Below are positions 1-64,000 of a DNA stretch of 64,000 nucleotides, in pieces. The position numbers and the translations under genes are program-made. Below the pieces are notes generated by a model, which did not search any database, had not been told where the DNA came from, and saw only the letters and a program-made list of their open reading frames with translations. Positions within the stretch are counted from its first letter, which is position 1, and each line of letters begins with the position of its first letter. Where the stretch lies: NCBI GenBank assembly GCA_964544235.1, contig CAZIZY010000007.1:3043-67042 (forward strand). Direction: 5' to 3'. The stretch is from an uncultured Nitrosopumilales archaeon. Lineage in GTDB: Archaea > Thermoproteota > Nitrososphaeria > Nitrososphaerales > CAZIZY01.

Positions 1-1805
1 TATGTGCTTTTTACACTATTAAAAAAGGAAATGTTGATGAAGCATTTAAGAAATCTGATATTATAGTTGAAGACTTTTTTGAAACTAGTATGGTTCACCA
101 AGGTTATTTAGAACCTCATGCTGCAGTTGCTCAAGTTAATAATTTGGATGAAGTAACCGTTTGGAGTAGTACTCAAACGCCTTTTGGACTTCGATCTGAA
201 CTCTCCGACTCATTGGGGATACCATTGAATAAAATACGTTTTATTCACACTTATACTGGTGGTGGATTTGGAGGAAAATTATCACTTACTGTTGAACCGG
301 CTTGTGTTGTATTATCTCAAAAAACTGGTCGAGCAGTAAAAATAACTTTGACACGTGAAGAAGAATTAATATCTACTAATCCTCGAGTTACTGTTAAATT
401 TCATCTTAAATCAGGATTAAATAAAAAAGGTAAAATAATTGCTAGAAAAGTAAAGTCGTTTGTTGATGCTGGAGCTTATGCTGGTTCTGCTACTGGTGTA
501 GGTAGAATGTCAGTAGATCTTGGTGTTGGTCCTTATAACATTGAAAATGTTGATTCAGAATCTTATGTTGTTTATACTAATAAAATGAGTTGTGGTGCTT
601 TTAGAGCTCCTGGATCGCCTCAAGCTTCATTTGCTTCAGAATCTCATACTGATCATTGTGCTAAAAAAGTTGGTATAGATCCGCTAGATTTTCGATTGAA
701 TAATGTTTGGGTTAATGGAAGTTATTCTCATACTGGTCAAAAGCTTGAAGGAATAGGTTTGAAAGATTCTCTTGAACAAATCGAAAAAGATAGTGATTGG
801 AATAATATTTCTTTAGCAAAGAATCAAGGCAAAGGAGTTGCAATCGGAATGTGGATGACTGCAGGTTCACTTGAAGGCGGAGCATGGGTAAAAATGAATG
901 AAGATGGAAGTGTATCTGTAGTTACTGGAGCTTGTGATTCTGGTTCTGGTGCAACTTGGGGTGGCTTACCTATGATCGCCTCAGAAGAATTAGGTGTTCC
1001 TCTTGATAAAATTTCAATATATATTGCCGATACTGCAAATACACCTTTTGATGCTGCAGCAGATGGTAGTAGAACTACTTATTGTACTGGTAACGCTGTA
1101 AAGGACGCGGCGATTCAAGTTAGAAATAAATTATTTGAATCAGCTTCTAAACATTTAGATTGTAATTCTAATGATCTCGAAATTTATGATGGTGTAATTA
1201 GAATTAAAAATAATGTCGATAATAATGTCCCCATTTCTGTATTAGCTGCTGAAAGTAAGACTGCAGGTGGACAATTCTTAGGAGGTGCTTCATACGTGTT
1301 TCCTTCACCCGAATATGATAAAAGTACTGTTGGAGGTGATATGACTTCCGGTAGTTTCATTGCTCCAACTTTCGCCGTTCAAGTAGCTGTAGTTGAGGTA
1401 GATGAAGAAACTGGTTTAGTTAAAACAATCAGATATGTGGCTACTCAAGATGTTGGATTTGCTGTTAACCCTATTGGTGTGGAAGGACAAATTGAAGGTG
1501 GTGCAGTACAAGGTTTAGGTCAAGCATTAATGGAAAAAGTAGTTTATGGCGAAGAAGGTGAAACGCTAAATCCTAATCTATTAGATTATAAAATGCCTAC
1601 TGCTTTAGATGTTCCTTATATTGAAAGCTCATATGTTGAAGGAAATTTTGCTGATGGTCCTTATGGTTCAAAAGGAGTTGGTGAGCCACCAATAGTTCCA
1701 CCTCCAGCTGCAATAGGAAATGCAATATATCATGCTACTGGAATTAGAATCAGAAAACTTCCTCTTGATCCTGAAACTGTATCGTCTGCATTTATGTCTA
1801 AATGA
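1..1805 (+). CDS. Molybdopterin-binding large subunit of a xanthine dehydrogenase / aerobic CO dehydrogenase (CoxL)-family hydroxylase. This is the C-terminal ~600 aa; the 5' end lies outside the window.
   Basis: Frame 3 is open from nt 3 (..KKGNVDEAFKKSDIIVEDFFETSMVHQGYLEPH..), so the listed ATG at 90 is internal. Motifs GAFRAPG, SRTTY and GSKGVGEPP are typical of the XDH/aldehyde oxidase MoCo-binding domains. Confidence 0.85.
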   Translation, partial: CAFYTIKKGNVDEAFKKSDIIVEDFFETSMVHQGYLEPHAAVAQVNNLDEVTVWSSTQTPFGLRSELSDSLGIPLNKIRFIHTYTGGGFGGKLSLTVEPACVVLSQKTGRAVKITLTREEELISTNPRVTVKFHLKSGLNKKGKIIARKVKSFVDAGAYAGSATGVGRMSVDLGVGPYNIENVDSESYVVYTNKMSCGAFRAPGSPQASFASESHTDHCAKKVGIDPLDFRLNNVWVNGSYSHTGQKLEGIGLKDSLEQIEKDSDWNNISLAKNQGKGVAIGMWMTAGSLEGGAWVKMNEDGSVSVVTGACDSGSGATWGGLPMIASEELGVPLDKISIYIADTANTPFDAAADGSRTTYCTGNAVKDAAIQVRNKLFESASKHLDCNSNDLEIYDGVIRIKNNVDNNVPISVLAAESKTAGGQFLGGASYVFPSPEYDKSTVGGDMTSGSFIAPTFAVQVAVVEVDEETGLVKTIRYVATQDVGFAVNPIGVEGQIEGGAVQGLGQALMEKVVYGEEGETLNPNLLDYKMPTALDVPYIESSYVEGNFADGPYGSKGVGEPPIVPPPAAIGNAIYHATGIRIRKLPLDPETVSSAFMSK

Positions 1806-1820
1806 GAATGATTCTTTTTA

Positions 1821-2054
1821 TTGGCTATAATTGTGTATGTACACTATATGGGCTCTCTTAAACAACGAATAAAGAAAAGCTCTCAAGAAGTTACTATGAA
1901 TAAAGGTGACAAAGTCATAGATCTGTTACAAAAAATTTCTCTTGCTGGAAGCTTTCAACCTGTAGTAATGATTGGAGATTCTCAAGTTGAAAACTCTAAA
2001 ACTTTAGTTGAAGGCGATAATCTATATTTATTTGAACCTATTCAAGGAGGGTAA
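1821..2054 (+). CDS. MoaD/ThiS-type beta-grasp ubiquitin-like protein (SAMP-like sulfur carrier) ending in Gly-Gly
   Basis: 77 aa. The beta1-like start is IIVYVHYMGSLKQRI and the C-terminus DNLYLFEPIQGG-stop matches the MoaD pattern (..DEVAIFPPVSGG). A TTG start is needed to keep the first strand. Confidence 0.7.
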   Translation: MAIIVYVHYMGSLKQRIKKSSQEVTMNKGDKVIDLLQKISLAGSFQPVVMIGDSQVENSKTLVEGDNLYLFEPIQGG

Positions 2055-2120
2055 CTATTTCACGCTCATAAAAAGTGAAACTTATTTATTGTTCTATAAA
2101 CTGAGAATATCAGAAGACAA

Positions 2121-3203
2121 ATGAGTAAAGTAAGAATAGGAATAATAGGAGTAGGTAATTGTGCAAGTGGCCTATTACAAGGAATACAGTTCTATAAGGA
2201 TAATCCTAAAGATACTGTCGGTCAACTCAATGAATATATTGGTGATTATGGACTAAATGACATTGAATTTGTTTCTGCATTTGATGTAGGTAGCAATAAA
2301 ATAGGTAAATCTTTATCCAAAGCAATTTTTGAGGCTCCTAACACTGTAAATTGGGTTAAAAGCGTATCTAATGCGGATGCCATTGTTAAAGAATCTCCTA
2401 TATTTGATGGAGTTGGACATTTTGTCAAAGATAAAATTAGCCCGTTGAATCAATCCAAATCACTTGAACAAATTAAACAAGAATTAATTCAAGAAATAAA
2501 AGATACAGAAACTGACGTATTATTGAGTTATCTTCCTGTTGGTAGTCAAAAAGCAACTGAATTCTGGGCAGAAGTGGCACTAGAAACAGGTTGTGGTTTT
2601 GTTAATTGTGTTCCTGTGTTTATAGCATCTAATCCAGTTTGGGCTAAAAAGTTTTCTGATGCTAATGTTCCAATTGTTGGTGATGATATTAAAGCTCAAC
2701 TTGGAGCAACTATAGTTCACCGAACTTTAGCAAAACTTTGTTCAGATCGAGGATGTGTAATTGATAAAACTTATCAAATTAATGTCGGCGGAAACACTGA
2801 TTTCCTTAATATGAGGGAAATTGAAAGACTCGAATCTAAAAAAATATCAAAAACTGAATCTGTTCAATCTGTTTTACCTGAAAGAATTCCTGATGAATCA
2901 ATCTATGTAGGTCCTAGTGATTATATCCCTCATCTTGGTAATACTAAATTATGTTTTATAAGAATTGAAGGAAGAATGTTTTCTCAAGTTCCATTTAATT
3001 TAGAACTTAGATTAGATGTTGATGATAAAGCTAATTCTGCAGGTATCGCAGTTGATGCTGCTCGAATATGTAAAATTGCGCTAGATCGAAAAATAGGTGG
3101 CCCTGTAATTGAGGCTAGTGCTTGGTTAATGAAGCATCCTCCAAAACAAATGCCTGATACTGAAGCGTTATCTGGATTGGATTCATGGATATCTAGCAAA
3201 TAG
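2121..3203 (+). CDS. myo-inositol-1-phosphate synthase (archaeal short type)
   Basis: 360 aa. N-terminal Rossmann motif VRIGIIGVGNCASGLLQGIQFYK, plus SYLPVGS and GDDIKAQLGATIVHRTL, as in archaeal/bacterial MIPS. Confidence 0.85.
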   Translation: MSKVRIGIIGVGNCASGLLQGIQFYKDNPKDTVGQLNEYIGDYGLNDIEFVSAFDVGSNKIGKSLSKAIFEAPNTVNWVKSVSNADAIVKESPIFDGVGHFVKDKISPLNQSKSLEQIKQELIQEIKDTETDVLLSYLPVGSQKATEFWAEVALETGCGFVNCVPVFIASNPVWAKKFSDANVPIVGDDIKAQLGATIVHRTLAKLCSDRGCVIDKTYQINVGGNTDFLNMREIERLESKKISKTESVQSVLPERIPDESIYVGPSDYIPHLGNTKLCFIRIEGRMFSQVPFNLELRLDVDDKANSAGIAVDAARICKIALDRKIGGPVIEASAWLMKHPPKQMPDTEALSGLDSWISSK

Positions 3204-3270
3204 AATGAAAATATTATAATCTTTATTTTATCCTTAAATCTGTTAGTTACAGTTTTATTAATGATGGTTT

Positions 3271-3780
3271 ATGAAAATTGACCACAAAAAAGCGAAGTTA
3301 ATAAAAGAACGTACTGAACATAGATACTCTTTAGATTCCGAAAATCAAAAGGGATCGGTACGAGCTGATCTAAATTATATAGATGGAATGAAGATTCAGT
3401 CTAAAATTAAAGAATTCACTTTAACTATTGATGAATCAGATGAATCTGGCGGTAATGATAATGGTCCAAATCCTTTATCATATTTTCTTACTGGGGCCTG
3501 TTCATGTTTAATGATTCAATATTTAAGATTAGCAATAATTAACGAATTTAACATAAAAAAACTTAATATTACTGCTCGAGGACATTTTGAAATGAAAGTT
3601 AAAGGTGTCTTCAATAAAATTATTTATGATATATATTTGATAAGTGATGAAAAACCTGAAAAAATAAAGAATATTGCTGGTGAAGCTGAAGATTTATGTT
3701 TTATTCACAATACTCTAATTAAAGCTGGCGTAAAAATGGAAACAAATCTTCATCTGAACGGAAAATTACTTATTTTTTAG
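3271..3780 (+). CDS. OsmC/Ohr-family protein (peroxiredoxin-like)
   Basis: 169 aa. GGNDNGPNPLSYFLTGACSCLMIQY matches the OsmC core with its paired cysteines. Confidence 0.65.
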   Translation: MKIDHKKAKLIKERTEHRYSLDSENQKGSVRADLNYIDGMKIQSKIKEFTLTIDESDESGGNDNGPNPLSYFLTGACSCLMIQYLRLAIINEFNIKKLNITARGHFEMKVKGVFNKIIYDIYLISDEKPEKIKNIAGEAEDLCFIHNTLIKAGVKMETNLHLNGKLLIF

Positions 3781-3836
3781 TTATGGAATCTTACAGTTTT
3801 GACTATTATCTAATTTATTCATATTAATGGGGTGTT

Positions 3837-4631
3837 ATGATGGCAATTTCTTCTAATGATCTTTATTGTAATATATCTTCCAGCTTAAAATCATCTTCAA
3901 TCATTGGGAAAAAAATAATTTATTTTGAAAGTTTATCAAGTACACAAGATCAATTAAAAGAACTTTCTAAAACTAATGAAGAAGGTTTAATTGTAGTTGC
4001 TGGAAATCTTACTCAAGCTAGGGGTAGATTCGGAAGAAAATTCTATACAAATAATGGTGGATTGTATTTCAGTATCTTATTAAAGCCTCAACTTGATTTA
4101 TTTGATTCAAGAATTATTACATTAGCTGCATCTATATCGCTAGCTGAATCAATATACACCTTAACTGATCTTAAACCTTCAGTTAAATGGCCAAATGATT
4201 TATTATTAAACGGCTTCAAGTTTAGTGGAATTCTATCTGAAGTATATCATTCTAATAATTCGAATAATTTACTTTTAGGAATTGGAGTTAATGTTAATTT
4301 CAATAAAAATAAACTTCCTTTAGAAATTCAACCATTTTCTACTACTTTAAAAGATATTTATGGTAAAAATTTATCTAAAATCGATCTTTTGACTGAATTC
4401 CTAAAAAATTTTAATGAAATGTATGTTTCTTTAAAAAAGAAGAATAAATCCGAATTACTTAAAAAATGGATACAATGGGATGATAATATTGGTAAACAAG
4501 TTTCTTTTAGTGTCGATTCTTTAGTTTATCATGGTCAAATTCTTGGCATAAATCCAAATGGTGAATTACTTCTTAATGTAAATGGAGAAATACTGAATTT
4601 CTCTTCAGGTGAACTCCGATTCGCTACATAA
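3837..4631 (+). CDS. birA: Biotin-[acetyl-CoA-carboxylase] ligase (BirA catalytic type, no HTH)
   Basis: GRGRFGRKFYTNNGGLYFSILLKP (the GRGRxGR biotin-AMP loop) and KWPNDLLLNGFKFSGILSE. Confidence 0.8.
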   Translation: MMAISSNDLYCNISSSLKSSSIIGKKIIYFESLSSTQDQLKELSKTNEEGLIVVAGNLTQARGRFGRKFYTNNGGLYFSILLKPQLDLFDSRIITLAASISLAESIYTLTDLKPSVKWPNDLLLNGFKFSGILSEVYHSNNSNNLLLGIGVNVNFNKNKLPLEIQPFSTTLKDIYGKNLSKIDLLTEFLKNFNEMYVSLKKKNKSELLKKWIQWDDNIGKQVSFSVDSLVYHGQILGINPNGELLLNVNGEILNFSSGELRFAT

Positions 4632-4652
4632 CTATTATGTTTCTAAAAGTAT

Positions 4653-6215
4653 CTATAATGGCATATTTCCATGTTTTTTTGATGGGAGACTTTGTTCTTT
4701 ATTCTTTAAAACTTCTAGTCCTCTAATTATCATTATTCTTGTATCTTTTGGATCAATTACATCGTCTACATGTTGATATGATGCCGGATAATCTATATTC
4801 ATGTATTTATCTCTAAATTCTTTTTCTCGTTTTTTTCTTTCAGATTCAGGATCTTTAGATGCTGATATTTCTTTACGATAAATTGTATTAACTACTCCTT
4901 CCGCAGCTATTAATCCAATTTCAGCTGTTGGCCAAGCATAAACAAAATCTGTAGCTAGATACTTTGATCCCATCGCCATGTAAGCTCCAGCATAGGCCCA
5001 TCCTGTTATTACGGTTATTTTTGGTACAGTGGCTTCAGATACAGCATATAATAATTTAGAACCTCTATAAATCATACCTAAACGCTCTTGTGCTGTTCCT
5101 GGAATATACCCTGGTGCACTTACTAAGAATAATATAGGAACGTTAAAACAATCACAAAATCTTATGAATCTTGAAGCTTTTTCAGAGGCTAATACATCTA
5201 TTCCTCCTGCTAGATGATTTGGATTATTACCGATTATTCCTACTGGTTGACCATCAAATCTTGAAAATCCTACTATCATGCTTTTTGCATAATCTTTATG
5301 GATCTCAAAGAATTCTCTATTATCAATAATTTCGTATATAATTTCATGCATACTATATGGGATCTTAGGATCATCAGGAATTATACTGTAAAGTGATTCA
5401 CATGTTCGATATGGATCATCACCATTTTTTATAATAGGGGGTTTCTCAGAGTAATTTGATGGAAGAAATGATAATAGCTGTTTAACTTTATTAATTACAT
5501 CAATGTCATTCTCAGCTAGAACATGACATACTCCACTTACACTTGAATGCATAATTGCTCCTCCTAATTCTTCAGGAGTAGTTTTTTCTCCTGTTACAGT
5601 TTCAACTATAGGTGGCCCCGCAATGAAAGTAGCTGATTTCTTCGTCATAAATATTAAATCGCTTAATCCTGGTTGATATGATTGACCTCCAGCAACATTT
5701 CCACACATAACTGCAATTTGTGGAATTGTTCCCGAAAATATTGAAGTATAATAAAACCATTCTCCATATGTTCTAGATATTTCAAGAAATTCCTGTAATC
5801 TTGCTCCTCCAGATTCATTGAATCCTATTAATGGAATCTTCATTTGACCTGCAAGCTTTGTAATTTTTAGTATTTTTCTCCCATGCATTTCTCCCATTGT
5901 TCCAGCTATTACCGTATAATCTTGAGATAATGCAGCTACTAATCTTCCATCGACTTTTCCATACCCTGTTATTACTCCATCTGCAGGTAAATCTAATTTA
6001 TCAATACCAAATTCTTTCCCTAATACTTTTCCAAATATGTCTAATTCAATAAAGGTTCCCGGATCAAAAAATAAATCTATGCGTTCTCGTGCGGTAAGTT
6101 TTCCTGAATTATGTTGTTTTTCAACCTTTTCTTTCCCACCGCCTAATCTTATATTTTCTTTATTCTTTTCAATTCTGTTAACTTTTTCAATGATTTTATC
6201 TGGATCTCTAGTCAA
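4653..6215 (-). CDS. pccB: Acyl-CoA (acetyl/propionyl/methylmalonyl-CoA) carboxylase, carboxyltransferase beta subunit
   Basis: 520 aa. LTARERIDLFFDPGTF, GGARLQE and a duplicated crotonase-like carboxyltransferase fold; full-length similarity to PccB/MmdA. Confidence 0.9.
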   Translation of the reverse strand: MTRDPDKIIEKVNRIEKNKENIRLGGGKEKVEKQHNSGKLTARERIDLFFDPGTFIELDIFGKVLGKEFGIDKLDLPADGVITGYGKVDGRLVAALSQDYTVIAGTMGEMHGRKILKITKLAGQMKIPLIGFNESGGARLQEFLEISRTYGEWFYYTSIFSGTIPQIAVMCGNVAGGQSYQPGLSDLIFMTKKSATFIAGPPIVETVTGEKTTPEELGGAIMHSSVSGVCHVLAENDIDVINKVKQLLSFLPSNYSEKPPIIKNGDDPYRTCESLYSIIPDDPKIPYSMHEIIYEIIDNREFFEIHKDYAKSMIVGFSRFDGQPVGIIGNNPNHLAGGIDVLASEKASRFIRFCDCFNVPILFLVSAPGYIPGTAQERLGMIYRGSKLLYAVSEATVPKITVITGWAYAGAYMAMGSKYLATDFVYAWPTAEIGLIAAEGVVNTIYRKEISASKDPESERKKREKEFRDKYMNIDYPASYQHVDDVIDPKDTRIMIIRGLEVLKNKEQSLPSKKHGNMPL

Positions 6216-6331
6216 TACAAATCGTTATTCAATCAAAATTTTTGGTACATATTAAACTTGTATCACCATGTATTATAATTGAAATATAATTCGTTAATCA
6301 ACGAAATATACTTGTTATAATTTAATTAAAA

Positions 6332-6645
6332 ATGGCAGATCTACTGGAATTCGAAGATAAAATGATTCCGTCACTTCATCAACATAGTCACTTACGTTGA
6401 CGTAATAACGTTCCCGCCCCATCTTAGGATTGCTCCCTCCCGGACCTCATCCGATTCGACGGCTAAAAGTTAAAACTTTCCTTCGAAAGTTTTACTTCTT
6501 ACGGAAGCCCATCACGGCGTAAGCTCATTCTTGTTGATAAAGCAGGTATTTCATTTACTCTACTTTACCCAGCAGTTACTGGTTCCTGCATATAGTCGAT
6601 TTCAGGTTAATAAAGGACGACTAGCCCCCCAACCCTTCCTGCCAT
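6332..6645 (-). ncRNA. Signal recognition particle RNA (archaeal 7S RNA), about 314 nt; ends are approximate
   Basis: A GC-rich, ORF-free island in an AT-rich background. On the minus strand the termini pair (AUGGCAG...CUGCCAU). The 5' end reads GGGGGGCUAGUCGUCC. There is a helix-8-like GGUCC-GGGA-GGGAGCAAUCCUAAG (GNRA loop plus AGCA loop), comparable to the GGUCCGGAAGGAAGCAGCC core of SRP RNAs. Confidence 0.75.
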
Positions 6646-6652
6646 TATATAT

Positions 6653-7597
6653 TTACTGATCGCTAGCATATATTTGCATACTATCATTCACTATATTGAT
6701 AGTTTTACATACTGAGCATATTGGTTGAGATGATAATTGTCCACATTTTTTACATTTTATTCTGTCTTTTTGGGTTATTTCACTAGATTTCTGAGCCATT
6801 TTCATAGCTGAGCTAAAAGTACTGTATTTAATTCCTGGGTGTAATCTTTCAAGATTGTTTAAAAACTCTCTAACTTCAGATCTTATTGATTCATCTTGAT
6901 ATGGGCAATCTTCTACCTGAAAATCAATTTTCATTAAATAGGTGTAATAAGCTATTTCTTCTTCATAAATATCCATAAATGGTTTAATTCTTCTAATATC
7001 TGATTTAAATCCTGAGGATAATGGATTTAACCATGAAATTCTCGGAAGATCATTATTGAATAAATTCATAAAAAATGTTTGAAGTGAATCATCAAGATTA
7101 TGAGCGGTAGCAATTACATCAGCATTTATTTTTTGAGCTGCTAAATCAATAGCTCTTCTTCTTAAAGGACCACATACTGAACATGAACTTAGTTTTCTAT
7201 TATCTGGCTTCAAAGCTTCATCCAAGGTAAAATCAAACAGTTCATCGTACGATACTACTATTTGTGGCACATTTATGCTCTTACACATTTTTTCAGCTAA
7301 AAATTTTGATTCGTCTCTATATCCTTCTATACCTTCATCTACTGTAATTGCATATAATTTAGATCCATGACTTTTTGTTATTTGATTAAGGACATCTAAT
7401 AGTGCAGAACTATCTTTTCCTCCTGAAAGACCAATAGCTATTTTTTCTCCGTACTTTAGCATTTTATATTTAGATATTGTTTTTCTAGTCTTTTCAACAA
7501 TTGAATTCTTAAAACATTCAGTACATAACGATTCACCAGAGTATTTTCTTCTATAAACTGCTTTTTCGCTGCAGAACGAGCATGATTTTATATCCAC
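6653..7597 (-). CDS. tRNA 2-thiolation PP-loop ATPase (TtuA/NcsA/Ctu1 family)
   Basis: N-terminal CSFC..CTEC and C-terminal CKKC..CSVC zinc fingers flank the PP-loop SGGKDSS. Confidence 0.8.
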   Translation of the reverse strand: MDIKSCSFCSEKAVYRRKYSGESLCTECFKNSIVEKTRKTISKYKMLKYGEKIAIGLSGGKDSSALLDVLNQITKSHGSKLYAITVDEGIEGYRDESKFLAEKMCKSINVPQIVVSYDELFDFTLDEALKPDNRKLSSCSVCGPLRRRAIDLAAQKINADVIATAHNLDDSLQTFFMNLFNNDLPRISWLNPLSSGFKSDIRRIKPFMDIYEEEIAYYTYLMKIDFQVEDCPYQDESIRSEVREFLNNLERLHPGIKYSTFSSAMKMAQKSSEITQKDRIKCKKCGQLSSQPICSVCKTINIVNDSMQIYASDQ

Positions 7598-7681
7598 ATT
7601 ATTTTTATTATTATTATCACTTTAAAACGGTTATCACTAGATATCCTTCTAAATATTACACACTTAAAATTAATGATTTAA

Positions 7682-8905
7682 ATGAATAAAAAATCAAAAA
7701 CTAAGATTAAAAACGTGGAAATTCAATTTCCTGTAATCTTAATTCGAACTAAAAAAGGATTAAATTTTATTAATAAAATTAGTAAACTAAAATCTATCAG
7801 CTCTATTGGAAATATTCTTCTTTTAATAATGCCAATTTCTTCATTTATTGCTTTTTATTTGATATTAAGAGCAATTTCTATTTATTCTAATAGTGATGCA
7901 GCAAGGACTCAAGCTCGTGAATTGACACCTTTTGCAAATATTTTAATTCCAGGAGTAAACCCATTACTCCCAATTTTTTATGGGTATATTGCTTTAGTTA
8001 TAGCTTTAGTCGTTCATGAAAGCGCACACGCTATTTTTGCTCGATCTTTTAATCTTCGTGTTAAATCAACTGGCCTCCTCTTATTATTAGGACTTCCCAT
8101 TGGTGCTTTTGCTGAAGTTGATGAAAAACAGCTAAAAAAATCTTCGCCCAAAAAGGGCCTTCAAGTTCTTTCATCAGGACCAGGGGCTAATATGGTTGTA
8201 GCATTGTTTTCTTTATTTCTACTTGTAATCTTAGTATTTTCTCTTTCCCCTATGGTAACTGGTGTTGCTATAACTGGAATTAATGAGGATTCATCTCTTT
8301 ATATTTCTGGAGTTCGTGCAAAAGATGTAATATATGCAATTAATGCTTATCCAATAAACTCAATTAATGATATAACTTCCGTAATTAATTCACATAATGT
8401 CAATGATACTGTAATGATATCTATCTTGAAAGCTGATGAAAATTATCGTTTAGTAGAGATCTCTACTCTTCTTTCTCAACGAGATCCTGATAATTTATCT
8501 CCCTATCTCGGAATAACTATTGTTGATATTGAAAATAGTTTAGCCGAATATAAAAAAAGAATTCCTTTTTCTTTTTTACGAGTGCCCACAATGTCATCTT
8601 ATCAACATATTACTCCTTTCTCAGATTTAATGTCTGATTTTTATTCTTCACCATTAGGTTCTTTTTTCAAACCAATTGCTAATTTGTTCTTTTGGATATG
8701 GTTCATTAATTTTAATTTGGCTATTTTTAATTCTCTTCCAATATATCCTCTTGATGGTGGCCAATCTTTATTCATAATTATTCGTTCATTTAACAAAAAC
8801 TCAATAAATGAAAAACTTGCTTACAACATAACTATCTTCATAACATTTATTTTCGTGTCGATAGTCGCTCTTTTATTATTGATTCCATATATCTCTATTT
8901 TTTAA
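7682..8905 (+). CDS. Site-2 protease family (M50) membrane metalloprotease with PDZ domain
   Basis: HESAHA (HExxH) in a TM helix, a distal NSLPIYPLDGG motif, multiple TM segments and a central PDZ-like region. Confidence 0.8.
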   Translation: MNKKSKTKIKNVEIQFPVILIRTKKGLNFINKISKLKSISSIGNILLLIMPISSFIAFYLILRAISIYSNSDAARTQARELTPFANILIPGVNPLLPIFYGYIALVIALVVHESAHAIFARSFNLRVKSTGLLLLLGLPIGAFAEVDEKQLKKSSPKKGLQVLSSGPGANMVVALFSLFLLVILVFSLSPMVTGVAITGINEDSSLYISGVRAKDVIYAINAYPINSINDITSVINSHNVNDTVMISILKADENYRLVEISTLLSQRDPDNLSPYLGITIVDIENSLAEYKKRIPFSFLRVPTMSSYQHITPFSDLMSDFYSSPLGSFFKPIANLFFWIWFINFNLAIFNSLPIYPLDGGQSLFIIIRSFNKNSINEKLAYNITIFITFIFVSIVALLLLIPYISIF

Positions 8906-9967
8906 TTAATTTATTTTATATCTTAATAAAGAAATAAATCCTCCTAGTGATGAAACTTGTTTTCCAAGATCTGTTGAGCTATCAAGAAAATACACCTTTC
9001 CTTTCTGTTTTTCAATATCATTAAGTAGATTAACAACCTTCTTTTCTTCTACTGTTACAAATATTCTATCTGATACTATGATCGATTCAATTGCTCCTTG
9101 ATTTGCAGCATTATTAACATCATTATATCCCATAGCTATTCTTTGATCATTGTTAGCCATTCTTTTCATAAATTCTTCAAGAATATTATATGATTTGGCC
9201 ATTTTAGAATCTTGTAGTGTTTCATTAAATTTCTCAGATCGTAAAGTTTGTCTTACTCCATCTTCTCCTGCTAAATCTATTCCTTCAATTAATATGATCG
9301 AAATATCATTATTGTTGAATTTATTATTCAAATAGTTTGATAGTGAATTCTTTACATTTCCTGGACCCGAAATTATGATTTTAGCCTTGGATGACATGTG
9401 AATCTCTAACATTTTGTGAACCTTTTCGAAATAATTTGTATAATTAATTTTTCCATTTCCATAAAATTTTCCAGAAGCACCTGATTGAATATTGGGAAAA
9501 TTATTAACATGAGTGCCTTTAACTTGAGATATTCCTGATTCTCTCGAATCTATAGAAATTATTAAAAATATATCTTGGTTACTTGTAGATCCTTTGAGAA
9601 GATTACTTTGAAGACTATTCCATTTCTTTTTTCTTATTCCAATTCTTTTTCCTATACTGATTGTTGTTGAATGGTAACCATGCTTGCTTGGAAAATCTTC
9701 AGGAGCTTCAGCTATTAGTCCTTTAACTCTTAATCGATCTAATGAACTATCAAGGCTTATTTGTTCGGCTCTAATTGTGAGTTTAACCGATATTCTTTCT
9801 CCTTTATCAGGCCTAGTAAAATCTCCTTGTTGTTTTATGACTCTAGTTGTTTCTGAAGCGATTAAATCATCTATTTCTATTATTCTCCTTAAGTCCCATA
9901 AATCTTCACCCTCTTCAGGAGTAACTAACGCATATCCTATTTTAGGGTTAAATTTATGTATTATCAT
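8906..9967 (-). CDS. pelA: Pelota (Dom34) mRNA surveillance / ribosome rescue factor
   Basis: 353 aa. The start GYALVTPEEGEDLWDLRRII and the eRF1-like domain 2/3 layout are typical of archaeal Pelota. Confidence 0.9.
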   Translation of the reverse strand: MIIHKFNPKIGYALVTPEEGEDLWDLRRIIEIDDLIASETTRVIKQQGDFTRPDKGERISVKLTIRAEQISLDSSLDRLRVKGLIAEAPEDFPSKHGYHSTTISIGKRIGIRKKKWNSLQSNLLKGSTSNQDIFLIISIDSRESGISQVKGTHVNNFPNIQSGASGKFYGNGKINYTNYFEKVHKMLEIHMSSKAKIIISGPGNVKNSLSNYLNNKFNNNDISIILIEGIDLAGEDGVRQTLRSEKFNETLQDSKMAKSYNILEEFMKRMANNDQRIAMGYNDVNNAANQGAIESIIVSDRIFVTVEEKKVVNLLNDIEKQKGKVYFLDSSTDLGKQVSSLGGFISLLRYKIN

Positions 9968-9977
9968 TAACCGATTA

Positions 9978-11186
9978 TTATAATCCTAAATCACTGAATG
10001 TAAATAGTGATAATTCCTTAGACACTTTATTAATGTCAGCTATACGATGAGCTATAATGGTTTTTACATTTTGGTTAACTGCTGAATCAATTAATCTCTG
10101 AGTTATAATTCCATCAAATATGATGTGTTCAGATTCTTTATTTGATTCTATGACTTTAGCTAATTCATTCACTGGCACTCTTTTTATTTCTTTTAGCTCA
10201 TTATCTAATATGATTGCTTCCAGCGTTTCATTTATCTCTTCATAAATCTTTGGAATCTTTTTCTCTAAATCACCTAATTCTTTAGTCGGTGTTTTTCTTT
10301 TTATTGGCTCTGCTTTTTTTATTGGCTCTGTTCTTTTTATTGGCTCTGTTTTTGTTGATACTGTTTCCTTCTTCGCCTTTTCACTGAAAATGTTAGCTCT
10401 TTGAAGAATTTCTTGAATCTCTGAAGGTGTGAGATCTTCTACTTCTTTTCCAGTAGGAGCTCTTATTATTTCCTTTACTTTTCCTACTTGTTGAATTTCT
10501 TTAGAGATTAAATCTCCTGCTCGATCTCCATCTAAGAATGCTATGAATTCCTTTTCTTGAATTAATCGAATTACAGATTCAGGAATTTTAGTACCTTCAA
10601 CTGCAATTACATTTTCATATCCTGCTCTTAACAAATTAATTACATCAGCTCTACCTTCGACTAGTATAATCCAATCATCAACGAAAACTCCTGGACCTGC
10701 AGGTAAAGCTTCTTTACCAAAGTTAGTTATTCTAGCTCTTCTAACAGATTCAGAAACATCTTTAATTGATTCTTCACCTTCGCTAATAGATTTAGTAGCC
10801 CATGTGTTAGCTATTTGTTTAGCTCGATCTACTATCGATTTTCTTTTTATCGATCTAATGTCATCAATTTTATTTAATTTAAAGTGAGCTAAACAAGGAC
10901 CTACTTTTTCTACACTTTCTACAGCAGCTGCTATTAATGCAGCAGTAGACATATCTGTAGATAATGGAATTACTACATTTCCATCTGTTTTATCGTCTCT
11001 AGATGTTAAGTTAATTTCTATACGTCCAATCTTCCAGGTCTTTTGAAGTTCTTGGAGATTCATTTCAGGTCCAAAGAGACCTTCAGTTTGACCAAAGATT
11101 GCACCTACTACATCAGCTTTCTCTACTACACCCTGTATCTCGAACGATAAATTTAGATGATATTTTATTACACTTGTTTCTGGCAA
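9978..11186 (-). CDS. dnaG: Archaeal DnaG-type Toprim protein (primase-like, exosome-associated)
   Basis: IKYHLNLSFEIQGVVEKADVVGAIFGQTEGLFG N-terminal domain and the Toprim stretch ILVEGRADV..FLDGDRAGD. Confidence 0.9.
   Translation of the reverse strand: MPETSVIKYHLNLSFEIQGVVEKADVVGAIFGQTEGLFGPEMNLQELQKTWKIGRIEINLTSRDDKTDGNVVIPLSTDMSTAALIAAAVESVEKVGPCLAHFKLNKIDDIRSIKRKSIVDRAKQIANTWATKSISEGEESIKDVSESVRRARITNFGKEALPAGPGVFVDDWIILVEGRADVINLLRAGYENVIAVEGTKIPESVIRLIQEKEFIAFLDGDRAGDLISKEIQQVGKVKEIIRAPTGKEVEDLTPSEIQEILQRANIFSEKAKKETVSTKTEPIKRTEPIKKAEPIKRKTPTKELGDLEKKIPKIYEEINETLEAIILDNELKEIKRVPVNELAKVIESNKESEHIIFDGIITQRLIDSAVNQNVKTIIAHRIADINKVSKELSLFTFSDLGL
10296..10352 (-). repeat. Three in-frame 18-bp tandem repeats inside dnaG, encoding (T/A)EPIK(R/K)
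   Basis: The plus strand reads ..ttattggctctgc ttttt ttattggctctgt tcttt ttattggctctgt... The protein reads KTEPIKRTEPIKKAEPIKRK. Confidence 0.8.
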
Positions 11187-11285
11187 GTAAAAATCCTCCT
11201 ATTGAGTACGGTTTATTAATCATACCTATACATTTATGATTGTATTCGTCGTCCATATAAATGTTATATATTGATAATCATTTTG

Positions 11286-11714
11286 TTAAATGATTTCAAT
11301 AAAAATTTTTTGTAGATTCTCTATATTTCTAATTTTACCGTTTGTAATACGAATTAATTCTTTTCTTAAACTAATATCAATAAGTAAATGTTGCTCTTGA
11401 CCAATTTTAGATATTCTTTTTGTTAAATTATTACCCTCATTATCCGTGTCAAATAATAATATTAATTTATTGTATTTTCTTATTTTTGATAGAAGTTTAT
11501 TAATACTTCCACCGTGATTTAGTGGGTAAATATTTCCTATATATCCTAAGAAATATAATGCTTGGATGTCTTTAGGTCCTTCAACTACGATAAGTGCTCC
11601 TTTATTTGATTCTTCGTTAAGCTTATTGATGAAAATTCCCATTAACCTAAGCATTTCATAATTATCATTTCGTGAATTCAATTTATTAGACTTAATTAAT
11701 TGTTTATTTAGCAT
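11286..11714 (-). CDS. Small stand-alone Toprim-domain protein (UPF0292-like)
   Basis: 142 aa. ALIVVEGPKDIQAL (Toprim Glu) and LLFDTDNEGN (DxD). Confidence 0.6.
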   Translation of the reverse strand: MLNKQLIKSNKLNSRNDNYEMLRLMGIFINKLNEESNKGALIVVEGPKDIQALYFLGYIGNIYPLNHGGSINKLLSKIRKYNKLILLFDTDNEGNNLTKRISKIGQEQHLLIDISLRKELIRITNGKIRNIENLQKIFIEII

Positions 11715-11836
11715 AAAATTATTCCGATAATGTTATTATTTAATTCAGATTTTTTTTTTAAAAATACAATCAAATTTCTTATTTGATTATTATAACGAAA
11801 TATTAAACAATTAGATTTTTAATTAAACTAATTACT

Positions 11837-12382
11837 TTGAGTGATTCAAAAATAGAAATGTCTCCATCTGATTATCAGCGTTTATTAACCTTCTTCAAAT
11901 TGTCTGGAGAGTTAAAAAAACAAATTAGAACTGGATGGTTAGTAAAAGCAAAAATAGATCAACCTGAGAGTGTCGCTGATCATGTGTTCAGAACAGCATT
12001 GATTGCAATGATTATTGGCCCTCTTAAAAAACTGGATTTATGTAAGTTACTTGAAATGGCTATTTTACATGATCTAGATGAAGTAATTACTGGTGATTTA
12101 CTTCCTGAAGAAAAAAATAACGATAATTCAAATTTATTTAATGATAATCTTCTCACTTTCCTTCCCAGCTTTCTTGAACAACGATACTCAGAATTATATC
12201 ACGAAATTAAAAATGAAACCTCTCCTGAATCTAAATTATTAAAACAAATTGATCGTTTTGAAATGGCTCTTCAGGCTAAAGAATATTCTGAATTCTCTAA
12301 TAATGATCCATCTCTTATTGAACTCTATGATTCTGTTAAAAAAGAGATTAATGACGAATTGTTAATTGAATTACTTAAATAA
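11837..12382 (+). CDS. HD-domain phosphohydrolase (YfbR-like 5'-nucleotidase family)
   Basis: ESVADHVFRTA...LHDLDEVITGD gives the H..HD..D metal ligands. TTG start. Confidence 0.7.
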   Translation: MSDSKIEMSPSDYQRLLTFFKLSGELKKQIRTGWLVKAKIDQPESVADHVFRTALIAMIIGPLKKLDLCKLLEMAILHDLDEVITGDLLPEEKNNDNSNLFNDNLLTFLPSFLEQRYSELYHEIKNETSPESKLLKQIDRFEMALQAKEYSEFSNNDPSLIELYDSVKKEINDELLIELLK

Positions 12383-12386
12383 CGTC

Positions 12387-13823
12387 TCATTCCCATTTTG
12401 TGTGAAATATTCCAGATTTGTCTACTCTTTTGTAACCATGAGCTCCAAATAAATCCCTTAAAGCTTGTATAATATTTGCAGGTAATCTTTCTCTTCTATA
12501 TGAATCATAATAATCTAAAGCTGATGATAAAGCAGGACAAGCTATTCTTAATTTCTTAATCCTATAAATTCCATTTCTCCAATTATCTTCTAGTTCGATT
12601 AAGCTTGAGCTAAATGAATCATTTATAATTAAATTATTATATTCTTGTTTATCTTCATAATATTGTTGTATTTTATCTAATACTTTTGCTCTTATTATGC
12701 ATCCTCCTTTCCATATTCTAGCAACCTCGCTTAAATCTATATTATATTCATATTCTTCCGAAGCTTTTCTTATTAATTCAAATCCTTGTGTGAAAGAAAT
12801 TATTGTAGTACAATAAAGAGAGTCTCTAAGTAACTTAACTATTTCATCATTGTTATCATTATCTTCTTTCTTTATTCTCTTTTTTGCTTCTAAACTCGAG
12901 GATATTATTAATCTTTCATCTTTTAATGAAGATATATTTCTTGAACTGATTGATGTATCTATAGTTGGAATTGGAACTCCTAATTCTAATGCGCTTTGAG
13001 ATGTCCACCTTCCAGTTCCTTTTTGTTCAGCCTTATCTATTATCATATTCAATAATGGCTCATTTGTTTCATCATCAATTTTGTTACATACTGTAGCTGC
13101 GATTTCTACTAAATATGAACTTAATTCATTATTATTCCATTCATTGAAGACATTACCTATCTTATCTGTATCCATCTTTATTCCATTTGCTAAAACATCA
13201 TAAACTTCTGATATAGCTTGAAGTAATGCATATTCAATTCCATTATGAACCATTTTGATAAAATGTCCTGATCCTCCTTTTCCAAAATACGAGCAGGAAA
13301 TTCCGTGCTCTCCATTAATTGAAACCTTGTTTAAAATTGGAGAAACTATTTCGTATCCTTCCTTAGACCCACCTGCCATTATGCATGGTCCTTTTAATGC
13401 CCCTTCTTCTCCGCCACTTATTCCTAATCCTAAATAATTTATTTCGCCATTCTTATTATTCTTATTGTAATTTGAAATTTCTTTAATTCTTTTCTCAGTA
13501 TCTTTATAAAATGAATTTCCTCCATCCATTAATAAATCTCCTTTAGATAATTTTGTTTGAAGTTGTGAAATTGTCTGATCCGTCGCATTTCCAGATGTAA
13601 CCATGATTAAAATCTTACGTGGAACTTTTAGTGATTCTATAAATTCATCTATCGAATATGTTGGATAAATTGAAGATTCTCCTTCAATACTCTTTATGAA
13701 TTCGTTTGTTCTTGTTGATGTTCTATTGTATACTGCAATATTGAATCCTTTATTTGAAATATTTATAGCTAAACTTTTACCCATCACTCCTAGTCCAATT
13801 AATCCTATATCGCATTTATTCAT
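12387..13823 (-). CDS. gnd: 6-phosphogluconate dehydrogenase, decarboxylating
   Basis: 478 aa. IGLIGLGVMGKSLAINISNKGFNIAVYNRT, GGSGHFIKMVHNGIEYA and the C-terminal RDLFGAHGYKR. Confidence 0.9.
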   Translation of the reverse strand: MNKCDIGLIGLGVMGKSLAINISNKGFNIAVYNRTSTRTNEFIKSIEGESSIYPTYSIDEFIESLKVPRKILIMVTSGNATDQTISQLQTKLSKGDLLMDGGNSFYKDTEKRIKEISNYNKNNKNGEINYLGLGISGGEEGALKGPCIMAGGSKEGYEIVSPILNKVSINGEHGISCSYFGKGGSGHFIKMVHNGIEYALLQAISEVYDVLANGIKMDTDKIGNVFNEWNNNELSSYLVEIAATVCNKIDDETNEPLLNMIIDKAEQKGTGRWTSQSALELGVPIPTIDTSISSRNISSLKDERLIISSSLEAKKRIKKEDNDNNDEIVKLLRDSLYCTTIISFTQGFELIRKASEEYEYNIDLSEVARIWKGGCIIRAKVLDKIQQYYEDKQEYNNLIINDSFSSSLIELEDNWRNGIYRIKKLRIACPALSSALDYYDSYRRERLPANIIQALRDLFGAHGYKRVDKSGIFHTKWE

Positions 13824-13829
13824 ATTTTA

Positions 13830-14486
13830 TTAAATCTCCGCAAAAACAGTACAAGGAGAACTATCTACTCCATTTATAAATATTGGAATGGCGAAAATTC
13901 TTTTAATGTTAGCTACATAATTTGATAAATTCATATCCTCGATTATGAAAAAATCTCTTTTTTTTAATAAAATACCATGAGCTTTTCTCCCTTCATCTCG
14001 ATTACTTGCAGATGATACTGAAATTATATCTAATCCTATAGCCTTTAATTTAGGAAATTTATCTACAATATATTTTGCTCCCTCTGATGATAATCCTGGA
14101 TTAACTTTTGAGTATCTTTCTGGTTCTAATTCTCTATATCTCTGAAATTTAGTTCGTATTAATAATATCTCTACTTTGTTAATATCTTTTTCAAATTTTT
14201 CTAGGTCTCTTGCTTCAATTAATTCTGAATCTTTTTTTGGTATATCTACTAGTAATTCACTAGTGAAAATAAAATCATCTAGTTTATATTTCGATACTGT
14301 TTTCCCATTTTCATCAAAATGATTTGGGCAATCTATATGTGTTCCTAAATGATTTGAAAAATGTAGGTTATAGCTATTACTGCTACCTCCCATCTTTATC
14401 TCTTTTATTGGGGATATCGTTAATGAAGGGCCTCCAGCAAATCCTGGTGTCTCTTTTGTTAAAACATGTGAAAGATTAACTAACAT
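13830..14486 (-). CDS. Cyclase-family metal-dependent hydrolase (kynurenine formamidase-like fold)
   Basis: 218 aa carrying the family signature HLGTHIDCPNH (HxGTHxDxPxH). Confidence 0.75.
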   Translation of the reverse strand: MLVNLSHVLTKETPGFAGGPSLTISPIKEIKMGGSSNSYNLHFSNHLGTHIDCPNHFDENGKTVSKYKLDDFIFTSELLVDIPKKDSELIEARDLEKFEKDINKVEILLIRTKFQRYRELEPERYSKVNPGLSSEGAKYIVDKFPKLKAIGLDIISVSSASNRDEGRKAHGILLKKRDFFIIEDMNLSNYVANIKRIFAIPIFINGVDSSPCTVFAEI

Positions 14487-14608
14487 TCACTTTCTTTGTT
14501 TTATTATTCCATATTTGAATTTTTATGATATTTTTATCGAGTAAACACTTTTTTTAATCGAACTGTTTAAAACCTAATTATTTTATCTCTCATTATACGT
14601 GTATCTAT

Positions 14609-15643
14609 ATGTCTAATCTACAAGTTGGATACTGGGTAGGTCAAGAGCAATATGATCCGAATACCCTTCTAGACTTTGCTCGTCATGCTGAAATTGTAGG
14701 TTTTGATATAATTTGTTCTAGTGATCACTTTCATCCTTGGAGAGATTCTAATGCGCACTCAGGTTTTCCTTGGGTATGGTTATCTGTTTTAGCTTCTCAA
14801 ACTACTAATACTGAAGTTGGAACTGCAGTAACTACTCCACTCTTACGTTATCACCCTGCAATTGTAGCTCAAGCTTTTGCTACATTAGACTATATGTTTC
14901 CTGGAAGAGTCTTTATTACTATTGGAACAGGCCATAAAATGAATGAAACTCCATTAGGATTTGAATGGCCAGGATTTAAAGAAAAAATCAAAAGACTTGA
15001 AGAAGCAATTACAATTATAAAACAACTATGGTCTGGTGAATTCGTTAATTTTAAAGGTGAATTTTATACACTTAACGACGCGAAATTATATACGATCCCT
15101 AAAAAGAAAATTCCTATCCATGTTGCTACTGCAAATACTAGGGTTGCAAAACTTGCTGGAGAATTTTGTGATGGCGTTTTAACTAATCCTCGAGGGTTAG
15201 AAAATCATGTCAAAATCTTAGATGCAGCTAGAAACGCCGCTTCTGATTCTGGGAAAGATCCTTCTACTATTAGTACTTGTATGGAATTCAAAGTTTCTTA
15301 TGATGTTGATTATGATAAGGCATTATCTTCCGCTGTATATTGGGCTCCAACTGCTATTCCTAGAGAAGTTCGAGAACATATATCTGATCCAAGAGATTTT
15401 GAATCTAATGTAGGTGAAAAAGAAGTCGAAAAGATCGAGAAATCTTGGTTGATTACAACAAACTCAGAAGCAATTATAAAGAAACTTGAAAGTTTAATGA
15501 AATCAGGCTATAATAGAGTTTACATTCATAGTGCTAGTCCGCATGAAAAGAAATTCTTAGATTTACTTGGTAGAGATATTCTTCCTTGGATGAGAGAATA
15601 TTATGATACTCTTGTTAATCCTATTACTTTAGTTTCAGATTAA
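14609..15643 (+). CDS. Luciferase-like (LLM) F420-dependent oxidoreductase, closest in pattern to F420-dependent glucose-6-phosphate dehydrogenase (FGD)
   Basis: 344 aa. SSDHFHPWR, RYHPAIVAQAFATLDYMFPGRVFITIGTG and LWSGEFVNFKGEFY run collinear with my recollection of actinobacterial FGD1 (SDHFQPWR, RYNPAVIAQAFATM..GVGTGE). Confidence 0.7.
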   Translation: MSNLQVGYWVGQEQYDPNTLLDFARHAEIVGFDIICSSDHFHPWRDSNAHSGFPWVWLSVLASQTTNTEVGTAVTTPLLRYHPAIVAQAFATLDYMFPGRVFITIGTGHKMNETPLGFEWPGFKEKIKRLEEAITIIKQLWSGEFVNFKGEFYTLNDAKLYTIPKKKIPIHVATANTRVAKLAGEFCDGVLTNPRGLENHVKILDAARNAASDSGKDPSTISTCMEFKVSYDVDYDKALSSAVYWAPTAIPREVREHISDPRDFESNVGEKEVEKIEKSWLITTNSEAIIKKLESLMKSGYNRVYIHSASPHEKKFLDLLGRDILPWMREYYDTLVNPITLVSD

Positions 15644-15661
15644 TCTGATCTTGATGTTCTT

Positions 15662-16237
15662 TTATTGATTATTAATTACGCCTAATAGTTTCTCGTATTC
15701 CTTTCTTGTTATATTTTTGTCTTGAAAACTATTTTTAATATTACGCATTACTGAACTTCTTAATTCAAGAAGTTGAGTCCTCTTTTGATCTAATTTAGTT
15801 ATTTGTTCATCAATATCTAAAACTAATTCCATTTGATTGTTAACTGAATTATTATTCTTATCGTTAATTTCTTTTATTTGTGATTCAAATTCTTTATCGT
15901 TTTTTTCTTTTAATTTATCTTCGTAAGAAATAAACCTTGTAATGTAAAATTCAGGAGAAAAATCTATTGTAAGAGAAACGTTCTTACTTACTGAATACAT
16001 TCTTCTATCTGGTCCAATTGGACTTGATTCTTTTTGAGCTTTTACTACTGAAGCTTCTTCTAATACTTTAAGATGTTTTGAAATTAATTGTTGTTGTAAC
16101 CCGAGACTTGTTGATAACTCTAAAGGATATCCTTGAGTTTGACTTAATCTTTGAATGATTCTTCTTCGAACAGGATTACCTAATACATTTAGACAATCAT
16201 CTAATCCATATCTTTGATATGACATTAGACTTATCAT
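15662..16237 (-). CDS. ArsR-type winged-HTH transcriptional regulator with a C-terminal coiled coil
   Basis: LGNPVRRRIIQRLSQTQGYPLELSTSLGLQQQLISKHLKVLEEASVV, followed by about 80 aa of charged heptad-like sequence. Confidence 0.65.
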   Translation of the reverse strand: MISLMSYQRYGLDDCLNVLGNPVRRRIIQRLSQTQGYPLELSTSLGLQQQLISKHLKVLEEASVVKAQKESSPIGPDRRMYSVSKNVSLTIDFSPEFYITRFISYEDKLKEKNDKEFESQIKEINDKNNNSVNNQMELVLDIDEQITKLDQKRTQLLELRSSVMRNIKNSFQDKNITRKEYEKLLGVINNQ

Positions 16238-16303
16238 TTACTTCATAACGCTTAAATAGTTTACTACCGGAAGTTGTATACTATTAGGAGATTATGCTTA
16301 AAA

Positions 16304-17986
16304 ATGTCTCAATTTAACCCTGGTTCACAACCTATAATTCTTTTAAAAGAAGGTAGTAGTCAATCTTCTGGAAAAGATGCCCAAAAAAATAATATAATGG
16401 CTGCAAAATTAATTGCTGAAATCGTTAAATCATCTTTAGGACCTCGAGGAATGGATAAAATGCTTGTTGATTCCATGGGTGATGTTACTATTACTAATGA
16501 TGGTGCAACTATGCTTAAAGAAATAGATGTACAACATCCTGCTGCTAAAATGCTTGTCGAAGTTTCTAAAACTACTGATAGTGAAGTTGGTGATGGAACA
16601 ACTTCTGCAGTAATTCTTTCTGGTATGTTACTTGAAAAAGCTGAAGAACTAATTGATAAAGACGTTCATCCTACTGTAATTGTTAATGGATACAAAAGAG
16701 CATCTGTACAAGCTTTAGAGGCTCTTAAGAAAATATCTGAAAAGATTCCTGATGGAGATCGAAAATGGTTAATTAAAGTAGCTCATACAAGTATGCAAAG
16801 TAAACTTATTGCTAGAGCTGCTTCTGATCTTGCTCCTATAGTAGTTGATTCTGTTTTGGCAGTAGCTGAGAAATCAAATAAACAATATACTGTTGATATT
16901 GATAATATTAAGATTGAAAAAAAGCCTGGCGGATCTATAACTGATACTAAAATGGTTTCGGGTATTGTTTTAGATAAAGAAGTTACTCATTCTGGAATGC
17001 CTACTAAAGTCAGTAATGCTAAATTAGCTTTAGTGAGTGCTCCTATTGAAATCGAAAAACCTGAGTTTGACGCTAAATTAAATATAAATGATCCTACTAT
17101 GATGAAGAAATTCCTTGATGAGGAAAATGACCTTCTTAAAAACATGGTTGATTCAATTAAATCTGTTGGCGCTAATGTTTTAATCTGTCAAAAGGGAATT
17201 GATGATGTTGCTCAACATTATCTTGCTAAATATGGAATTCTAGCAGTACGTCGTGCAAAAGAAAGTGATATGACTAAACTTGCTAAAGCTACTGGAGGAA
17301 GAATAATTAACAATCTTGATGATCTTTCTAAAAAAGATCTAGGTCAAGCTAAAATCGTAGAAGAGCGTAAAGTGGAAGAAGATAAATGGGTATTTATCGA
17401 AGGATGCAAAGATCCTAAAGCTGTTACTATCTTAGTTAGAGGAGGACAACAACGGGTAGTTGATGAAGTTGAACGATCAATGAATGATTCTTTAATGGTC
17501 ACTAAAGATGTTCTTGAAAAACCTTCAATAGTTGCTGGTGGTGGTGCATCTGAAACTGAAGCTGCTCAACATGTATTCAAATGGGCTGAAAAACTTAGTG
17601 GAAGAGAACAACTAGCTGCGCAAAAATTTGCTGAAGCTTTAGAATCTATAGCTGTTACTTTAGCTTCTAACGCCGGTTTAGATCCTATTGATGCACAAGT
17701 TGAATTACGATCTAAACATTCTGGTGGAGCTAAAGGTAAATGGTTTGGCGTAGACATCCATGAAAGTAAGATACGTGATATGTATCAAAATGACGTATTT
17801 GAACCAGTTGTAGTTAAAGAACAGATTATTAAAGCTGCTACAGAGGCTACATCTATGATTCTACGTGTCGATGATGTTATAGCTACTGGAAAATCTAGTG
17901 CTCCTCCTATGCCACCTGGCGGTATGGGCGGTATGGGCGGTATGGGCGGCATGGGCGGCATGGGCGGAATGCCTATGGGAATGTAA
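16304..17986 (+). CDS. ths: Thermosome subunit (group II chaperonin)
   Basis: [31 protein letters not shown] and VAGGGASE. I prefer the ATG at 16304 ([17 protein letters not shown]) over the TTG at 16274. Confidence 0.95.
17918..17971 (+). repeat. Six 9-bp tandem units (ggc ggy atg) encoding the (GGM)n chaperonin C-terminal tail
   Basis: The sequence ggcggtatg is repeated and the protein ends [23 protein letters not shown]. Confidence 0.9.
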
Positions 17987-18083
17987 TTTTAATAACTACA
18001 TTTAATTTACTTGTAAAAGATTATTCATCTGAGCTATCAAAAGCAAAATAGGTTTATAATCTATAATTCTAAAATGTGATCTA

Positions 18084-18923
18084 ATGCCGAAATTTGGAGC
18101 TCATGTTTCCATAGCTGGGGGTATTGATCAATCTGTTGATCGAGCTAAAGAACGGAATTGTGATACTTTTCAAATATTTACAAGAAATCCTAGAGGGTGG
18201 GCTTCAAAAGAACTAATTGATTCTGAAATTAGTAGTTTTATTCAGAAAGTTAAAGATTATCATATGTCTCCTACTGTTGTACATATGCCTTATCTCCCAA
18301 ATCTTTCTTCTCCTGATGATTTAATATACGAAAAATCTGTTTCAACTTTCTTTGATGATTTTAAACGATGTGATGTTCTTCAAATTGATTATCTAGTTAT
18401 TCATTTAGGTAGTCACATGGGTTCTGGAAAAGAAAACGGGTTGAAAAAACTTGTTGGGGCTTTTAATACTATTTTGAATTCCTCATCTAAGACTGTGAAA
18501 TTACTTTTAGAAATTACTGCAGGACAAAAGAATAGTATGGGTTCATCTTTTGAAGATCTTGATTTAATTCTTAAGGAATTGAATAATGATCAAGTTGGAG
18601 TATGTTTTGACACTTGTCATGCATTTGCAGCAGGATATGACTTAAGAACATATGATGATGTTGATGATGTAGTTAAGAAATTTGATGAAATTATTGGCCT
18701 TAACAAACTTAAGTTGTTGCATCTAAATGATTCTAGAGGCGATCTTAATTCTGGATCTGATAGACATGAACACATTGGGCTTGGAAAAATCGGTGATGGT
18801 GGTTTCCGATCAATAACTACTCATGAATATCTTAAAAATATTCCTGGAATCCTTGAAACTCCTGTAGATGATCGACGAGATGATTTGGGTAACCTTTCTA
18901 AAATAAGGTCTCTTTCTGAATAA
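18084..18923 (+). CDS. nfo: Endonuclease IV (AP endonuclease, Nfo)
   Basis: FGAHVSIAGG, FQIFTRNPRGW, HLGSH, CFDTCHAFAAGYD and HLNDS. Confidence 0.9.
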   Translation: MPKFGAHVSIAGGIDQSVDRAKERNCDTFQIFTRNPRGWASKELIDSEISSFIQKVKDYHMSPTVVHMPYLPNLSSPDDLIYEKSVSTFFDDFKRCDVLQIDYLVIHLGSHMGSGKENGLKKLVGAFNTILNSSSKTVKLLLEITAGQKNSMGSSFEDLDLILKELNNDQVGVCFDTCHAFAAGYDLRTYDDVDDVVKKFDEIIGLNKLKLLHLNDSRGDLNSGSDRHEHIGLGKIGDGGFRSITTHEYLKNIPGILETPVDDRRDDLGNLSKIRSLSE

Positions 18924-18966
18924 TTCAAAAATTTAATTTTATCCTAATTATTTTATTATTTAATTT

Positions 18967-19070
18967 GCGGGGGTTGCCAAGCTTGGTCAACGGCGCGAGG
19001 TTCAGAAATAACTCATTATTGAGACTCCTCGTCCTTTAGTGGTTCGTGGGTTCAAATCCCACCCTCCGCA
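18967..19070 (+). tRNA. tRNA-Leu(CAG), class II, with a 19-nt canonical 37/38 intron (19007-19025)
   Basis: Acceptor GCGGGGG/CCUCCGC, anticodon stem CGAGG/CCUCG and loop UUCAGA|..|U. The BHB central helix is UUCA/UGAG with 3-nt bulges. T arm GUGGG-UUCAAAU-CCCAC, with a long variable arm. Confidence 0.9.
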
Positions 19071-19108
19071 TTTAGTATTTTTATTATGTTATGATGATTA
19101 TTTTAATT

Positions 19109-20110
19109 TCAATCTAAACTTCTTTTTGGATTTTTTAATATTACTTTTTCTGCAGTAATATTTAGAACCATTTCAGCTACATCACTTGAATATTCTGCGA
19201 TTCTTTGTATGTCTTCTAATATTAAGCTTATTACCTGAACTTTATCTAGCTCCTTTATTTTAACTTCATCAAGAATATTTTGCTTTATTTCTTCAATTGA
19301 TTTGGCTTTATCTACTATTGAGTCAGCATTTTTATATTGACGCTTATAAAGCGATAAAGCTGATTCTTCAACTAATTTTATTGCAAATTCATTCATTTTA
19401 TTAATTTCTTCTAGTATTTCTTTATTTAATGGCTTTTGAATAAGGAGAACTCCTTTAGCTATTCTACTTGAATGATCAGCTATTCTTTCAATGCTTTTAA
19501 CTATTAATCTATACGCTAAACAGTCAATGGTTTTTTCTAATCCTATTTCTTTTAGTATTTGTTTATTTTCGATAGCCATTTTTAATTGTCTTATTATGTA
19601 GAGACTAAATCTATCTACTTCATCATCAGATTTGATTACTCCTTTGGCTGCGTCTTTATCTAATTTATTTAGTGATTCAATAGAATCTTTTTGCATTGAA
19701 TTAGCTATTAAAAACATTCTTTTGATCGCGTTTTCTACGTTTAATTCGGTAAAACTAATTAATACTTGAATTGTAATCATATCTAAAGAATCTGATATAA
19801 CTTCTGCTCCAATTAAGCTACCTCTAACTATGATCTTGATTGTGTCTCGTTGCTTTGAACTTAATTTACCTTCTTTTGCTTTGATATTGATTATATTATA
19901 TCCTAATACATATGTTGAAATTAATTTTCTAACTATATTACCATCATTATCTGTTAGTGATGTTTCAATTGTAGCTTCTTCTTTTTTATTATTCTTATTC
20001 TTTTTTAAAGGACTTATATTTAGTGCAGATTCTTCATTAATTTTAACTGTTACCTCATCTCCTGAACTCAGTTCCATTTCTTTAACCCATTTTTTTGGTA
20101 AAGCTAGCAT
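19109..20110 (-). CDS. Archaeal PhoU-type phosphate regulator with an N-terminal SpoVT/AbrB DNA-binding domain
   Basis: LALPKKWVKEMELSSGDEVTV (AbrB swapped hairpin), followed by two PhoU repeats (ERIADHSSRIA, QRIAEYSSDVA). Confidence 0.8.
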   Translation of the reverse strand: MLALPKKWVKEMELSSGDEVTVKINEESALNISPLKKNKNNKKEEATIETSLTDNDGNIVRKLISTYVLGYNIINIKAKEGKLSSKQRDTIKIIVRGSLIGAEVISDSLDMITIQVLISFTELNVENAIKRMFLIANSMQKDSIESLNKLDKDAAKGVIKSDDEVDRFSLYIIRQLKMAIENKQILKEIGLEKTIDCLAYRLIVKSIERIADHSSRIAKGVLLIQKPLNKEILEEINKMNEFAIKLVEESALSLYKRQYKNADSIVDKAKSIEEIKQNILDEVKIKELDKVQVISLILEDIQRIAEYSSDVAEMVLNITAEKVILKNPKRSLD

Positions 20111-20303
20111 ATATGATGATTTTCCAGAAAACTGAATTCTTCTGGTCTCTTCATTTTTTTGAGTTGTTATTTATATCACTTCACAATATTGTTATTGAAA
20201 TAACATATGGGAGTCAGTGTAATATATATTTTATGTCCATATAACATATATAATATCTAATATTATATCTCATAAGATTTATCCTTTAATCTCATAATTT
20301 ACC

Positions 20304-21212
20304 ATGACATCCCCTAAATCGCTAAGAAAAAAAAATAATGAATCACTTACCGAAAAGATAATCGGGAAATATTTGTTAATTTCAGCAAGTGTTTCTATAC
20401 TCACTATAATTGCTATTTTAGGAACTTTTCTTTATCAGTCGCTAAATTTTTTCGGTCAAGTACCACTTATTGATTTTATAACTGAAACTAAGTGGACTCC
20501 TTTATTCAAACCAGCATATTTCGGAGTAGCTCCTTTAATTAGTGGAACATTATTAGTAGCTGCAATTTCATTAATTGTTTCTGTTCCTTTAGGTGTTTGT
20601 ACTGCTATATTCTTAAGTGAATACGCTTCTGATCGATTACGTAGATTTATAAAACCAATATTAGAAATTCTAGCAGGAATTCCTACTGTAGTCTATGGTT
20701 ATTTCGCAATAACTTATGTGACTCCAAAATTAAAACTAGTTTTTCCTGATCTTATTATTTTTAATGCATTGAGCGCTGGATTAGTTATGGGATTGATGAT
20801 TATCCCTATGATTTCTTCTCTTAGTGAGGATGCAATGATATCTGTTCCTAGATTACTTAGAGAAGGAGCATATGCTCTTGGAGCTAGAAAATTTGAGGTA
20901 GCTCTCAGAATAGTAATCCCTGCTTCCATTTCTGGAATAATTACTTCTATCATTCTAGCTATGTCTCGAGCAATTGGAGAAACTATGATCGTATCTATAG
21001 CTGCTGGCTCTACTCCCAGATTAACGTTAAATCCACTAAATAGTATTCAAACTATGACTGCTTATATTAATCAGATTAGTTTAGGTGAAGCTAGTTTTTA
21101 CAGTGTTCAATATCAAACTATTTTTGCTGTTGGAACAACTTTATTCTTATTAGTATTCATTCTAAATACAATTGGATATTGGGTCACTAAAACATATCAA
21201 AGGAGATACTAA
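20304..21212 (+). CDS. pstC: Phosphate ABC transporter permease PstC
   Basis: 302 aa, 6 TM, with the EAA-type loop SLSEDAMISVPRLLREGAYALGARKFE. Confidence 0.9.
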   Translation: MTSPKSLRKKNNESLTEKIIGKYLLISASVSILTIIAILGTFLYQSLNFFGQVPLIDFITETKWTPLFKPAYFGVAPLISGTLLVAAISLIVSVPLGVCTAIFLSEYASDRLRRFIKPILEILAGIPTVVYGYFAITYVTPKLKLVFPDLIIFNALSAGLVMGLMIIPMISSLSEDAMISVPRLLREGAYALGARKFEVALRIVIPASISGIITSIILAMSRAIGETMIVSIAAGSTPRLTLNPLNSIQTMTAYINQISLGEASFYSVQYQTIFAVGTTLFLLVFILNTIGYWVTKTYQRRY

Positions 21213-21214
21213 TC

Positions 21215-22090
21215 TTGACTTCAGGTGTTAATCTTAAAAAATTTGATTCAAGAAAAAGTTTCGGCTCAATTTTCTTCGTTTTTCTTCTTGTTTCAATATT
21301 TGTATCCATTATATCTTTATCAGTTTTATTAATTGATATATTCGCAAAAGGGTTACCTTGGTTAGATTTACAATTTATAAACAGTTTCCCGTCAAGATTT
21401 CCTGAACAAGCAGGAATTAAAGCTGCTTTCTATGGAACTATTTGGGTCGCCACATTTACTGCTTTAATTTCTTTTCCATTAGGTGTTAGCGCTGCAATAT
21501 ATTTAGAAGAATATGCTCCTGATAATTTTCTAACTAAATTAATTACAATAAATATTACTAATTTATCTGGAATACCATCTATCGTCTATGGGCTTCTTGG
21601 AATCGGTATTCTTGTTGAATTATTATCTCTTGGTAGAAGTATTTTAGCTGGCGCAATTACTTTGAGTTTGTTAATACTTCCTGTAATTATCATTGTTTCG
21701 AGGGAATCTATTTCAGCTGTTCCTAAAAGTTATAGATTTGCTTCTTATGCTTTAGGTGCCACTCGTTGGCAAACTGTACGACATGCTATTTTACCTCCAG
21801 CTTTTCCTGGGATTCTTACGGGAACTATTCTTGCATTATCTAGAGCAATAGGTGAAGCTGCTCCAATGGTAGCTATTGCCGCGTTAGTTTATTTAACATT
21901 CATTCCAAGCAGTCCTTTAGATAGATTTACAGTATTACCTATTCAAATATATAGTTGGACTACTTTACCTAATCCTTCATTTCGTGGCTTAGCAGCTGCA
22001 GGTATCATAGTTTTACTTGTTTTACTTCTAACAATGAATTCAATAGCGATCTTTATACGTAATAAATATCAACGAAGGGTTGTCGAATGA
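21215..22090 (+). CDS. pstA: Phosphate ABC transporter permease PstA
   Basis: 291 aa. [27 protein letters not shown], immediately after pstC. Confidence 0.9.
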
Positions 22091-22863
22091 ATAATAATTT
22101 TGACTCAACATTAAAAGTTAACTCTTTAAGTTTCTTTTACGATGATTTTTGCGCTCTCAGAAATATTTCTTTGAACATTCCAAGAAACCAAGTTACTTCG
22201 ATAATTGGTCCATCTGGCTGTGGAAAAAGTACTCTTTTAAGATGTTTTAATAGAATGAATGATCTAGTTCCTTTAACTAGATTAGAGGGTGATATTCTAT
22301 TTAATGGTGAAAACATCTATTCTTCTGATGTTGATTCTACTGATGTTCGGCGTAGAATAGGAATGGTTTTTCAAAAACCTAATCCATTTCCAAAATCTGT
22401 TTTTGATAATGTTGCATTTGGTCCGAGAGTTAATGGAGTATCTGAAAATATAGATAAAATTGTTAAAAAATCTTTAATTCAATCTGCTCTTTGGTCTGAA
22501 GTTAAAGATAATCTAAAAAAAAGTGCTTTAGAATTATCTGGAGGTCAACAACAAAGATTATGTATAGCTAGAACTCTTGCAGTAGAGCCTGAAATTATTC
22601 TGATGGATGAACCATGTTCTGCATTAGATCCTATAGCAACTGCTAAGATTGAAGATCTAATACGTAAACTTAAGAATAATTATACTGTTGTAATTGTTAC
22701 TCATAACATGCAACAAGCAGCTCGAATATCTGATTTTACTACAGTATTAATGACTAAAGACGATAGAACTGGATATTTAATTGAATTCGGTCCCACTAAA
22801 GATATCTTCACTAATCCCTCTAATCCAGGTACGGAAGATTATATTATGGGTAGGATTGGTTAA
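22087..22863 (+). CDS. pstB: Phosphate ABC transporter ATP-binding protein PstB
   Basis: Walker [10 protein letters not shown], signature LSGGQQQRL and Walker B ILMDEP. Its start overlaps the pstA stop by 4 nt. Confidence 0.95.
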
Positions 22864-22865
22864 TT

Positions 22866-23504
22866 ATGGAAAGTAGAAAGCTTCTAGATATTGGTCTTGA
22901 GCGTATTAATTCTATGTTAATTGATATGGCCGAGTTATCTGAATTAACAGTTTCAAAATCAATATCTGCTTATACTGATGAAAAAGATGTCCTTTCAGAG
23001 GTACTTGAAAATTCGAGGAAATTAAAATTAATTAAAGATGATATTGGAGATTTATGTGTTGAACTTATAGCTCGTTTTCAACCTGTCGCTTCTGATCTAA
23101 GGCAAATTCGTTCTTATCTAGAAATCTCTTCTGGTTTAGATCGTTTTGGACGATATGCTTATGATATTTCTCAAGTATTAGATACTGTCGGTGATCTTTC
23201 AATGTGTGATAAGACTGTAGTCAAACAAGCTGGACTTCAATCTAAAAAAATGATGAAATTGAGTATTAAAGCATTTACGACTAGACAATTAAAATTCGCT
23301 GAAAAAGTTAAGGAAATGGATGAAGTTGTTGATAATCTTTATCGGGATTATTTCCAAAAAGCAATTAATTCTCCTGGAAAGAACCCTATATGTGATTTTT
23401 CAACCACTTTAGTTCTCAGATATCTTGAACGAATTGCTGATCATGCCACTTACATTAGTGATTCTGTAATTTACGTTAAAACAGGGAAAAAGACTAACCA
23501 ATAG
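22866..23504 (+). CDS. phoU: Phosphate transport system regulator PhoU
   Basis: 212 aa with two PhoU repeats (..RFGRYAYDIS.., ..ERIADHATYISD..). Confidence 0.85.
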   Translation: MESRKLLDIGLERINSMLIDMAELSELTVSKSISAYTDEKDVLSEVLENSRKLKLIKDDIGDLCVELIARFQPVASDLRQIRSYLEISSGLDRFGRYAYDISQVLDTVGDLSMCDKTVVKQAGLQSKKMMKLSIKAFTTRQLKFAEKVKEMDEVVDNLYRDYFQKAINSPGKNPICDFSTTLVLRYLERIADHATYISDSVIYVKTGKKTNQ

Positions 23505-23550
23505 ATTAAATAAATTCTTCTTAGATTCTATTAATTGTTTAATTTATTCA

Positions 23551-24750
23551 ATGGAATCAAAATCTAATAACTTAAGATCTGACATACTTAATAATCTAAA
23601 CCAAGTATTTTTTAAAAATAAATCACTTGCATTAATTTTCTTTAGCACTATTGGTTTCTTTTGGGCTATGGAATTAGTTTTCTTACTTTCTCCATTATTT
23701 ATAAAGAATCTTGGAGCGACCACCTTTGAGATCGGTTTAGTTTATTCTATATCTGGATTAGGTACTGCTTTTCTCGCTATTCCTGGAGGATTATTATCTG
23801 ATAAAATTGGGCAAAAAATAGTAATTATTATTAGTCTAATCTTATGTGCAATAAGTTCGTTTTTATTCACATTATCTAACACTTGGGTGATTCTAATTCC
23901 ATTAATGTTAATATTTAGATCTTCACAGTCATTAAATTTACCTGCACGAAATGCATTCATATCTGATAATACTGATAATAATAATAGAGCTGGAATATTC
24001 GGAATAATGGAATTAGGTTTTCCAATTGGGGGCGCTTTAGGTCCACTTCTAGGCGGGGTTCTTGTAGATATTATGGGTTGGAATTTTACTTTTTATATGG
24101 TTACTGTCGTATCTTTATTATCAATTATTCCTATATACTTTTTACAGGAATCAAAAAGTAATTCACAATTAATTAATGTTACAACAAAAGATAAAATTCA
24201 AACTTTCCGTTCTTCTTTTTTGTTTTTTGGAATTTCATTAATGATAGCGACTAGTTTTGGAGTAGTCGAACCATTAATTCCATTGTATCTTACTCAAAAT
24301 TTTGGTACTAGCCCAACTAATGTAGGTCTATTCTTTAGTGTCACTTATCTTGCTTTCCTTACTCAAATATTTGCTGGCTCTATTGCGGATAAATTTGGTA
24401 AAAAACGAATATTATTATTATCTTCAATCATTCTTTCGCCTTTATTTCTTTTCGCATCAATAGCTGACAGTTATCTTCAATTGATGATAATTTTCAGTTT
24501 ACTCTATTTATCATGGAGTGCAACTATGCCTTCTTCGATGGCTTTATTAATTGAGAAAATTCCTGAAAATTCTCGTGGTTTAGCTTTAGGGATAAGATTA
24601 ACTGGAGTTAGATTAGGTTTCACTATCGGACCTTTATTAGGATCGTTAATATGGTCTTATGATCCATCTTCTTCATTTTTGTTGTCATCTCTAATTTCAA
24701 TTAGTGTTATTCCATTAATATTACTAATAAAAGATAATCCTTCTAAATGA
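23551..24750 (+). CDS. MFS transporter, substrate unknown
   Basis: 399 aa, about 12 TM. GGLLSDKIGQK and GSIADKFGKKR are MFS loop 2-3 / 8-9 motifs. Confidence 0.75.
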   Translation: MESKSNNLRSDILNNLNQVFFKNKSLALIFFSTIGFFWAMELVFLLSPLFIKNLGATTFEIGLVYSISGLGTAFLAIPGGLLSDKIGQKIVIIISLILCAISSFLFTLSNTWVILIPLMLIFRSSQSLNLPARNAFISDNTDNNNRAGIFGIMELGFPIGGALGPLLGGVLVDIMGWNFTFYMVTVVSLLSIIPIYFLQESKSNSQLINVTTKDKIQTFRSSFLFFGISLMIATSFGVVEPLIPLYLTQNFGTSPTNVGLFFSVTYLAFLTQIFAGSIADKFGKKRILLLSSIILSPLFLFASIADSYLQLMIIFSLLYLSWSATMPSSMALLIEKIPENSRGLALGIRLTGVRLGFTIGPLLGSLIWSYDPSSSFLLSSLISISVIPLILLIKDNPSK

Positions 24751-24796
24751 TTCTCAATTTTTGAATCTATTGTTAATTTAATTACTATAGTTATCT

Positions 24797-25159
24797 CTAA
24801 AGATATTTTACTAATTGAATTTTAAACCCATTATCATCTATCAAAAATGCACTTCTTGTGTCTGAAGATATCATGAATGGTTCTTTTTCAACTTTGAATT
24901 CTTTTTTTTCTTTCAATTCGTTAAATTTTTTATCTACATCTTCAACTTCGTAAGCAATGTGGTCCATTTTTCCATTACCTTCCTTTCTAAGTAAAAGTTC
25001 TAATCTATGTCCAGTATTTAATTCTTCTACAAAAGCTATTTCTATATTCTCCCCTTGTGATTTTCTTCTCAAAATTAATTTCATTCCTAGAATATCACAA
25101 AACATGTTTAATGCTTTTTCCATATCTGATACAATAATTCCATTATGATGAAGTCTCAT
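24797..25159 (-). CDS. VOC/glyoxalase-fold protein, possibly methylmalonyl-CoA epimerase
   Basis: 120 aa. HHNGIIVSDMEKALNMFCDILGMKL...LELL...DHIAYEVEDVD...IQLV follows the epimerase/glyoxalase I metal-ligand pattern. Confidence 0.5.
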   Translation of the reverse strand: MRLHHNGIIVSDMEKALNMFCDILGMKLILRRKSQGENIEIAFVEELNTGHRLELLLRKEGNGKMDHIAYEVEDVDKKFNELKEKKEFKVEKEPFMISSDTRSAFLIDDNGFKIQLVKYL

Positions 25160-25271
25160 TATTTCATTATGAATATCTTGTTCAATAAATTCTTATTGAT
25201 AAATTTGCTTTAAATTTCTATACATTTCCTTTATTTTTTTATTATTTTCAAATCTAACCATGACTTTATAG

Positions 25272-26555
25272 GTGTATATAAAAATAATTTCTTTTAATTT
25301 GTCTTCAAATTCTATAGATAACATAACTGTTATTGGGGCCGGAACAATGGGACATGGAATTGCTCAAGCATTTGCAACATCTGGATTTAATGTAAATCTA
25401 GTAGATGTATCTGATCAAGTACTTAATACTGCTTTTTCTCGTATTAATGATAATCTGAATAAAAAAGTTAACGAAAATAAATTTTCTTCTGATATTGCAA
25501 CTTCTATACTTAATCGAATAACCCTGTTTTCTAATTTACAAGAATCTGTAAAAAGATCTGATTTTGTTATTGAAGCAATAATTGAAAATCTAGACGCTAA
25601 AATTAACGTATTGAGATTAGCTGATCAAAATTCTCCTGATCATACTATTTTTGCAAGTAATACTAGTGCTTTACCTATTACATTAATGGCTGAATCATTA
25701 ACTAATAAAGACAAATTTATCGGGTTTCATTGGTTTAATCCTCCTCCAGATCGTGAATTACTTGAAATAATTAAATGTAAATATACTTCAAACGAAGTCA
25801 TTGATATGGCTCTTGATATTGTTAAGAAATTAAATCGAAGAGCATTAATGATTAATAGTGATATTCGTGGTTTTATCGCTAATCGTGTTTATAGAGCAAT
25901 GAGATACGAAGCTATTCTTATGTTTTCTCAGAATATGGCTACCGTTGATGAAATTGATTCTGCATTTAGATATAAAATAGGATGGCGAGGCCCTTTTGAA
26001 TTAATTGATTATGCTGGTGCTATAGATCTTGAAATTACTGAGAGTAATGGATTTGACGAAGTACGCCGTAAATTGCCTGATTGGGAACCTGATGATGATT
26101 ATGTTTTATATCGAAAACATGCTTTGAATGTATTACAAACATATTATGATAAAGGTTGGTTTGGCGTTAAGGCAGGTAAAGGATTCTATGAATATCCTGG
26201 TCCTGGAAAATGGGTCAGACCTACTGTTTCTGAAGAAGATAGTAACAAAGTTAATCCGATGGATGTATTGTCTCCTGCAATAAATTTATCAGCTTCTTTG
26301 ATTCACGAAAAAATATCTAACGTTGAAGACATTGATTTGTCTATCAAAATTGGATATGTTGTTCCTAGAGGAATATTAGAACTTGCAGATGATTTCGGAA
26401 TAGATAATATAGTTAAAATTCTTGAACAGAAAAAAGAATATTCTACTAGTCAAGAATATTCTAATTTCTATACACCTCATCCTCTTCTTCTTAAAATGAT
26501 TGATAATTCTGAAACAGGTAAAAAATCTGGAAAAGGATTTTATAATTATTCTTAA
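25272..26555 (+). CDS. 3-hydroxyacyl-CoA (3-hydroxybutyryl-CoA) dehydrogenase with an extended C-terminal domain
   Basis: ITVIGAGTMGHGIAQAFATSGFNVNLVDV, SNTSAL, HWFNPP, and a C-terminal repeat ending GKKSGKGFYNY. GTG start. Confidence 0.8.
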   Translation: MYIKIISFNLSSNSIDNITVIGAGTMGHGIAQAFATSGFNVNLVDVSDQVLNTAFSRINDNLNKKVNENKFSSDIATSILNRITLFSNLQESVKRSDFVIEAIIENLDAKINVLRLADQNSPDHTIFASNTSALPITLMAESLTNKDKFIGFHWFNPPPDRELLEIIKCKYTSNEVIDMALDIVKKLNRRALMINSDIRGFIANRVYRAMRYEAILMFSQNMATVDEIDSAFRYKIGWRGPFELIDYAGAIDLEITESNGFDEVRRKLPDWEPDDDYVLYRKHALNVLQTYYDKGWFGVKAGKGFYEYPGPGKWVRPTVSEEDSNKVNPMDVLSPAINLSASLIHEKISNVEDIDLSIKIGYVVPRGILELADDFGIDNIVKILEQKKEYSTSQEYSNFYTPHPLLLKMIDNSETGKKSGKGFYNYS

Positions 26556-26559
26556 TTAT

Positions 26560-27687
26560 TCATTCTGAATTTCGGTTCAATGCGTAACTTGATACAGTGC
26601 CTAATATTGCTATAATTATCGAGCTTATTAAGAAAACTGTTCTAAGATCAGATATCTGCCCTACAGCTCCTAATCCCAATAAAAGTATAGTTTGTCCTGG
26701 GTACGATATTGCATTAAATACTCCTAATGTTGTAGTTCTTTCTGATTTCTTTGCGGTTGCAACTATTAATGATCTTGATACTGTTAGAAATATTCCAAAA
26801 CTTATTCCTTCTAAGATAACTCCTAGTAACAATGTTTCTGTTGTCTCTGCGAAATGTAAAACTAAATAAGAAATAGACGCAAATATGACTGAAATAAAAA
26901 TTAAAGTTTTTCTTTTAACACGTGCAGATAAATATCCCGCAGGAAGTCTTGCGATAGTAGAAAATATAGTTCGAATACCAATTATAATATTAAGCATTCC
27001 TACTGCTATTCCTAATTCTATTCCATATACCGGAACAAATGAAATTACTCCTCTGTAAGCAAACATGCTTAATATTCCTATTAGGCTTAATGATAAAATC
27101 ACTTTATCCCTTAAAATCTCTTTGCTGGTTGACCAAAATGGTTTTTTCTCTGTTTGAATTTTATTTAATGGCTCTTCTTTAATTGTTATTGCCACCATCA
27201 AAGCTATTATTCCTAAAATCGTAGCTAAATAAAATGCAGGTTTAAATCCATAATTACTAACTATAAATCCTCCAATAATAGGTCCTATTGATAAGCCTAA
27301 TCCTTGGCTTACCATTAAAATTCCCATTCTTTTATCTATTTCACTAGTTTTAGATATATCTCCAATATATGCCATCGCCATTGAAAATAATATTATTCCT
27401 CCTCCATTCAATAAATATGGAATTATTAGAAGCTGTGGAATATTTATTAAAGTAGTTATAAACGGGCATGAAATAAATAATATTAATCCTATTATCTGAA
27501 CTATTTTTCTTCCTTTAATATCAGCTAATGGCCCTAAGTATAAATGACTAATCATGTTGGCTATTCCTCCTGAGGAAACTATTATTGAAAGTAAAAATAT
27601 TGATGTGCCTATACTATTTGCATAAATTGGAAGATTTGGATAAAATATTCCATTAACTATGTCTGCTACAAATACTACAATATTCAT
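26560..27687 (-). CDS. MFS transporter (paralog A of an inverted pair)
   Basis: 375 aa, about 11-12 TM. GPLADIKGRKIVQIIGLILF. Collinear with ORF 29008-30153. Confidence 0.75.
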   Translation of the reverse strand: MNIVVFVADIVNGIFYPNLPIYANSIGTSIFLLSIIVSSGGIANMISHLYLGPLADIKGRKIVQIIGLILFISCPFITTLINIPQLLIIPYLLNGGGIILFSMAMAYIGDISKTSEIDKRMGILMVSQGLGLSIGPIIGGFIVSNYGFKPAFYLATILGIIALMVAITIKEEPLNKIQTEKKPFWSTSKEILRDKVILSLSLIGILSMFAYRGVISFVPVYGIELGIAVGMLNIIIGIRTIFSTIARLPAGYLSARVKRKTLIFISVIFASISYLVLHFAETTETLLLGVILEGISFGIFLTVSRSLIVATAKKSERTTTLGVFNAISYPGQTILLLGLGAVGQISDLRTVFLISSIIIAILGTVSSYALNRNSE

Positions 27688-27752
27688 TAATAAAAAACTA
27701 ATTATATTTCACCTCTAAATTCAATAGTTCTTTACCTTTTATCTCTTAATCT

Positions 27753-28274
27753 TCAAGAAAAGTGCTGAACATTCTTCTTCTTCCTGAGAATATATGCATT
27801 GATAGCTAAAATAATTATAGATCCTGATGATATAAGTGTGCTAAACCTAGCTAAAAATGTGCTCCCAACTAATAATAAAGAAATTGCACTTCCACAACAA
27901 AAATATGAAAATGAGGCTAAATTTGAAACTGTAAAACCAAAAACTCCTATTTTGCTGTTAAACAAACAAGATTTTATCCCATTTATTTTACGTAGTTGAT
28001 TCATTAAAGAAATATTGATTCCAACTAATATCGATAACATTATTGCTAACATTAATGGAATTAATCTGATTATTATTATTGAATTATTACTGATTAATTG
28101 TAATGCAGGTCCATTATATGCTTGGCTTGCTACTTCAATAATTATTAACGTTCTATTTACAATATTTACATTTTGTAGAGTCTGACTCTCAACTATTCCT
28201 GTAAATAAAATATAATAAAAAAAATATCCTATTGAACCAAATATTGATATTATTCTATTACTTGAATAATTCAA
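27753..28274 (-). CDS. Uncharacterised polytopic membrane protein with an intramembrane Cys-Cys motif
   Basis: 173 aa, 4-5 hydrophobic segments, FSYFCCGSAISLLLVG in a predicted TM helix. No family recognised. Confidence 0.4.
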   Translation of the reverse strand: MNYSSNRIISIFGSIGYFFYYILFTGIVESQTLQNVNIVNRTLIIIEVASQAYNGPALQLISNNSIIIIRLIPLMLAIMLSILVGINISLMNQLRKINGIKSCLFNSKIGVFGFTVSNLASFSYFCCGSAISLLLVGSTFLARFSTLISSGSIIILAINAYILRKKKNVQHFS

Positions 28275-28298
28275 ATTAGTTTATTCCATTATCTAAAA

Positions 28299-28886
28299 TC
28301 ATAGTAATGATTTAACACTTTCTAAATATTCTTTTTCACTCATTTCAGGTGTTAAAGCAAATTTCATTGAATGATTTTTGTCTGTAACAATAATTAGAGA
28401 AAAATGGGCCATGTTCATTCCGTCATGTTTTTCTTGAACTGGAATTTTAAATTTTTTCCATACTTGTTCCATTTCTTCATATTCTCCAGTAACTCCAATT
28501 ATTCTTTCATCATATTTCTTGATATATTCATTTAATATTTTTGGTGTATCTGTATTTGGATCAGTCGTAATCATTATCATCTCTACTTTCTCTGATTCTT
28601 CCCCTAATTCATTTTTTACATAAGCAAATTTACTCATTACAACTGGACAAATATCTGGACAATTTGTATATCCAAAATAAATTAGAGTTACTTTTCCTTT
28701 TGTTGAGGAAAAATCGAATTTATTATTGAATTGATCTGTTAACATAAATTGTGGAGCTTCTGCACCTGATAATTGAATTGAAGGAACATATTGCTCTGAT
28801 TGTTTTGATATTACTAAAAAATAAAATGAGACTGATAACATTACTAAAACAAGTAATGTAATAGCTATTACTGTTGTTTTTCTCAT
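28299..28886 (-). CDS. SCO1/SenC copper chaperone (thioredoxin fold), membrane anchored
   Basis: N-terminal TM segment, LIYFGYTNCPDICP (CxxxC copper site) and a distal His in HFSLIIVTD. Confidence 0.85.
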   Translation of the reverse strand: MRKTTVIAITLLVLVMLSVSFYFLVISKQSEQYVPSIQLSGAEAPQFMLTDQFNNKFDFSSTKGKVTLIYFGYTNCPDICPVVMSKFAYVKNELGEESEKVEMIMITTDPNTDTPKILNEYIKKYDERIIGVTGEYEEMEQVWKKFKIPVQEKHDGMNMAHFSLIIVTDKNHSMKFALTPEMSEKEYLESVKSLL

Positions 28887-29007
28887 TTATACATTTTTGA
28901 TAGCACCTGTATATAATAATTCTTTAATATTCTCATAATCAAATTCTTATATTGTTTATTGAAGTTTAGACATCAAGATAAATAGGTGTATACTTCTTAA
29001 ATTTCTA

Positions 29008-30153
29008 ATGGATTTATTCCGAGTTTACGCTATTGTTTTTTTAGCTGACATAACTGTTGGAATTGTTATTCCAACTTTTCCATTATATGCTGAAAGTATC
29101 GGGGCTTCTGTTTTTTTACTTTCGATAGTTGTAACTGGAATGGGTATTGCTCGAATTCTTAGTCAAGTCTATTTGGGTGCTCTTGCAGATGTTAAAGGTA
29201 GAAAAATTGTCCAAATTATTGGGCTTTTACTCTTTACATCTTTTCCAATACTCACTATTGCAATTCACACTCCCGCATTATTAACAATCCCATTAATGAT
29301 GCAAGGTGCTGGAACAATAGTTTTCATAATGGCAGCTTCTCAAATTGGCGATCTAGTGAATAAAAATGAAATTAACAAAAAGATGGGAATGTTGATATTC
29401 ATTCAAGGAATTGGTTTTTCAATTGGGCCTTTTGTTGGAGGATTTGTTATTGAAGAATTTGGATTTAGAAGTGCTTATTATTTATCTTCATCATTCTCTT
29501 TATTAGCTATTCTAATAGCTTTTGGTCTTAAAGAAAAAAGCCCTCAAGGAAATTCAGCTTCTGATGATCGTTCTTTTATTATAAAAACTAAAGAAATCTT
29601 GAAAAAAGAATCAATATTGTACGTTGGCCTTTTAACTATATTGATGTTATTGGGATTTCGTTCATTCATAACATTCTTCCCATTACGCGGATTAGAACTT
29701 GGAATGAATGCTGCTTTAATCGGTTCAATTGTTGGAGTGCGTACAATTTCTTCAACTATCTTTAGATTGCCAGCAGGGTATTTGGCTGAATCATTTGGGA
29801 GGAGACCATTATTTATTATTGCATTAATACTTTCCAGTTTAGGTCTTGCTATATTTGCGACATTTTCTAATTTATGGATGATATTATTAGCTGCATCTCT
29901 TGAAGGAGCTGGTTTTGGAATATTTTTAACAGTATCAAGAGCTTTTGTAGTTGATTCTACTGATAAGTCAAATAGATCTACTAGTCTTAGCATAACGAGT
30001 TCTTTAGGTTTTCTAGGGCAGACTATTATGATTCTTCTTTTAGGCTCTATTAGTGATTTTGTTGGATTGGTATCAGTATTTGCAATAGGCTCTATATTTA
30101 TTCTATCTTTAGGATTGCTACTTCATGTTAAATTTAGATCAGTATCCTCTTGA
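29008..30153 (+). CDS. MFS transporter (paralog B of an inverted pair)
   Basis: 381 aa. GALADVKGRKIVQIIGLLLF and RLPAGYLAE are shared with ORF 26560-27687. Confidence 0.75.
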   Translation: MDLFRVYAIVFLADITVGIVIPTFPLYAESIGASVFLLSIVVTGMGIARILSQVYLGALADVKGRKIVQIIGLLLFTSFPILTIAIHTPALLTIPLMMQGAGTIVFIMAASQIGDLVNKNEINKKMGMLIFIQGIGFSIGPFVGGFVIEEFGFRSAYYLSSSFSLLAILIAFGLKEKSPQGNSASDDRSFIIKTKEILKKESILYVGLLTILMLLGFRSFITFFPLRGLELGMNAALIGSIVGVRTISSTIFRLPAGYLAESFGRRPLFIIALILSSLGLAIFATFSNLWMILLAASLEGAGFGIFLTVSRAFVVDSTDKSNRSTSLSITSSLGFLGQTIMILLLGSISDFVGLVSVFAIGSIFILSLGLLLHVKFRSVSS

Positions 30154-30227
30154 ATTTTAAGTATTAAATTAATACTCTAAATATTTAATTTAGCATAATT
30201 TTAATTAATATTATATTTTAACTCAAA

Positions 30228-30719
30228 TTGAGAACTTTGCCCAAAATAGATATCCGTTATGCTGAGCTTTCCGATATACCTTTTATTATAAATGGAATTA
30301 ACCAAATCGTTGAAATCGAATCTGGAGATATTCGTCTTGAAGAATCACTAAATCGAACTGATCGTGATAAAAAAGCTCGTGAAGATATACCTAAAAAAAA
30401 TATTCTTGTGGCTACACTACGAAATAATCCTATAGGATTTATATGGTTTACAATCTCCAATAAATGTCCATATGGTGTAGATTATGGTGATTATACACGA
30501 AAATACCTTTGGGTTAATTTCTCTTTCGTATCAAAAGAAAATAGAAATCAAGGAATAGCTACTTCATTATATAAAGAAGTCTTTAAAATAGCTTCATCTA
30601 AAAAGATCTACTCCATCGCTTTGGATGTATTTGAAGTTAACAAAAACTCATTAGAATTTCATGAAAAACTTGGTTTTAATTCTAAAATTCGATTAATGTT
30701 CATGGAAGATCTTTTTTAA
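30228..30719 (+). CDS. GNAT-family N-acetyltransferase
   Basis: VSKENRNQGIATSLYKEVFKIA is the acetyl-CoA-binding motif A (Q/RxxGxA). Confidence 0.7.
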   Translation: MRTLPKIDIRYAELSDIPFIINGINQIVEIESGDIRLEESLNRTDRDKKAREDIPKKNILVATLRNNPIGFIWFTISNKCPYGVDYGDYTRKYLWVNFSFVSKENRNQGIATSLYKEVFKIASSKKIYSIALDVFEVNKNSLEFHEKLGFNSKIRLMFMEDLF

Positions 30720-30752
30720 TTTTTAATCTTTTCTAATAATTATCTAAATATA

Positions 30753-31181
30753 TTAAGACTTAAATTGATTAAAATATCTTACAACATTTTCTTTACGGTA
30801 AAAATAATACCATGCTATTGGAATTGTTATTATCACTAGTGATAAGAAAAATGCCATAAAATGTTTCGCATGATGTTTTGGCCATGATGCAATCCATTGG
30901 TGAATAAAAGGCTCTATTGATTTTAATATAATCCCAGTTATACATAATAAAAACCCTATTCCGTAAATTGTGTTGAACAAAAGAGATTGAAATGTATTGG
31001 TGTTTAAAGAAAACGGCTTATAAATAAAGATTGGAATTAAACTGATTATTAGAATAAAATTTATAACTAAACTAATTCGATTGAATGCTCCACCGATATA
31101 AATTAAAAGAGGAATTGGTTCCTCATATTCATGTTCTTTTTTGTATTTTATCCAGTCAATTATTTTACGCGTTAAATTCAT
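30753..31181 (-). CDS. Hypothetical membrane protein
   Basis: 142 aa with 3-4 hydrophobic helices. No motif recognised. Confidence 0.35.
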   Translation of the reverse strand: MNLTRKIIDWIKYKKEHEYEEPIPLLIYIGGAFNRISLVINFILIISLIPIFIYKPFSLNTNTFQSLLFNTIYGIGFLLCITGIILKSIEPFIHQWIASWPKHHAKHFMAFFLSLVIITIPIAWYYFYRKENVVRYFNQFKS

Positions 31182-31197
31182 TATTAACTAATTTTTA

Positions 31198-31830
31198 TTA
31201 CGGATTAGCTGTAATTGAAACTTTCATTTCAATCTTTTCAAGGGGATTGTCTCTATCATCCCTTGGTTGTGAAACAATTGAGTCAGCAGTTTCAATATTC
31301 TCAATGACTTCTCCAAATACTGTGTATTGACCATCTAATGATGGAGTATTCTTAACCATTATGAAAAATTGTGATCCAGCGCTATTCGGATCAGATGATC
31401 TAGCCATCGATAATATTCCTCTATTGTGCGGTTTACTATTGAATTCAGCATTAATGCTATATCCTGGCCCACCAGTACCATCGTTTGATCTATCTCCATC
31501 TTTTGATAATGGATCTCCTCCTTGAATCATGAATCCAGGAATAACTCGATGAAAAGTAGTTCCATCATAAAATCCTTCTTTGGCAAGTTTCTTAAAGTTC
31601 TCAACATGACCTGGGGCTTCATTAGGGAAAAATCTTATAACCATTTTACCAAATTCCGTTTCAATAATTCCATACTCTTCATTTTCATAATCTGAAGGAG
31701 ATTGTTCAGTAAATGTAGTTGCACTCAAATCTAACATCATTATTGTTGCTATTACAGCTATAATAATTATACCAATTCCAATAATATTCGTTCTTTTTGA
31801 AGATATTTTATTTCTTGACGTCATCGTCAT
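31198..31830 (-). CDS. Cyclophilin-type peptidyl-prolyl cis-trans isomerase with an N-terminal membrane anchor
   Basis: FHRVIPGFMIQGGDP, GILSMAR and SQFFI, preceded by a TM segment IIGIGIIIIAVIATIMML. Confidence 0.9.
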   Translation of the reverse strand: MTMTSRNKISSKRTNIIGIGIIIIAVIATIMMLDLSATTFTEQSPSDYENEEYGIIETEFGKMVIRFFPNEAPGHVENFKKLAKEGFYDGTTFHRVIPGFMIQGGDPLSKDGDRSNDGTGGPGYSINAEFNSKPHNRGILSMARSSDPNSAGSQFFIMVKNTPSLDGQYTVFGEVIENIETADSIVSQPRDDRDNPLEKIEMKVSITANP

Positions 31831-31959
31831 TACTGCTTATCTATTTTATTGTATCTTATATTGTTATGTTATTCTAATATTCAATAAGTTCTGCTTGTAA
31901 TTTTTTATTAATTATAATAATGTTTTAAATCATATACTGTTTCTTATATTATGACGGTG

Positions 31960-32128
31960 GGGGACGTTGCCCAGCCAGGTAGGGCGTTAGCCGCCTTATT
32001 AATAACAGGCAGCCGCTAAGCGCTCCAGAAGTTTACCCTAAACTATAGGTTAACTGACGAATAGAATGATGTTCTTCAGGAGCTGCGGTGAGACGCAAAG
32101 GTCGCCGGTTCAATTCCGGTCGTCCCCA
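31960..32128 (+). tRNA. tRNA-Trp(CCA) with two introns: 31 nt in the anticodon stem (28/29; 31989-32019) and 64 nt at the canonical 37/38 site (32029-32092)
   Basis: Acceptor GGGGACG/CGUCCCC with A73, D arm GCCC-AGCCAGGUA-GGGC, T arm GCCGG-UUCAAUU-CCGGU. After removing both introns the anticodon arm is UUGCG-CUCCAGA-CGCAA with variable AGGUC (74 nt mature). Intron 1 has a clean BHB (central GGCG/CGCU, bulges UU|A and AA|G, inner GCCGCC/GGCAGC). The intron 2 motif is relaxed. Confidence 0.8.
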
Positions 32129-32168
32129 CCTTTAAATTATCTCGTTACTAATAATATACTTACAAAAT

Positions 32169-33116
32169 ATGACGACATTAATTTTCGGTGGAACCGGATT
32201 CATTGGTAGACGTACAATTCCTCGGCTGGTTAACCGAGGTGAAGATGTAGTCGTTATGGACCTTAATACAAGCGCAGCTGATTTCAGTGAGTACGGAGAC
32301 GCGGTAAAGCTAGTTCAAGGCGATGTTACTAATTTTGAAGACGTAATCAAGGCAGTAATATCTTCTAAACCAGATCGAATAATGAATTTAGCGTATTTAT
32401 TAGGTTCAGGTGAAGACACCCCACATTTTTCGCTTCGAGTCAATATCCTTGGTATGGATAACTGTTTCGAGGCAGCCAGGTTATGCGGGGTTGACCGAGT
32501 AACTTATGCAAGTTCACTTGGTGTCAGTGGGCTTCAAAGTCACTTTGGAAATCGTATGACCACTGAAGACGATCCAATGTTCGGAATAAAACAATATTCT
32601 AAACACAAAATGTTCAATGAATATCAAGCTTCTCAGTATAACCGAATCTATAACATGAAAATTACCGGTATCAGACCATCAATGATAACTGGGTATGACA
32701 AAGTTAGAGGGTCAACTGATCACGTTTTAGCAATAGTTTTACCTGCTGAAGGGTTACCTGTTAATTTTCCATACAAAGGAATAACTCGTTTGCCATTACA
32801 TGTCGATGAAATAGCAGAGGTATTCACTCGTGTGACGCTTGCAAATTCAACAAAATATGAAATTTACAACACTGGCGGTACCCCGATAAGTTTAGGTGAA
32901 ATCGCAGAAATAGTTAAAGAATTCATTCCTGATGCCGAGATTACGTTTGATAATGAGGGTGGTATCGAACACTCGGATACTTACTTGGTTGATAATAGTC
33001 GCCTATTAACAGAATTTGAAATAGAGTATGCTCCGTATAGAGACAGAGTGCTTCAGATGATAAACGAGGTTCGTCAGCATCACGATATGCCATTGATTGA
33101 CAAATCAATATTGTGA
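32169..33116 (+). CDS. NAD-dependent epimerase/dehydratase (extended SDR)
   Basis: LIFGGTGFIGRR (GxxGxxG) and the catalytic YSKHK (YxxxK). Noticeably more G+C-rich than its neighbours. Confidence 0.8.
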   Translation: MTTLIFGGTGFIGRRTIPRLVNRGEDVVVMDLNTSAADFSEYGDAVKLVQGDVTNFEDVIKAVISSKPDRIMNLAYLLGSGEDTPHFSLRVNILGMDNCFEAARLCGVDRVTYASSLGVSGLQSHFGNRMTTEDDPMFGIKQYSKHKMFNEYQASQYNRIYNMKITGIRPSMITGYDKVRGSTDHVLAIVLPAEGLPVNFPYKGITRLPLHVDEIAEVFTRVTLANSTKYEIYNTGGTPISLGEIAEIVKEFIPDAEITFDNEGGIEHSDTYLVDNSRLLTEFEIEYAPYRDRVLQMINEVRQHHDMPLIDKSIL

Positions 33117-33155
33117 AAAACTATATACTTGCAAAATACTTGATATATTGTCATA

Positions 33156-33575
33156 TTGATTCAAGAGTTTTCAGCAGGTGCCGTTGTATTATTTAAAGGA
33201 ATTGAATATGAATATCTTTCTCTTCATTATCCTGCTGGTCATTGGGATTTTCCAAAGGGTAATATAGAAAAAAACGAATCAGAACTTCAAACAGTTAAAC
33301 GAGAAATAAAAGAAGAAACTGGAATTGATGATTTAGTAATATTCGATGGGTTTCATAAAATTATTAAATATGTTTATTCAAGTCATGGAAAAACAATTGA
33401 TAAACAAGTATCTTTCTATTTGGCTGAAACAAAAACAAAAAAAGTTAATTTATCTCATGAACATATAGGGTTTGAATGGAATAATTTTGAAGATTCCCTT
33501 AATAAATTAAGTTATAACAATGCTAAAAGCGTCCTTAATTCTGTAAACGAATTCATGTTAAATTTAAATGATTAA
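33156..33575 (+). CDS. NUDIX hydrolase
   Basis: Nudix box GNIEKNESELQTVKREIKEETGI (Gx5Ex7REUxEExGU). TTG start. Confidence 0.8.
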   Translation: MIQEFSAGAVVLFKGIEYEYLSLHYPAGHWDFPKGNIEKNESELQTVKREIKEETGIDDLVIFDGFHKIIKYVYSSHGKTIDKQVSFYLAETKTKKVNLSHEHIGFEWNNFEDSLNKLSYNNAKSVLNSVNEFMLNLND

Positions 33576-33600
33576 AATCATAACTATGATAGTTAATTTA

Positions 33601-34305
33601 TTATTTTAGTTCAACTAATGGATGACTTTTCATTAATCTAATTATTTTTATGAAAATGTACCCATGTTCTTCTATTTTATCAGTTAAAGTAGCATTAGAT
33701 GGATTAGATATGGGAAATTTAAGGAAATTATTATTACCGATATCATTAATCTCTTGATAAAAAAATAAACAACCATCGTCTGATTCATCTATTCTTGTGA
33801 AGGTTCCAATAATGTATTTATCATTGTTCTGAAATGCGAAAATAGGTAAAGGTGGATCTTCAAACGCTGATTTGTATGAACATACTTTAGCTAAATTAGC
33901 TAGATCCTTAACTAATACTGAATTATATTTTTCTGTTTCATCATCATTATTTGTTGTTTCTTTCAATATTTCTGGAATAGTATTCAGTGAAATTATTGGT
34001 GAATAACTAAAGATTGGATTATCAGCTGTATTTGTTAATTTGCTTTCCTCCATTCCTTCTGAATTCTTGTATGAGAGATAATGACTTACAGAAGTTATTT
34101 TAACAAAATATATTATTGGCCTTTTTTTGAATGTATCTAATTGAATTATCAGTATTTTATTTCCATTCTTATCTATATTTAAAACCGGTAATGGGATTCG
34201 TTCGTAAGCACAAACAAGTCTTCCCATTTCTTTCACAGATTTAAGCTCAATATAATGTGGTGATTTAATTTCATTGTCTTCAGATTTAGTCATTATGCTG
34301 TTCAT
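33601..34305 (-). CDS. Hypothetical protein with an internal duplication
   Basis: 234 aa. The two halves share the pattern VC(A/S)Y..x..PLP(V/I)..N(x)K..II. No family recognised. Confidence 0.45.
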   Translation of the reverse strand: MNSIMTKSEDNEIKSPHYIELKSVKEMGRLVCAYERIPLPVLNIDKNGNKILIIQLDTFKKRPIIYFVKITSVSHYLSYKNSEGMEESKLTNTADNPIFSYSPIISLNTIPEILKETTNNDDETEKYNSVLVKDLANLAKVCSYKSAFEDPPLPIFAFQNNDKYIIGTFTRIDESDDGCLFFYQEINDIGNNNFLKFPISNPSNATLTDKIEEHGYIFIKIIRLMKSHPLVELK

Positions 34306-34370
34306 ATTTTTCTAAGTTAAATAGTTTGTAGAATTATACGAATATAATTAGAATTAAAAGTGCATCTGAT

Positions 34371-34739
34371 ATGGAGAACAAAGAGAGATTTAAAAAAATT
34401 AACTCTATTTTACCTGAATTAATAATTCAACTAGAAAACTATCTCTTGAGTGAAATTATCTTAAATGATGAATTTGTTGATAGCCTTTGGGAAATTCAAA
34501 GCAATCTCGAATACTCTATTTTAATGTTCAAATTATGTCTAGACGACGATATTGATTTTTCATCTCAAAGAGATCCAAAAATAACAGATCCTAAAGAAAT
34601 GATCCACGAATCCCTACATGCAATTAAAAATACACTTCAATATATGGAAAATGATGATAATATCAATGCTCTTAATTCTTTAAGATATGGAAGTTATCTT
34701 ATTAAAAACACTATTGCAAAAATTAGAAGGAAACAATAA
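34371..34739 (+). CDS. Hypothetical all-helical protein
   Basis: 122 aa, acidic, no motif recognised. Coding status rests on ORF length and composition only. Confidence 0.35.
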   Translation: MENKERFKKINSILPELIIQLENYLLSEIILNDEFVDSLWEIQSNLEYSILMFKLCLDDDIDFSSQRDPKITDPKEMIHESLHAIKNTLQYMENDDNINALNSLRYGSYLIKNTIAKIRRKQ

Positions 34740-34772
34740 TTCACTAAATTATTCTTAATCTTTATTCTATTC

Positions 34773-35774
34773 TTATCGTCTTCTATCAATAATATGATTT
34801 TCATTAGCTCCTGTTCCAATTAATGTTACAGGAACTCCAGTCTCCTCTTCGATTTTTTTAATAAATTGACTGGATTGATTATCAAGTTTCGAAAAGTCAC
34901 TAATTCCCGCTGTTTGTGGATACAATATGTCTAGTTTTGTTAATGCAATTTGAGTTGCACTATTTATTATGCAAGCTTTCTTTGCTAATTCAAAGTTAAA
35001 CGGAGCAGCTCTTCTTTGTCTTCCTGTAACTGTTCCAAATTCTGACCATCCTTTTTTATTAATTTCTTCTTCTGAAATCTCATTTTCAAGTGGTCCAGCT
35101 CCAACTCTAGTTACATAACTTTTGAAGACTACAATTACCTCGTCTACATTTTTCGGACCTATTCCAACATCAGAGCAAGCTGCAGATGCAGTAACATCTT
35201 TCGATGTAACATAAGGATATTCTCCATGATAAAGTGAGATATACATTCCTTGTGTTCCTTCTATCAGTATATTTTGATTACTTGAAATTAATTTTCCTAA
35301 TTCATATGGGACATCTCCAATAAAAGCAGATAATTCATTGGCATCTTTCGCTAATTTTATTTTACGAAGAGCTCGATCGGCATTAGCTGGTCCTGTTCCA
35401 GTACCCGTAGTAGCTATTTTATTCTTAAGATTTCCTTTTTTATCCGTTTCAATATGTTCTTTTTCAATAATTCCACATTTTTGATCGATAATTAACCTAT
35501 CATATGCTTGAACCTCCTTAATTTCTTTTAATAATACTTCACTATCAATAAGAACTCCTGGTCCAATTAGTAATTTAGTTTCTTTATTAACAAATCCACT
35601 AGGCACTAATCTTATTTTGATAGTTTTTCCTAAATGCATTATTGTATGACCCGCATTAGGTCCAACTCCCGCTCTCACACATGCCGCTAAATCGTCATTA
35701 AGAGTTAAATAACTAGCAATTTTTCCTTTTCCTTCATCTCCAAAAAAACCGCCAACAACAATTGTTGCACCCAT
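34773..35774 (-). CDS. purA: Adenylosuccinate synthetase (short archaeal form)
   Basis: GGFFGDEGKGKI P-loop, GPNAGHT, TTGTGTGPA and GTVTGRQRR. Confidence 0.9.
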   Translation of the reverse strand: MGATIVVGGFFGDEGKGKIASYLTLNDDLAACVRAGVGPNAGHTIMHLGKTIKIRLVPSGFVNKETKLLIGPGVLIDSEVLLKEIKEVQAYDRLIIDQKCGIIEKEHIETDKKGNLKNKIATTGTGTGPANADRALRKIKLAKDANELSAFIGDVPYELGKLISSNQNILIEGTQGMYISLYHGEYPYVTSKDVTASAACSDVGIGPKNVDEVIVVFKSYVTRVGAGPLENEISEEEINKKGWSEFGTVTGRQRRAAPFNFELAKKACIINSATQIALTKLDILYPQTAGISDFSKLDNQSSQFIKKIEEETGVPVTLIGTGANENHIIDRRR

Positions 35775-35817
35775 TTCTAATCTATCAATAAAAATAAAGG
35801 TATATTTATTTTATTAA

Positions 35818-36609
35818 TTATTTACCAAATCTTCTTGATCTTTTTTGGTATGTTCTTATAGCTCTCATTAAATCAATTTTTCTAAAATCTGGCCAATAAA
35901 CATCTAAAAATATGAGTTCACTGTAAGCACTTTGCCATATGAGAAAATCACTTAATCTTTCTTCACCAGATGTTCTTATTATCACATCTGGTTCAGGATT
36001 GCTAAGATGAGATGTGTATAAATTCTCATCAATAGTTTTTTGAGTTATATCATCTAATTCAATTTCTCCTTCTTTATATTTTGAAATTATCTTTTTGAAA
36101 CAATCAATTATTTCAGATCTTCCTCCATATACTAAAGCAATATTCAAATAATGATTATCAAATTTTGCTGTATTAGATTCAAGTTTATTTAATAGTGTTT
36201 GAAGTTTTTTTGGTAATTGATCAATTTTACCTATGCTTGTAATTCTTACTTCATATTCTATTATTCGTTTATCAGAAAGTAGTTCATATAACTTCATTTC
36301 AATTACTCTAAATATTTCTTCTAATTCTTCCTGTGATCTGTTTAGATTCTCATCTGATAATGCGTAAATTGTAAGTGTTTTAATTTTTAGTTCATGACAC
36401 CATTCTAATAGTTCTGTGGCTACATTGGCACCAGCTTTATGTCCGAAACCTAATCCTGAGTTATTATTTACCGCCCATCTTCGATTACCATCTAAAATTA
36501 TTCCAACGTGATTGGGAATATCAGATCCAGTTATTTGTGTGTTCAGATATTTATTATACATCTTATAAATTCCGCCTGATTTTAGAATCTTATGTAGAAT
36601 CCAAATCAC
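35818..36609 (-). CDS. uppS: cis-prenyltransferase (undecaprenyl/di-trans,poly-cis-polyprenyl diphosphate synthase)
   Basis: HVGIILDGNRRWA, IRTSGEERLSDFLIWQ and ..RRFGK. The GTG start overlaps the upstream stop (GTGA). An internal ATG at 36561 is an alternative start. Confidence 0.9.
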   Translation of the reverse strand: MIWILHKILKSGGIYKMYNKYLNTQITGSDIPNHVGIILDGNRRWAVNNNSGLGFGHKAGANVATELLEWCHELKIKTLTIYALSDENLNRSQEELEEIFRVIEMKLYELLSDKRIIEYEVRITSIGKIDQLPKKLQTLLNKLESNTAKFDNHYLNIALVYGGRSEIIDCFKKIISKYKEGEIELDDITQKTIDENLYTSHLSNPEPDVIIRTSGEERLSDFLIWQSAYSELIFLDVYWPDFRKIDLMRAIRTYQKRSRRFGK

Positions 36610-37748
36610 CTTCTTCTTTTTGGTTTAGAATATCTTTCAGAGACAGTAACTCCTAACGAAACACCTCCAATTCCTAATAATAAAGAAGAAAGTAATAGTA
36701 TGAGATCTCCAGTTCCAGTAATTATGAGAGAAAATTGTAAAATAGGCATGTACAAAAGTATCAATACCCAATTTGCCATTAAATCTCTAGCAATTTTTGG
36801 ACTATTCTTAAGCCAATTTGAAAGTGCTGACCCTGAAAAATATGTACCTAAACCTAACCATAGGAAATTAATAGATTCTTGAATAAATGTTCCAGCTACT
36901 TTTGGCAAATATTTGAAGCTTAATTGCCTATCAGCTAGTTGCATAAATTCATTTGAATTTGAAATTGTTACATAAGCTAAGTATAATGATGATACCGAAA
37001 TTAGAATTCCTGCAAGAAGTGAAAATATTCTGATATATCCTGCTTGATTCTTGGTCTTTGTGTAACCTAATTCACTTCTAAATTGTAATAACCAAGAACC
37101 TATATCAAATCCACGAATAACTAACGCACCTCCTATTATGATTAATGAAACTGTAAGTGCTATTCTTGTAATTCCAAGATAATACATTAAACTATATGCA
37201 AGAAATATTAATCCTGGAACTCCTAAAGCAAAACGCGAATATTTTGGTTCATAAATTAATAATTTAATATATTTTCCTAACACAAAATAAGACTCTTCAA
37301 TTCTTCGACTATGTTTTATTGTAATTCTTTTAATTGAATGAACTGGAAAATTTCTTTTGAGTATCTCGATTATACTTTCATCTTCTGATCCATCTACTAC
37401 AAGAATTATACTATCACAATGAAATTTATCCATTAATACTTCTGCTTCTGAAATTATTTTTCGGTCAGCTTCATATCCTCCATCTTTTTTTCCTGTTATT
37501 ATTCCAACTTCTGCATCATATCCCTTTTTATTAAGTTCAGAGAATTCTTTTACCGCCGCAAAAATTGTATTTGAATCAGCATCCTCGGGATCAGCTAAAG
37601 CGAGCTTTGAAGCGATTTCTAAGCATTTTTCTCTTCCTAATGAAGGAGTCTGTTCTGATGTTTTTATTCCAACATCATCATCTCTGTCTACACAAATAAC
37701 TAATACTTTTTTCCTTTTACCGAAAGACGAACTCATACTTTGATCCAT
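36606..37748 (-). CDS. DUF373-family archaeal membrane protein
   Basis: Soluble N-terminal domain KVLVICVDRDDDVG.. followed by about 6 TM helices, the typical DUF373 layout. Confidence 0.6.
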   Translation of the reverse strand: MDQSMSSSFGKRKKVLVICVDRDDDVGIKTSEQTPSLGREKCLEIASKLALADPEDADSNTIFAAVKEFSELNKKGYDAEVGIITGKKDGGYEADRKIISEAEVLMDKFHCDSIILVVDGSEDESIIEILKRNFPVHSIKRITIKHSRRIEESYFVLGKYIKLLIYEPKYSRFALGVPGLIFLAYSLMYYLGITRIALTVSLIIIGGALVIRGFDIGSWLLQFRSELGYTKTKNQAGYIRIFSLLAGILISVSSLYLAYVTISNSNEFMQLADRQLSFKYLPKVAGTFIQESINFLWLGLGTYFSGSALSNWLKNSPKIARDLMANWVLILLYMPILQFSLIITGTGDLILLLSSLLLGIGGVSLGVTVSERYSKPKRRR

Positions 37749-37780
37749 CTATCCTTTAAATGAATATAAAGGCAAGCCTG

Positions 37781-38632
37781 TTATTTTGCTGTTAGCATCC
37801 ATTCATCAAATGTAAGTTTTTGTCCATCTTCTAACTTCTCTAAAGCTTGTTTCTTCTTCTCTTCAAGAATCTTTAAATCTTGTTGACGGATTATTTCTCC
37901 TCTATTTGAATTTACTATATTAAACATGTCACTACGCTTTTTCTTTATTGTAATTATTTTGTCTTGAATTTCAGTAAGAGATTCTTGAACCTTTAAAATC
38001 TTAGAATCAGTTTCGCTTATTGCATCAGATAATTTATCTCTTCCTTCTTCTTTTTCAAATATTTTTTCTCTAACACTTTCGAGGTGGGGAATCACATTCT
38101 CGCGTAATACGTCAATTTCAGATAGTTCGCTTTCTAATCTGTTTGTTTCTTTTCTTATTTCAACTGCTTCTACATTAGCTGCTTCAAGTTTCTCAAATTT
38201 CCTTACATCCGATTCATGTCCCGCAATCATTATGACAATCTTTTTTTCTTCTTCTTTACTAATTCTAGAAGTTTGAAGATTCCATTCTAATTGCGCTATT
38301 TGTTTTTTAGCATTCCTGATTTTCATACTCGGGTTTCCATGTTCGCTTTTAATTGCTTTTAATTTCTCTCTAATTTGTTTCAGTTGTGTTATAATTTCAC
38401 GACGATTTTTTCCTCCTCCTTTAAGATCTTTACTTAAATTAAATGCTAATTGTTTAGATTCTCTAATCTCTTTGTTAATTTCACTTATACTTTTTTTCGA
38501 ATTGGCTCTATTTTGAAAATGGTTTTTCAGTTCAATGATTAGCTTTCCTCTTTTTTGGAATAACGCCTTTAATTCATTTGCCGTTGAATCTATAGTCTCT
38601 TGTTCAGTTTGTGCTAAACCATTTCTCCTCAC
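37781..38632 (-). CDS. Archaeal coiled-coil protein (COG1340-like)
   Basis: 283 aa, almost entirely heptad-like K/E-rich sequence. Confidence 0.55.
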   Translation of the reverse strand: MRRNGLAQTEQETIDSTANELKALFQKRGKLIIELKNHFQNRANSKKSISEINKEIRESKQLAFNLSKDLKGGGKNRREIITQLKQIREKLKAIKSEHGNPSMKIRNAKKQIAQLEWNLQTSRISKEEEKKIVIMIAGHESDVRKFEKLEAANVEAVEIRKETNRLESELSEIDVLRENVIPHLESVREKIFEKEEGRDKLSDAISETDSKILKVQESLTEIQDKIITIKKKRSDMFNIVNSNRGEIIRQQDLKILEEKKKQALEKLEDGQKLTFDEWMLTAK

Positions 38633-38907
38633 TAAAATCTCATAAAATTATTGTAATCTTATTTAATCGGAGACAAGTTTTTCATATATATGTATTGTGG
38701 ATAAGTTGTCTAGTGTTATTTATAACGCCTCAATCTGATTTTTATTACATCTATTTTTTATTACACCTATATTAAAATATTAACTCATGTTAAGATTGAA
38801 TAGAGTATTTATTACGCTTAATGCTGCATTTTTATTTCGTTCTCTTTTAAATTAAGCAAAAAGTGAGATGATTTATTATTAAACCTGAAAAATTACTGAA
38901 TAAACCA

Positions 38908-39561
38908 TTGATTGATAATAAAATAGCAGGAATTGATGACGCTGGACGTGGTGCAATAATTGGACCATTAGTTATTGCTGGGATACTGGTTTCTGAAAAA
39001 GAATCTTCTATACTTTCTAAATTAGGTGTTAAAGATTCAAAATCTCTTTCTCCCATGGCTCGTTCAAAATTATATAAAGAAATTATAAAAAATGTAAATA
39101 AGGTAATTGTTAAAAAAATACCCACAAATAAAATAGATATCTATGTTTCAAAAGGAGAAAAATACAGAAAATTAAATTTTTTGGAAGCGATAACTATGTC
39201 ATCTGTAATAAATGAATTAAATCCATCCATAACTTATGTAGATTCGCCAGATGTTAATGTAGATAGATTTGGTTCTCAAATTGCATCATCATTAAATGTT
39301 GATTCAGAGATCGTTTCTTCTCATCATGCTGATCAATTGTATATTTCTGTATCGGCGGCTTCAATAGTGGCGAAATATGTTAGAGATTTAGAGATAAGTA
39401 AATTAATTAAAAAACATGGAGATTTTGGGAGTGGTTATCCATCTGATCAAAAAACAATAGATTTCTTATCTGATTGGTTAGTAGCCAAAGGTAAAATACC
39501 TAGATTTGCTCGCTCATCATGGAAAACTTGGCAAAGATTGTTGAATACTACTCTTGATTAA
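38908..39561 (+). CDS. rnhB: Ribonuclease HII
   Basis: IAGIDDAGRGAIIGPLVIAG, VDSPD and SAASIVAK. TTG start. Confidence 0.9.
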   Translation: MIDNKIAGIDDAGRGAIIGPLVIAGILVSEKESSILSKLGVKDSKSLSPMARSKLYKEIIKNVNKVIVKKIPTNKIDIYVSKGEKYRKLNFLEAITMSSVINELNPSITYVDSPDVNVDRFGSQIASSLNVDSEIVSSHHADQLYISVSAASIVAKYVRDLEISKLIKKHGDFGSGYPSDQKTIDFLSDWLVAKGKIPRFARSSWKTWQRLLNTTLD

Positions 39562-39567
39562 ATTATA

Positions 39568-40266
39568 TTATTGTTCATTAAATGATGCAACTATCATAAC
39601 ATGATCCTTGTCGTAAGGTTCTAATTTTATTATTTGAGATATTTTAAAATCCAATTTCTCAATCTTCTTTATTTCTTCCTTAAATACTTGCTCTGGATCT
39701 TTTGTGACATCTATGCTACTAGCTTTAATACATAATAATAGCGTTCCATCACTTTCAAGGTAATATTTTGAATTTTGTATAGCGATTTCAGTTTGTCGTG
39801 GATGTGAAATATCACAGTAAACAAGATTAACTTTGCCATATATTGAATCATATCGTTCAAATTTAGATGCATCTGATAATATTGGGACTATATTACTTCG
39901 AATTCGAGCTACTTTTTCAACAAATTCACGAGCTACTCTAGGTGCAATTTCAACTCCAAAAAGAATTCCTTGAGCATCAATAATATCTGAAATATGACTA
40001 GCAGTTGTTCCTGTCGACACTCCTAAATAAAGAACTTTTGAACCAATATTTATCGGAATTCTATTCAATCCTTTTATTATGGCCGACGCTAATTTACTTC
40101 TAAATGGATCCCAAATCCTGTATTCCGCATTATTATCTTCAATAAGTTTTTCTCCATACACTTTATTCCCTCGAACCAAGTTTTTGGTTGCGAGTTTATC
40201 TTTACCTTCTATCTTTATTATGGCTATGTTTTCTTCGTTTTTTATTTTTATTTTCATTCTTTTCAC
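39568..40266 (-). CDS. flpA: Fibrillarin (C/D box sRNP 2'-O-methyltransferase)
   Basis: YRIWDPFRSKLAAAI-like segment (EYRIWDPFRSKLASAI), SAM motif VLYLGVSTGTTASHISD. Located downstream of nop5. The exact start is uncertain because it overlaps the nop5 tail. Confidence 0.9.
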   Translation of the reverse strand: MKRMKIKIKNEENIAIIKIEGKDKLATKNLVRGNKVYGEKLIEDNNAEYRIWDPFRSKLASAIIKGLNRIPINIGSKVLYLGVSTGTTASHISDIIDAQGILFGVEIAPRVAREFVEKVARIRSNIVPILSDASKFERYDSIYGKVNLVYCDISHPRQTEIAIQNSKYYLESDGTLLLCIKASSIDVTKDPEQVFKEEIKKIEKLDFKISQIIKLEPYDKDHVMIVASFNEQ

Positions 40267-41404
40267 TTGTTGGTGGTTCAGCGTTCTTTTCCATGATCAT
40301 TTTAACTCTTGTTTCAAATTGCTCATCTAGACTTTCTTCAGCACTTCCCCTAAACGCATCTATTCTTGAAGCTATAGCAACTTTACCTGCTAATAACCGC
40401 GCTATTTTTCCTCGTTGCCATCTTGGTGATGAATGTATGGTATTATGTTGAAATATTATTCCGTGTTTTGGCGGTTTTCCTCCAGTTTTCATGGCTCTGA
40501 ATAAAGCTCTTTCAGCGCCCAATATTTGAATAGTACTTGAAGGCAATCTTGCTAGTTTATTTAATCCTCCGGCTTTCATTATTAAACGTGCTCCTATAGT
40601 TGATCCAATTAGTGAATTTATATTGGGAGCTGAAGATTTCATTGATTTCTCTATATAGCTTGTTAGCTGTTCAGATTCTTCTATTAATTTAATATGTTCT
40701 TTAGCTAAATTAATTATTCGGGTTAATTCTTCTTCTCCTATATCTGATCCCTTAGATCTCTTCGAAATTTTATCGATTACTTTCCCTTTTTTACTATCTA
40801 TTCCATTTTCTTTTAGTTTGTCTTGGTTAATGTTTACTCTTGATCCTATATTTACAATAAATTTAGCGTAAACTGTATTATCATTAATTAAATTAGAAAG
40901 TTCTGGAAAATGTAATCCATACCATTCTTTTAATCTTGATGATAACATATTTGCGAATTTATCAATTTCATCAAGTGCTTGAACTGCTTGTATAATCTGT
41001 AAATCAGTACCTGATGATAATTCTCTTAATTTATTTTCAGCTTCGTATATGGAGTTCTCTCTTATTATTTTAATTGCTTCTTCTTCCGAACTTAATTTAG
41101 ATTCTATAATAAATTTAACACGATTGTTCCATAAGTATTTAGATTGTTCTTCTGAAAGTGGCTGGATTTCTAATTTATCACTTTTTAAAAATTTAGAAAG
41201 ATTTTCTTCAACAGCTAATGTTTTTTCTCCATTTATCTCATCCATGCCTAATATTTCATTTATTTCTTGGCTAAGTTTTCCTTTCGTTATATCTCTAAAG
41301 GTTAAATAAAGTGGATTCCCTGAATGCCTTTTCGATAAAATGGGTTTATTATCGCAATCTAATATTATTATTCCTATTTCACAAACTACTAGATAATTAC
41401 TCAA
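40202..41404 (-). CDS. nop5: Nop5 (Nop56/58 homolog) of C/D box sRNPs
   Basis: NOP domain GARLIMKAGGLNKLARLPSSTIQILGAERALFRA, a coiled-coil middle region and a basic K-rich tail. Confidence 0.9.
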   Translation of the reverse strand: MSNYLVVCEIGIIILDCDNKPILSKRHSGNPLYLTFRDITKGKLSQEINEILGMDEINGEKTLAVEENLSKFLKSDKLEIQPLSEEQSKYLWNNRVKFIIESKLSSEEEAIKIIRENSIYEAENKLRELSSGTDLQIIQAVQALDEIDKFANMLSSRLKEWYGLHFPELSNLINDNTVYAKFIVNIGSRVNINQDKLKENGIDSKKGKVIDKISKRSKGSDIGEEELTRIINLAKEHIKLIEESEQLTSYIEKSMKSSAPNINSLIGSTIGARLIMKAGGLNKLARLPSSTIQILGAERALFRAMKTGGKPPKHGIIFQHNTIHSSPRWQRGKIARLLAGKVAIASRIDAFRGSAEESLDEQFETRVKMIMEKNAEPPTSEKNENKNKKRRKHSHNKDRR

Positions 41405-41472
41405 TATTATTCAATTCTCCAAAAGACCTAAACGACATAACTATTTATTAAATAAAATAGTAGAAAATAAAG

Positions 41473-42393
41473 TTGCATAAAAAAGACCCTAATCTTAATA
41501 TTAATCTTTCAGGAATAAACCTTCTTACTCCTACAATGCTTGCTTCAGGCATTCTTGGTCTTTCAGCTGATATTTTTGATCGAATTTATGATGAAAAAGC
41601 AGGAGCAATAGTAACTAAATCTATAAGTGTCAATCCTAGAAAACCTTACTCTAATCCTACTATCATAGGTGTTGAAAATGGAATGCTTAATGCAGTTGGG
41701 TTAGCTAATCCAGGAGTTAAAGAGTTTAAAAAAGAGATATCTGAGATTAAATCTCCAATACCGGTAATTGTTAGCGTTTTTGGCTCATCATCTGAAGAAA
41801 TTAGCAAAGTTATCTCTATGATTGATAGTGATATCATATCTGCATTTGAATTGAATCTTGCTTGTCCTCATGTGAAAGGAGTGGGGTTAGAAATGGGGAG
41901 TGATCCTAAAATAGTACATCAAATAGTTTTAGATGCTAAAAAATCAACATCTAAACCTGTATTTGCTAAACTTTCTCCAAATATAATAGATCTCGTTAAT
42001 GTAGCTAAATCTGCTGAAGATGCAGGAGCAGACGCAATTACTGCTACTAATACAATTAGAGCAATGGCTATTAATATAGACACTCGATCTCCAATTTTAT
42101 CTAATAACATTGGAGGAATGTCTGGCCGATCATTAAAACCTATTTCGATTAGGTGTGTTTATGAGCTATATCAACAAGTTAAGATTCCAATAATTGGATG
42201 CGGCGGGGTGGAGAATTGGAAAGACGTTCTCGAGTATTTAATGGCGGGAGCATCAGCAGTACAAATAGGTACTGCAATATCCTATCAAGGCGTTGAAATT
42301 TTTAGGAATATATCAAATGGATTAAATAAATATCTCTCAAATGAAGGTATTAAGGATGTGAATAATATAATTGGAATTGCCCATAGAGCTTGA
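41473..42393 (+). CDS. pyrD: Dihydroorotate dehydrogenase 1B, catalytic subunit
   Basis: MLASGILG, NLACPH, NTIRAM, GGMSGRSLKPI and GCGGV. Confidence 0.9.
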   Translation: MHKKDPNLNINLSGINLLTPTMLASGILGLSADIFDRIYDEKAGAIVTKSISVNPRKPYSNPTIIGVENGMLNAVGLANPGVKEFKKEISEIKSPIPVIVSVFGSSSEEISKVISMIDSDIISAFELNLACPHVKGVGLEMGSDPKIVHQIVLDAKKSTSKPVFAKLSPNIIDLVNVAKSAEDAGADAITATNTIRAMAINIDTRSPILSNNIGGMSGRSLKPISIRCVYELYQQVKIPIIGCGGVENWKDVLEYLMAGASAVQIGTAISYQGVEIFRNISNGLNKYLSNEGIKDVNNIIGIAHRA

Positions 42394-43192
42394 AAGTCAT
42401 CGAATCGTTGAATCTAAGATTGTAAGAACAGATGGAGGTGGGTCTTCTACAATCTTATTTAAAGATGAGAAATGTAAAAAAGCAAAACCAGGACAATTTA
42501 TAATGATATGGATTCCTGACTTGGGAGAAATACCTATGAGCCTTTCATTCATAGATGAAAAGGGATACTCTGGTGTAACCTTAAGACCATTTGGATTAGC
42601 GTCTACAAAATTATTTGAAGCTAAAAAAGGAGATAAACTTCCTATTCGAGGACCTTACGGTAAACCATTTACTTCAGTTAAAGGTAATGTTCTTTTAGTA
42701 GGTGGAGGTACTGGACTTTCCCCTTTAATCCCTATGTCGGAGAATCTTCTTAATGCTGGGTCTAAAGTTACTTTAATTATAGCTGCTAAAAATTCTAAGG
42801 AATTAATTTTTGCTAAAAGAGCTCGAAATCTCCTTAATAAAAATAATTCTCAAGTATTATTTGTAACTGAAGATGGAAGTATGGGATATAAAGGGCTAGC
42901 TACTGATGTTGCTAAACCATTAATTAAAGAAATGGATATGATTTATACTTGTGGACCTGAATTAATGATGCTTAGTCTTTTTAATATGGCGAAAAAATCA
43001 AAAGTACCTATTGAAGCAAGCCTAGAACGGTTAATGGAATGCGCAATAGGGATTTGTGGAATTTGTTCTATAGGGAAATATTTAGTTTGCAAAGATGGAA
43101 CTGTTTTTAATTCTAATCAACTCAAAGAGCTATCATCTGAATTTGGACGTGCTTCACGAGATTCAAGTGGAACGAAAATATTCTTTAAATGA
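42371..43192 (+). CDS. pyrK: Dihydroorotate dehydrogenase 1B, electron-transfer (FAD/2Fe-2S) subunit
   Basis: PGQFIMIWIP, LLVGGGTGLSPL and the C-terminal cluster CAIGICGICS..C. The start is uncertain because it overlaps the pyrD end. Confidence 0.85.
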   Translation: MELPIELESHRIVESKIVRTDGGGSSTILFKDEKCKKAKPGQFIMIWIPDLGEIPMSLSFIDEKGYSGVTLRPFGLASTKLFEAKKGDKLPIRGPYGKPFTSVKGNVLLVGGGTGLSPLIPMSENLLNAGSKVTLIIAAKNSKELIFAKRARNLLNKNNSQVLFVTEDGSMGYKGLATDVAKPLIKEMDMIYTCGPELMMLSLFNMAKKSKVPIEASLERLMECAIGICGICSIGKYLVCKDGTVFNSNQLKELSSEFGRASRDSSGTKIFFK

Positions 43193-43250
43193 CATCAATA
43201 TTGGAAATGTTTTTTTATGTATTAATTGTTATTTCTTATAGGTTAATATC

Positions 43251-43436
43251 ATGCCAACACACGGTTCATTGACAAAAGCAGGAAAAGTTCGAGGGCAAAC
43301 TCCCAAATTAGAAGGAAAGCCACGTTCACCCTCTATTCCGAGAGTTAAAAATAAACTTACTTTTAGGAAAAGATACGCTCTTAATAGGAAACCTGGACAA
43401 AATCCATTATCTCGTAGGAGATCTGGAAGAAGGTAA
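43251..43436 (+). CDS. rps30e: Ribosomal protein eS30
   Basis: 61 aa. [16 protein letters not shown] is characteristic of S30e. Confidence 0.85.
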
Positions 43437-43514
43437 AATTATATTTTATCTTACTATTCTTGGTCTTGAATTATAAAATTCCTTTAATAAGCTAAATTAT
43501 ATTTCTGATTTCCT

Positions 43515-45089
43515 TTGAATAATCAACCTTCTTATGAAAGTCTTCTTGAACAAATTATAGCTAAACGAAAACCGACTACTGTTAAAGAAATCGAAGAGTG
43601 TAAAAAAGAAGTTGCTAGCCAACTAAAATTACAACATCTTCCTACTAATATTGATCTTCTAAAATTACTTCCTAACGATGATCAGCTGATTTCTCTTCTT
43701 AAGTTAAAACCTGTAAAAACGTCTTCAGGTATTGCAGTAATTGCCGTTATGGCAGAACCACATAATTGTCCTCATGGTACATGTGTTTATTGTCCTGGAG
43801 GAGTAAGTTGGGGTACCCCTCAAAGTTATACTGGATCAGAGCCAGCTTCAATTCGTGCTCAAGAAAACGAATTTGATCCATTTCTTCAAGTTCAAACTAG
43901 ATTAAATCAATTAAAAACATTAGGACATGAAGTTGGAAAATGTGAGCTTATCATAATTGGAGGTACTTTTACTGGAGTTAATGAAGATTATCAAATTAAT
44001 TTTGTAAAACGATGTTTAGATGCGTTAAATCAGAAAGATTCACAAAATATAGATGAAGCTAAAATAATCTCAGAATCATCAAAATTAAAAACTGTTGGTT
44101 TAACTGTTGAAACTAAACCTGATTTCTGTAAACAAAAAGACATTGATCTCATGCTTTCATATGGAACTACAAGAGTAGAATTAGGAGTGCAAGCTCTTAG
44201 CGATGAAAGCTACAGATTAACTAATCGTGGTCATACTGTTCAAGATGTTGTTGATTCATTTAAATTAGCTAAAGATTCTGGACTTAAAATTGTAGCACAT
44301 ATGATGCCTGGATTACCTGGTTTAAATTATGTTGAGGATCTCAAAGGTTTTCAGAAGCTTTTTCAAGATCCACAATTCAAACCTGATATGATTAAAGTTT
44401 ATCCTTGTTTGGTGATAGAAGGAACTGCTCTTTATGGGATGTATATGAAAGATCTTTACAAACCTTATGATGAATCTACTACTATTAATTTATTGGCAGA
44501 AGTGAAAAAAATTGTGCCAAAATGGGTTAGGATAATGCGAATACAGAGGGAAATACCTGCTAATTCGATTGTAGCTGGAGTTAAATCAAGTAATATTCGT
44601 CAAATGATTCTTGATGAAGTTGAAAGAAGAGGATTTAAATGTCAATGTATAAGATGCCGAGAAATAGGATTAGATGATGCAAATTCTATTAATAGCGATA
44701 ACCTAAAAATTTTTAGAGAAGATTATGAATCTTCAGATGGTAAAGAAATATTCCTTTCATATGAAGATTCTTCTCGTAATCACATTATAGGATTTCTAAG
44801 ACTTAGATTACCTTCAGATGATTCTAATCGCTCCGAAATTGTAAAAGGTAAAACATCTATAGTTCGTGAACTTCGAGTCTATGGATCAGTAGTACCTGTT
44901 GGTTTGAAAAGTAAAGAAAAATGGCAACATCAAGGATATGGGAGTAAATTAATGGCTGAATCTGAACTTATAGCTAAAGAAGAATTTGACCTATCTAAAA
45001 TGCTAGTTATTAGTGCTCTTGGAACACGAGGATATTACCGTAAATTTGGATATACATTAGATGGTCCGTATATGGCTAAAAATCTTTAA
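43515..45089 (+). CDS. elp3: Elp3-family radical SAM / GNAT tRNA U34 modification enzyme
   Basis: Radical SAM cluster CPHGTCVYCPGG, TIM-barrel core and the C-terminal GNAT motif QHQGYGSKLM. TTG start. Confidence 0.9.
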   Translation: MNNQPSYESLLEQIIAKRKPTTVKEIEECKKEVASQLKLQHLPTNIDLLKLLPNDDQLISLLKLKPVKTSSGIAVIAVMAEPHNCPHGTCVYCPGGVSWGTPQSYTGSEPASIRAQENEFDPFLQVQTRLNQLKTLGHEVGKCELIIIGGTFTGVNEDYQINFVKRCLDALNQKDSQNIDEAKIISESSKLKTVGLTVETKPDFCKQKDIDLMLSYGTTRVELGVQALSDESYRLTNRGHTVQDVVDSFKLAKDSGLKIVAHMMPGLPGLNYVEDLKGFQKLFQDPQFKPDMIKVYPCLVIEGTALYGMYMKDLYKPYDESTTINLLAEVKKIVPKWVRIMRIQREIPANSIVAGVKSSNIRQMILDEVERRGFKCQCIRCREIGLDDANSINSDNLKIFREDYESSDGKEIFLSYEDSSRNHIIGFLRLRLPSDDSNRSEIVKGKTSIVRELRVYGSVVPVGLKSKEKWQHQGYGSKLMAESELIAKEEFDLSKMLVISALGTRGYYRKFGYTLDGPYMAKNL

Positions 45090-45103
45090 TCTAGTGATTA
45101 TTC

Positions 45104-46708
45104 TTGAGTCTTGATAATACTGAAAAAATAGGACGAGGAACTTGGCTTGATAAAGTTGCTGATGATATTATTAAAAGAGAAAATAAATTATCTCGTAATT
45201 TAGATCTTATTCGTGTTGAAAGTGGGTTAGGAGCATCTGGAATTCCACATGTAGGTAATGCAAGTGATGCTATTCGAGCTCATGGAATTAGATTAGCTAT
45301 TGAAGATATTGGTTATAAATCTGAATTAATAACTTATTCTGATGATTTAGATGGGTTGAGAAAAGTTCCAGATGGATTGCCAGAGGAACTTCAAAAAGAT
45401 TTGGGTAAGCCTGTTTCTCGGATTACCGATCCTTTTGGGTGCCATAATTCATTTGGTCACCATATGAGCTCTATTTTGCATGAAGCTCTAGATGAGGTAA
45501 ATGTAAAGTACACTCATATCAGTGGTGCTGAATCTTATCGTAATGGTATTCTTAATGATAATATTAAGATAATTCTTGAGAATTCAGAATTAATAGGGAA
45601 AAAAATTTCAGATATGCTTGGTCAAGATAAATTTGAAAAAGTTTTACCTTATTACCCTATCTGTGATAACTGCGGTAAACTTTATACTGCTTTAGCTACT
45701 GAATATCTTAGTTCCGAAGAAAAAATTCTCTATACCTGTAAGGATACTAATGTAGGTACTAACATACTGACTGGATGTGATCATACTGGTGAATTAAAAA
45801 TATCTTCTGGAAATGGTAAATTAAGCTGGAAAAGTGAATTTGCAGCAAGATGGAGTGCATTAGATATAAGATATGAAGCATATGGTAAAGATATAATTGA
45901 TTCTGTTAATGTTAATGATTGGATCTCAGATGAAATCTTAAATTTTCCACATCCTTATCATGTTAAATATGAACTATTTTTAGATAAAACTGGTAAAAAA
46001 ATTTCGAAATCACTAGGTAACGTGTTCACTCCACAAACATGGTTACAATATGGCACTCAACAATCATTGTTCTTACTTATGTTCAAAAGAATTGCAGGAG
46101 CTAGAAGTATTTCGGCCTCTGATATTCCCGTATATATGGATGATTATGATAATCTAGAAGATGTTTATTTTGGACGAGCTAAAACATCAAATTTAGCATC
46201 TGAGCGAAAACTTAAAGGACTTTATGAATATGTGAATAATTTAAAACCACCGTCACAAAATATTAATCATGTTCCCTATAGATTACTTGCTCAATTAAGC
46301 AGTATCTCTCCTTCAGAAAATCGTTTAGATTATGTATTAAAGAAATTAAAATCATATCGACTTATCGAAGAGTCAAATCAAACTCTTGAGTCTAAAATAG
46401 ATTTAGCTTTTAATTGGTCTAATGATTTATCTTCTTCTGATTCAATAAATGTTGAAATTAGTGATGAATATAAGACTCCATTACTTTGGTTAAAACAGAA
46501 TCTCACTTCTGAAAAATCACCTGATGAGGTACAAAATATTATTTTTGAAACTTCTCGTAAATTTAATGTTAAACCTCGTGATTTCTTTAAAATACTTTAT
46601 GTTATTCTTTTAAATACCGAACGTGGCCCAAAACTTGGTCCATATATTGTAGATCTTGGGATTGATCGTGTCAAGACTATGATAAATGATCACTTGAACA
46701 AAGAATAA
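45104..46708 (+). CDS. lysK: Lysyl-tRNA synthetase, class I
   Basis: Class I signatures SGIPHVGN (HIGH-like) and KISKSLGN (KMSKS-like). 534 aa, TTG start. Confidence 0.9.
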   Translation: MSLDNTEKIGRGTWLDKVADDIIKRENKLSRNLDLIRVESGLGASGIPHVGNASDAIRAHGIRLAIEDIGYKSELITYSDDLDGLRKVPDGLPEELQKDLGKPVSRITDPFGCHNSFGHHMSSILHEALDEVNVKYTHISGAESYRNGILNDNIKIILENSELIGKKISDMLGQDKFEKVLPYYPICDNCGKLYTALATEYLSSEEKILYTCKDTNVGTNILTGCDHTGELKISSGNGKLSWKSEFAARWSALDIRYEAYGKDIIDSVNVNDWISDEILNFPHPYHVKYELFLDKTGKKISKSLGNVFTPQTWLQYGTQQSLFLLMFKRIAGARSISASDIPVYMDDYDNLEDVYFGRAKTSNLASERKLKGLYEYVNNLKPPSQNINHVPYRLLAQLSSISPSENRLDYVLKKLKSYRLIEESNQTLESKIDLAFNWSNDLSSSDSINVEISDEYKTPLLWLKQNLTSEKSPDEVQNIIFETSRKFNVKPRDFFKILYVILLNTERGPKLGPYIVDLGIDRVKTMINDHLNKE

Positions 46709-46777
46709 TTACTAAAAATATTGATTTTTGTGGATAACGATTATAAGCTAAGTATACCAATGAAGATTTAGCCCGGA

Positions 46778-46907
46778 AGCCCGGTGGAGAGATAATTCGC
46801 CGACTGTAGCGGTCAAGCAAGAGCATTATGCTTCTTGAATACCGGCCTTTGGTCTGGAGAAATAAGGAAGTAAGCCGGTGACGCCAGTTCGAGTCTGGCC
46901 CGGGCTA
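46778..46907 (+). tRNA. tRNA-Gln(UUG) with three introns: 46788-46804 (10/11), 46820-46839 (24/25) and 46853-46872 (37/38)
   Basis: Acceptor AGCCCGG/CCGGGCU (A1-U72), then U8 G9. The spliced D arm is GUGU-AGCGGUCAA-GCAU. Anticodon arm CCGGC-CUUUGGA-GCCGG, T arm GCCAG-UUCGAGU-CUGGC. All three introns sit in 3-nt/4-bp/3-nt BHB motifs. The mature tRNA is 73 nt. Confidence 0.85.
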
Positions 46908-46935
46908 CATGTTTATATAAAATAATTAGGAAAGA

Positions 46936-47028
46936 TGGGCCCGCCCGGATTTGAACCGGGGACCTTTCGATTATCAGTCGAACGCTCCTTGGCCTCCTAT
47001 GGAGTTAACCATGCTGAGCTACGAGCCC
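46936..47028 (-). tRNA. tRNA-Ile(GAU) with an 18-nt intron at the D-loop/D-stem junction (46988-47005)
   Basis: The minus strand reads GGGCUCG-UA-GCUC-AGCAUGGUUA|intron|GAGC-G-UUCGA-CUGAUAA-UCGAA-AGGUC-CCCGG-UUCAAAU-CCGGG-CGGGCCC-A. BHB central helix UGGU/GCCA, inner helix CUCC/GGAG. Confidence 0.9.
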
Positions 47029-47140
47029 ATGTGACGTATTTATTTACATCCACACGTATATCAACCTCAAGTTACTAGTGGTATTAATATTAATCCCTGG
47101 AAAAACTTAAGGCTTGTTCTTTTGGAATTAGTTTAAGAAT

Positions 47141-47244
47141 GCCGAGGTAGCTCAGCCTGGGAGAGCACCCGTCATCCTTTTATTCTAAAAGGATGGGTGA
47201 AGCTGAAGACCGGGCTGTCGCCGGTTCAAGTCCGGCCCTCGGCA
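47141..47244 (+). tRNA. tRNA-Phe(GAA) with a 30-nt intron inside the anticodon stem (30/31; 47172-47201)
   Basis: GCCGAGG-UA-GCUC-AGCCUGGGA-GAGC-A-CCCG|intron|G-CUGAAGA-CCGGG-CUGUC-GCCGG-UUCAAGU-CCGGC-CCUCGGC-A. BHB central helix CACC/GGUG, 9-bp inner helix CAUCCUUUU/AAAAGGAUG. Confidence 0.9.
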
Positions 47245-47361
47245 CCTATTAACCTCTATTTTCCATTTCTTTTTCTTTGGCTAAATCTTATTAATCGAGC
47301 AAACATACGTATATCTACTTGAGGAATTCTAAAATGTTAATTCACAATATATGTTTACAAG

Positions 47362-49458
47362 GTGAAATTATTGTCCACTTCAGATAAACGAGTTAGGGCA
47401 ATATATTCTGTTATTGGTTCTTCTAATCGCTTAGAAGTTCTTAGAATCTTACATACTCAGGGTCCTTTGAGCTATTCTGAGTTAAAAACGCTTGCTGGAT
47501 TTAGATCAAAAAAAGAATCTGGTAAATTCGCTTATCATTTAAGAAAGCTTCTTAAACAAATGCTAATTACGCTTAATCGTTCAGAACGCAAATATTCTGT
47601 ATCTGGACTTGGAAGATTAATACTTAATCTTACTCGTCAAATAGAAGAACAGTCATTAATGGAAAGCGGTAAACTTTTTGTAAGAACTTCTAAGCAATCA
47701 ATGGAGGAATTTAATGTTGATAAAATTACACAGTCTCTGATTAGGGAAGGAGGGATGACTCTTGAATCAGCACAAAGAATTACTGAAGAATCTGAGGGCC
47801 GGTTACATAAATTTCAAGCTTCATATCTTACTGCTCCTCTTATTCGAGAAATTGTTAATGCTGTGCTTCTTGAACATGGGTATGAAGAGTATAGACATCG
47901 TTTAACTCGATTAGGAGTTCCTGTATATGATATCAATCTTCTAATGGAAAATGTTGGAAGGAGTTTGTATTCGACTGAAACGGTATTTAAAAAAACCGCT
48001 CAAAATGTGTTCACAGAGTATCTTCTATTAACTCAAATGCCAAAAGATGTATCTGATTCACATGTATCTGGAGACTTACATGTTTCAAATATAGGTGTTT
48101 GGGGCATTATGCCTGATACTTTATTCTTAGACTTAAGCTCTATTGATATTAATGATATAGGTTGGGGTGGAAAAATGCCATGGATTCCTAGATTAATAAA
48201 AAATAATAGCTTAGATGATTCTTTATTTGAATTAATGTCTCTGATTTACTCTTTAAGTCGAGAAATATCAACAGAGATTAGTTTTCAAGGTTTTTTACAA
48301 TTCATTAAAAATAACTCAAAGAAACTTTCTAATGAACAAATTAGTCTTTCTATATCCAGAGCGTTACAACTTTCAAATTTACTTCTTCCGCAATCGTCTA
48401 AACCCTTCATATTGACGTTTCATATTAATTACGAGAATTCCGATGATGACCTTATTAATGATATTCTTAGTGGATACCTTAATTATATTGAATCTGTTCC
48501 TATGTCTTTCATTAAATTGATTTTACATAAAGAAACTCTAAATAAAAAGACGGCTCAATTAGTTCTTGATATAATTAAATTAGGTGGCTCAATAGCTTTT
48601 GATACTTCTGATGAATCTCATTCTTATTTAGGAGTTAAAAATACAGCTTCAACTTCAAATAATTTCGGTGTAGCTGTATTGCATTCTCTTTCTCTTAACC
48701 TTCCTAGATTAGCTACCGAATCTAATAGAGACTCTACTTATTTTAGGGCTAAACTCGCTCTCTTAATTCAATCTGCTGTTCCAGCTTTATCATATCGAAG
48801 AAAATTCATCTTAGATACTATGAACAAAGGTCTTCTTCCCACAATCTCGAAAAATCCAGCAGCTATATCGACTGAAAAAATTCCTTTAATAATTCAACTA
48901 AGTGGTCTTGAAGAAGCCGCTTCTATTTTAGTTGGAGAACGTGCTTCCTCTAAGTTATCTAGCTTTGAAAAAATCATCGCTTCTGCAATAAAATCTACTT
49001 CAGAAAGTGCTAATGATTTAAATGAAGATGGATATGTATCTATCCTTCCTACTGAGGGGAATTTCCGATTAGCTTCACTTGATTCTAATAAGTATGGCAA
49101 ATCAGTTACTAAAGATATTAAGAAGTATTCTGACATTTCGTTAATTAATTATGAAGATGGTCTTTCTGAAAAAGATCTAGATCGGCATAATAGACCATTT
49201 AAGATGCTTAATGGTGGATACTCTTTGTCTATTTTGCTACCTCATAATATTGATCTTAAGAATTTCAATAACCTGGTTAATATTCTTAAAAATGAGCCTG
49301 GTTTCTTTAGATTAGGAATGTTATTTGGATATTGTTTAGATTGTGGATCTAAGACTCCTTCTCCTTTTACTCGATGTAATTCATGTCGATCTACTTCAAT
49401 CAGAAAAATAAATACAGGTGATGCTTCTGTTAGAGATGATCTCGAAGTTGCTAGTTAA
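47362..49458 (+). CDS. Fusion protein: winged HTH, ATP-cone and a degenerate class III ribonucleotide reductase (NrdD)-like body with a C-terminal zinc ribbon. Putative RNR regulator.
   Basis: wHTH RLEVLRILHTQGPLSYSELKTLAG. ATP-cone KLFVRTSKQSMEEFNVDKITQSLIREGG...IREIVNAVLLEHGYEEYRHRL. NrdD-like SGDLHVSN and SLSLNLPRLA. CLDC-x13-CNSC. There are no other cysteines and no glycyl-radical motif. GTG start. Confidence 0.7.
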   Translation: MKLLSTSDKRVRAIYSVIGSSNRLEVLRILHTQGPLSYSELKTLAGFRSKKESGKFAYHLRKLLKQMLITLNRSERKYSVSGLGRLILNLTRQIEEQSLMESGKLFVRTSKQSMEEFNVDKITQSLIREGGMTLESAQRITEESEGRLHKFQASYLTAPLIREIVNAVLLEHGYEEYRHRLTRLGVPVYDINLLMENVGRSLYSTETVFKKTAQNVFTEYLLLTQMPKDVSDSHVSGDLHVSNIGVWGIMPDTLFLDLSSIDINDIGWGGKMPWIPRLIKNNSLDDSLFELMSLIYSLSREISTEISFQGFLQFIKNNSKKLSNEQISLSISRALQLSNLLLPQSSKPFILTFHINYENSDDDLINDILSGYLNYIESVPMSFIKLILHKETLNKKTAQLVLDIIKLGGSIAFDTSDESHSYLGVKNTASTSNNFGVAVLHSLSLNLPRLATESNRDSTYFRAKLALLIQSAVPALSYRRKFILDTMNKGLLPTISKNPAAISTEKIPLIIQLSGLEEAASILVGERASSKLSSFEKIIASAIKSTSESANDLNEDGYVSILPTEGNFRLASLDSNKYGKSVTKDIKKYSDISLINYEDGLSEKDLDRHNRPFKMLNGGYSLSILLPHNIDLKNFNNLVNILKNEPGFFRLGMLFGYCLDCGSKTPSPFTRCNSCRSTSIRKINTGDASVRDDLEVAS

Positions 49459-49537
49459 TGAGATGCTTTTTCAGGTCAATTTCATATGTTTAATGACTAT
49501 CTCATTGATCTTATTGAGATTAATGATAACGCTTAAT

Positions 49538-49557
49538 AGGTCAACTGTAATTGACCT
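49538..49557. promoter_or_regulatory. Inverted repeat AGGTCAA-N6-TTGACCT in the nrdJ promoter region, a candidate operator. A third half-site AGGTCAAT lies at 49473-49480.
   Basis: Read directly as aggtcaa ctgtaa ttgacct. It sits about 30 nt upstream of the nrdJ ATG and abuts an A/T-rich TATA-like stretch (ttaacattaaaag). Confidence 0.35.
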
Positions 49558-49586
49558 TAACATTAAAAGTATGCATGTTATAAAAT

Positions 49587-52500
49587 ATGGTGAATAACGT
49601 TTTGGATAAATCTGGAAATATTGAATTAACTGATAATTTTGATGAACTCTTATTAAATCGGGTTCAGCTTGAAGGGGTTAAAGGATTAAAGATTCCTAGA
49701 TTATTCACTAAAACTGGTGAAAATGTATTTGATAATTTTGATTGGCAAAATAACTCAAGTATTCTCAGGGATTCAACTGGCCTAACAGTATTTGAGATGG
49801 ATGATGTTGAAGTTCCCAAGTTTTGGAGTCAAGTTGCTATTGATGTTCTTGCACAAAAGTATTTTAGAAAACAAGGTGTTCCTCAATACGATAAAAATGG
49901 AGTACAATTGTTTAATGATAATGGGGCTCCTATTCTCGGATCTGAAAAGTCACTTAAACAAGTTGTTCATAGGTTAGCTGGTTGTTGGACTTTTTGGGGT
50001 AAAAAATATGGTTATTTTGCATCTGAGGAAGACTCTCAATCATTTTACGATGAATTAAGCTATATGCTTATCTCTCAGATGGCTGCACCTAATTCTCCTC
50101 AGTGGTTTAACACAGGATTAAATTATGTTTATGGAATTACTGGACCTAGTCAAGGGCATTATTATTATGATCCTGATTCAAAACAGGTAGTTAAATCACA
50201 AGATGAATATTCCCATCCTCAATCCCATGCTTGTTTTATTCAACCGATCCGTGATGATTTAGTGAATGAAGGAGGAATAATGGATTTATGGGTAAGAGAA
50301 GCTAGAATATTTAAATTAGGATCAGGTACTGGAACTAATTTCTCTTCTTTAAGGGGTAAAGGAGAATCTCTTTCTGGTGGAGGAAAATCATCAGGAGTAA
50401 TGTCATTCTTACGAATTGGAGACACAGTTGGAGGAAGTATCAAATCTGGTGGAACTACTAGAAGAGCCGCTAAAATGGTAGTCTTAAACGTAGATCATCC
50501 TGAAATTGAAGATTTTATTAGTTGGAAAATGAACGAAGAACTCAAAGTTGCAGCTTTAGTTAATTCTGGGTATTCTTCCGACTTTGAAGGTGAAGCTTAT
50601 CAAACTGTTTCTGGACAAAACTCTAATAATTCTGTACGAATGACTGACGGATTTATGAGGGCTGTATTAGATGATCGTGATTGGGATCTAACTGCAAGAA
50701 CTGATGGACATGTTATGAAGTCAGTTAAAGCTAGGGATTTATGGGATAAAATATCAAATGCAGCGTGGTATTGTGCTGATCCTGGATTGCAATTTGATAC
50801 TACTTGTAATGATTGGAATACATGTCCTGAAACAGATCGAATTAATGCTACTAATCCTTGTTCTGAGTATAATTTCATAGATAATACTGCATGTAATTTG
50901 GCTTCACTTAATCTCAGTAAATTCTTTGATTCTGATAAATTATGTTTTGATATTCCTGCTTTCAAACATGCTATTCGATTATGGACTATTGTGTTAGAAA
51001 TCTCTGTATTAATGGCTCAATATCCTAGTCAAGAAATAGCTATCAATAGTTATAAAACTAGAACTCTAGGACTCGGTTTCACAAATCTTGGTTCAATTCT
51101 AATGGTTTCCGGACTTCCTTATGATTCTGATGAAGCTCGATCTGTTTGTTCTAGTGTTACCGCTATAATGACAGGTGAATCATATGCTACTTCTGCTGAA
51201 CTTGCTTGTTTATTTGGTCCTTTTGCTGAATCTAATAAAAATAGAGAACATATGTTGAAAGTTATTCGTAACCATAGAAGAGTAGTTTATGGGGTTAATA
51301 CCGATGAATTTGAAGATATTTCTGTTCCTCCTACTGTTCTAGATAATAAGATTTGTCCTCCTGATTTGCTAAAGGCTTCTAAAGACTCTTGGGATAGGGC
51401 TTTAACTCTAGGTGAACGATTTGGTTATAGAAATGCGCAGACTACATTAATTGCTCCAACTGGAACTATTAGTCTAGTAATGGATTGTGATACTACTGGA
51501 ATAGAACCTGATTTTGCTTTGGTGAAATTCAAAAAACTAGTCGGTGGTGGGTATTTTAAACTTGTTAATCAATCTATCAGCGTTTCTCTTAAGAACCTAG
51601 GTTATTCCAAAGATCACGTTAATGAAATAATTAGATATATTGCTGGAAGTAATTCTTTAAAGAAATCTCCTTACATTAATGAATCTGCATTAAAGAAAAA
51701 AGGCTTCATAAAAGATGATATACGTAAAGTTGAGAAGGCATTATCTTCTGTATTTGAAATTAAACATGCTTTTGTGAATTCTATTATAGGGCCTGATTGT
51801 TTGGAAAGATTAGGCATTAAAGAAGGACAATCTAGTAATCCTACTTTTAATTTACTCAAAGTACTTGGTTTTAGCGATATTGAAATTGAAGCTGCAAACG
51901 ATTATGTTTGTGGTTCAGGAACTATTGAAGGAGCGCCCCATCTAAAAGAGGAACATTATCCTATATTCGATTGTTCAACTAAATGCGGTAAAAATGGAAC
52001 ACGATTTATCAATTATATGGCGCATGTTGATATGATGGCTGCTTCACAACCATTACTTTCAGGTTCTATAAGTAAAACAATTAATATGCCTAATCATGCT
52101 ACTGTTGAAGAAGTTAAAACTGTATATATGGATAGTTGGAAAAAAGGCCTTAAAACTATTGCATTATATCGTGATGGCTGTAAATTATCTCAACCATTAT
52201 CCACTAAAGCATTTAATGAAGAAACTGAGAATTTAGTTCAAAAACCATCTAGAAGGAGGTTACCTGATGAAAGAAAGTCTATTACTCATAAATTTAGAAT
52301 AGGTACTCACGAGGGATATTTACATCTTGGATTATACGAAGACAATTCTCCCGGAGAATTATTCATTACTATGTCAAAACAAGGTAGTACTCTTGCTGGT
52401 TTAATGGATTCTTTTGCTACTTCTGTTTCAATTTCTCTTCAATATGGAGTTCCACTTAAAGTATTAGTAGATAAATTTGTTCATACTCGTTTTGAACCAT

Positions 52501-52925
52501 CTGGTTGGACAAATAATCCTCAAATCCGTGTAGCAAAATCTTTGATGGATTACATATTTAGATGGATTGCATTAAAATTCCTTCCTCAAGACGATTTAAC
52601 CCATTTAGGCTACAATGAAATTGTTGAATCAAATGGCGAGGTTCCTTCAAATGGTGATTCTGAATCAAATGGTGATATTACTTCAAATGGTAATCTTACT
52701 TCAAATGGTGATGTTGAGTCAAACGGTGATGTTGAAATAAATAGTAATGATATCTCTTTTGGACCTCTAACTTCTGATTCAGGTGTACTTAATGACTCTT
52801 CTACCAAAACAAAGTTTGATGTAATTTCTGATGCTCCTACTTGTACAGATTGTGGTTCATTAATGAGGCGAAGTGGATCTTGTTATTTGTGTTCTAGCTG
52901 TGGAAGCACTACAGGATGCTCTTAA
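49587..52925 (+). CDS. nrdJ: Adenosylcobalamin-dependent ribonucleotide reductase (class II, NrdJ)
   Basis: 1112 aa. NPCSEYNFIDNTACNLASLNL (thiyl Cys loop), GGTRRAAKMV, TTLIAPTGTIS, and a C-terminal redox/Zn tail CTDCGS..CYLCSSCGSTTGCS. Confidence 0.9.
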   Translation: MVNNVLDKSGNIELTDNFDELLLNRVQLEGVKGLKIPRLFTKTGENVFDNFDWQNNSSILRDSTGLTVFEMDDVEVPKFWSQVAIDVLAQKYFRKQGVPQYDKNGVQLFNDNGAPILGSEKSLKQVVHRLAGCWTFWGKKYGYFASEEDSQSFYDELSYMLISQMAAPNSPQWFNTGLNYVYGITGPSQGHYYYDPDSKQVVKSQDEYSHPQSHACFIQPIRDDLVNEGGIMDLWVREARIFKLGSGTGTNFSSLRGKGESLSGGGKSSGVMSFLRIGDTVGGSIKSGGTTRRAAKMVVLNVDHPEIEDFISWKMNEELKVAALVNSGYSSDFEGEAYQTVSGQNSNNSVRMTDGFMRAVLDDRDWDLTARTDGHVMKSVKARDLWDKISNAAWYCADPGLQFDTTCNDWNTCPETDRINATNPCSEYNFIDNTACNLASLNLSKFFDSDKLCFDIPAFKHAIRLWTIVLEISVLMAQYPSQEIAINSYKTRTLGLGFTNLGSILMVSGLPYDSDEARSVCSSVTAIMTGESYATSAELACLFGPFAESNKNREHMLKVIRNHRRVVYGVNTDEFEDISVPPTVLDNKICPPDLLKASKDSWDRALTLGERFGYRNAQTTLIAPTGTISLVMDCDTTGIEPDFALVKFKKLVGGGYFKLVNQSISVSLKNLGYSKDHVNEIIRYIAGSNSLKKSPYINESALKKKGFIKDDIRKVEKALSSVFEIKHAFVNSIIGPDCLERLGIKEGQSSNPTFNLLKVLGFSDIEIEAANDYVCGSGTIEGAPHLKEEHYPIFDCSTKCGKNGTRFINYMAHVDMMAASQPLLSGSISKTINMPNHATVEEVKTVYMDSWKKGLKTIALYRDGCKLSQPLSTKAFNEETENLVQKPSRRRLPDERKSITHKFRIGTHEGYLHLGLYEDNSPGELFITMSKQGSTLAGLMDSFATSVSISLQYGVPLKVLVDKFVHTRFEPSGWTNNPQIRVAKSLMDYIFRWIALKFLPQDDLTHLGYNEIVESNGEVPSNGDSESNGDITSNGNLTSNGDVESNGDVEINSNDISFGPLTSDSGVLNDSSTKTKFDVISDAPTCTDCGSLMRRSGSCYLCSSCGSTTGCS
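52629..52754 (+). repeat. About seven in-frame 18-bp tandem repeats (tca aat ggt gat nnn nnn), encoding (SNGDxx)n in the NrdJ C-terminal linker
   Basis: The protein reads ESNGEVPSNGDSESNGDITSNGNLTSNGDVESNGDVEINSND. The DNA units are nearly identical. Confidence 0.85.
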
Positions 52926-52933
52926 TAGATTCT

Positions 52934-53866
52934 TTATATTGTTTCTTCGTTTAACATTAATGATAATAGTGAAGCTCTAAGCTTTTTACCATTATGAGCT
53001 TGTTCGAAGTATTTTGCGTATTTAGTATTATCTATCTCTGATTTTATTTCACCGACTCTTGGAAGCGGATGCAAAATCATTAAACTATCTTTAGCGTTTT
53101 CTACAAGTTTATTGTCAATAATATAAGATCCTTTAACCTTTTCATATTCAGCTGGATCAGGAACACGTTCTTTTTGAATTCTAGTTACGTACATTACATC
53201 TAATTTATCTATAATGCTTTCCACGTCATCTATTTCTACCATTTTGATTTTGTTATCCAAATCATTGTGTATTTCATTTCTTATTTTTAATTGTGGTGGT
53301 GCTACTAAGAAAATATTCGGTGAATATTTTGCTAAACCATATAATAGTGAATAAACTGTTCTACCATATTTTAGATCTCCAACCAAAGCTATATTTAATC
53401 CATCAATTTCTTTCTTTTCAGCAATAATTGTGTAAAGATCGACCATTGCTTGTGTTGGATGTTCTTCACTTCCACTACCTCCATTTATTAAAGGTTTTTC
53501 AGCAATTTCTGCAGCAAAACGTGCTGCACCTTCAGTTGGGTGCCTTAAAATTATAGCGTCGCTGTAACCGTCAACTACTTTAATGGTGTCCGAAAGTGTT
53601 TCCCCTTTATCTATAGCTGTTCCTTTAGTATCTTGAAAACCAATTATGTTACCTCCTATGTGTAACATTGCAGTCTCAAAGCTTAATTTGGTTCTTGTAC
53701 TTCCTTCATAGAATAAATTTGCTAATACTTTTCCTCTACAAATTTTCGTTCTTTCTTCGAATTCTAATGATTCTATTTTGTTTACTGTAGAAAACAATAA
53801 ACTGAGATCACTTTTCGAAAAATCTTTTATTGATAAAATATCTTTTTGATAGAAAGGATTTGACAA
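52934..53866 (-). CDS. pyrB: Aspartate carbamoyltransferase, catalytic chain
   Basis: STRTKLSFETA, LRHP, HPTQ and ILHPLPR. Confidence 0.95.
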   Translation of the reverse strand: MSNPFYQKDILSIKDFSKSDLSLLFSTVNKIESLEFEERTKICRGKVLANLFYEGSTRTKLSFETAMLHIGGNIIGFQDTKGTAIDKGETLSDTIKVVDGYSDAIILRHPTEGAARFAAEIAEKPLINGGSGSEEHPTQAMVDLYTIIAEKKEIDGLNIALVGDLKYGRTVYSLLYGLAKYSPNIFLVAPPQLKIRNEIHNDLDNKIKMVEIDDVESIIDKLDVMYVTRIQKERVPDPAEYEKVKGSYIIDNKLVENAKDSLMILHPLPRVGEIKSEIDNTKYAKYFEQAHNGKKLRASLLSLMLNEETI

Positions 53867-53931
53867 ACTTTAGTTAAGTTTTTAGTGTAAACCTTATTAA
53901 ATTTGCCGTGTATTTTTGAAATTGTATAACA

Positions 53932-54393
53932 TTGTCAGATGAAAACCTTCTAGTTAGAAGAATTAAAAATGGAACAGTTTTAGATCATCTTACTCCAGGA
54001 ACATCTTTTAAAGTATTATCCGCGCTTAATATCTTTGATAATTATTTCAATGAACTTACTGTGGCTATGAATGTTCCTAGTACTCTGGGTAAAAAAGACA
54101 TAGTTAAAATTTCTAAAAAATTCTTAACTAAGGCTGAAACTGATCGAATTGCTCTTATTGCTCCCGAAGCGACAGTAAATTTAGTTAAAAATTTTGTTAT
54201 TACTGAAAAACGAAAGGTTGAATTGCCTGAATCGTTTATTGGTGTTTTTAAATGCCTTAATCCTACTTGTATCTCTAATTCTAATGAACCAATATTATCA
54301 TCACTTTTAGTTATTAAGAATAATCCTGTTGTAATTAGATGTAAATACTGTGATAGACTCTTTAAACCTGAAGAGTTAAGCACAGTTTCTTGA
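53932..54393 (+). CDS. pyrI: Aspartate carbamoyltransferase, regulatory chain
   Basis: VRRIKNGTVLDHL, and the C-terminal Zn domain CLNPTCISN...CKYCDR. TTG start. Confidence 0.9.
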   Translation: MSDENLLVRRIKNGTVLDHLTPGTSFKVLSALNIFDNYFNELTVAMNVPSTLGKKDIVKISKKFLTKAETDRIALIAPEATVNLVKNFVITEKRKVELPESFIGVFKCLNPTCISNSNEPILSSLLVIKNNPVVIRCKYCDRLFKPEELSTVS

Positions 54394-54406
54394 TTATCTT
54401 TTAAAT

Positions 54407-54721
54407 TTATAAATTCACTTCAATGTGAACGTCTTCAGGAATCATAACTTTCATTAATTGTTTCATTGTGCGATCATCAGCATCCATGTCAATGAGTCTT
54501 CTATGAACTCTCATTGCCCAACGATCAAATGTGTGTGTTCCTTGACCACATGGTGATTTTCTTGTAACTATTTTTAGATTCTTTTTTGGTAAAGGATGTG
54601 GTCCTTTTATTTTTACTCCTGTTTTTTCAGTTATGTTCTTTATTTCACCACAAACTCTTTCCAAGTTTTCCAAGTTCGCGCTTGTTAATTTTATTCTGGC
54701 AGATTGAGCTAATTTACACAC
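54407..54721 (-). CDS. rps10: Ribosomal protein uS10
   Basis: ARIKLTSANLENLERVCGEIKNI...KGPHPLPKK..THTFDRWAMRVHRRLIDM. Confidence 0.9.
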   Translation of the reverse strand: MCKLAQSARIKLTSANLENLERVCGEIKNITEKTGVKIKGPHPLPKKNLKIVTRKSPCGQGTHTFDRWAMRVHRRLIDMDADDRTMKQLMKVMIPEDVHIEVNL

Positions 54722-54901
54722 CTGTTTAAGTAAAGAATCTCAACCTTTTCGAAGTATATAGGTTTTCGTTAAAAACACCGTTTAAATTGTTATTCTTCTC
54801 ATTTTTATTCACTTAAAATAAGGTTTTTCTATAACTTTCTCAAAATTAAGTAATATTCCACCACTAACACTTTATAGAACTGTTAATACATTATATTATA
54901 A

Positions 54902-55156
54902 TTGAAAGCTGGTACTGTTTTACACCTAGCAAAAAGCGGCCGTTTAGTTCTTAGTGCATCTTCTCATTTGAAAGAAGGTGAAATTCTTGTAGATGATAAT
55001 GGTAAAAAAGTAGCTAAAAATATAGAAATATTTGGTCCAGTGTCTTCTCCTTACGCTGTTGCATCTGTAATCACTGATAGGCCAAAGCATTATGTCGGTT
55101 CTACTCTCTATAAATTGGGTGATCAAAATAATGACAAAAAAAGAAAAAATAAATGA
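54902..55156 (+). CDS. gar1: H/ACA RNP protein Gar1
   Basis: 84 aa. GRLVLSA..LKEGEILVDDNGKKVAKNIEIFGPVSSPYAV is the Gar1 beta-barrel pattern. TTG start, directly upstream of tfb. Confidence 0.8.
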   Translation: MKAGTVLHLAKSGRLVLSASSHLKEGEILVDDNGKKVAKNIEIFGPVSSPYAVASVITDRPKHYVGSTLYKLGDQNNDKKRKNK

Positions 55157-56078
55157 CTCTTCACTTAATCGTTGTCCGGCATGTTCAGGTTCTTTAATCG
55201 GTGATTTAGATCGAGGAGAGATAATATGTCCTGACTGTGGTTATGTTGCTGTTGATCAAACTGAAGATATTGGCCCTGAGTGGAAAGCTATTGATTTAGA
55301 GGATAAATCAAAACGTGTTCGAGTTGGTTCTCCTATGACTCTTACAATTCATGATTATGGGTTAAGTACAAAAATAGGTTCTGAAATGAAGGATTCGTCT
55401 GGTAATTCTGTTGATCCTCATATGCGTGCTTCATTAAATAGGATGAATAAATGGCAAAATCGAATTAGAACTTCAACTTCTAGTGAACGAACGCTCTCTA
55501 AAATGCTTTCAAGAATTACTGATCTTTGTGACTCACTTAATTTGCCTAGGAATGTGTCTGAAACTGCAGCTCAGATATATCGTAATGCTTCAAGAATGCA
55601 AGTTGCAAAAAGTAAATCTACAATAGGAATAGCTTCTGCTGTCGTTTATTTGGCTTGTAGAAAATGTCAAGTTCATCGTTCATTAAAAGAAGTTGCTACT
55701 GCTGCTGAAATTGATAAACGTTCCTTAGCTAAATACTATCGATTAGTATTAACCGAAGTAGAGGAAAGCTATGTTCCTATACCGTTAATTGAAAAACACA
55801 TATCCAAACTTGTTAATGTAGCTAAATTAGATGGTTGGTCTGAAAGAGTAGCTATACAATTAGCTACCAAAACATCTGATGCGAAAATATTAAGTGGAAA
55901 GTCTCCTGCAGGTCTTGCAGCTGCATATCTTTATATCTCTTATATGTTATTGGGTGAAAAATTACCTCAAAGGGAAATAGCTGAAATAGCTGATGCAACT
56001 GAAGTTACTGTTAGAAATCGTTGTAGAGAGATTTTAGATAATTTTGTAATTAAACAACGGTTGAATACCTCCGATTAA
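55131..56078 (+). CDS. tfb: Transcription initiation factor B (TFIIB homolog)
   Basis: Zn ribbon CPACSGS..ICPDCGYV, a B-finger/linker and two cyclin repeats. I prefer the ATG at 55131 (MTKKEKIND) to the ORF-track start at 55092. Confidence 0.9.
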   Translation: MTKKEKINDSSLNRCPACSGSLIGDLDRGEIICPDCGYVAVDQTEDIGPEWKAIDLEDKSKRVRVGSPMTLTIHDYGLSTKIGSEMKDSSGNSVDPHMRASLNRMNKWQNRIRTSTSSERTLSKMLSRITDLCDSLNLPRNVSETAAQIYRNASRMQVAKSKSTIGIASAVVYLACRKCQVHRSLKEVATAAEIDKRSLAKYYRLVLTEVEESYVPIPLIEKHISKLVNVAKLDGWSERVAIQLATKTSDAKILSGKSPAGLAAAYLYISYMLLGEKLPQREIAEIADATEVTVRNRCREILDNFVIKQRLNTSD

Positions 56079-56125
56079 TTGATAAGCCTTATAAATGCTT
56101 ATTCTTTGATTTCTTTTTGTAACTA

Positions 56126-56422
56126 ATGAAAACAATCGCTATAGGCAGTAAAACATTTGTTACGGGATTTCAATTAGCTGGAATTGAAGGAATAAATGTT
56201 GAAGATCATAATGACTTAATGAAAAATGTTAATTCATTTATTGATGATGGTGATGTAGGTTTAATTCTTGTTAGTGATGATGTTGCTTTAAATGCAAAGG
56301 ATGAATTAACTGAAATAAAAGCAAAAAGATCAATACCTATAATATTTGAAGTTCCAGCTCCTGGAAGTAAAATTGAACGTACTGAATATCGAGACATGCT
56401 TAAACAAATATTGGGGGTATAA
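56126..56422 (+). CDS. atpF: A-type (A1Ao) ATP synthase subunit F
   Basis: 98 aa. IAIGSKTFVTGFQLAGI, first gene of the F-E-A-B-D cluster. Confidence 0.8.
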   Translation: MKTIAIGSKTFVTGFQLAGIEGINVEDHNDLMKNVNSFIDDGDVGLILVSDDVALNAKDELTEIKAKRSIPIIFEVPAPGSKIERTEYRDMLKQILGV

Positions 56423-56424
56423 TT

Positions 56425-57030
56425 TTGTCATCTAAAACAGGTTCTCAAATTACAATATCTAAAGTTCTGGCTGAAGCTTCAAAAGAAATGATAAGTGAAT
56501 TAGATGATGCTTATTCTCAAGCTATGAAAACTTTAGAAGAATACGAATTAGATTCTATTTCTGATGCTGAAAAAATTGTTAAGGATAAAGATCGAGATGC
56601 TGAGATCTTTCATAGAAAAATAGTTGGAGATTCTTCAAATCAAGCTCGAAGTTCATACATGAAATTAATGGATGAATATGCTGATAAAGCGTTTACTACT
56701 GCACTAGATAAATTATCTTCTATGAAACATAGTGACTCTTTATTGAAATCCCTTATTAGTGAGTGTATTGATGCTCTTGAAGGGGCTCCTATGACTCTTT
56801 ATTGTAATAAATCTGATTTTGCTGCGATTAAAAAGATTTCAAGTGAACTCTCAAAAACTAAAAAATTAAAAATTAAGGTAAGTTCAAAACATATTACTAC
56901 TGCAGGAGGAATACGTGCTGTAGTCGAAGACGAATCTATTCGTTTTGATAATACTTTTGAATCTCGAATAGAAAGATTAAAGCCAGAGTTAAGACAAAGA
57001 ATCAGTATTCTATTCTCTAGGAGTAAATGA
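56425..57030 (+). CDS. atpE: A-type ATP synthase subunit E (peripheral stalk)
   Basis: 201 aa with an N-terminal long helix and a C-terminal globular domain. Called from its position between F and A. Confidence 0.7.
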   Translation: MSSKTGSQITISKVLAEASKEMISELDDAYSQAMKTLEEYELDSISDAEKIVKDKDRDAEIFHRKIVGDSSNQARSSYMKLMDEYADKAFTTALDKLSSMKHSDSLLKSLISECIDALEGAPMTLYCNKSDFAAIKKISSELSKTKKLKIKVSSKHITTAGGIRAVVEDESIRFDNTFESRIERLKPELRQRISILFSRSK

Positions 57031-58820
57031 AAAAAATGACAGTTAAAGGAAAAGTAGTTTGGGTCAGTGGTCCTGCTGTTAAAGCAGATGGCATGTCTGA
57101 TGCACAAATGTATGAGATGGTTGAAGTAGGAGAAGATCGTATGATTGGTGAAATTATCCGTGTAACCGGAGACGTTGCTTTTGTTCAAGTCTATGAATCT
57201 ACAGGAGGACTTCGTCCAGGAGAGACAGTATATGGTACTGATCAACCACTTTCAGTAACTTGTGGTCCTGGCATGATGGGTAAAATATATGATGGACTTC
57301 AAAGACCTTTAGGCGATATAGCAAAAAAAACTGGACCATTCATGACTCGTGGTTCTGCAGTTCAAGCAATTTCTTTTGAAAATAAATGGAAATTTACTCC
57401 TTCTGTAAAAAAAGGCGATGAACTAAAACCGGGAAGTATTTTAGGTTCTGTTCCTGAAAGTCCTTTAGTAGATCATAAAATACTTGTTCCACCAAATAAC
57501 CCTGGTGGCGTTGTATCTGAAATTGTTAAAGAAGGCAAATATGATATCGATCATTCAATTGTTGAAGTTAAACGAAATGGCTCTAAAGATTCATTAAAAA
57601 TGTATCATAAATGGCCTGTTCGAAGTCCACGTCCATTCAGGGATCGTCTTGATCCTGAACTTCCATTAACTACAGGTCAAAGGATACTTGATACTTTCTT
57701 TCCTTTAGCTAAAGGCGGTACTGGTGCTATTCCTGGAGGGTTTGGAACTGGTAAAACTGTAACTCTTCATCAAGTTGCTGCTTGGGCTGATGCTCAAGTG
57801 GTCGTTTATGTGGGTTGTGGTGAACGTGGTAATGAAATGACTGAAGTTCTAATAAAATTCCCTGAGTTAAAAGATCCTACTTCTGGTAGGCCTCTTATGG
57901 AGCGAACAATACTTGTAGGTAATGTAAGTAATATGCCTGTAGCCGCTAGAGAAGCTAGTATTTATACTGGAGTTACAATGGCTGAATACTATCGAGATAT
58001 GGGTTATGATGTGGTATTAGTAGCTGATTCTACTAGTAGGTGGGCCGAAGCTCTTAGAGAAATTAGTGGTAGACTTGAAGAAATGCCTGCTGAAGAAGGT
58101 TATCCTCCTTATCTTGCTTCTAGATTAGCTGAATTCTATGAACGAGCAGGAAGAATGAATGTTGTTGGTTCTCCAGATAGAACAGGATCCGTTAGTTTAA
58201 TTGGCGCAGTTTCTCCATCTGGTGCTGATTTCACTGAACCTGTAACAACTCAAACTACACGTTTCATTAAGACATTTTGGGCTTTAGATACGGCACTTGC
58301 ATATTCTAGACATTATCCTTCTGTTAATTGGATTAATAGCTATTCAGGTTACGTAGATCAAATTAGTAAGTGGTGGGCATCTAATGTAGATAAAGAATGG
58401 TCTCAAATTCGAGCTGATGCTTATGAATTGCTTCAACGTGAAGATTCTTTAAAAGAAATTGTTCGTCTTTTAGGTCCTGAAGCATTACCTGATGAAGAAA
58501 AACTAATTCTTGAAGTTGCGAGAATGATTAAAATAGGATTCTTACAACAAAGTGCTTTCGATGAAATCGATGCTTATTGTTCTCCACAAAAACAAGTTGA
58601 TTTACTTCGAATGTTTGTTGATTTCTATAATTCAGCTTTAGAAACATTAAGAAGTGGGGTTTCTTTAGATGATGTTAGAGCTATGCCTGTAATACCTGAT
58701 ATACTTAGAGCAAAGTTTACAGTTAAAGAAGAAGAACTTGGTGATATTGAAAAACTTAAATCAAGGTTTAGTAAAGACTTTCAAAGTCTTGTTGATGGTA
58801 AGGTGAAATCAGTTGCGTAA
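57027..58820 (+). CDS. atpA: A-type ATP synthase catalytic subunit A
   Basis: Walker [19 protein letters not shown], and the non-homologous insert typical of A/V-type A subunits. Confidence 0.95.
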
Positions 58821-60219
58821 AAAAGTTGCTAGTGGTGTAGAATACACTAAGATAGTTGAAATTAAAGGACCTCTTTTAGCTATTGACGGTGTTAATAATG
58901 TAGCATTTGATGAAATGGTTGAAATAGACACTGGTGATGGTTCTAAACGATTAGGAAAAGTATTAGAAGTTGGTGGCGGTAAAGCAATAGTTCAAGTATT
59001 TGAAGGAACTTCTAGTTTATCTGTATCGGGTACTACTGCTCGTTTTCTTGGAAAAACTATGGAAATTCCTGTTTCCAATGAATTACTTGGAAGAGTTTTT
59101 GACGGACTAGGAAGGCCTATTGATGGTTTACCTGAAACTTTAGGTGACGATTTTAGAGATGTTAATGGAGCTCCAATTAATCCTGAAAGAAGAGATTTCC
59201 CTGAAGATTTTATTCAAACGGGTGTTTCAGTTATTGATGGAATGCTAACCCTCGTAAGAGGCCAAAAATTACCTATATTCTCTGGAGCTGGAATGTCACA
59301 TGCAATGCTTGCTGCGCAGGTTGCCCGTCAAGCTACTGTTCTTGGTCAAGAAGATTTTGCGGTAGTTTTTGCTGCTATTGGCGTTCAGAATAATGAAGCA
59401 GCATTCTTTAGAAAAAGTTTAGAAGAAAGTGGAGCAATTAAGCGAAGTATTCTTTACTTAAATCTAGCTGACGATCCTGCAATTGAACGATTAATGACTC
59501 CTAAAGTAGCGTTAACTGCGGCTGAATATCTTGCTTTCGATTTAGGAATGCATGTTCTTGTTATACTTACTGATATCACTAATTATGCTGAAGCTTTAAG
59601 AGAAATTAGTGCTGCTCGAGAAGAAGTTCCTGGTAGAAAGGGATATCCTGGTTATCTATATACTGATCTTGCGACTATGTATGAGCGTGCTGGAAAAATT
59701 AAAGGACTAAAAGGCAGTATTACTCAAATGCCTATTCTTACTATGCCAAGTGATGATATTACTCATCCTATATCTGATTTAAGTGGATATATAACTGAAG
59801 GTCAAATAGTTATTGGTAGACCATTATTTAGAAAAGGAATATATCCTGCTGTAGGAGTTCTTATGAGTTTAAGCCGTTTAATGAAGGATGGAGTTGGTAA
59901 AGGAAAAACTCGTGACGATCACATGGAAGTTAGTAGTCAACTTTATGATGCTTATGCTAGGGCTCAAGAGTTACGTGCATTAGCTGAAATTGTAGGTAAG
60001 GGTAGTTTAACTGGAACTGATCTTAAATATTTTGAATATGGTGATGCTTTTGAGGAAAATTTCCTTCAACAAGAATATGATGAAAATCGAACATTAGATG
60101 AAACATTATCTTTAGCATGGAAAGCTCTTAGTATTCTACCTGAAGGTGAATTAACTAAAATTAAAGAATCATATGTTAAAGAGTACTATACTCCTTCAGA
60201 TAATGAGGAATCAACTTAA
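58813..60219 (+). CDS. atpB: A-type ATP synthase subunit B
   Basis: [34 protein letters not shown]. Confidence 0.95.
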
Positions 60220-60858
60220 TTGTCTGTAAGTTTTGGCGGGAAAGCGCTTCCAACAAAAATTGAACTAATTAGAATTCGAAAAAGTCTGCAAACTTCTAAG
60301 ACTGTTCATAAAATTCTTGAAGATAAACGAGACGTTCTTTTAAAAAGATTAGATGAAATGATTAATGCTGCAACTAGTGAGCGAGATAATCTTTCTGATC
60401 CACTTTCTGAAGCCTATAATTCTCTTTATGACGCATATATCAAAATGGGGTCTGTTAATATGAATACTATTGCGTTGACCTCTCCTAGTACTATTAAAGT
60501 TGATGTTGATGTAAGCCGTATGGTTGACGTAGATATACCTAAATTAAAAATATCATCTGAAGATGTAGGATTAAGTTATGGATTTGCAGATACTTCTATC
60601 TATCTGGATAACGCTACAAAGGTTCTTCGTGAAGTTCTTCCTCAAATATGTAGAGCAGCTGAACTAGAAAACGCTATTTTTAGATTGGCCGCGGCTCTTG
60701 AGAAAACTCAGCGTATGATTAACGCATTGGAATTTATTATAATTCCTCAATATCTTGATTCTATTAAATTTATTCAGTCTACATTAGAAGAACGTGAAAG
60801 AGAAGAATTCGTAAGACTTAAACAAGTTAAAAAAGTACTTGAAAATAGAACAGTATGA
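60220..60858 (+). CDS. atpD: A-type ATP synthase subunit D (central stalk)
   Basis: 212 aa. PTKIELIRIRKSLQTSKTVHKILEDKRDVLL. TTG start immediately after atpB. Confidence 0.85.
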   Translation: MSVSFGGKALPTKIELIRIRKSLQTSKTVHKILEDKRDVLLKRLDEMINAATSERDNLSDPLSEAYNSLYDAYIKMGSVNMNTIALTSPSTIKVDVDVSRMVDVDIPKLKISSEDVGLSYGFADTSIYLDNATKVLREVLPQICRAAELENAIFRLAAALEKTQRMINALEFIIIPQYLDSIKFIQSTLEEREREEFVRLKQVKKVLENRTV

Positions 60859-60874
60859 GTATGAGTGATATTTA

Positions 60875-61024
60875 ATGAGTTTTGAGAAAGATATTAAAAA
60901 ACAATTCCAAATCGCTAAAAAGAACATAAAAAAAGAAATGGATAATTATTCTTCTAGCATTGAAAAAGATGTAAAGAATATTGAAAATAGTGCCCGTAAG
61001 AAGATGGAAAGCCTAAATTTATAG
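60875..61024 (+). CDS. Possible small K/E-rich helical protein (49 aa), not in the ORF track. It could be a short stalk-like ATPase accessory subunit or non-coding.
   Basis: ATG at 60875, TAG ending at 61024. The product is MSFEKDIKKQFQIAKKNIKKEMDNYSSSIEKDVKNIENSARKKMESLNL. It lies between atpD and atpK. Confidence 0.25.
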   Translation: MSFEKDIKKQFQIAKKNIKKEMDNYSSSIEKDVKNIENSARKKMESLNL

Positions 61025-61088
61025 CATATTTACCGTATTATTCCGAAAACTTTAAAATATTATTTATGTAGAAATTTGTTGATTAACG

Positions 61089-61415
61089 TTGGAACTTACA
61101 AATAAATCATATTCGACCCTTTCGTTATGTTTTCTACTATTAATGGTGGCAACACCATTCGGATTAGCTAGTGCGGCTGAATCTGGAGATAATGATTCTC
61201 TCATTAACTCCGATAGCGCAAAACCATTTGCTGCTACTATAGCTTTCTCTGTTGCGGCACTTTCTGCTGGTTTCGCAATTGCTAAAGCTGGTTCTGCAGG
61301 ATTAGCTGCTGCAGCTGAAAGACCTGAGTTGAAAACAACTGCGATCATTATCACTGCATTAGGTGAAGCAATCGCTATTTACGGTATAGTAATAGCAATT
61401 CTTATCTTAGGTTAA
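61089..61415 (+). CDS. atpK: A-type ATP synthase proteolipid (subunit K/c), single hairpin with an N-terminal extension
   Basis: AGLAAAAERPELKTTAIIITALGEAIAIYGIVIAILILG (ion-binding Glu in helix 2). TTG start at 61089, with an alternative ATG at 61143. Confidence 0.85.
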   Translation: MELTNKSYSTLSLCFLLLMVATPFGLASAAESGDNDSLINSDSAKPFAATIAFSVAALSAGFAIAKAGSAGLAAAAERPELKTTAIIITALGEAIAIYGIVIAILILG

Positions 61416-61426
61416 AAATAACCAAT

Positions 61427-61455
61427 GGGGGAAAATCCCCCCTATATTTTCTTTA
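61427..61455 (+). terminator. GC hairpin (GGGGG-AAAAT-CCCCC) followed by a T-rich tract after atpK, a candidate transcription stop
   Basis: Read as ggggg aaaat cccccc tatattttcttt, 12 nt after the atpK stop. Confidence 0.3.
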
Positions 61456-61494
61456 AAATTAAGATTTAACATCTAGTTATAATATCTTCATAAT

Positions 61495-62889
61495 ATGATT
61501 GATGAACTAACTAGTATTGTTATTAATGCTAGTAATGTTGATTATTGTGAAGCACGTTTTCATAAACGTTCTGAACAAAAAATTTCTATATCTAAAGGTG
61601 AATTTGATGAAGTTATTTCTAATGAGATTCAAGGCGTTTGTTTTCGTGTTAATATTAATGGAACTTGGGGTTTTTCGAGTACAGGCAATTTAAATAAAAC
61701 TAATCTGAATAATACTCTTCTTGAAGCAATTTCTTCTGCAAAATCTATTTCATCGTCAAAATCTTCATCTTCTTTTAAGTTAGCTGACGCAAATCTTGCT
61801 AAGGGTAAATTCTCTCCTCCAATTGATGGTCCTTTAGATAAAATAAGCATTGAAGAAAAGATTAAATTAGTTAAAGACTCTGAAAGTGAAGCTAGAACTT
61901 ATCGTAAAAATATAAAAAGTGCTTCTTCTAGTTACCGTGAATTATTAGATTCTAAAGTTATTGTTACTAATGATGGTGTTTCTGCAGAAATATTTGATTC
62001 TAAACCTGAATTTAGAGTATCTGTAGTTGTTCAAAATAATGGTGAACTTTATAGCTCTTCAGAGGCTGTTGGTGTTACTGGTGGCTGGAATGATCTCTTT
62101 TCAAAGTCAGATGCTTTAACTTTGTCTCGTCATGCAGCTGAAAAAACATGTAAATTAGCTAATTCACGCACTCTTAAAGGTAGTAGAAGTACTGTTATAC
62201 TTGATCCAGCTTTGGTTGGCTTAATTTCTCATGAAGCGATAGGTCATACAGTCGAAGCTGATTTTGTATTATCTGGTTCAATTGCAAAAGATATGATAGG
62301 TAAGAAAGTTGCAAGTGATATTGTCACTATGGTTGATTCGGGTCCTTCTGCTATTGTTGGAAAAGCGGGTGGAACTTTACTTGTCGATGATGAGGGTGTA
62401 TTAACTGAAAGTACTGTTCTAGTTGATAATGGGGTCCTTTCTTCTTATTTACATAATCGGGAAAGTGCAGAATTATTTTCTGTTTCGCCTACTGGTAATT
62501 CACGTGCTTATGAATACCATAATGAGCCTTTAATTAGAATGAGAAATACGTTTATTGAACCTGGCGATTGGACTCTTGATGACTTAATAAGTGATACTAA
62601 ATCAGGTTATTTACTTAAAGGAGCAAAGTCTGGACAAGCTGATGCTAATGGTGAATTCATGTTTGGAACTCAAGAAGCTTATCTTATTGAAAGAGGAGAA
62701 ATAAAAGATTTGTTTAGAGGCGTAACTATTAGCGGTCAAGCATATGATGTTCTTAAAACTGTTGATGCTCTTAGCGATGACTTTTCTTATGAAATTGGTT
62801 CAGGATATTGTGGTAAAGGACAATTAGCAAAAGTCGATGGTGGTGGACCTCATTTAAGGTGTGAAGTTGTATTAGGTGGAGAGCAATAA
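61495..62889 (+). CDS. tldD: TldD-family metalloprotease
   Basis: 464 aa. HEAIGHTVEAD (HExxxH), GNSRA and the C-terminal GxC..G motif (GSGYCGKGQ). Confidence 0.85.
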   Translation: MIDELTSIVINASNVDYCEARFHKRSEQKISISKGEFDEVISNEIQGVCFRVNINGTWGFSSTGNLNKTNLNNTLLEAISSAKSISSSKSSSSFKLADANLAKGKFSPPIDGPLDKISIEEKIKLVKDSESEARTYRKNIKSASSSYRELLDSKVIVTNDGVSAEIFDSKPEFRVSVVVQNNGELYSSSEAVGVTGGWNDLFSKSDALTLSRHAAEKTCKLANSRTLKGSRSTVILDPALVGLISHEAIGHTVEADFVLSGSIAKDMIGKKVASDIVTMVDSGPSAIVGKAGGTLLVDDEGVLTESTVLVDNGVLSSYLHNRESAELFSVSPTGNSRAYEYHNEPLIRMRNTFIEPGDWTLDDLISDTKSGYLLKGAKSGQADANGEFMFGTQEAYLIERGEIKDLFRGVTISGQAYDVLKTVDALSDDFSYEIGSGYCGKGQLAKVDGGGPHLRCEVVLGGEQ

Positions 62890-62901
62890 ACTATATTTGA
62901 T

Positions 62902-64000
62902 GTGAAAAACTTGAATTCTATTTCTATTATTGATATCTGTGAAAAAGCAGTAAATTTTGGACTTGAGTGTGGGGCTGATGACATTGAAGTCTTCTCCTCA
63001 GTTGAAAAAACAATAAATTCTTCAATTGAAAGTAATGCTGTTAAGACTGTTACGTCTCATCAACTTCAAGGTTTGGGTATACGTGTTATAAAATCAGGTT
63101 CATTGGGATTTGCTTCTACTAATAGTTATGATGTTATTGATATCAAAAATACTATTTCTAAAGCGTTAAAAATAGCTTCCATGGTTCCTTCTGATCAATT
63201 CAATAAATTACCTGAATCTAAGTCATCTTCGTTAGTAACTAAATTGTATGATCCTCATGTTGAAGAATTTAAAATTGAAGACGCATTTGAAAAGACCTCG
63301 AATATGATTTTAACCACTAAAGAAACTGATCAACGTATCTCTATTGATAGTGGTGGTTTTAGTTCTTCTATTGGTGATAGTATATTAATTAATAGTAATG
63401 GAATTAAAGCTGAAGAAAAAGAAAGTTTATTCTCTTGGAATATAATGGGAATGGCTTCTAATGGCGTTGATGTTTCTAATTTTGATGTTCAATATGGTGG
63501 CTCGAGATCATTAAAAGATATTTCTTTATCTCAATCAATAGAAGAGTTTGCTAATAATGTAACTTCATCCTTGGGCTCTAATAAAATTGAAAGCTTTAAA
63601 GGAGATGTAATTCTTAGTCCAGAAGCATCTTTAGATGTTTTAATTGAACCTATAATTCATTTAGTTAACTCTAAAAATGTACAAAAAGGACTTAGTAAAT
63701 TTAAAAATAAACTTAATGACTCTATATCATCTGAATTATTGACTGTATTTGATGATGGAACTATTAATGGTGGACTTATGTCTTCAAATTTTGATCGAGA
63801 AGGCGTTCCTCATAAAAAAACTATTATTATTGACTCAGGAATTCTTAAGTCATATTTGTACAATAATTATTCTGCGAATAAGGATCAACTTCAAAGTACT
63901 GGAAATGCTTCTGGTTCATATAGATCTATTCCATCTATTTCTCCTACAAATCTCATGCTTGAACCGGGTTCTTCTAAATTATCTCAAATAATAACTAGCT
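62902..64000 (+). CDS. pmbA: PmbA/TldE-family protein, partner of TldD. The 3' end lies outside the window.
   Basis: Frame 1 is open from the GTG at 62902 to the window end. ..GLGIRVIKSGSLGFASTN.. and ..FDREGVPHKKTIIIDSGILKSYLYNNYSA..TGNASG... It is missing from the ORF track because there is no stop codon in the window. Confidence 0.75.
   Translation, partial: MKNLNSISIIDICEKAVNFGLECGADDIEVFSSVEKTINSSIESNAVKTVTSHQLQGLGIRVIKSGSLGFASTNSYDVIDIKNTISKALKIASMVPSDQFNKLPESKSSSLVTKLYDPHVEEFKIEDAFEKTSNMILTTKETDQRISIDSGGFSSSIGDSILINSNGIKAEEKESLFSWNIMGMASNGVDVSNFDVQYGGSRSLKDISLSQSIEEFANNVTSSLGSNKIESFKGDVILSPEASLDVLIEPIIHLVNSKNVQKGLSKFKNKLNDSISSELLTVFDDGTINGGLMSSNFDREGVPHKKTIIIDSGILKSYLYNNYSANKDQLQSTGNASGSYRSIPSISPTNLMLEPGSSKLSQIITS

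What the first reader, a model, noticed from the sequence alone, without database searches (positions are those of the whole stretch)
12387..15643. gnd / cyclase-family hydrolase / FGD-like F420 oxidoreductase cluster: possible F420-linked oxidative pentose phosphate branch in an archaeon
Seen in sequence. There are three relevant genes.
- A full-length decarboxylating 6-phosphogluconate dehydrogenase (12387-13823).
- Six nt downstream on the same strand, a cyclase-family metal hydrolase (HLGTHIDCPNH).
- Across a 122-nt divergent spacer, an LLM-family protein whose sequence runs collinear with my recollection of actinobacterial F420-dependent glucose-6-phosphate dehydrogenase (SSDHFHPWR, RYHPAIVAQAFATL, IGTG, LWSGEFVNFKGEFY).
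Established knowledge. FGD makes 6-phosphogluconolactone and reduced F420, a lactonase opens the ring, and Gnd then acts. Most archaea use the RuMP route and lack the oxidative branch.
Inference. The three genes could form G6P to lactone to 6-PG to Ru5P, with the cyclase-fold hydrolase standing in for the missing Pgl/DevB-type lactonase.
Caveat. As far as I can align from memory, the acidic residue after GTG in FGD (GTGE) is His here (GTGH), and part of the phosphate-binding pocket is not obviously conserved. The sugar substrate is therefore uncertain.
Basis: partly seen in the sequence, partly recalled or inferred. Interest (0 to 1): 0.6.

Follow-up and report, generated by a model that had tools for sequence, protein, structure and literature searches.

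The report
Archaeal F420-type oxidative pentose phosphate gene cluster
A marine archaeon carries a gene trio, conserved across related archaea, that probably turns glucose-6-phosphate into ribulose-5-phosphate using an F420-type dehydrogenase, an unusual metal hydrolase that may be the "missing" lactonase, and ordinary 6-phosphogluconate dehydrogenase; the pathway idea is already published, but the lactonase candidate and the enzyme's altered active site appear not to be.

Summary
The three genes are real and at the stated coordinates: gnd (12387-13823, -), a PF04199 cyclase-fold metal hydrolase (13830-14486, -, transcribed ahead of gnd) and, across a 122-nt divergent spacer, an FGD-like LLM protein (14609-15643, +).

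The link between them is not chance. Among 28 non-redundant loci holding an LLM of the same clade (55-72% identical):
- 17 have the hydrolase divergently upstream.
- 9 also have gnd, and every one of those has the hydrolase.
- 21 have a PHI-like SIS sugar-phosphate isomerase immediately downstream. This gene is absent from the window.

The LLM belongs to a 100%-supported clade that is sister to, but outside, the characterised F420-dependent G6P dehydrogenases.
- It keeps the sugar C1-OH residues (E13, H40, W44) and two of the three phosphate ligands, as Arg.
- It has His for Glu109 and lacks Arg283.
- It fails the FGD equivalog cut-off but passes the F420_G6P family cut-off.

Best reading (about 0.5): an F420-linked oxidative pentose phosphate module, with the cyclase-fold enzyme as 6-phosphogluconolactonase. 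An F420-dependent oxidative branch lacking a lactonase was already inferred for Aigarchaeota (Beam 2016). The new elements are the lactonase candidate, the distinct active-site signature, and its presence in a low-GC marine lineage. No biochemistry exists.

The parts
12387..13823 (-). gnd: decarboxylating NADP-dependent 6-phosphogluconate dehydrogenase, 478 aa. It is the second gene of a two-gene unit with the hydrolase.
   Evidence: NF006765 603 bits (cut-off 413), TIGR00873 583 (426.7), PF03446 + PF00393. The closest non-self homologues are 50-53% identical. They include Nitrososphaerota and Terraquivivens proteins on the same contigs as LLM and hydrolase homologues.
13830..14486 (-). Cyclase-fold (PF04199) metal-dependent hydrolase, 218 aa. 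It is the candidate 6-phosphogluconolactonase. It is transcribed first, 6 nt ahead of gnd.
   Evidence: PF04199 95 bits. The arylformamidase equivalog TIGR03035 scores 68 against a cut-off of 223, so it is not met. Metal ligands H46, H50, D52, H56, H170 and E183 are invariant. R118, R163 and R167 are conserved, and the corresponding positions in KynB are gaps or Leu. The AF2 model has pLDDT 96. Best PDB matches are the cyclase-phosphotriesterase 8f9x, KynB and isatin hydrolase. The gene lies divergently upstream of the LLM in 17 of 28 clade loci.
14487..14608 (.). 122-nt AT-rich divergent intergenic spacer between the hydrolase-gnd unit and the LLM gene. It presumably holds both promoters.
   Evidence: Read directly. 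TTTAAAA lies about 36-42 nt before the LLM ATG, and A/T-rich TATA-like runs lie before the hydrolase start. In 30% GC DNA this is weak evidence. The only inverted repeat is 9 nt and imperfect. The divergent layout itself is conserved, with spacers of 68-1088 bp in most relatives.
14609..15643 (+). FGD-like luciferase-like (LLM) oxidoreductase, 344 aa. It is the candidate deazaflavin-dependent hexose-6-phosphate (probably G6P) dehydrogenase.
   Evidence: TIGR03557 F420_G6P_family 239 bits (cut-off 210, met). TIGR03554 FGD 266 bits (cut-off 420, not met). Best PDB sequence hits are Rh-FGD1 at 252 bits, Mtb FGD1 at 251 and Adf at 228. The AF2 model has pLDDT 90.5, and its best structural match is FGD1 at TM 0.89-0.92. 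Its clade has 100/100 bootstrap support and is sister to the FGD clade at 57/100. Active-site map.

Best explanation
The three genes encode an oxidative pentose phosphate module built partly from non-canonical parts.

1. The LLM protein oxidises the anomeric carbon of a hexose-6-phosphate, most likely glucose-6-phosphate. The product is 6-phosphoglucono-delta-lactone, and the hydride goes to a deazaflavin (F420).
2. The cyclase-fold binuclear or mononuclear metal hydrolase opens the lactone to 6-phosphogluconate. It stands in for Pgl/DevB.
3. Gnd oxidatively decarboxylates 6-phosphogluconate to ribulose-5-phosphate, yielding NADPH.

The hydrolase and gnd form one transcription unit. The LLM is read divergently from the same spacer. 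In many relatives a PHI-like SIS sugar-phosphate isomerase sits next to the LLM and could supply G6P from F6P. The four genes would then form a self-contained F6P-to-Ru5P route, replacing the RuMP route.

Shown: gene identities at family level, the active-site map, the phylogenetic position, and the conserved synteny.

Inferred: the substrate of the LLM, its cofactor, the lactonase activity, and the operon structure.
For: Gnd:
- It is an unambiguous 6PG dehydrogenase, so 6PG must be made somewhere.

LLM family and fold:
- It belongs to the F420_G6P family.
- Its predicted structure superposes on FGD1 at TM about 0.9.
- It is sister to the clade that contains Mtb FGD1 and Rh-FGD1.

LLM active site:
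- It keeps E13, H40 and W44, the residues that contact the G6P C1-OH (PMC13434993).
- It keeps D39, V74 and N112, which are F420 contacts.
- It keeps cationic residues at two of the three phosphate-pocket positions (K198->R195, K259->R255).
- It has an extra clade-specific R252 in the same cap loop.
- In the sampled family, cationic residues at both the 198 and 259 positions occur only in the FGD clade and in this clade.

Synteny, among 28 non-redundant clade loci:
- The hydrolase lies upstream and divergent in 17.
- gnd lies within 6.4 kb in 9, always together with the hydrolase.
- The phosphosugar isomerase lies downstream in 21.
- Only 2 loci have none of the three.
- The full cluster gnd<-hydrolase<- ->LLM<-SIS is in L094.
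- The order hydrolase->gnd recurs in the window, L094, L028, L093 and L095.

Hydrolase:
- It has an intact metal site.
- PF04199 includes a trans-dienelactone hydrolase, a carboxylesterase, and a phosphotriesterase that readily hydrolyses lactones (PMC5341072, PMC12135135).

Literature:
- Aigarchaeota were annotated with an F420-G6PDH-based oxidative PPP 'complete except gluconolactonase', together with F420 biosynthesis (PMC4681859).
Against: LLM as a G6P dehydrogenase:
- It misses the FGD equivalog cut-off by a wide margin (266 against 420 bits).
- It is outside the characterised clade. The sister relationship has only 57% NJ bootstrap support.
- Arg283 is Ser/Thr throughout the clade. The equivalent R282Q change nearly abolishes Rh-FGD1 activity (PMC5352752).

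Cofactor:
- Glu109, invariant in all other sampled family members and an F420 contact, is His. F420 binding or chemistry may therefore differ.
- The FMN-type 'flavin_revert' model scores about as well (250 bits, also below its cut-off).
- No F420 biosynthesis gene lies in the 64-kb window, and the organism's genome could not be inspected.

Pathway context:
- The SIS partner is most similar to 6-phospho-3-hexuloisomerase, not to a known PGI. It is also missing from the window.
- No PF04199 enzyme is known to act on a phosphosugar lactone.
- 6-phosphogluconolactone also hydrolyses spontaneously.
- Eleven clade loci have the LLM without a nearby hydrolase.
Confidence: 0.5

Rival explanations
1. 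Same architecture, different sugar. The LLM oxidises another phosphorylated sugar: a broader sugar-6-phosphate range as in FSD enzymes, or the product of the PHI-like isomerase. The hydrolase opens the corresponding lactone. Gnd is linked only because the product eventually feeds 6PG or the pentose phosphate pool.
For: - The clade-specific active-site signature is W9, H109, N193-P194-R195, R252, R255, E256 and S/T279. It differs from all FGD-signature sequences.
- The FGD equivalog cut-off is not met.
- The most conserved neighbour (21 of 28 loci) is a PHI-like SIS protein rather than gnd.
Against: - Whenever gnd is nearby, the hydrolase is too.
- The simplest source of Gnd's substrate is G6P oxidation.
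- E13, H40 and W44 are arranged as in FGD1.
- No alternative substrate is suggested by any neighbouring gene.
Confidence: 0.2
2. Non-phosphorylated route. The LLM is an F420-dependent glucose or aldose dehydrogenase, as recently shown for Mtb FGD2. The hydrolase is a gluconolactonase. Gluconate is then phosphorylated elsewhere to 6PG for Gnd.
For: - Loss of Arg283 weakens the phosphate pocket.
- Mtb FGD2, which lacks the phosphate triad, oxidises glucose (PMC13434993).
- PF04199 enzymes act on small neutral esters and lactones (PMC5341072).
Against: - Two invariant Arg at phosphate-pocket positions, plus R252, argue for an anionic substrate. FGD2 has Asp, Pro and Asn there (PMC13434993).
- The conserved partner is a phosphosugar isomerase.
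- No gluconokinase or sugar kinase was identified among the window genes whose families were checked, or in the relatives' loci where gene calls were listed.
Confidence: 0.1
3. The cofactor is not F420. The clade has switched to FMN or another flavin, as proposed for the TIGR03885 'flavin_revert' relatives. It may act as a flavin-dependent oxidoreductase in the same or another pathway.
For: - The Glu109->His change is at an F420 ring contact (PMC13434993).
- TIGR03885 scores 250 bits, similar to the F420 models.
- No F420 genes lie in the window.
Against: - TIGR03885 is far below its cut-off (398.7), whereas TIGR03557 is passed.
- D39, V74 and N112 are kept.
- The lineages that carry the clade (Aigarchaeota, Nitrososphaerota) are reported to encode F420 biosynthesis (PMC4681859, PMC8498797).
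- Marine heterotrophic Thaumarchaeota MAGs list cofC and cofD.
Confidence: 0.1
4. No pathway link. The hydrolase is an arylformamidase or other amidohydrolase, and the LLM is an unrelated F420H2-dependent enzyme. Their adjacency to gnd is a historical accident.
For: - Automatic annotations call the hydrolase arylformamidase or kynurenine formamidase.
- Eleven clade loci lack the hydrolase nearby.
- A 37%-identical homologue sits in an unrelated sugar-nucleotide cluster.
Against: - The arylformamidase equivalog cut-off is not met (68 against 223 bits).
- No tryptophan-catabolic genes are nearby.
- The divergent hydrolase/LLM pair keeps the same orientation in 17 loci spanning 55-72% LLM identity. 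gnd never occurs without the hydrolase.
Confidence: 0.07

Closest known systems
[quoted passage not shown]
   Same: - Same LLM TIM-barrel fold (TM about 0.9, rmsd 2.0 A).
- About 34-37% identity.
- Same F420_G6P family.
- Same E13, D39, H40, W44, V74 and N112.
- Cationic residues at positions 198 and 259.
   Different: - It forms a separate sister clade.
- It is below the equivalog cut-off.
- Differences are Glu109->His, Arg283->Ser/Thr, Lys->Arg at 198 and 259, Lys9->Trp, and NPR in place of TSGK.
- Unlike the mycobacterial gene, as far as I recall, it is clustered with gnd, a hydrolase and often an isomerase.
Annotated F420-type oxidative PPP of Aigarchaeota ('Calditenuis aerorheumensis', Beam et al. 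2016, PMC4681859) and reports of G6PDH + 6PGDH in Thaumarchaeota (PMC8506132, PMC8498797)
   Same: The proposal is the same: an FGD-like enzyme plus Gnd as an oxidative branch in F420-producing TACK archaea. The window's LLM clade includes Caldarchaeales/Aigarchaeota sequences.
   Different: - Those papers rest on automatic annotation and explicitly list the lactonase as missing.
- They report neither the conserved hydrolase and SIS neighbours nor the altered active site.
- Published reconstructions of marine heterotrophic Thaumarchaeota show only the non-oxidative branch (PMC7300363, 10.1101/2019.12.22.886556).
Haloarchaeal oxidative PPP with the SDR-type G6PDH Azf plus Gnd (Pickl & Schonheit 2015, cited in PMC8506132)
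   Same: It is an archaeal oxidative branch in which Zwf is replaced by a non-homologous dehydrogenase, while Gnd is canonical and no Pgl homologue is known.
   Different: Azf is an NAD-dependent short-chain dehydrogenase. Here the candidate is a deazaflavin-dependent LLM enzyme, and a dedicated hydrolase gene is attached.
PF04199 cyclase-fold metal hydrolases: kynurenine formamidase KynB, isatin hydrolase, trans-dienelactone hydrolase (P. reinekei MT1), esterase MGS0169, cyclase-phosphotriesterase C-PTE
   Same: - Same fold (TM 0.75-0.86).
- Complete HxGTHxDxPxH motif, plus the distal His and Glu ligands.
- The family chemistry includes ring-opening of cyclic amides and hydrolysis of lactones and esters (PMC5341072, PMC12135135).
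   Different: - Only 17-26% identity to solved members.
- It fails the arylformamidase equivalog.
- It carries conserved Arg118, Arg163 and Arg167, absent from KynB in the alignment.
- A phosphosugar lactone substrate has not been described for this family in the literature I could search.
Canonical 6-phosphogluconolactonases (Pgl/DevB, PF01182; YbhE beta-propeller)
   Same: The proposed reaction and the position in the pathway, immediately before Gnd.
   Different: No homology. The window protein matches only PF04199. It would be a non-orthologous replacement.

Membership tests
[quoted passage not shown] | Scores above the curated equivalog cut-off | tested here: not met
   266.3 bits against a cut-off of 420
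[quoted passage not shown] | Falls inside the clade of biochemically characterised FGDs | tested here: not met
   The NJ tree has 84 sequences. The window clade has 100/100 support, and the FGD-signature clade (with Mtb FGD1 and Rh-FGD1) has 100/100. The two are sisters at 57/100.
[quoted passage not shown] | Residues contacting the G6P C1 hydroxyl: Glu13, His40, Trp44 | tested here: met
   E13, H40 and W44 are present and invariant in the clade. Their roles are taken from PMC13434993.
[quoted passage not shown] | [quoted passage not shown] | tested here: not met
   R195, R255 and S279 in the window, and R/R/(S or T) in all 24 clade sequences examined. All 42 FGD-signature sequences have K/K/R. 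Two positions stay cationic, so a phosphate site is still plausible. The defining triad is nevertheless not present.
[quoted passage not shown] | Glu109 contacting the F420 ring | tested here: not met
   His109, invariant in the clade. Glu is present in all 42 FGD-signature sequences and in 16 of 17 other relatives.
[quoted passage not shown] | G6P-dependent reduction of F420 | not testable with these tools
   Needs recombinant enzyme and F420.
TIGR03557 F420_G6P_family (LLM class, subfamily level) | Scores above the curated subfamily cut-off, and has the LLM TIM-barrel fold | tested here: met
   239.4 bits against 210.4. PF00296 178 bits. AF2 pLDDT 90.5, with FGD1, Adf and FGD2 as top structural matches.
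TIGR03885 FMN-dependent 'flavin_revert' LLM | Scores above the curated cut-off | tested here: not met
   250 bits against 398.7
Decarboxylating NADP-dependent 6-phosphogluconate dehydrogenase (Gnd) | Equivalog cut-offs, and a full-length two-domain architecture | tested here: met
   NF006765 603 bits against 413. TIGR00873 583 against 426.7. PF03446 covers residues 5-169 and PF00393 covers 186-477.
PF04199 cyclase-fold metal-dependent hydrolases | Pfam cut-off, HxGTHxDxPxH motif with distal His/Glu ligands, and the fold | tested here: met
   95.1 bits against 23.1. H46, H50, D52, H56, H170 and E183 are invariant. Foldseek matches to 8f9x, 4co9 and 4m8d have probability 1.0.
Arylformamidase / kynurenine formamidase (TIGR03035) | Equivalog cut-off, and a tryptophan-catabolic context | tested here: not met
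   68.3 bits against 223. No kynurenine-pathway genes are in the window or in the relatives' loci.
Canonical 6-phosphogluconolactonase (Pgl/DevB or YbhE) | Homology to PF01182 or to the YbhE propeller | tested here: not met
   The only Pfam hit of the hydrolase is PF04199. Among the window genes whose families were checked, none matches a lactonase family.
Oxidative pentose phosphate branch (as a system) | F420 biosynthesis present, and zwf/pgl absent, in the same genome | not testable with these tools
   Only 64 kb is available, and none of these genes is in it. Indirect evidence: related lineages are reported to make F420 (PMC4681859, PMC8498797), and the HMT MAG lists cofC and cofD.
Oxidative pentose phosphate branch (as a system) | The genes for the consecutive steps are functionally linked | tested here: met
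   Conserved synteny in 17 (hydrolase), 9 (gnd) and 21 (SIS) of 28 non-redundant loci. All four genes are together in L094.

The most novel reading that the evidence does not exclude
A cyclase-fold (PF04199) metallohydrolase is the long-'missing' 6-phosphogluconolactonase of archaea. Together with a distinct His109-type FGD sister family, a PHI-like isomerase and Gnd, it forms a four-gene F6P-to-Ru5P module. This module gives Nitrososphaerota (Aigarchaeota, basal Thaumarchaeota and a marine low-GC lineage) a deazaflavin-linked oxidative pentose phosphate branch in place of the RuMP route.
Probability: 0.35. Interest if true: 0.6.

Novelty: new variant of a known kind. Interest (0 to 1): 0.5.

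Why it matters
Most archaea are thought to lack the oxidative pentose phosphate branch. Genome papers on Aigarchaeota and Thaumarchaeota list it as incomplete because no lactonase is found.

If the conserved cyclase-fold hydrolase is that lactonase, four things follow:
- A gap in archaeal central metabolism is closed.
- PF04199 gains a new physiological activity.
- Thousands of 'arylformamidase' and 'F420-dependent G6PDH' annotations can be corrected or confirmed.
- There would be a defined route by which these archaea, including an abundant dark-ocean heterotrophic lineage, make F420H2, NADPH and pentoses from hexose phosphate.

The altered active site (His109, no Arg283) is also a natural experiment on how FGD-type enzymes bind F420 and phosphate. 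That bears on F420-recycling biocatalysts.

Tried and rejected
- Kynurenine formamidase reading of the hydrolase. Rejected: it is far below the equivalog cut-off, and there is no tryptophan-catabolic context.
- LLM as Mer, Adf or hydroxymycolate dehydrogenase. Mer models score only about 110 bits. Adf and FGD2 lack the cationic pocket that this clade keeps (PMC13434993).
- F420 biosynthesis, zwf or pgl genes in the window. None was found among the window genes whose families were checked. This says nothing about the rest of the genome.
- The SIS partner in the window. tblastn found nothing.
- Bacterial-type promoter and terminator scan, and inverted-repeat scan of the spacer. Uninformative for an AT-rich archaeon.
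- Assigning the organism.
  - The exact proteins occur only in marine metagenome contigs (Station ALOHA, Tara mesopelagic).
  - The GTDB species-representative scan found nothing closer than 65%.
  - The window is probably from a marine heterotrophic Nitrososphaerota lineage. I could not confirm that it is the published HMT/pSL12 group.
  - The gene order around the A-type ATPase differs from the order listed for the ATL MAG.
- The HMT paper's supplements. They list cofC and cofD, but the stored files are truncated. They gave no hit for 6PGD or a PF04199 protein.
- A first tree attempt with Biopython's distance calculator timed out. It was replaced by a numpy Kimura-distance NJ tree with 100 bootstraps.
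- The gnd homologue search did not resolve whether gnd is vertically inherited. Everything beyond the species is about 50% identical.

Full report
**1. Observation**

The ORF list shows the three genes at exactly the stated coordinates.
- gnd: 12387-13823, minus strand, 478 aa.
- A PF04199 protein: 13830-14486, minus strand, 218 aa.
- A luciferase-like (LLM) protein: 14609-15643, plus strand, 344 aa.

The gaps are 6 nt and 122 nt. Because gnd and the hydrolase are both on the minus strand, the hydrolase is transcribed first and gnd second. All quoted peptide motifs are present.

The family scans gave these results.
- Gnd passes both curated equivalog cut-offs: NF006765 603 bits against 413, and TIGR00873 583 against 426.7.
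- The hydrolase is PF04199 (95 bits). It fails the arylformamidase equivalog (68 against 223).
- The LLM passes the subfamily model TIGR03557 'F420_G6P_family' (239 against 210).
- The LLM fails the FGD equivalog TIGR03554 (266 against 420), the FMN-type TIGR03885 (250 against 399) and the hydroxymycolate dehydrogenase model (216 against 470).

**2. Source**

- The window is about 31% GC. It encodes archaeal housekeeping genes: SRP RNA, DnaG, Pelota, thermosome, TFB, A-type ATPase, fibrillarin/Nop.
- Identical proteins occur only on marine metagenome contigs from Station ALOHA and Tara mesopelagic samples.
- The nearest named relatives of the LLM and the hydrolase are Nitrososphaerota, Aigarchaeota/Caldarchaeales and Geothermarchaeales.
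- A scan of one genome per GTDB species found nothing closer than 65%.
- The organism is therefore probably a marine heterotrophic member of Nitrososphaerota. I could not prove that it is the published HMT/pSL12-like group.

**3. What the LLM is**

By sequence, the best solved relatives are as follows.

| Solved relative | Bits |
|---|---|
| Rh-FGD1 (5LXE) | 252 |
| Mtb FGD1 (3B4Y) | 251 |
| F420-dependent alcohol dehydrogenase Adf | 228 |
| Thermomicrobium roseum Fgd (9HAV) | 216 |
| Mtb FGD2 | 190 |
| Mer | about 85 |

An AlphaFold model built on 23 clade sequences is confident (pLDDT 90.5). Its best structural match is FGD1 (TM 0.89-0.92, rmsd 2.0 A, 34% identity).

I mapped the FGD1 residues onto the window protein. 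The mapped FGD1 positions carry the expected residue types, which checks the numbering. I extended the map to 84 family members.

| FGD1 residue | Role | Window protein |
|---|---|---|
| Glu13, His40, Trp44 | contact the G6P C1-OH (PMC13434993) | conserved |
| Asp39, Val74, Asn112 | F420 ring contacts | conserved |
| Glu109 | F420 ring contact | His109 |
| Lys198 | phosphate triad (PMC5352752) | Arg195 |
| Lys259 | phosphate triad | Arg255 |
| Arg283 | phosphate triad | Ser279 |
| His260 | - | Glu256 |

- The signature H109 / N-P-R195 / R255 / E256 / S-or-T279 is invariant in every member of the window's clade.
- All 42 sequences with the canonical K198/K259/R283/E109 signature are bacterial: Actinomycetota, Chloroflexota, Dormibacterota and some Proteobacteria.
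- Other archaeal relatives lack a cationic pocket altogether. These are the 'Bathyarchaeia' copies and the Nitrososphaeraceae copies, including Nitrosocosmicus.
- Further clade-specific residues include W9 (Lys in FGDs) and an extra Arg252 in the same cap loop as Arg255. I infer that Arg252 could compensate for the lost Arg283.

In an NJ tree with 100 bootstraps:
- The window clade is monophyletic at 100/100.
- The FGD-signature clade, which contains both characterised enzymes, is monophyletic at 100/100.
- The two are sister groups at 57/100.

The protein is thus not a member of the characterised FGD family. It is that family's closest relative, and it retains the machinery for oxidising a sugar anomeric carbon, plus most of an anion-binding pocket.

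**4. Gene neighbourhood, the strongest evidence**

I fetched 80 loci from GTDB genomes and several metagenome contigs. I located homologues of the window's Gnd and hydrolase, and of a neighbour seen in the relatives, by tblastn.

Among 28 non-redundant loci whose LLM is 55-72% identical to the window's:
- 17 have the PF04199 gene upstream on the opposite strand. The divergent arrangement is always the same, usually 68-720 bp away.
- 9 have gnd within 6.4 kb, and all nine also have the hydrolase.
- 21 have a 381-389-aa SIS-domain gene immediately downstream and convergent.
- Only 2 have none of the three.

Notable individual loci:
- L094 carries all four genes as gnd<-hydrolase<- ->LLM<-SIS.
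- L093 has hydrolase->gnd as an adjacent pair, near a frameshifted LLM and SIS.
- L095/L096, the closest relative (72%, Tara), repeat the window's layout, including the HTH and thermosome genes.
- In Terraquivivens (L006/8/11) and L020, gnd follows the LLM on the same strand.

None of the FGD-signature bacterial loci has the hydrolase. One gammaproteobacterial MAG (L064) has a short gnd-like gene right after its FGD.

The SIS protein's C-terminal domain is most like 6-phospho-3-hexuloisomerase. It scores 74-79 bits on TIGR03127 against a cut-off of 160, and its PDB matches are AF1796, MJ1247 and YckF. It has no HPS domain. KEGG-based annotation calls the Caldiarchaeum copy 'hps-phi'. It is a phosphosugar isomerase of unknown specificity. 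It is absent from the 64-kb window.

**5. The hydrolase**

- The metal ligands of the HxGTHxDxPxH motif, plus the distal His170 and Glu183, are invariant.
- The AlphaFold model is very confident (pLDDT 96.4).
- The model matches the cyclase-phosphotriesterase of Ruegeria, kynurenine formamidases and isatin hydrolases.
- Arg118, Arg163 and Arg167 are conserved in this subfamily. They align to gaps or Leu in KynB. I infer that they could bind an anionic group.
- Its orthologues, at 44-58% identity, are again Nitrososphaerota, Aigarchaeota and Caldiarchaeum proteins.
- A 37% homologue lies in an unrelated sugar-nucleotide cluster. The association with the LLM is therefore specific to the orthologous group.
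- Precedent for the proposed chemistry exists. PF04199 contains a trans-dienelactone hydrolase and a metal-dependent carboxylesterase (PMC5341072). The Ruegeria enzyme is said to hydrolyse lactones readily (PMC12135135).
- I found no paper linking this family to 6-phosphogluconolactone.

**6. Most likely mechanism**

1. G6P is oxidised by the LLM to 6-phosphogluconolactone, with reduction of F420. In relatives, G6P is possibly supplied from F6P by the SIS isomerase.
2. The metal hydrolase opens the lactone.
3. Gnd yields Ru5P, CO2 and NADPH.

Shown: family membership, the residue map, the clade position and the synteny. Inferred: the substrate, the cofactor, the lactonase activity and co-transcription.

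The main weaknesses:
- The loss of Arg283. The equivalent R282Q mutant of Rh-FGD1 is nearly dead (PMC5352752).
- The Glu109->His change at an F420 contact.
- The failure of the FGD equivalog.
- The PHI-like rather than PGI-like nature of the partner isomerase.
- The impossibility of checking cof, zwf and pgl genes in the genome.

Indirect support for F420:
- Aigarchaeota and Thaumarchaeota are reported to encode its biosynthesis (PMC4681859, PMC8498797).
- The HMT MAG lists cofC and cofD.
- The pSL12-like MAGs encode an F420-dependent Mtd (10.1101/2019.12.22.886556).

I put the combined explanation at about 0.5. The rivals are another phosphosugar (0.2), unphosphorylated glucose as with Mtb FGD2 (0.1), a flavin rather than F420 (0.1, not exclusive of the others) and no functional link (0.07).

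**7. Comparison with what is known, and novelty**

The idea of an F420-linked oxidative PPP in archaea is not new.
- Beam et al. [quoted passage not shown] They stated that F420 is used by its G6PDH.
- The F420 review lists Fgd in 'Thaumarchaeota?' (PMC8498797).
- G6PDH plus 6PGDH has been reported in Thaumarchaeota (PMC8506132).
- Haloarchaea provide a biochemically proven precedent for a non-orthologous G6PDH with canonical Gnd and no Pgl (Pickl & Schonheit 2015, cited in PMC8506132).

What appears new:
- (a) A specific, syntenically supported candidate for the missing lactonase, from a fold not known to do this.
- (b) These archaeal 'FGDs' form a separate clade with a changed active-site signature. 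They fail the equivalog test, so the common annotation is unverified.
- (c) The conserved PHI-like partner, which suggests a four-gene F6P-to-Ru5P module.
- (d) The presence of the trio in a low-GC marine lineage. Published reconstructions of marine heterotrophic Thaumarchaeota show only the non-oxidative branch (PMC7300363).

I therefore class it as a new variant of a known kind, of moderate interest (0.5). It is directly testable with two recombinant proteins.

Noticed in passing
L006:11043-12212 (-), L018:11031-12188 (-), L094:11036-12181 (-), and 18 further loci. Not in the window.: A 381-389-aa protein with a PHI-like C-terminal SIS domain (TIGR03127 74-79 bits, below its cut-off of 160; no HPS domain) lies convergently right after the clade-A LLM in 21 of 28 loci. 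It is the LLM's most conserved neighbour. KEGG-style annotation calls the Caldiarchaeum copy 'hps-phi', which is probably wrong.
   Followed up: partly
L067, L073, L077, L080, L081 (Nitrososphaeraceae, incl. Ca. Nitrosocosmicus agrestis) and L029-L037 ('Bathyarchaeia'): These archaeal LLMs are commonly annotated as F420-dependent G6P dehydrogenase (K15510). They lack cationic residues at the phosphate-pocket positions and fall outside both the FGD clade and the window clade. 'FGD' calls in ammonia oxidisers and in soil Thaumarchaeota may be over-annotation.
   Followed up: partly
window 15662-16237 (-) and 16274-17986 (+): An ArsR/Phr-like HTH regulator (NF053602 'heat shock transcription regulator' 61 bits, below its cut-off) is divergently paired with the thermosome gene. 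The same pair follows the LLM in the 72%-identical Tara relative (L095/L096). It is probably a heat-shock regulator-chaperonin unit, unrelated to the trio.
   Followed up: partly
window 2121-3203 (+): A myo-inositol-1-phosphate synthase gene lies 9 kb from the trio. It is another consumer of glucose-6-phosphate.
   Followed up: no
window 47362-49458 (+) and 49587-52925 (+): Two different ribonucleotide reductase genes sit side by side. One is a 698-aa protein that Tara annotates as ribonucleoside-triphosphate reductase (K00527). The other is a 1112-aa class II B12-dependent enzyme with a TSCPD domain.
   Followed up: no
window 46936-47028 (-) and 47141-47244 (+): There are two Rfam tRNA hits, 93 and 104 nt long, which implies introns. 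ARAGORN reports only the second, as tRNA-Phe with the odd anticodon 'aaa', so its call is probably confused by the intron.
   Followed up: no
L012 (Ca. Acidoferrum MAG), L019 (Clostridia MAG, 1.2-kb contig), P0061/P0062 (Terriglobales/Acidoferrales): Clade-A LLMs, in L012 together with the archaeal-type SIS neighbour, are filed under bacterial MAGs. This is either binning contamination or horizontal transfer.
   Followed up: no
L064:3794-5694: In a gammaproteobacterial MAG, a canonical-signature FGD is followed 20 nt later by a short (about 300-aa) gnd-like gene. FGD-gnd clustering therefore also occurs in bacteria.
   Followed up: no
L091/L092:8001-8696: A 37%-identical PF04199 homologue sits inside a sugar-nucleotide/nonulosonate-type cluster. 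Its neighbours include epimerase_2, cytidylyltransferases, an HpcH/HpaI aldolase, a 2-hydroxyacid dehydrogenase and a HAD phosphatase. This hints that the wider subfamily acts on sugar-acid derivatives.
   Followed up: no
L089:7033-7917, L093:5498-5962: In some Caldarchaeum and soil Nitrososphaerota loci, a class I SAM methyltransferase (Methyltransf_11/25) is inserted between the LLM and the hydrolase. Its role is unknown.
   Followed up: no
window, whole: The window's lineage was not found among GTDB species representatives by the peptide-pattern scan (best LLM match 65%). Its proteins are unusually divergent: the LLM is at most 72%, the hydrolase at most 58% and Gnd at most 53% identical to anything outside the species. 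This fits a fast-evolving, AT-rich lineage.
   Followed up: partly

Follow-up and report, generated by a model that had tools for sequence, protein, structure and literature searches.

In a survey of 217 genomes published in 2021, all 16 tRNA genes with three introns belonged to Thermoproteales, and none was present among 498 thaumarchaeal tRNA genes (PMC8450103, Table S7). Examples are pre-tRNA-Glu(UUC) of Pyrobaculum calidifontis as well as pre-tRNA-Pro(UGG) of P. islandicum (PMC4390854; PMC8450103). Thaumarchaeota have a splicing endonuclease (EndA) of the (alpha-beta)2 type and many non-canonical introns (PMC4090602, PMC5829648, PMC8450103), and introns with the relaxed HBh' motif need an (alpha-beta)2 or epsilon2 EndA (PMC5829648). 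A BHB covariance model specific to Thaumarchaeota exists in tRNAscan-SE 2.0, and in the survey the number of introns per gene was 0.40 across 11 genomes of Thaumarchaeota and 0.26 for Nitrosopumilales (PMC8450103). Atabeyarchaeia and Freyarchaeia, two Asgard lineages, have introns in almost all of their tRNA genes, in over half of them multiple introns, and many of the positions are non-canonical (PMC11291895). The leaders of split tRNAs in Nanoarchaeum equitans and Caldivirga, as well as introns near the ends of tRNA genes, use flanking sequence to form the BHB (PMC4033280, PMC4390854, PMC8450103). Multi-intron BHB tRNAs are already documented in Thaumarchaeota; what sets the locus described here apart is the unusually high density of introns, the new lineage in which they occur and a triple-intron gene.

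In the window (the whole 64,000-nt stretch of DNA that was analysed), clustered genes for Gln-UUG, Ile-GAU and Phe-GAA are very probably functional tRNA genes interrupted by five short (17-30 nt) BHB introns. The features of the cluster, with the evidence for each, are as follows.

46740-46747, plus strand: putative TATA box ATTATAAG of tRNA-Gln (read from the sequence)
46770-46777, plus strand: 8-nt 5' leader AGCCCGGA, the first 7 nt of which copy the acceptor 5' strand (exact repeat)
46778-46787, plus strand: tRNA-Gln(UUG) exon 1, positions 1-10, AGCCCGGUGG (ARAGORN, orthologue, BHB geometry)
46788-46804, plus strand: Gln intron A, 17 nt, position 10/11 (BHB geometry, folding)
46805-46819, plus strand: tRNA-Gln exon 2, positions 11-24 (ARAGORN, BHB geometry)
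46820-46839, plus strand: Gln intron B, 20 nt, position 24/25 (BHB geometry, folding)
46840-46852, plus strand: tRNA-Gln exon 3, positions 25-37, anticodon UUG at 46849-46851 (ARAGORN)
46853-46872, plus strand: Gln intron C, 20 nt, canonical position 37/38 (BHB geometry, folding)
46873-46907, plus strand: tRNA-Gln exon 4, positions 38-73, discriminator A46907 (ARAGORN)
47006-47028, minus strand: tRNA-Ile(GAU) exon 1, positions 1-21 (Rfam, ARAGORN)
46988-47005, minus strand: Ile intron, 18 nt, position 21/22, in the D-loop/D-stem (Rfam, BHB geometry, folding)
46936-46987, minus strand: tRNA-Ile exon 2, positions 22-73 (Rfam, ARAGORN)
47141-47171, plus strand: tRNA-Phe(GAA) exon 1, positions 1-30 (Rfam, ARAGORN)
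47172-47201, plus strand: Phe intron, 30 nt, position 30/31, in the anticodon stem (BHB geometry, inverted repeat, folding)
47202-47244, plus strand: tRNA-Phe exon 2, positions 31-73 (Rfam, ARAGORN)

The earlier note on this DNA had the coordinates and sequence of the whole cluster right at every position. It had also stated that splicing restores textbook arms, and indeed removal of the five introns leaves RNAs of 73-75 nt that form full cloverleaves: ARAGORN reads the spliced sequences as tRNA-Gln(ttg), tRNA-Ile(gat) and tRNA-Phe(gaa), every arm complete. On the unspliced window the same program returns only a mis-registered 'Phe(aaa)'. Rfam, run on the unspliced window, recovers Ile at 62.7 bits with a 25-nt insertion and Phe at 47.1 bits with a 39-nt insertion, both insertions falling at the proposed intron sites; it misses tRNA-Gln entirely, sees tRNA-Leu only below the default filters and reports tRNA-Trp as a weak 'tmRNA' match. 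Since ARAGORN and Rfam miss or mis-call most such genes, genomes of the host lineage would look as though tRNAs were missing. The exons of each cluster gene are colinear within 93-130 nt, neither split nor permuted, and CCA is not encoded in the tRNA-Gln gene.

Intron boundaries were set by a BHB rule calibrated on the tRNA-Leu gene of the window, in which two 3-nt bulges lie on opposite strands with a 4-bp helix between them and cleavage follows the second bulge nucleotide. All five junctions obey the rule as the earlier note had claimed, with the 3-nt bulges and four of four central-helix pairs at the exact positions: CGGU/GCCG, CAAG/CUUG and CUUU/GAAG for Gln introns A, B and C, UGGU/GCCA for Ile and CACC/GGUG for Phe. 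The probabilities of such matches in shuffled sequence are 0.026, 0.012 and 0.115 for the three Gln introns, 0.063 for Ile and 0.0016 for Phe. The inner helices proposed before are likewise present (3 bp in Gln A, 4-5 in Gln B, 2 in Gln C, 4 in Ile and 9-10 in Phe), and four of the five introns are non-canonical, at 10/11, 24/25, 21/22 and 30/31. Only at Gln intron B can the junction slide, by 1 nt with the same mature RNA; the other four are unique.

The motifs differ in completeness and in stability. Gln intron B has the full hBHBh' motif, with 4 bp in the outer and central helices and 4-5 bp in the inner one, while the outer helix of Gln intron C is the anticodon stem itself and one flank is short (2 bp). 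The Ile intron, with inner helix CUCC/GGAG and an outer helix of 0 bp, is of the HBh' type, and that of Phe joins its long inner helix to an outer helix of 2 bp. For these four introns the BHB conformers lie 0.7-2.4 kcal/mol above the local minimum free energy (MFE). Gln intron A, also of the HBh' type, combines its central helix, C5-U8 with GCCG, with the inner helix GAG/UUC and an outer helix of 1 bp; it is thermodynamically weak, at +0.5 kcal/mol versus -10.9 for a competing local fold. As its recognition helix uses acceptor nucleotides C5-U8, this intron competes with the acceptor stem. Moreover, C27-G29 belong both to the anticodon stem and to the outer helix of intron B, so that the motifs of introns B and C are mutually exclusive and splicing of tRNA-Gln is probably stepwise.

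Two further tRNA genes lie elsewhere in the window:

18967-19070, plus strand: tRNA-Leu(CAG), canonical 19-nt intron at 19007-19025 (the gene used to calibrate the BHB rule)
31960-32131, plus strand: tRNA-Trp(CCA), two introns (weak Rfam match, BHB geometry)

The Nitrosopumilus orthologue of tRNA-Leu is uninterrupted. In tRNA-Trp the intron at 31989-32019 (28/29) forms a strict BHB, and the canonical 64-nt intron at 32029-32092 (37/38) has three of the four central pairs (CUCC/GGUG, with a U.U mismatch). Two other models of tRNA-Trp, one type-II-like with a long variable arm and one with CUCC/GGAG and its 3' splice site at 32084/32085, were discarded; a model with UUGCG/CGCAA and a variable loop of 5 nt was preferred, although its BHB is imperfect. 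A T-arm/acceptor scan and a GC-island scan of the window turned up no GC-rich, non-coding loci resembling tRNAs other than Leu, Trp, Gln, Ile and Phe. The earlier count of five interrupted tRNA genes out of five, with eight introns, thus holds, with the caveat of the three central pairs in the canonical Trp intron. A sixth gene just beyond the window is interrupted too, and in this sample of the host all six tRNA genes carry introns, ten altogether (seven non-canonical), or about 1.7 per gene. Upstream of the window, where there is a scaffold gap, no further tRNA was seen.

The earlier note had named Thermoproteales and some Thaumarchaeota as groups known for such introns, and this fits: the window is from a thaumarchaeon, as shown by its lysyl-tRNA synthetase (LysRS), whose matches are all from Nitrososphaerales/Thaumarchaeota, and by the 3' half of tRNA-Gln, which is identical to that of Nitrosopumilaceae metagenome-assembled genomes. 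The host is a deep-branching marine thaumarchaeon (Nitrososphaeria) without close sequenced relatives, and the best non-self match of its LysRS is only 57-59% identical. Genome GC is 31%, and that of the tRNA exons 58-70%. Around LysRS homologues of 57-59% identity the Elp3-LysRS synteny is kept and is followed by a different intron-containing tRNA or by none. Regarding the splicing enzymes, no EndA was found by Pfam in about 84 kb of host DNA, a search for tRNA_int_endo that covered 26 ORFs of the window and the precomputed Pfam lists of flanking loci. The RtcB ligase (PF01139) is encoded on a contig of the same organism (L036), about 8 kb upstream of the window.

Relatives were sought by a GTDB scan with the T-arm and acceptor, which gave 15 loci, and by a metagenome scan with the whole 3' exon, which gave four; as both require exact matches, a single substitution within the pattern is enough for a relative to be missed. 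Spliced tRNA-Gln aligns with the uninterrupted Nitrosopumilus tRNA-Gln over 73 of 73 positions, colinear and gap-free, with five substitutions that include a compensatory change of C28-G42 to G28-C42 in the anticodon stem. Such agreement between spliced product and uninterrupted orthologue holds for Gln and Leu. In a second thaumarchaeal clade (L002, L016, L017 and L019) tRNA-Gln is interrupted at both 24/25 and 37/38; the helices of these introns are preserved although the loops differ, and the clade's equivalent of intron C is 12-13 nt long. Spliced tRNA-Gln differs from spliced L002 at one position. The Gln exons are nearly identical to their orthologues while the introns diverge. Introns B and C, common to this other clade, are thus old. 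Intron A is absent both from that clade and from Nitrosopumilus, and among the scanned loci it recurs only on one identical contig (L018). As the second clade shares the introns at 24/25 and 37/38 and has none at 10/11, intron A is an extra one, seen so far in the host lineage only. One population variant (L024) carries a U34-to-G change in the Gln anticodon and a change in the Phe D-stem; short of an assembly error, the former is not easily squared with function.

The duplication of AGCCCGG ahead of tRNA-Gln, reported in the earlier note, is real: the 7-mer occurs exactly at 46770-46776 and again at 46778-46784, and the leader together with 46778-46785 makes a perfect tandem repeat of period 8. 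The window contains four copies of this 7-mer, all inside the tRNA cluster, against 0.84 expected per window, and from the 7-mer rate we put the probability that a copy falls by chance in the 30 nt upstream of any one of the six tRNAs at about 1e-3. By these counts the copy is evidently not a chance match. The orthologous Gln genes of Nitrosopumilus and of the L002 clade lack it, and their leaders are not conserved. All same-species contigs that bear the copy are at least 99.4% identical, and its conservation among them therefore carries no weight. In archaea the centre of the TATA box usually lies about 26 nt from the transcription start, and transcription of tRNA-Gln is predicted to begin near A46770, at a T/A step. 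We also rejected a gene start at 46770, with the leader as acceptor strand followed by A8, A9 and G10 and an intron at 46780-46804: the helix becomes CGGA/GCCG with an A.G mismatch, U8 is lost and the mature sequence departs from the orthologues' AGCCCGGU(G/A)GUGU. Separately, the complementarity between leader and trailer (46760-46776 with 46900-46916) includes a 10-nt AU-rich extension with an estimated chance probability of about 1%, which sits upstream of the predicted transcription start.

It had been proposed, as speculation, that the leader copy could pair with the 3' acceptor strand while the BHB of intron A forms. Folding models agree with this idea: with the leader present, the RNAfold ensemble places it opposite the 3' acceptor strand (P ~1) and gives the intron-A pairs G6-C, G7-C and U8-G a probability of 0.99 (C5-G, 0.20), whereas without it those three pairs fall to about 0.1. 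When enforced, the BHB of intron A lies 8.2 kcal/mol above the MFE if the leader is present and 12.3 if it is absent. Even with the leader the strict BHB is not the favoured fold; in the MFE structure the helix runs through the 5' bulge and the BHB is not formed.

The gene models, the geometry of the junctions, the colinearity with orthologues and the distribution of the introns are shown by the analysis; the enzymes, the splicing order, the start of transcription and whatever part the leader plays are inferred, as follows. Each gene of the cluster would be transcribed from its own promoter, and the junctions of the precursor would fold into two 3-nt bulges 4 bp apart. EndA, in Thaumarchaeota of the broad-specificity (alpha-beta)2 type, would cut after the second nucleotide of each bulge, and the RtcB ligase would seal the exons; RNase P, 3' processing and CCA addition would then complete the tRNA. 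For tRNA-Gln three excisions would be needed, probably stepwise. The leader copy might hold the 3' acceptor strand, leaving C5-U8 free for the intron-A helix; once the intron is out, the strands would exchange isoenergetically and so present RNase P with the true acceptor stem. That the copy has a selected function at all is doubtful. The fuller model is unlikely: a selected 'stand-in' strand at the extreme 5' end of the pre-tRNA would keep the 3' acceptor occupied and later be exchanged before RNase P acts, a new cis-acting device that would let BHB introns colonise positions overlapping the acceptor, in a cold-ocean host lineage whose tRNA genes are perhaps all interrupted. No precedent for a leader copy acting as an acceptor stand-in was found in the literature searched.

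It is equally likely that the gene and intron model is right and that the AGCCCGG ahead of tRNA-Gln arose as a neutral tandem duplication of 8 bp (AGCCCGGN twice) left by replication slippage, with no role in splicing and with intron A recognised co-transcriptionally or by induced fit; we would give this account about an even chance. A perfect period-8 tandem is a typical product of slippage, the unconserved leaders of the orthologues lack the copy, and there is no independent second example. Moreover, given its place near the 5' end, the BHB of intron A can form while about 115 nt are still to be transcribed ahead of the 3' acceptor strand; if it did so, the leader copy would be unnecessary. 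The failure of the strict BHB to be favoured even with the leader points the same way. On the other hand, the copy coincides with the sole intron that draws on the acceptor stem for its recognition helix and with the predicted transcription start, and it lowers the modelled cost of that BHB by about 4 kcal/mol, although nothing in this is decisive. It is also conceivable, if quite improbable, that the duplicate is a scar of the insertion of intron A, either microhomology-mediated or from a duplicated segment derived from intron C, and so marks a recent intron gain and not a function. The sister clade with introns B and C but without A fits such a history, introns of Thermoproteales have been suggested to transpose between tRNA sites (Fujishima et al. 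2010, cited in PMC4090602), and the exon/intron-A junction UGG/AGAGAUAA (46785-46795) resembles UGGAGAAAUAA in intron C (46855-46865) at 10 of 11 positions. However, an 11-mer with one mismatch is close to chance in a 600-nt AT-rich region (an estimated 0.1-1 pair). Nor do we know of any mechanism of BHB-intron gain that duplicates upstream exon sequence.

A more radical reading, which we find hardly credible, takes the interrupted genes, or at least tRNA-Gln, for decaying pseudogenes whose insertions are not spliced and whose BHB-like pairing is incidental. The two changes in L024 and the poor thermodynamics of the intron-A BHB would suit it. Against it stand exons of high GC content with perfect cloverleaves in a 31% GC genome, the near-identity of those exons to their orthologues while the introns diverge, and the 3-4-3 geometry at five of five junctions, for which the product of the shuffle probabilities is about 3e-9. 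Furthermore, every tRNA gene seen in the host is interrupted, and they cannot therefore all be dead.

With the cluster taken as functional, intron-bearing tRNA genes, a heavy load of tRNA introns, known first from the hyperthermophilic Thermoproteales and subsequently from some Asgard lineages, reaches a mesophilic, low-GC, planktonic thaumarchaeon. tRNA-Gln offers a clean case of intron gain, from none in Nitrosopumilus to two in the L002 clade and three in the host. If functional, the leader copy would explain an intron placed where the recognition helix conflicts with the acceptor stem.

Compared with the three-intron genes of Thermoproteales, tRNA-Gln likewise has three BHB introns in one colinear gene, mixing canonical and non-canonical positions, with partly exclusive motifs that imply stepwise removal and a requirement for a broad-specificity EndA. 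It lies outside that order, in a low-GC (31%) planktonic marine thaumarchaeon as opposed to hyperthermophilic crenarchaea, and differs in isotype (Gln) and in positions (10/11, 24/25 and 37/38). The non-canonical and double introns known from Thaumarchaeota are of the same type, being short introns of the D-arm and the anticodon stem whose flanking helices are relaxed; however, their surveyed density is far below that of the host (0.40 introns per gene versus ten introns in six genes), and the Gln and Leu orthologues of Nitrosopumilus, unlike those of the host, are intronless. The Asgard lineages share the near-universal interruption of tRNA genes in non-hyperthermophiles, but they belong to another phylum and are known from complete genomes, whereas six genes were sampled here. 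As in the split tRNAs of N. equitans and Caldivirga, a flank outside the tRNA would base-pair so that the EndA substrate can form; in those systems the leader supplies one strand of the BHB helices, whereas in tRNA-Gln the copy would stand in for the real 5' strand opposite the 3' acceptor, outside the BHB.

The tRNA-Gln, tRNA-Ile and tRNA-Phe genes at 46770-47244 were described in the earlier note as interrupted by five introns with bulge-helix-bulge (BHB) motifs. Re-reading of the sequence found that transcription correct; the observation is confirmed, and its main interpretation, multi-intron tRNA genes of the BHB type, is supported. With the five introns removed, ARAGORN recognized complete Gln(UUG), Ile(GAU) and Phe(GAA) cloverleaves; on the unspliced DNA it made a single call, a mis-registered 'tRNA-Phe(aaa)'. 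Rfam found in the raw DNA tRNA-Ile (46936-47028, minus strand, 62.7 bits) and tRNA-Phe (47141-47244, 47.1 bits), leaving 25 and 39 nt, respectively, unaligned as insertions, and did not detect tRNA-Gln. Permissive filters also recovered tRNA-Leu (18967-19070) and gave a spurious weak 'tmRNA' match that is actually tRNA-Trp (31960-32131). At these genes the raw sequence largely defeats the standard detectors.

The BHB rule was coded as previously calibrated on tRNA-Leu, with four central and two bulge nucleotides at the end of the 5' exon, and four complementary and two bulge nucleotides at the end of the intron. It held at every junction, the central helix being 4/4 paired in all five introns.

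BHB helices of the five introns (tRNA position in brackets) and shuffle probability
Gln A, 46788-46804 (10/11): central CGGU/GCCG, inner 3 bp, outer 1 bp, P 0.026
Gln B, 46820-46839 (24/25): central CAAG/CUUG, inner 5 bp, outer 4 bp, P 0.012
Gln C, 46853-46872 (37/38): central CUUU/GAAG, inner 2 bp, outer 7 bp, P 0.115
Ile, 46988-47005, minus strand (21/22): central UGGU/GCCA, inner 4 bp, outer 0 bp, P 0.063
Phe, 47172-47201 (30/31): central CACC/GGUG, inner 10 bp, outer 2 bp, P 0.0016

When each intron was shuffled, its junctions being set by the mature sequence, the joint probability was ~3e-9, and sliding alters the mature RNA at four of the five junctions. Gln B has a full hBHBh' motif, with outer and inner helices, Gln C and Phe are nearly full, and Gln A and Ile have the relaxed HBh' form. 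In local folding, the BHB conformer exceeds the minimum free energy (MFE) fold by 0.7-2.4 kcal/mol for Gln B, Gln C, Ile and Phe; for Gln A it is poor (+0.5 kcal/mol versus -10.9 for a competing fold).

In pre-tRNA-Gln, introns B and C compete for C27-G29: the outer helix of the former (G·C·G·G·U with A26-G29) includes these nucleotides, and so does the anticodon stem, which serves the latter as its outer helix. Their motifs are therefore mutually exclusive, implying stepwise excision, a situation already remarked in multi-intron genes by the tRNAscan-SE authors (PMC8450103). The proposal of a broad-specificity splicing endonuclease (EndA) in the host agrees with the literature, which assigns to Thaumarchaeota an (alpha-beta)2 EndA whose specific loop gives a broad substrate range, a type linked to relaxed, non-canonical and multiple introns (PMC4090602; PMC5829648). 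No EndA gene was found in the ~84 kb inspected (the window and flanking contigs of the same organism), which is unsurprising for a single-copy gene. An RtcB RNA ligase (PF01139), the expected exon-joining enzyme, is encoded ~8 kb before the window begins, on a contig of this organism (L036:1-505). A run of N at ~4220-4320 marks a scaffold gap in that contig, where another small gene could be hidden.

Scans of the window for T-arm/acceptor sequences and for GC islands gave tRNA-Leu, -Trp, -Gln, -Ile and -Phe and no other tRNA gene, and the earlier count of five interrupted genes with eight introns was reproduced. In the canonical 64-nt intron of tRNA-Trp (32029-32092) the BHB is imperfect, since the central helix CUCC/GGUG contains a U.U mismatch; a rival perfect helix, CUCC/GGAG, would misplace the 3' cut at 32084/32085. 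Adjacent CUGA ... AUGAUGU motifs in this intron resemble D'/C' boxes and recall the C/D-box guide known from euryarchaeal tRNA-Trp introns; the intron showed neither terminal C and D boxes nor any Rfam match. A sixth gene, tRNA-Ala(CGC) with a G3:U70 pair, lies ~1.5 kb past the 3' end of the window, on another contig of this organism (L033:14045-14153), with two non-canonical introns at 14068-14083 (~23/24) and 14104-14125 (after position 43, inner helix 6 bp). The strict rule would leave this tRNA a mature variable loop of just 3 nt (GUC), an unusual length that may point to an offset 3' junction. Thus, in this small sample, 6/6 genes are interrupted by 10 introns, seven of them non-canonical. 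In the tRNAscan-SE 2.0 survey (Table S7), 11 thaumarchaeal genomes had 0.40 introns per gene and Thermoproteales 0.84, the most intron-rich complete genome being Pyrobaculum calidifontis (71 introns in 46 genes); 16 of the 10,372 archaeal tRNA genes had three introns, every one of them in Thermoproteales, with no such gene in Thaumarchaeota (PMC8450103). Extreme density beyond Thermoproteales now has precedent, since Atabeyarchaeia and Freyarchaeia, published after that survey, have 92-95% of their tRNA genes interrupted (PMC11291895).

The T-arm and 3' acceptor strand of tRNA-Gln, scanned against species-representative genomes, matched 15 loci, each in a Nitrosopumilaceae or Thaumarchaeota MAG. 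In 14 of them tRNA-Gln(UUG) is uninterrupted, and the spliced form of the window gene aligns with it over 73/73 positions without gaps, with five substitutions, two of them a compensatory pair in the anticodon stem. The remaining locus (L002) and three metagenome contigs (L016, L017 and L019), which form a second thaumarchaeal clade, are interrupted at precisely the positions of introns B and C (24/25 and 37/38); their introns, of 18 and 12-13 nt, are shorter and differ in the loops but retain the central and inner helices. Introns B and C are therefore old and shared. These four genes have neither an intron at 10/11 nor the leader duplication, and among the relatives retrieved intron A is restricted to the window's lineage. 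Similarly, tRNA-Leu(CAG) is uninterrupted in Nitrosopumilus and has a canonical intron in the window. In one same-population metagenome contig (L024), four of 40 differences fall in the 130-nt Gln gene (equivalents of 46849, 46804, 46853 and 46859); U34-to-G (46849) would change the anticodon from UUG to GUG and disrupt the central helix of intron C, and tRNA-Phe has a D-stem change, U12-to-G (47152). These may be assembly or consensus errors, or a real degenerate allele.

The duplication of the acceptor 5' strand AGCCCGG (46770-46776, again at 46778-46784) is real, a perfect period-8 tandem. This 7-mer occurs four times in the window, always inside the tRNA cluster, against 0.84 expected, so that a chance copy directly upstream is improbable (an estimated ~1e-3). 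From the TATA-like ATTATAAG at 46740-46747 we infer initiation at about A46770, in which case the leader would be exactly AGCCCGGA; candidate TATA-like elements were seen by eye, in AT-rich sequence, at roughly similar distances before the other tRNA genes. If transcription began further upstream, a long leader-trailer stem would be possible, the leader with its acceptor copy (46760-46776) being 82% complementary to the 3' trailer (46900-46916) over 17 nt.

It had been suggested that the leader copy pairs with the 3' acceptor strand while the BHB of intron A forms, and folding gives this idea limited backing. When the leader is present, the copy pairs with the 3' strand in the ensemble (P ~1), G6-C, G7-C and U8-G pair with the GCCG of intron A (P 0.99; C5-G 0.20), and the strictly enforced BHB lies 8.2 kcal/mol above the MFE; without it, the true acceptor stem forms, these three pairs fall to ~0.1 and the cost is 12.3 kcal/mol. 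However, the MFE runs the helix through the 5' bulge and the BHB is not formed, and the pairing of the copy follows almost automatically from two identical strands. Moreover, during co-transcriptional folding the BHB could form long before the 3' acceptor strand is made, and the retrieved data include no diverged relative bearing intron A. A neutral slippage duplication is no less likely than a selected function. A scar of intron gain is a weaker third possibility: the junction UGG/AGAGAUAA (46785-46795) resembles UGGAGAAAUAA in intron C (46855-46865), but the similarity is near chance expectation. As a direct repeat, TGGAGAGATAA at the exon 1/intron A junction and TGGAGAAATAA in intron C match at 10/11 positions, which may hint at an origin of intron A from intron C, though statistically near chance.

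The GC content of the window (29-35%), an archaeal SRP RNA (Rfam), a class-I LysRS (45104-46708) matching exclusively Thaumarchaeota/Nitrososphaerales, with 57-59% identity to the best match outside its own 90% cluster (5.8 billion proteins searched), and contigs of the same population in Tara Oceans and other marine metagenomes, with 99.4-100% identity to the window, together indicate a deep-branching marine member of Nitrososphaeria without close sequenced relatives. The population recurs in marine assemblies of several projects, Tara Oceans among them; the lineage is abundant yet phylogenetically isolated. In two distant Nitrososphaerales MAGs with LysRS at 57-59% identity, a different tRNA gene (GGGCCCG..., CCA encoded) follows LysRS (L028:4141-4253; L029:4177-4272), and its D-arm/anticodon region holds one or two insertions at non-canonical positions; thus, intron-bearing tRNAs beside LysRS recur across the order. 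Directly 3' of tRNA-Phe are encoded a 698-aa protein with HTH (DUF7347), ATP-cone and NrdD-like domains (47362-49458) and an unusually long, 1112-aa class-II-type ribonucleotide reductase (49587-52925), which has a low-complexity tail of SNGD repeats and, at the C terminus, a zinc-ribbon-like CxxC motif. The GC maximum of the window (77%, 17893-17984) is a GGTATGGGCGG tandem, not an RNA gene; it encodes the C-terminal (GGM)n tail of a 570-aa ORF (16274-17986), which we presume may be a thermosome subunit, by analogy to chaperonin/thermosome C-terminal tails.

BHB multi-intron tRNA genes are already known, and the window adds a new instance. What makes it noteworthy is the host lineage, the density of interruption in a small sample, a three-intron gene beyond Thermoproteales, and an intron A recognition helix that overlaps the acceptor stem beside an unexplained copy of the acceptor strand in the leader. 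As in the three-intron genes of Thermoproteales, the tRNA-Gln gene has three introns, but its host belongs to Nitrososphaeria.
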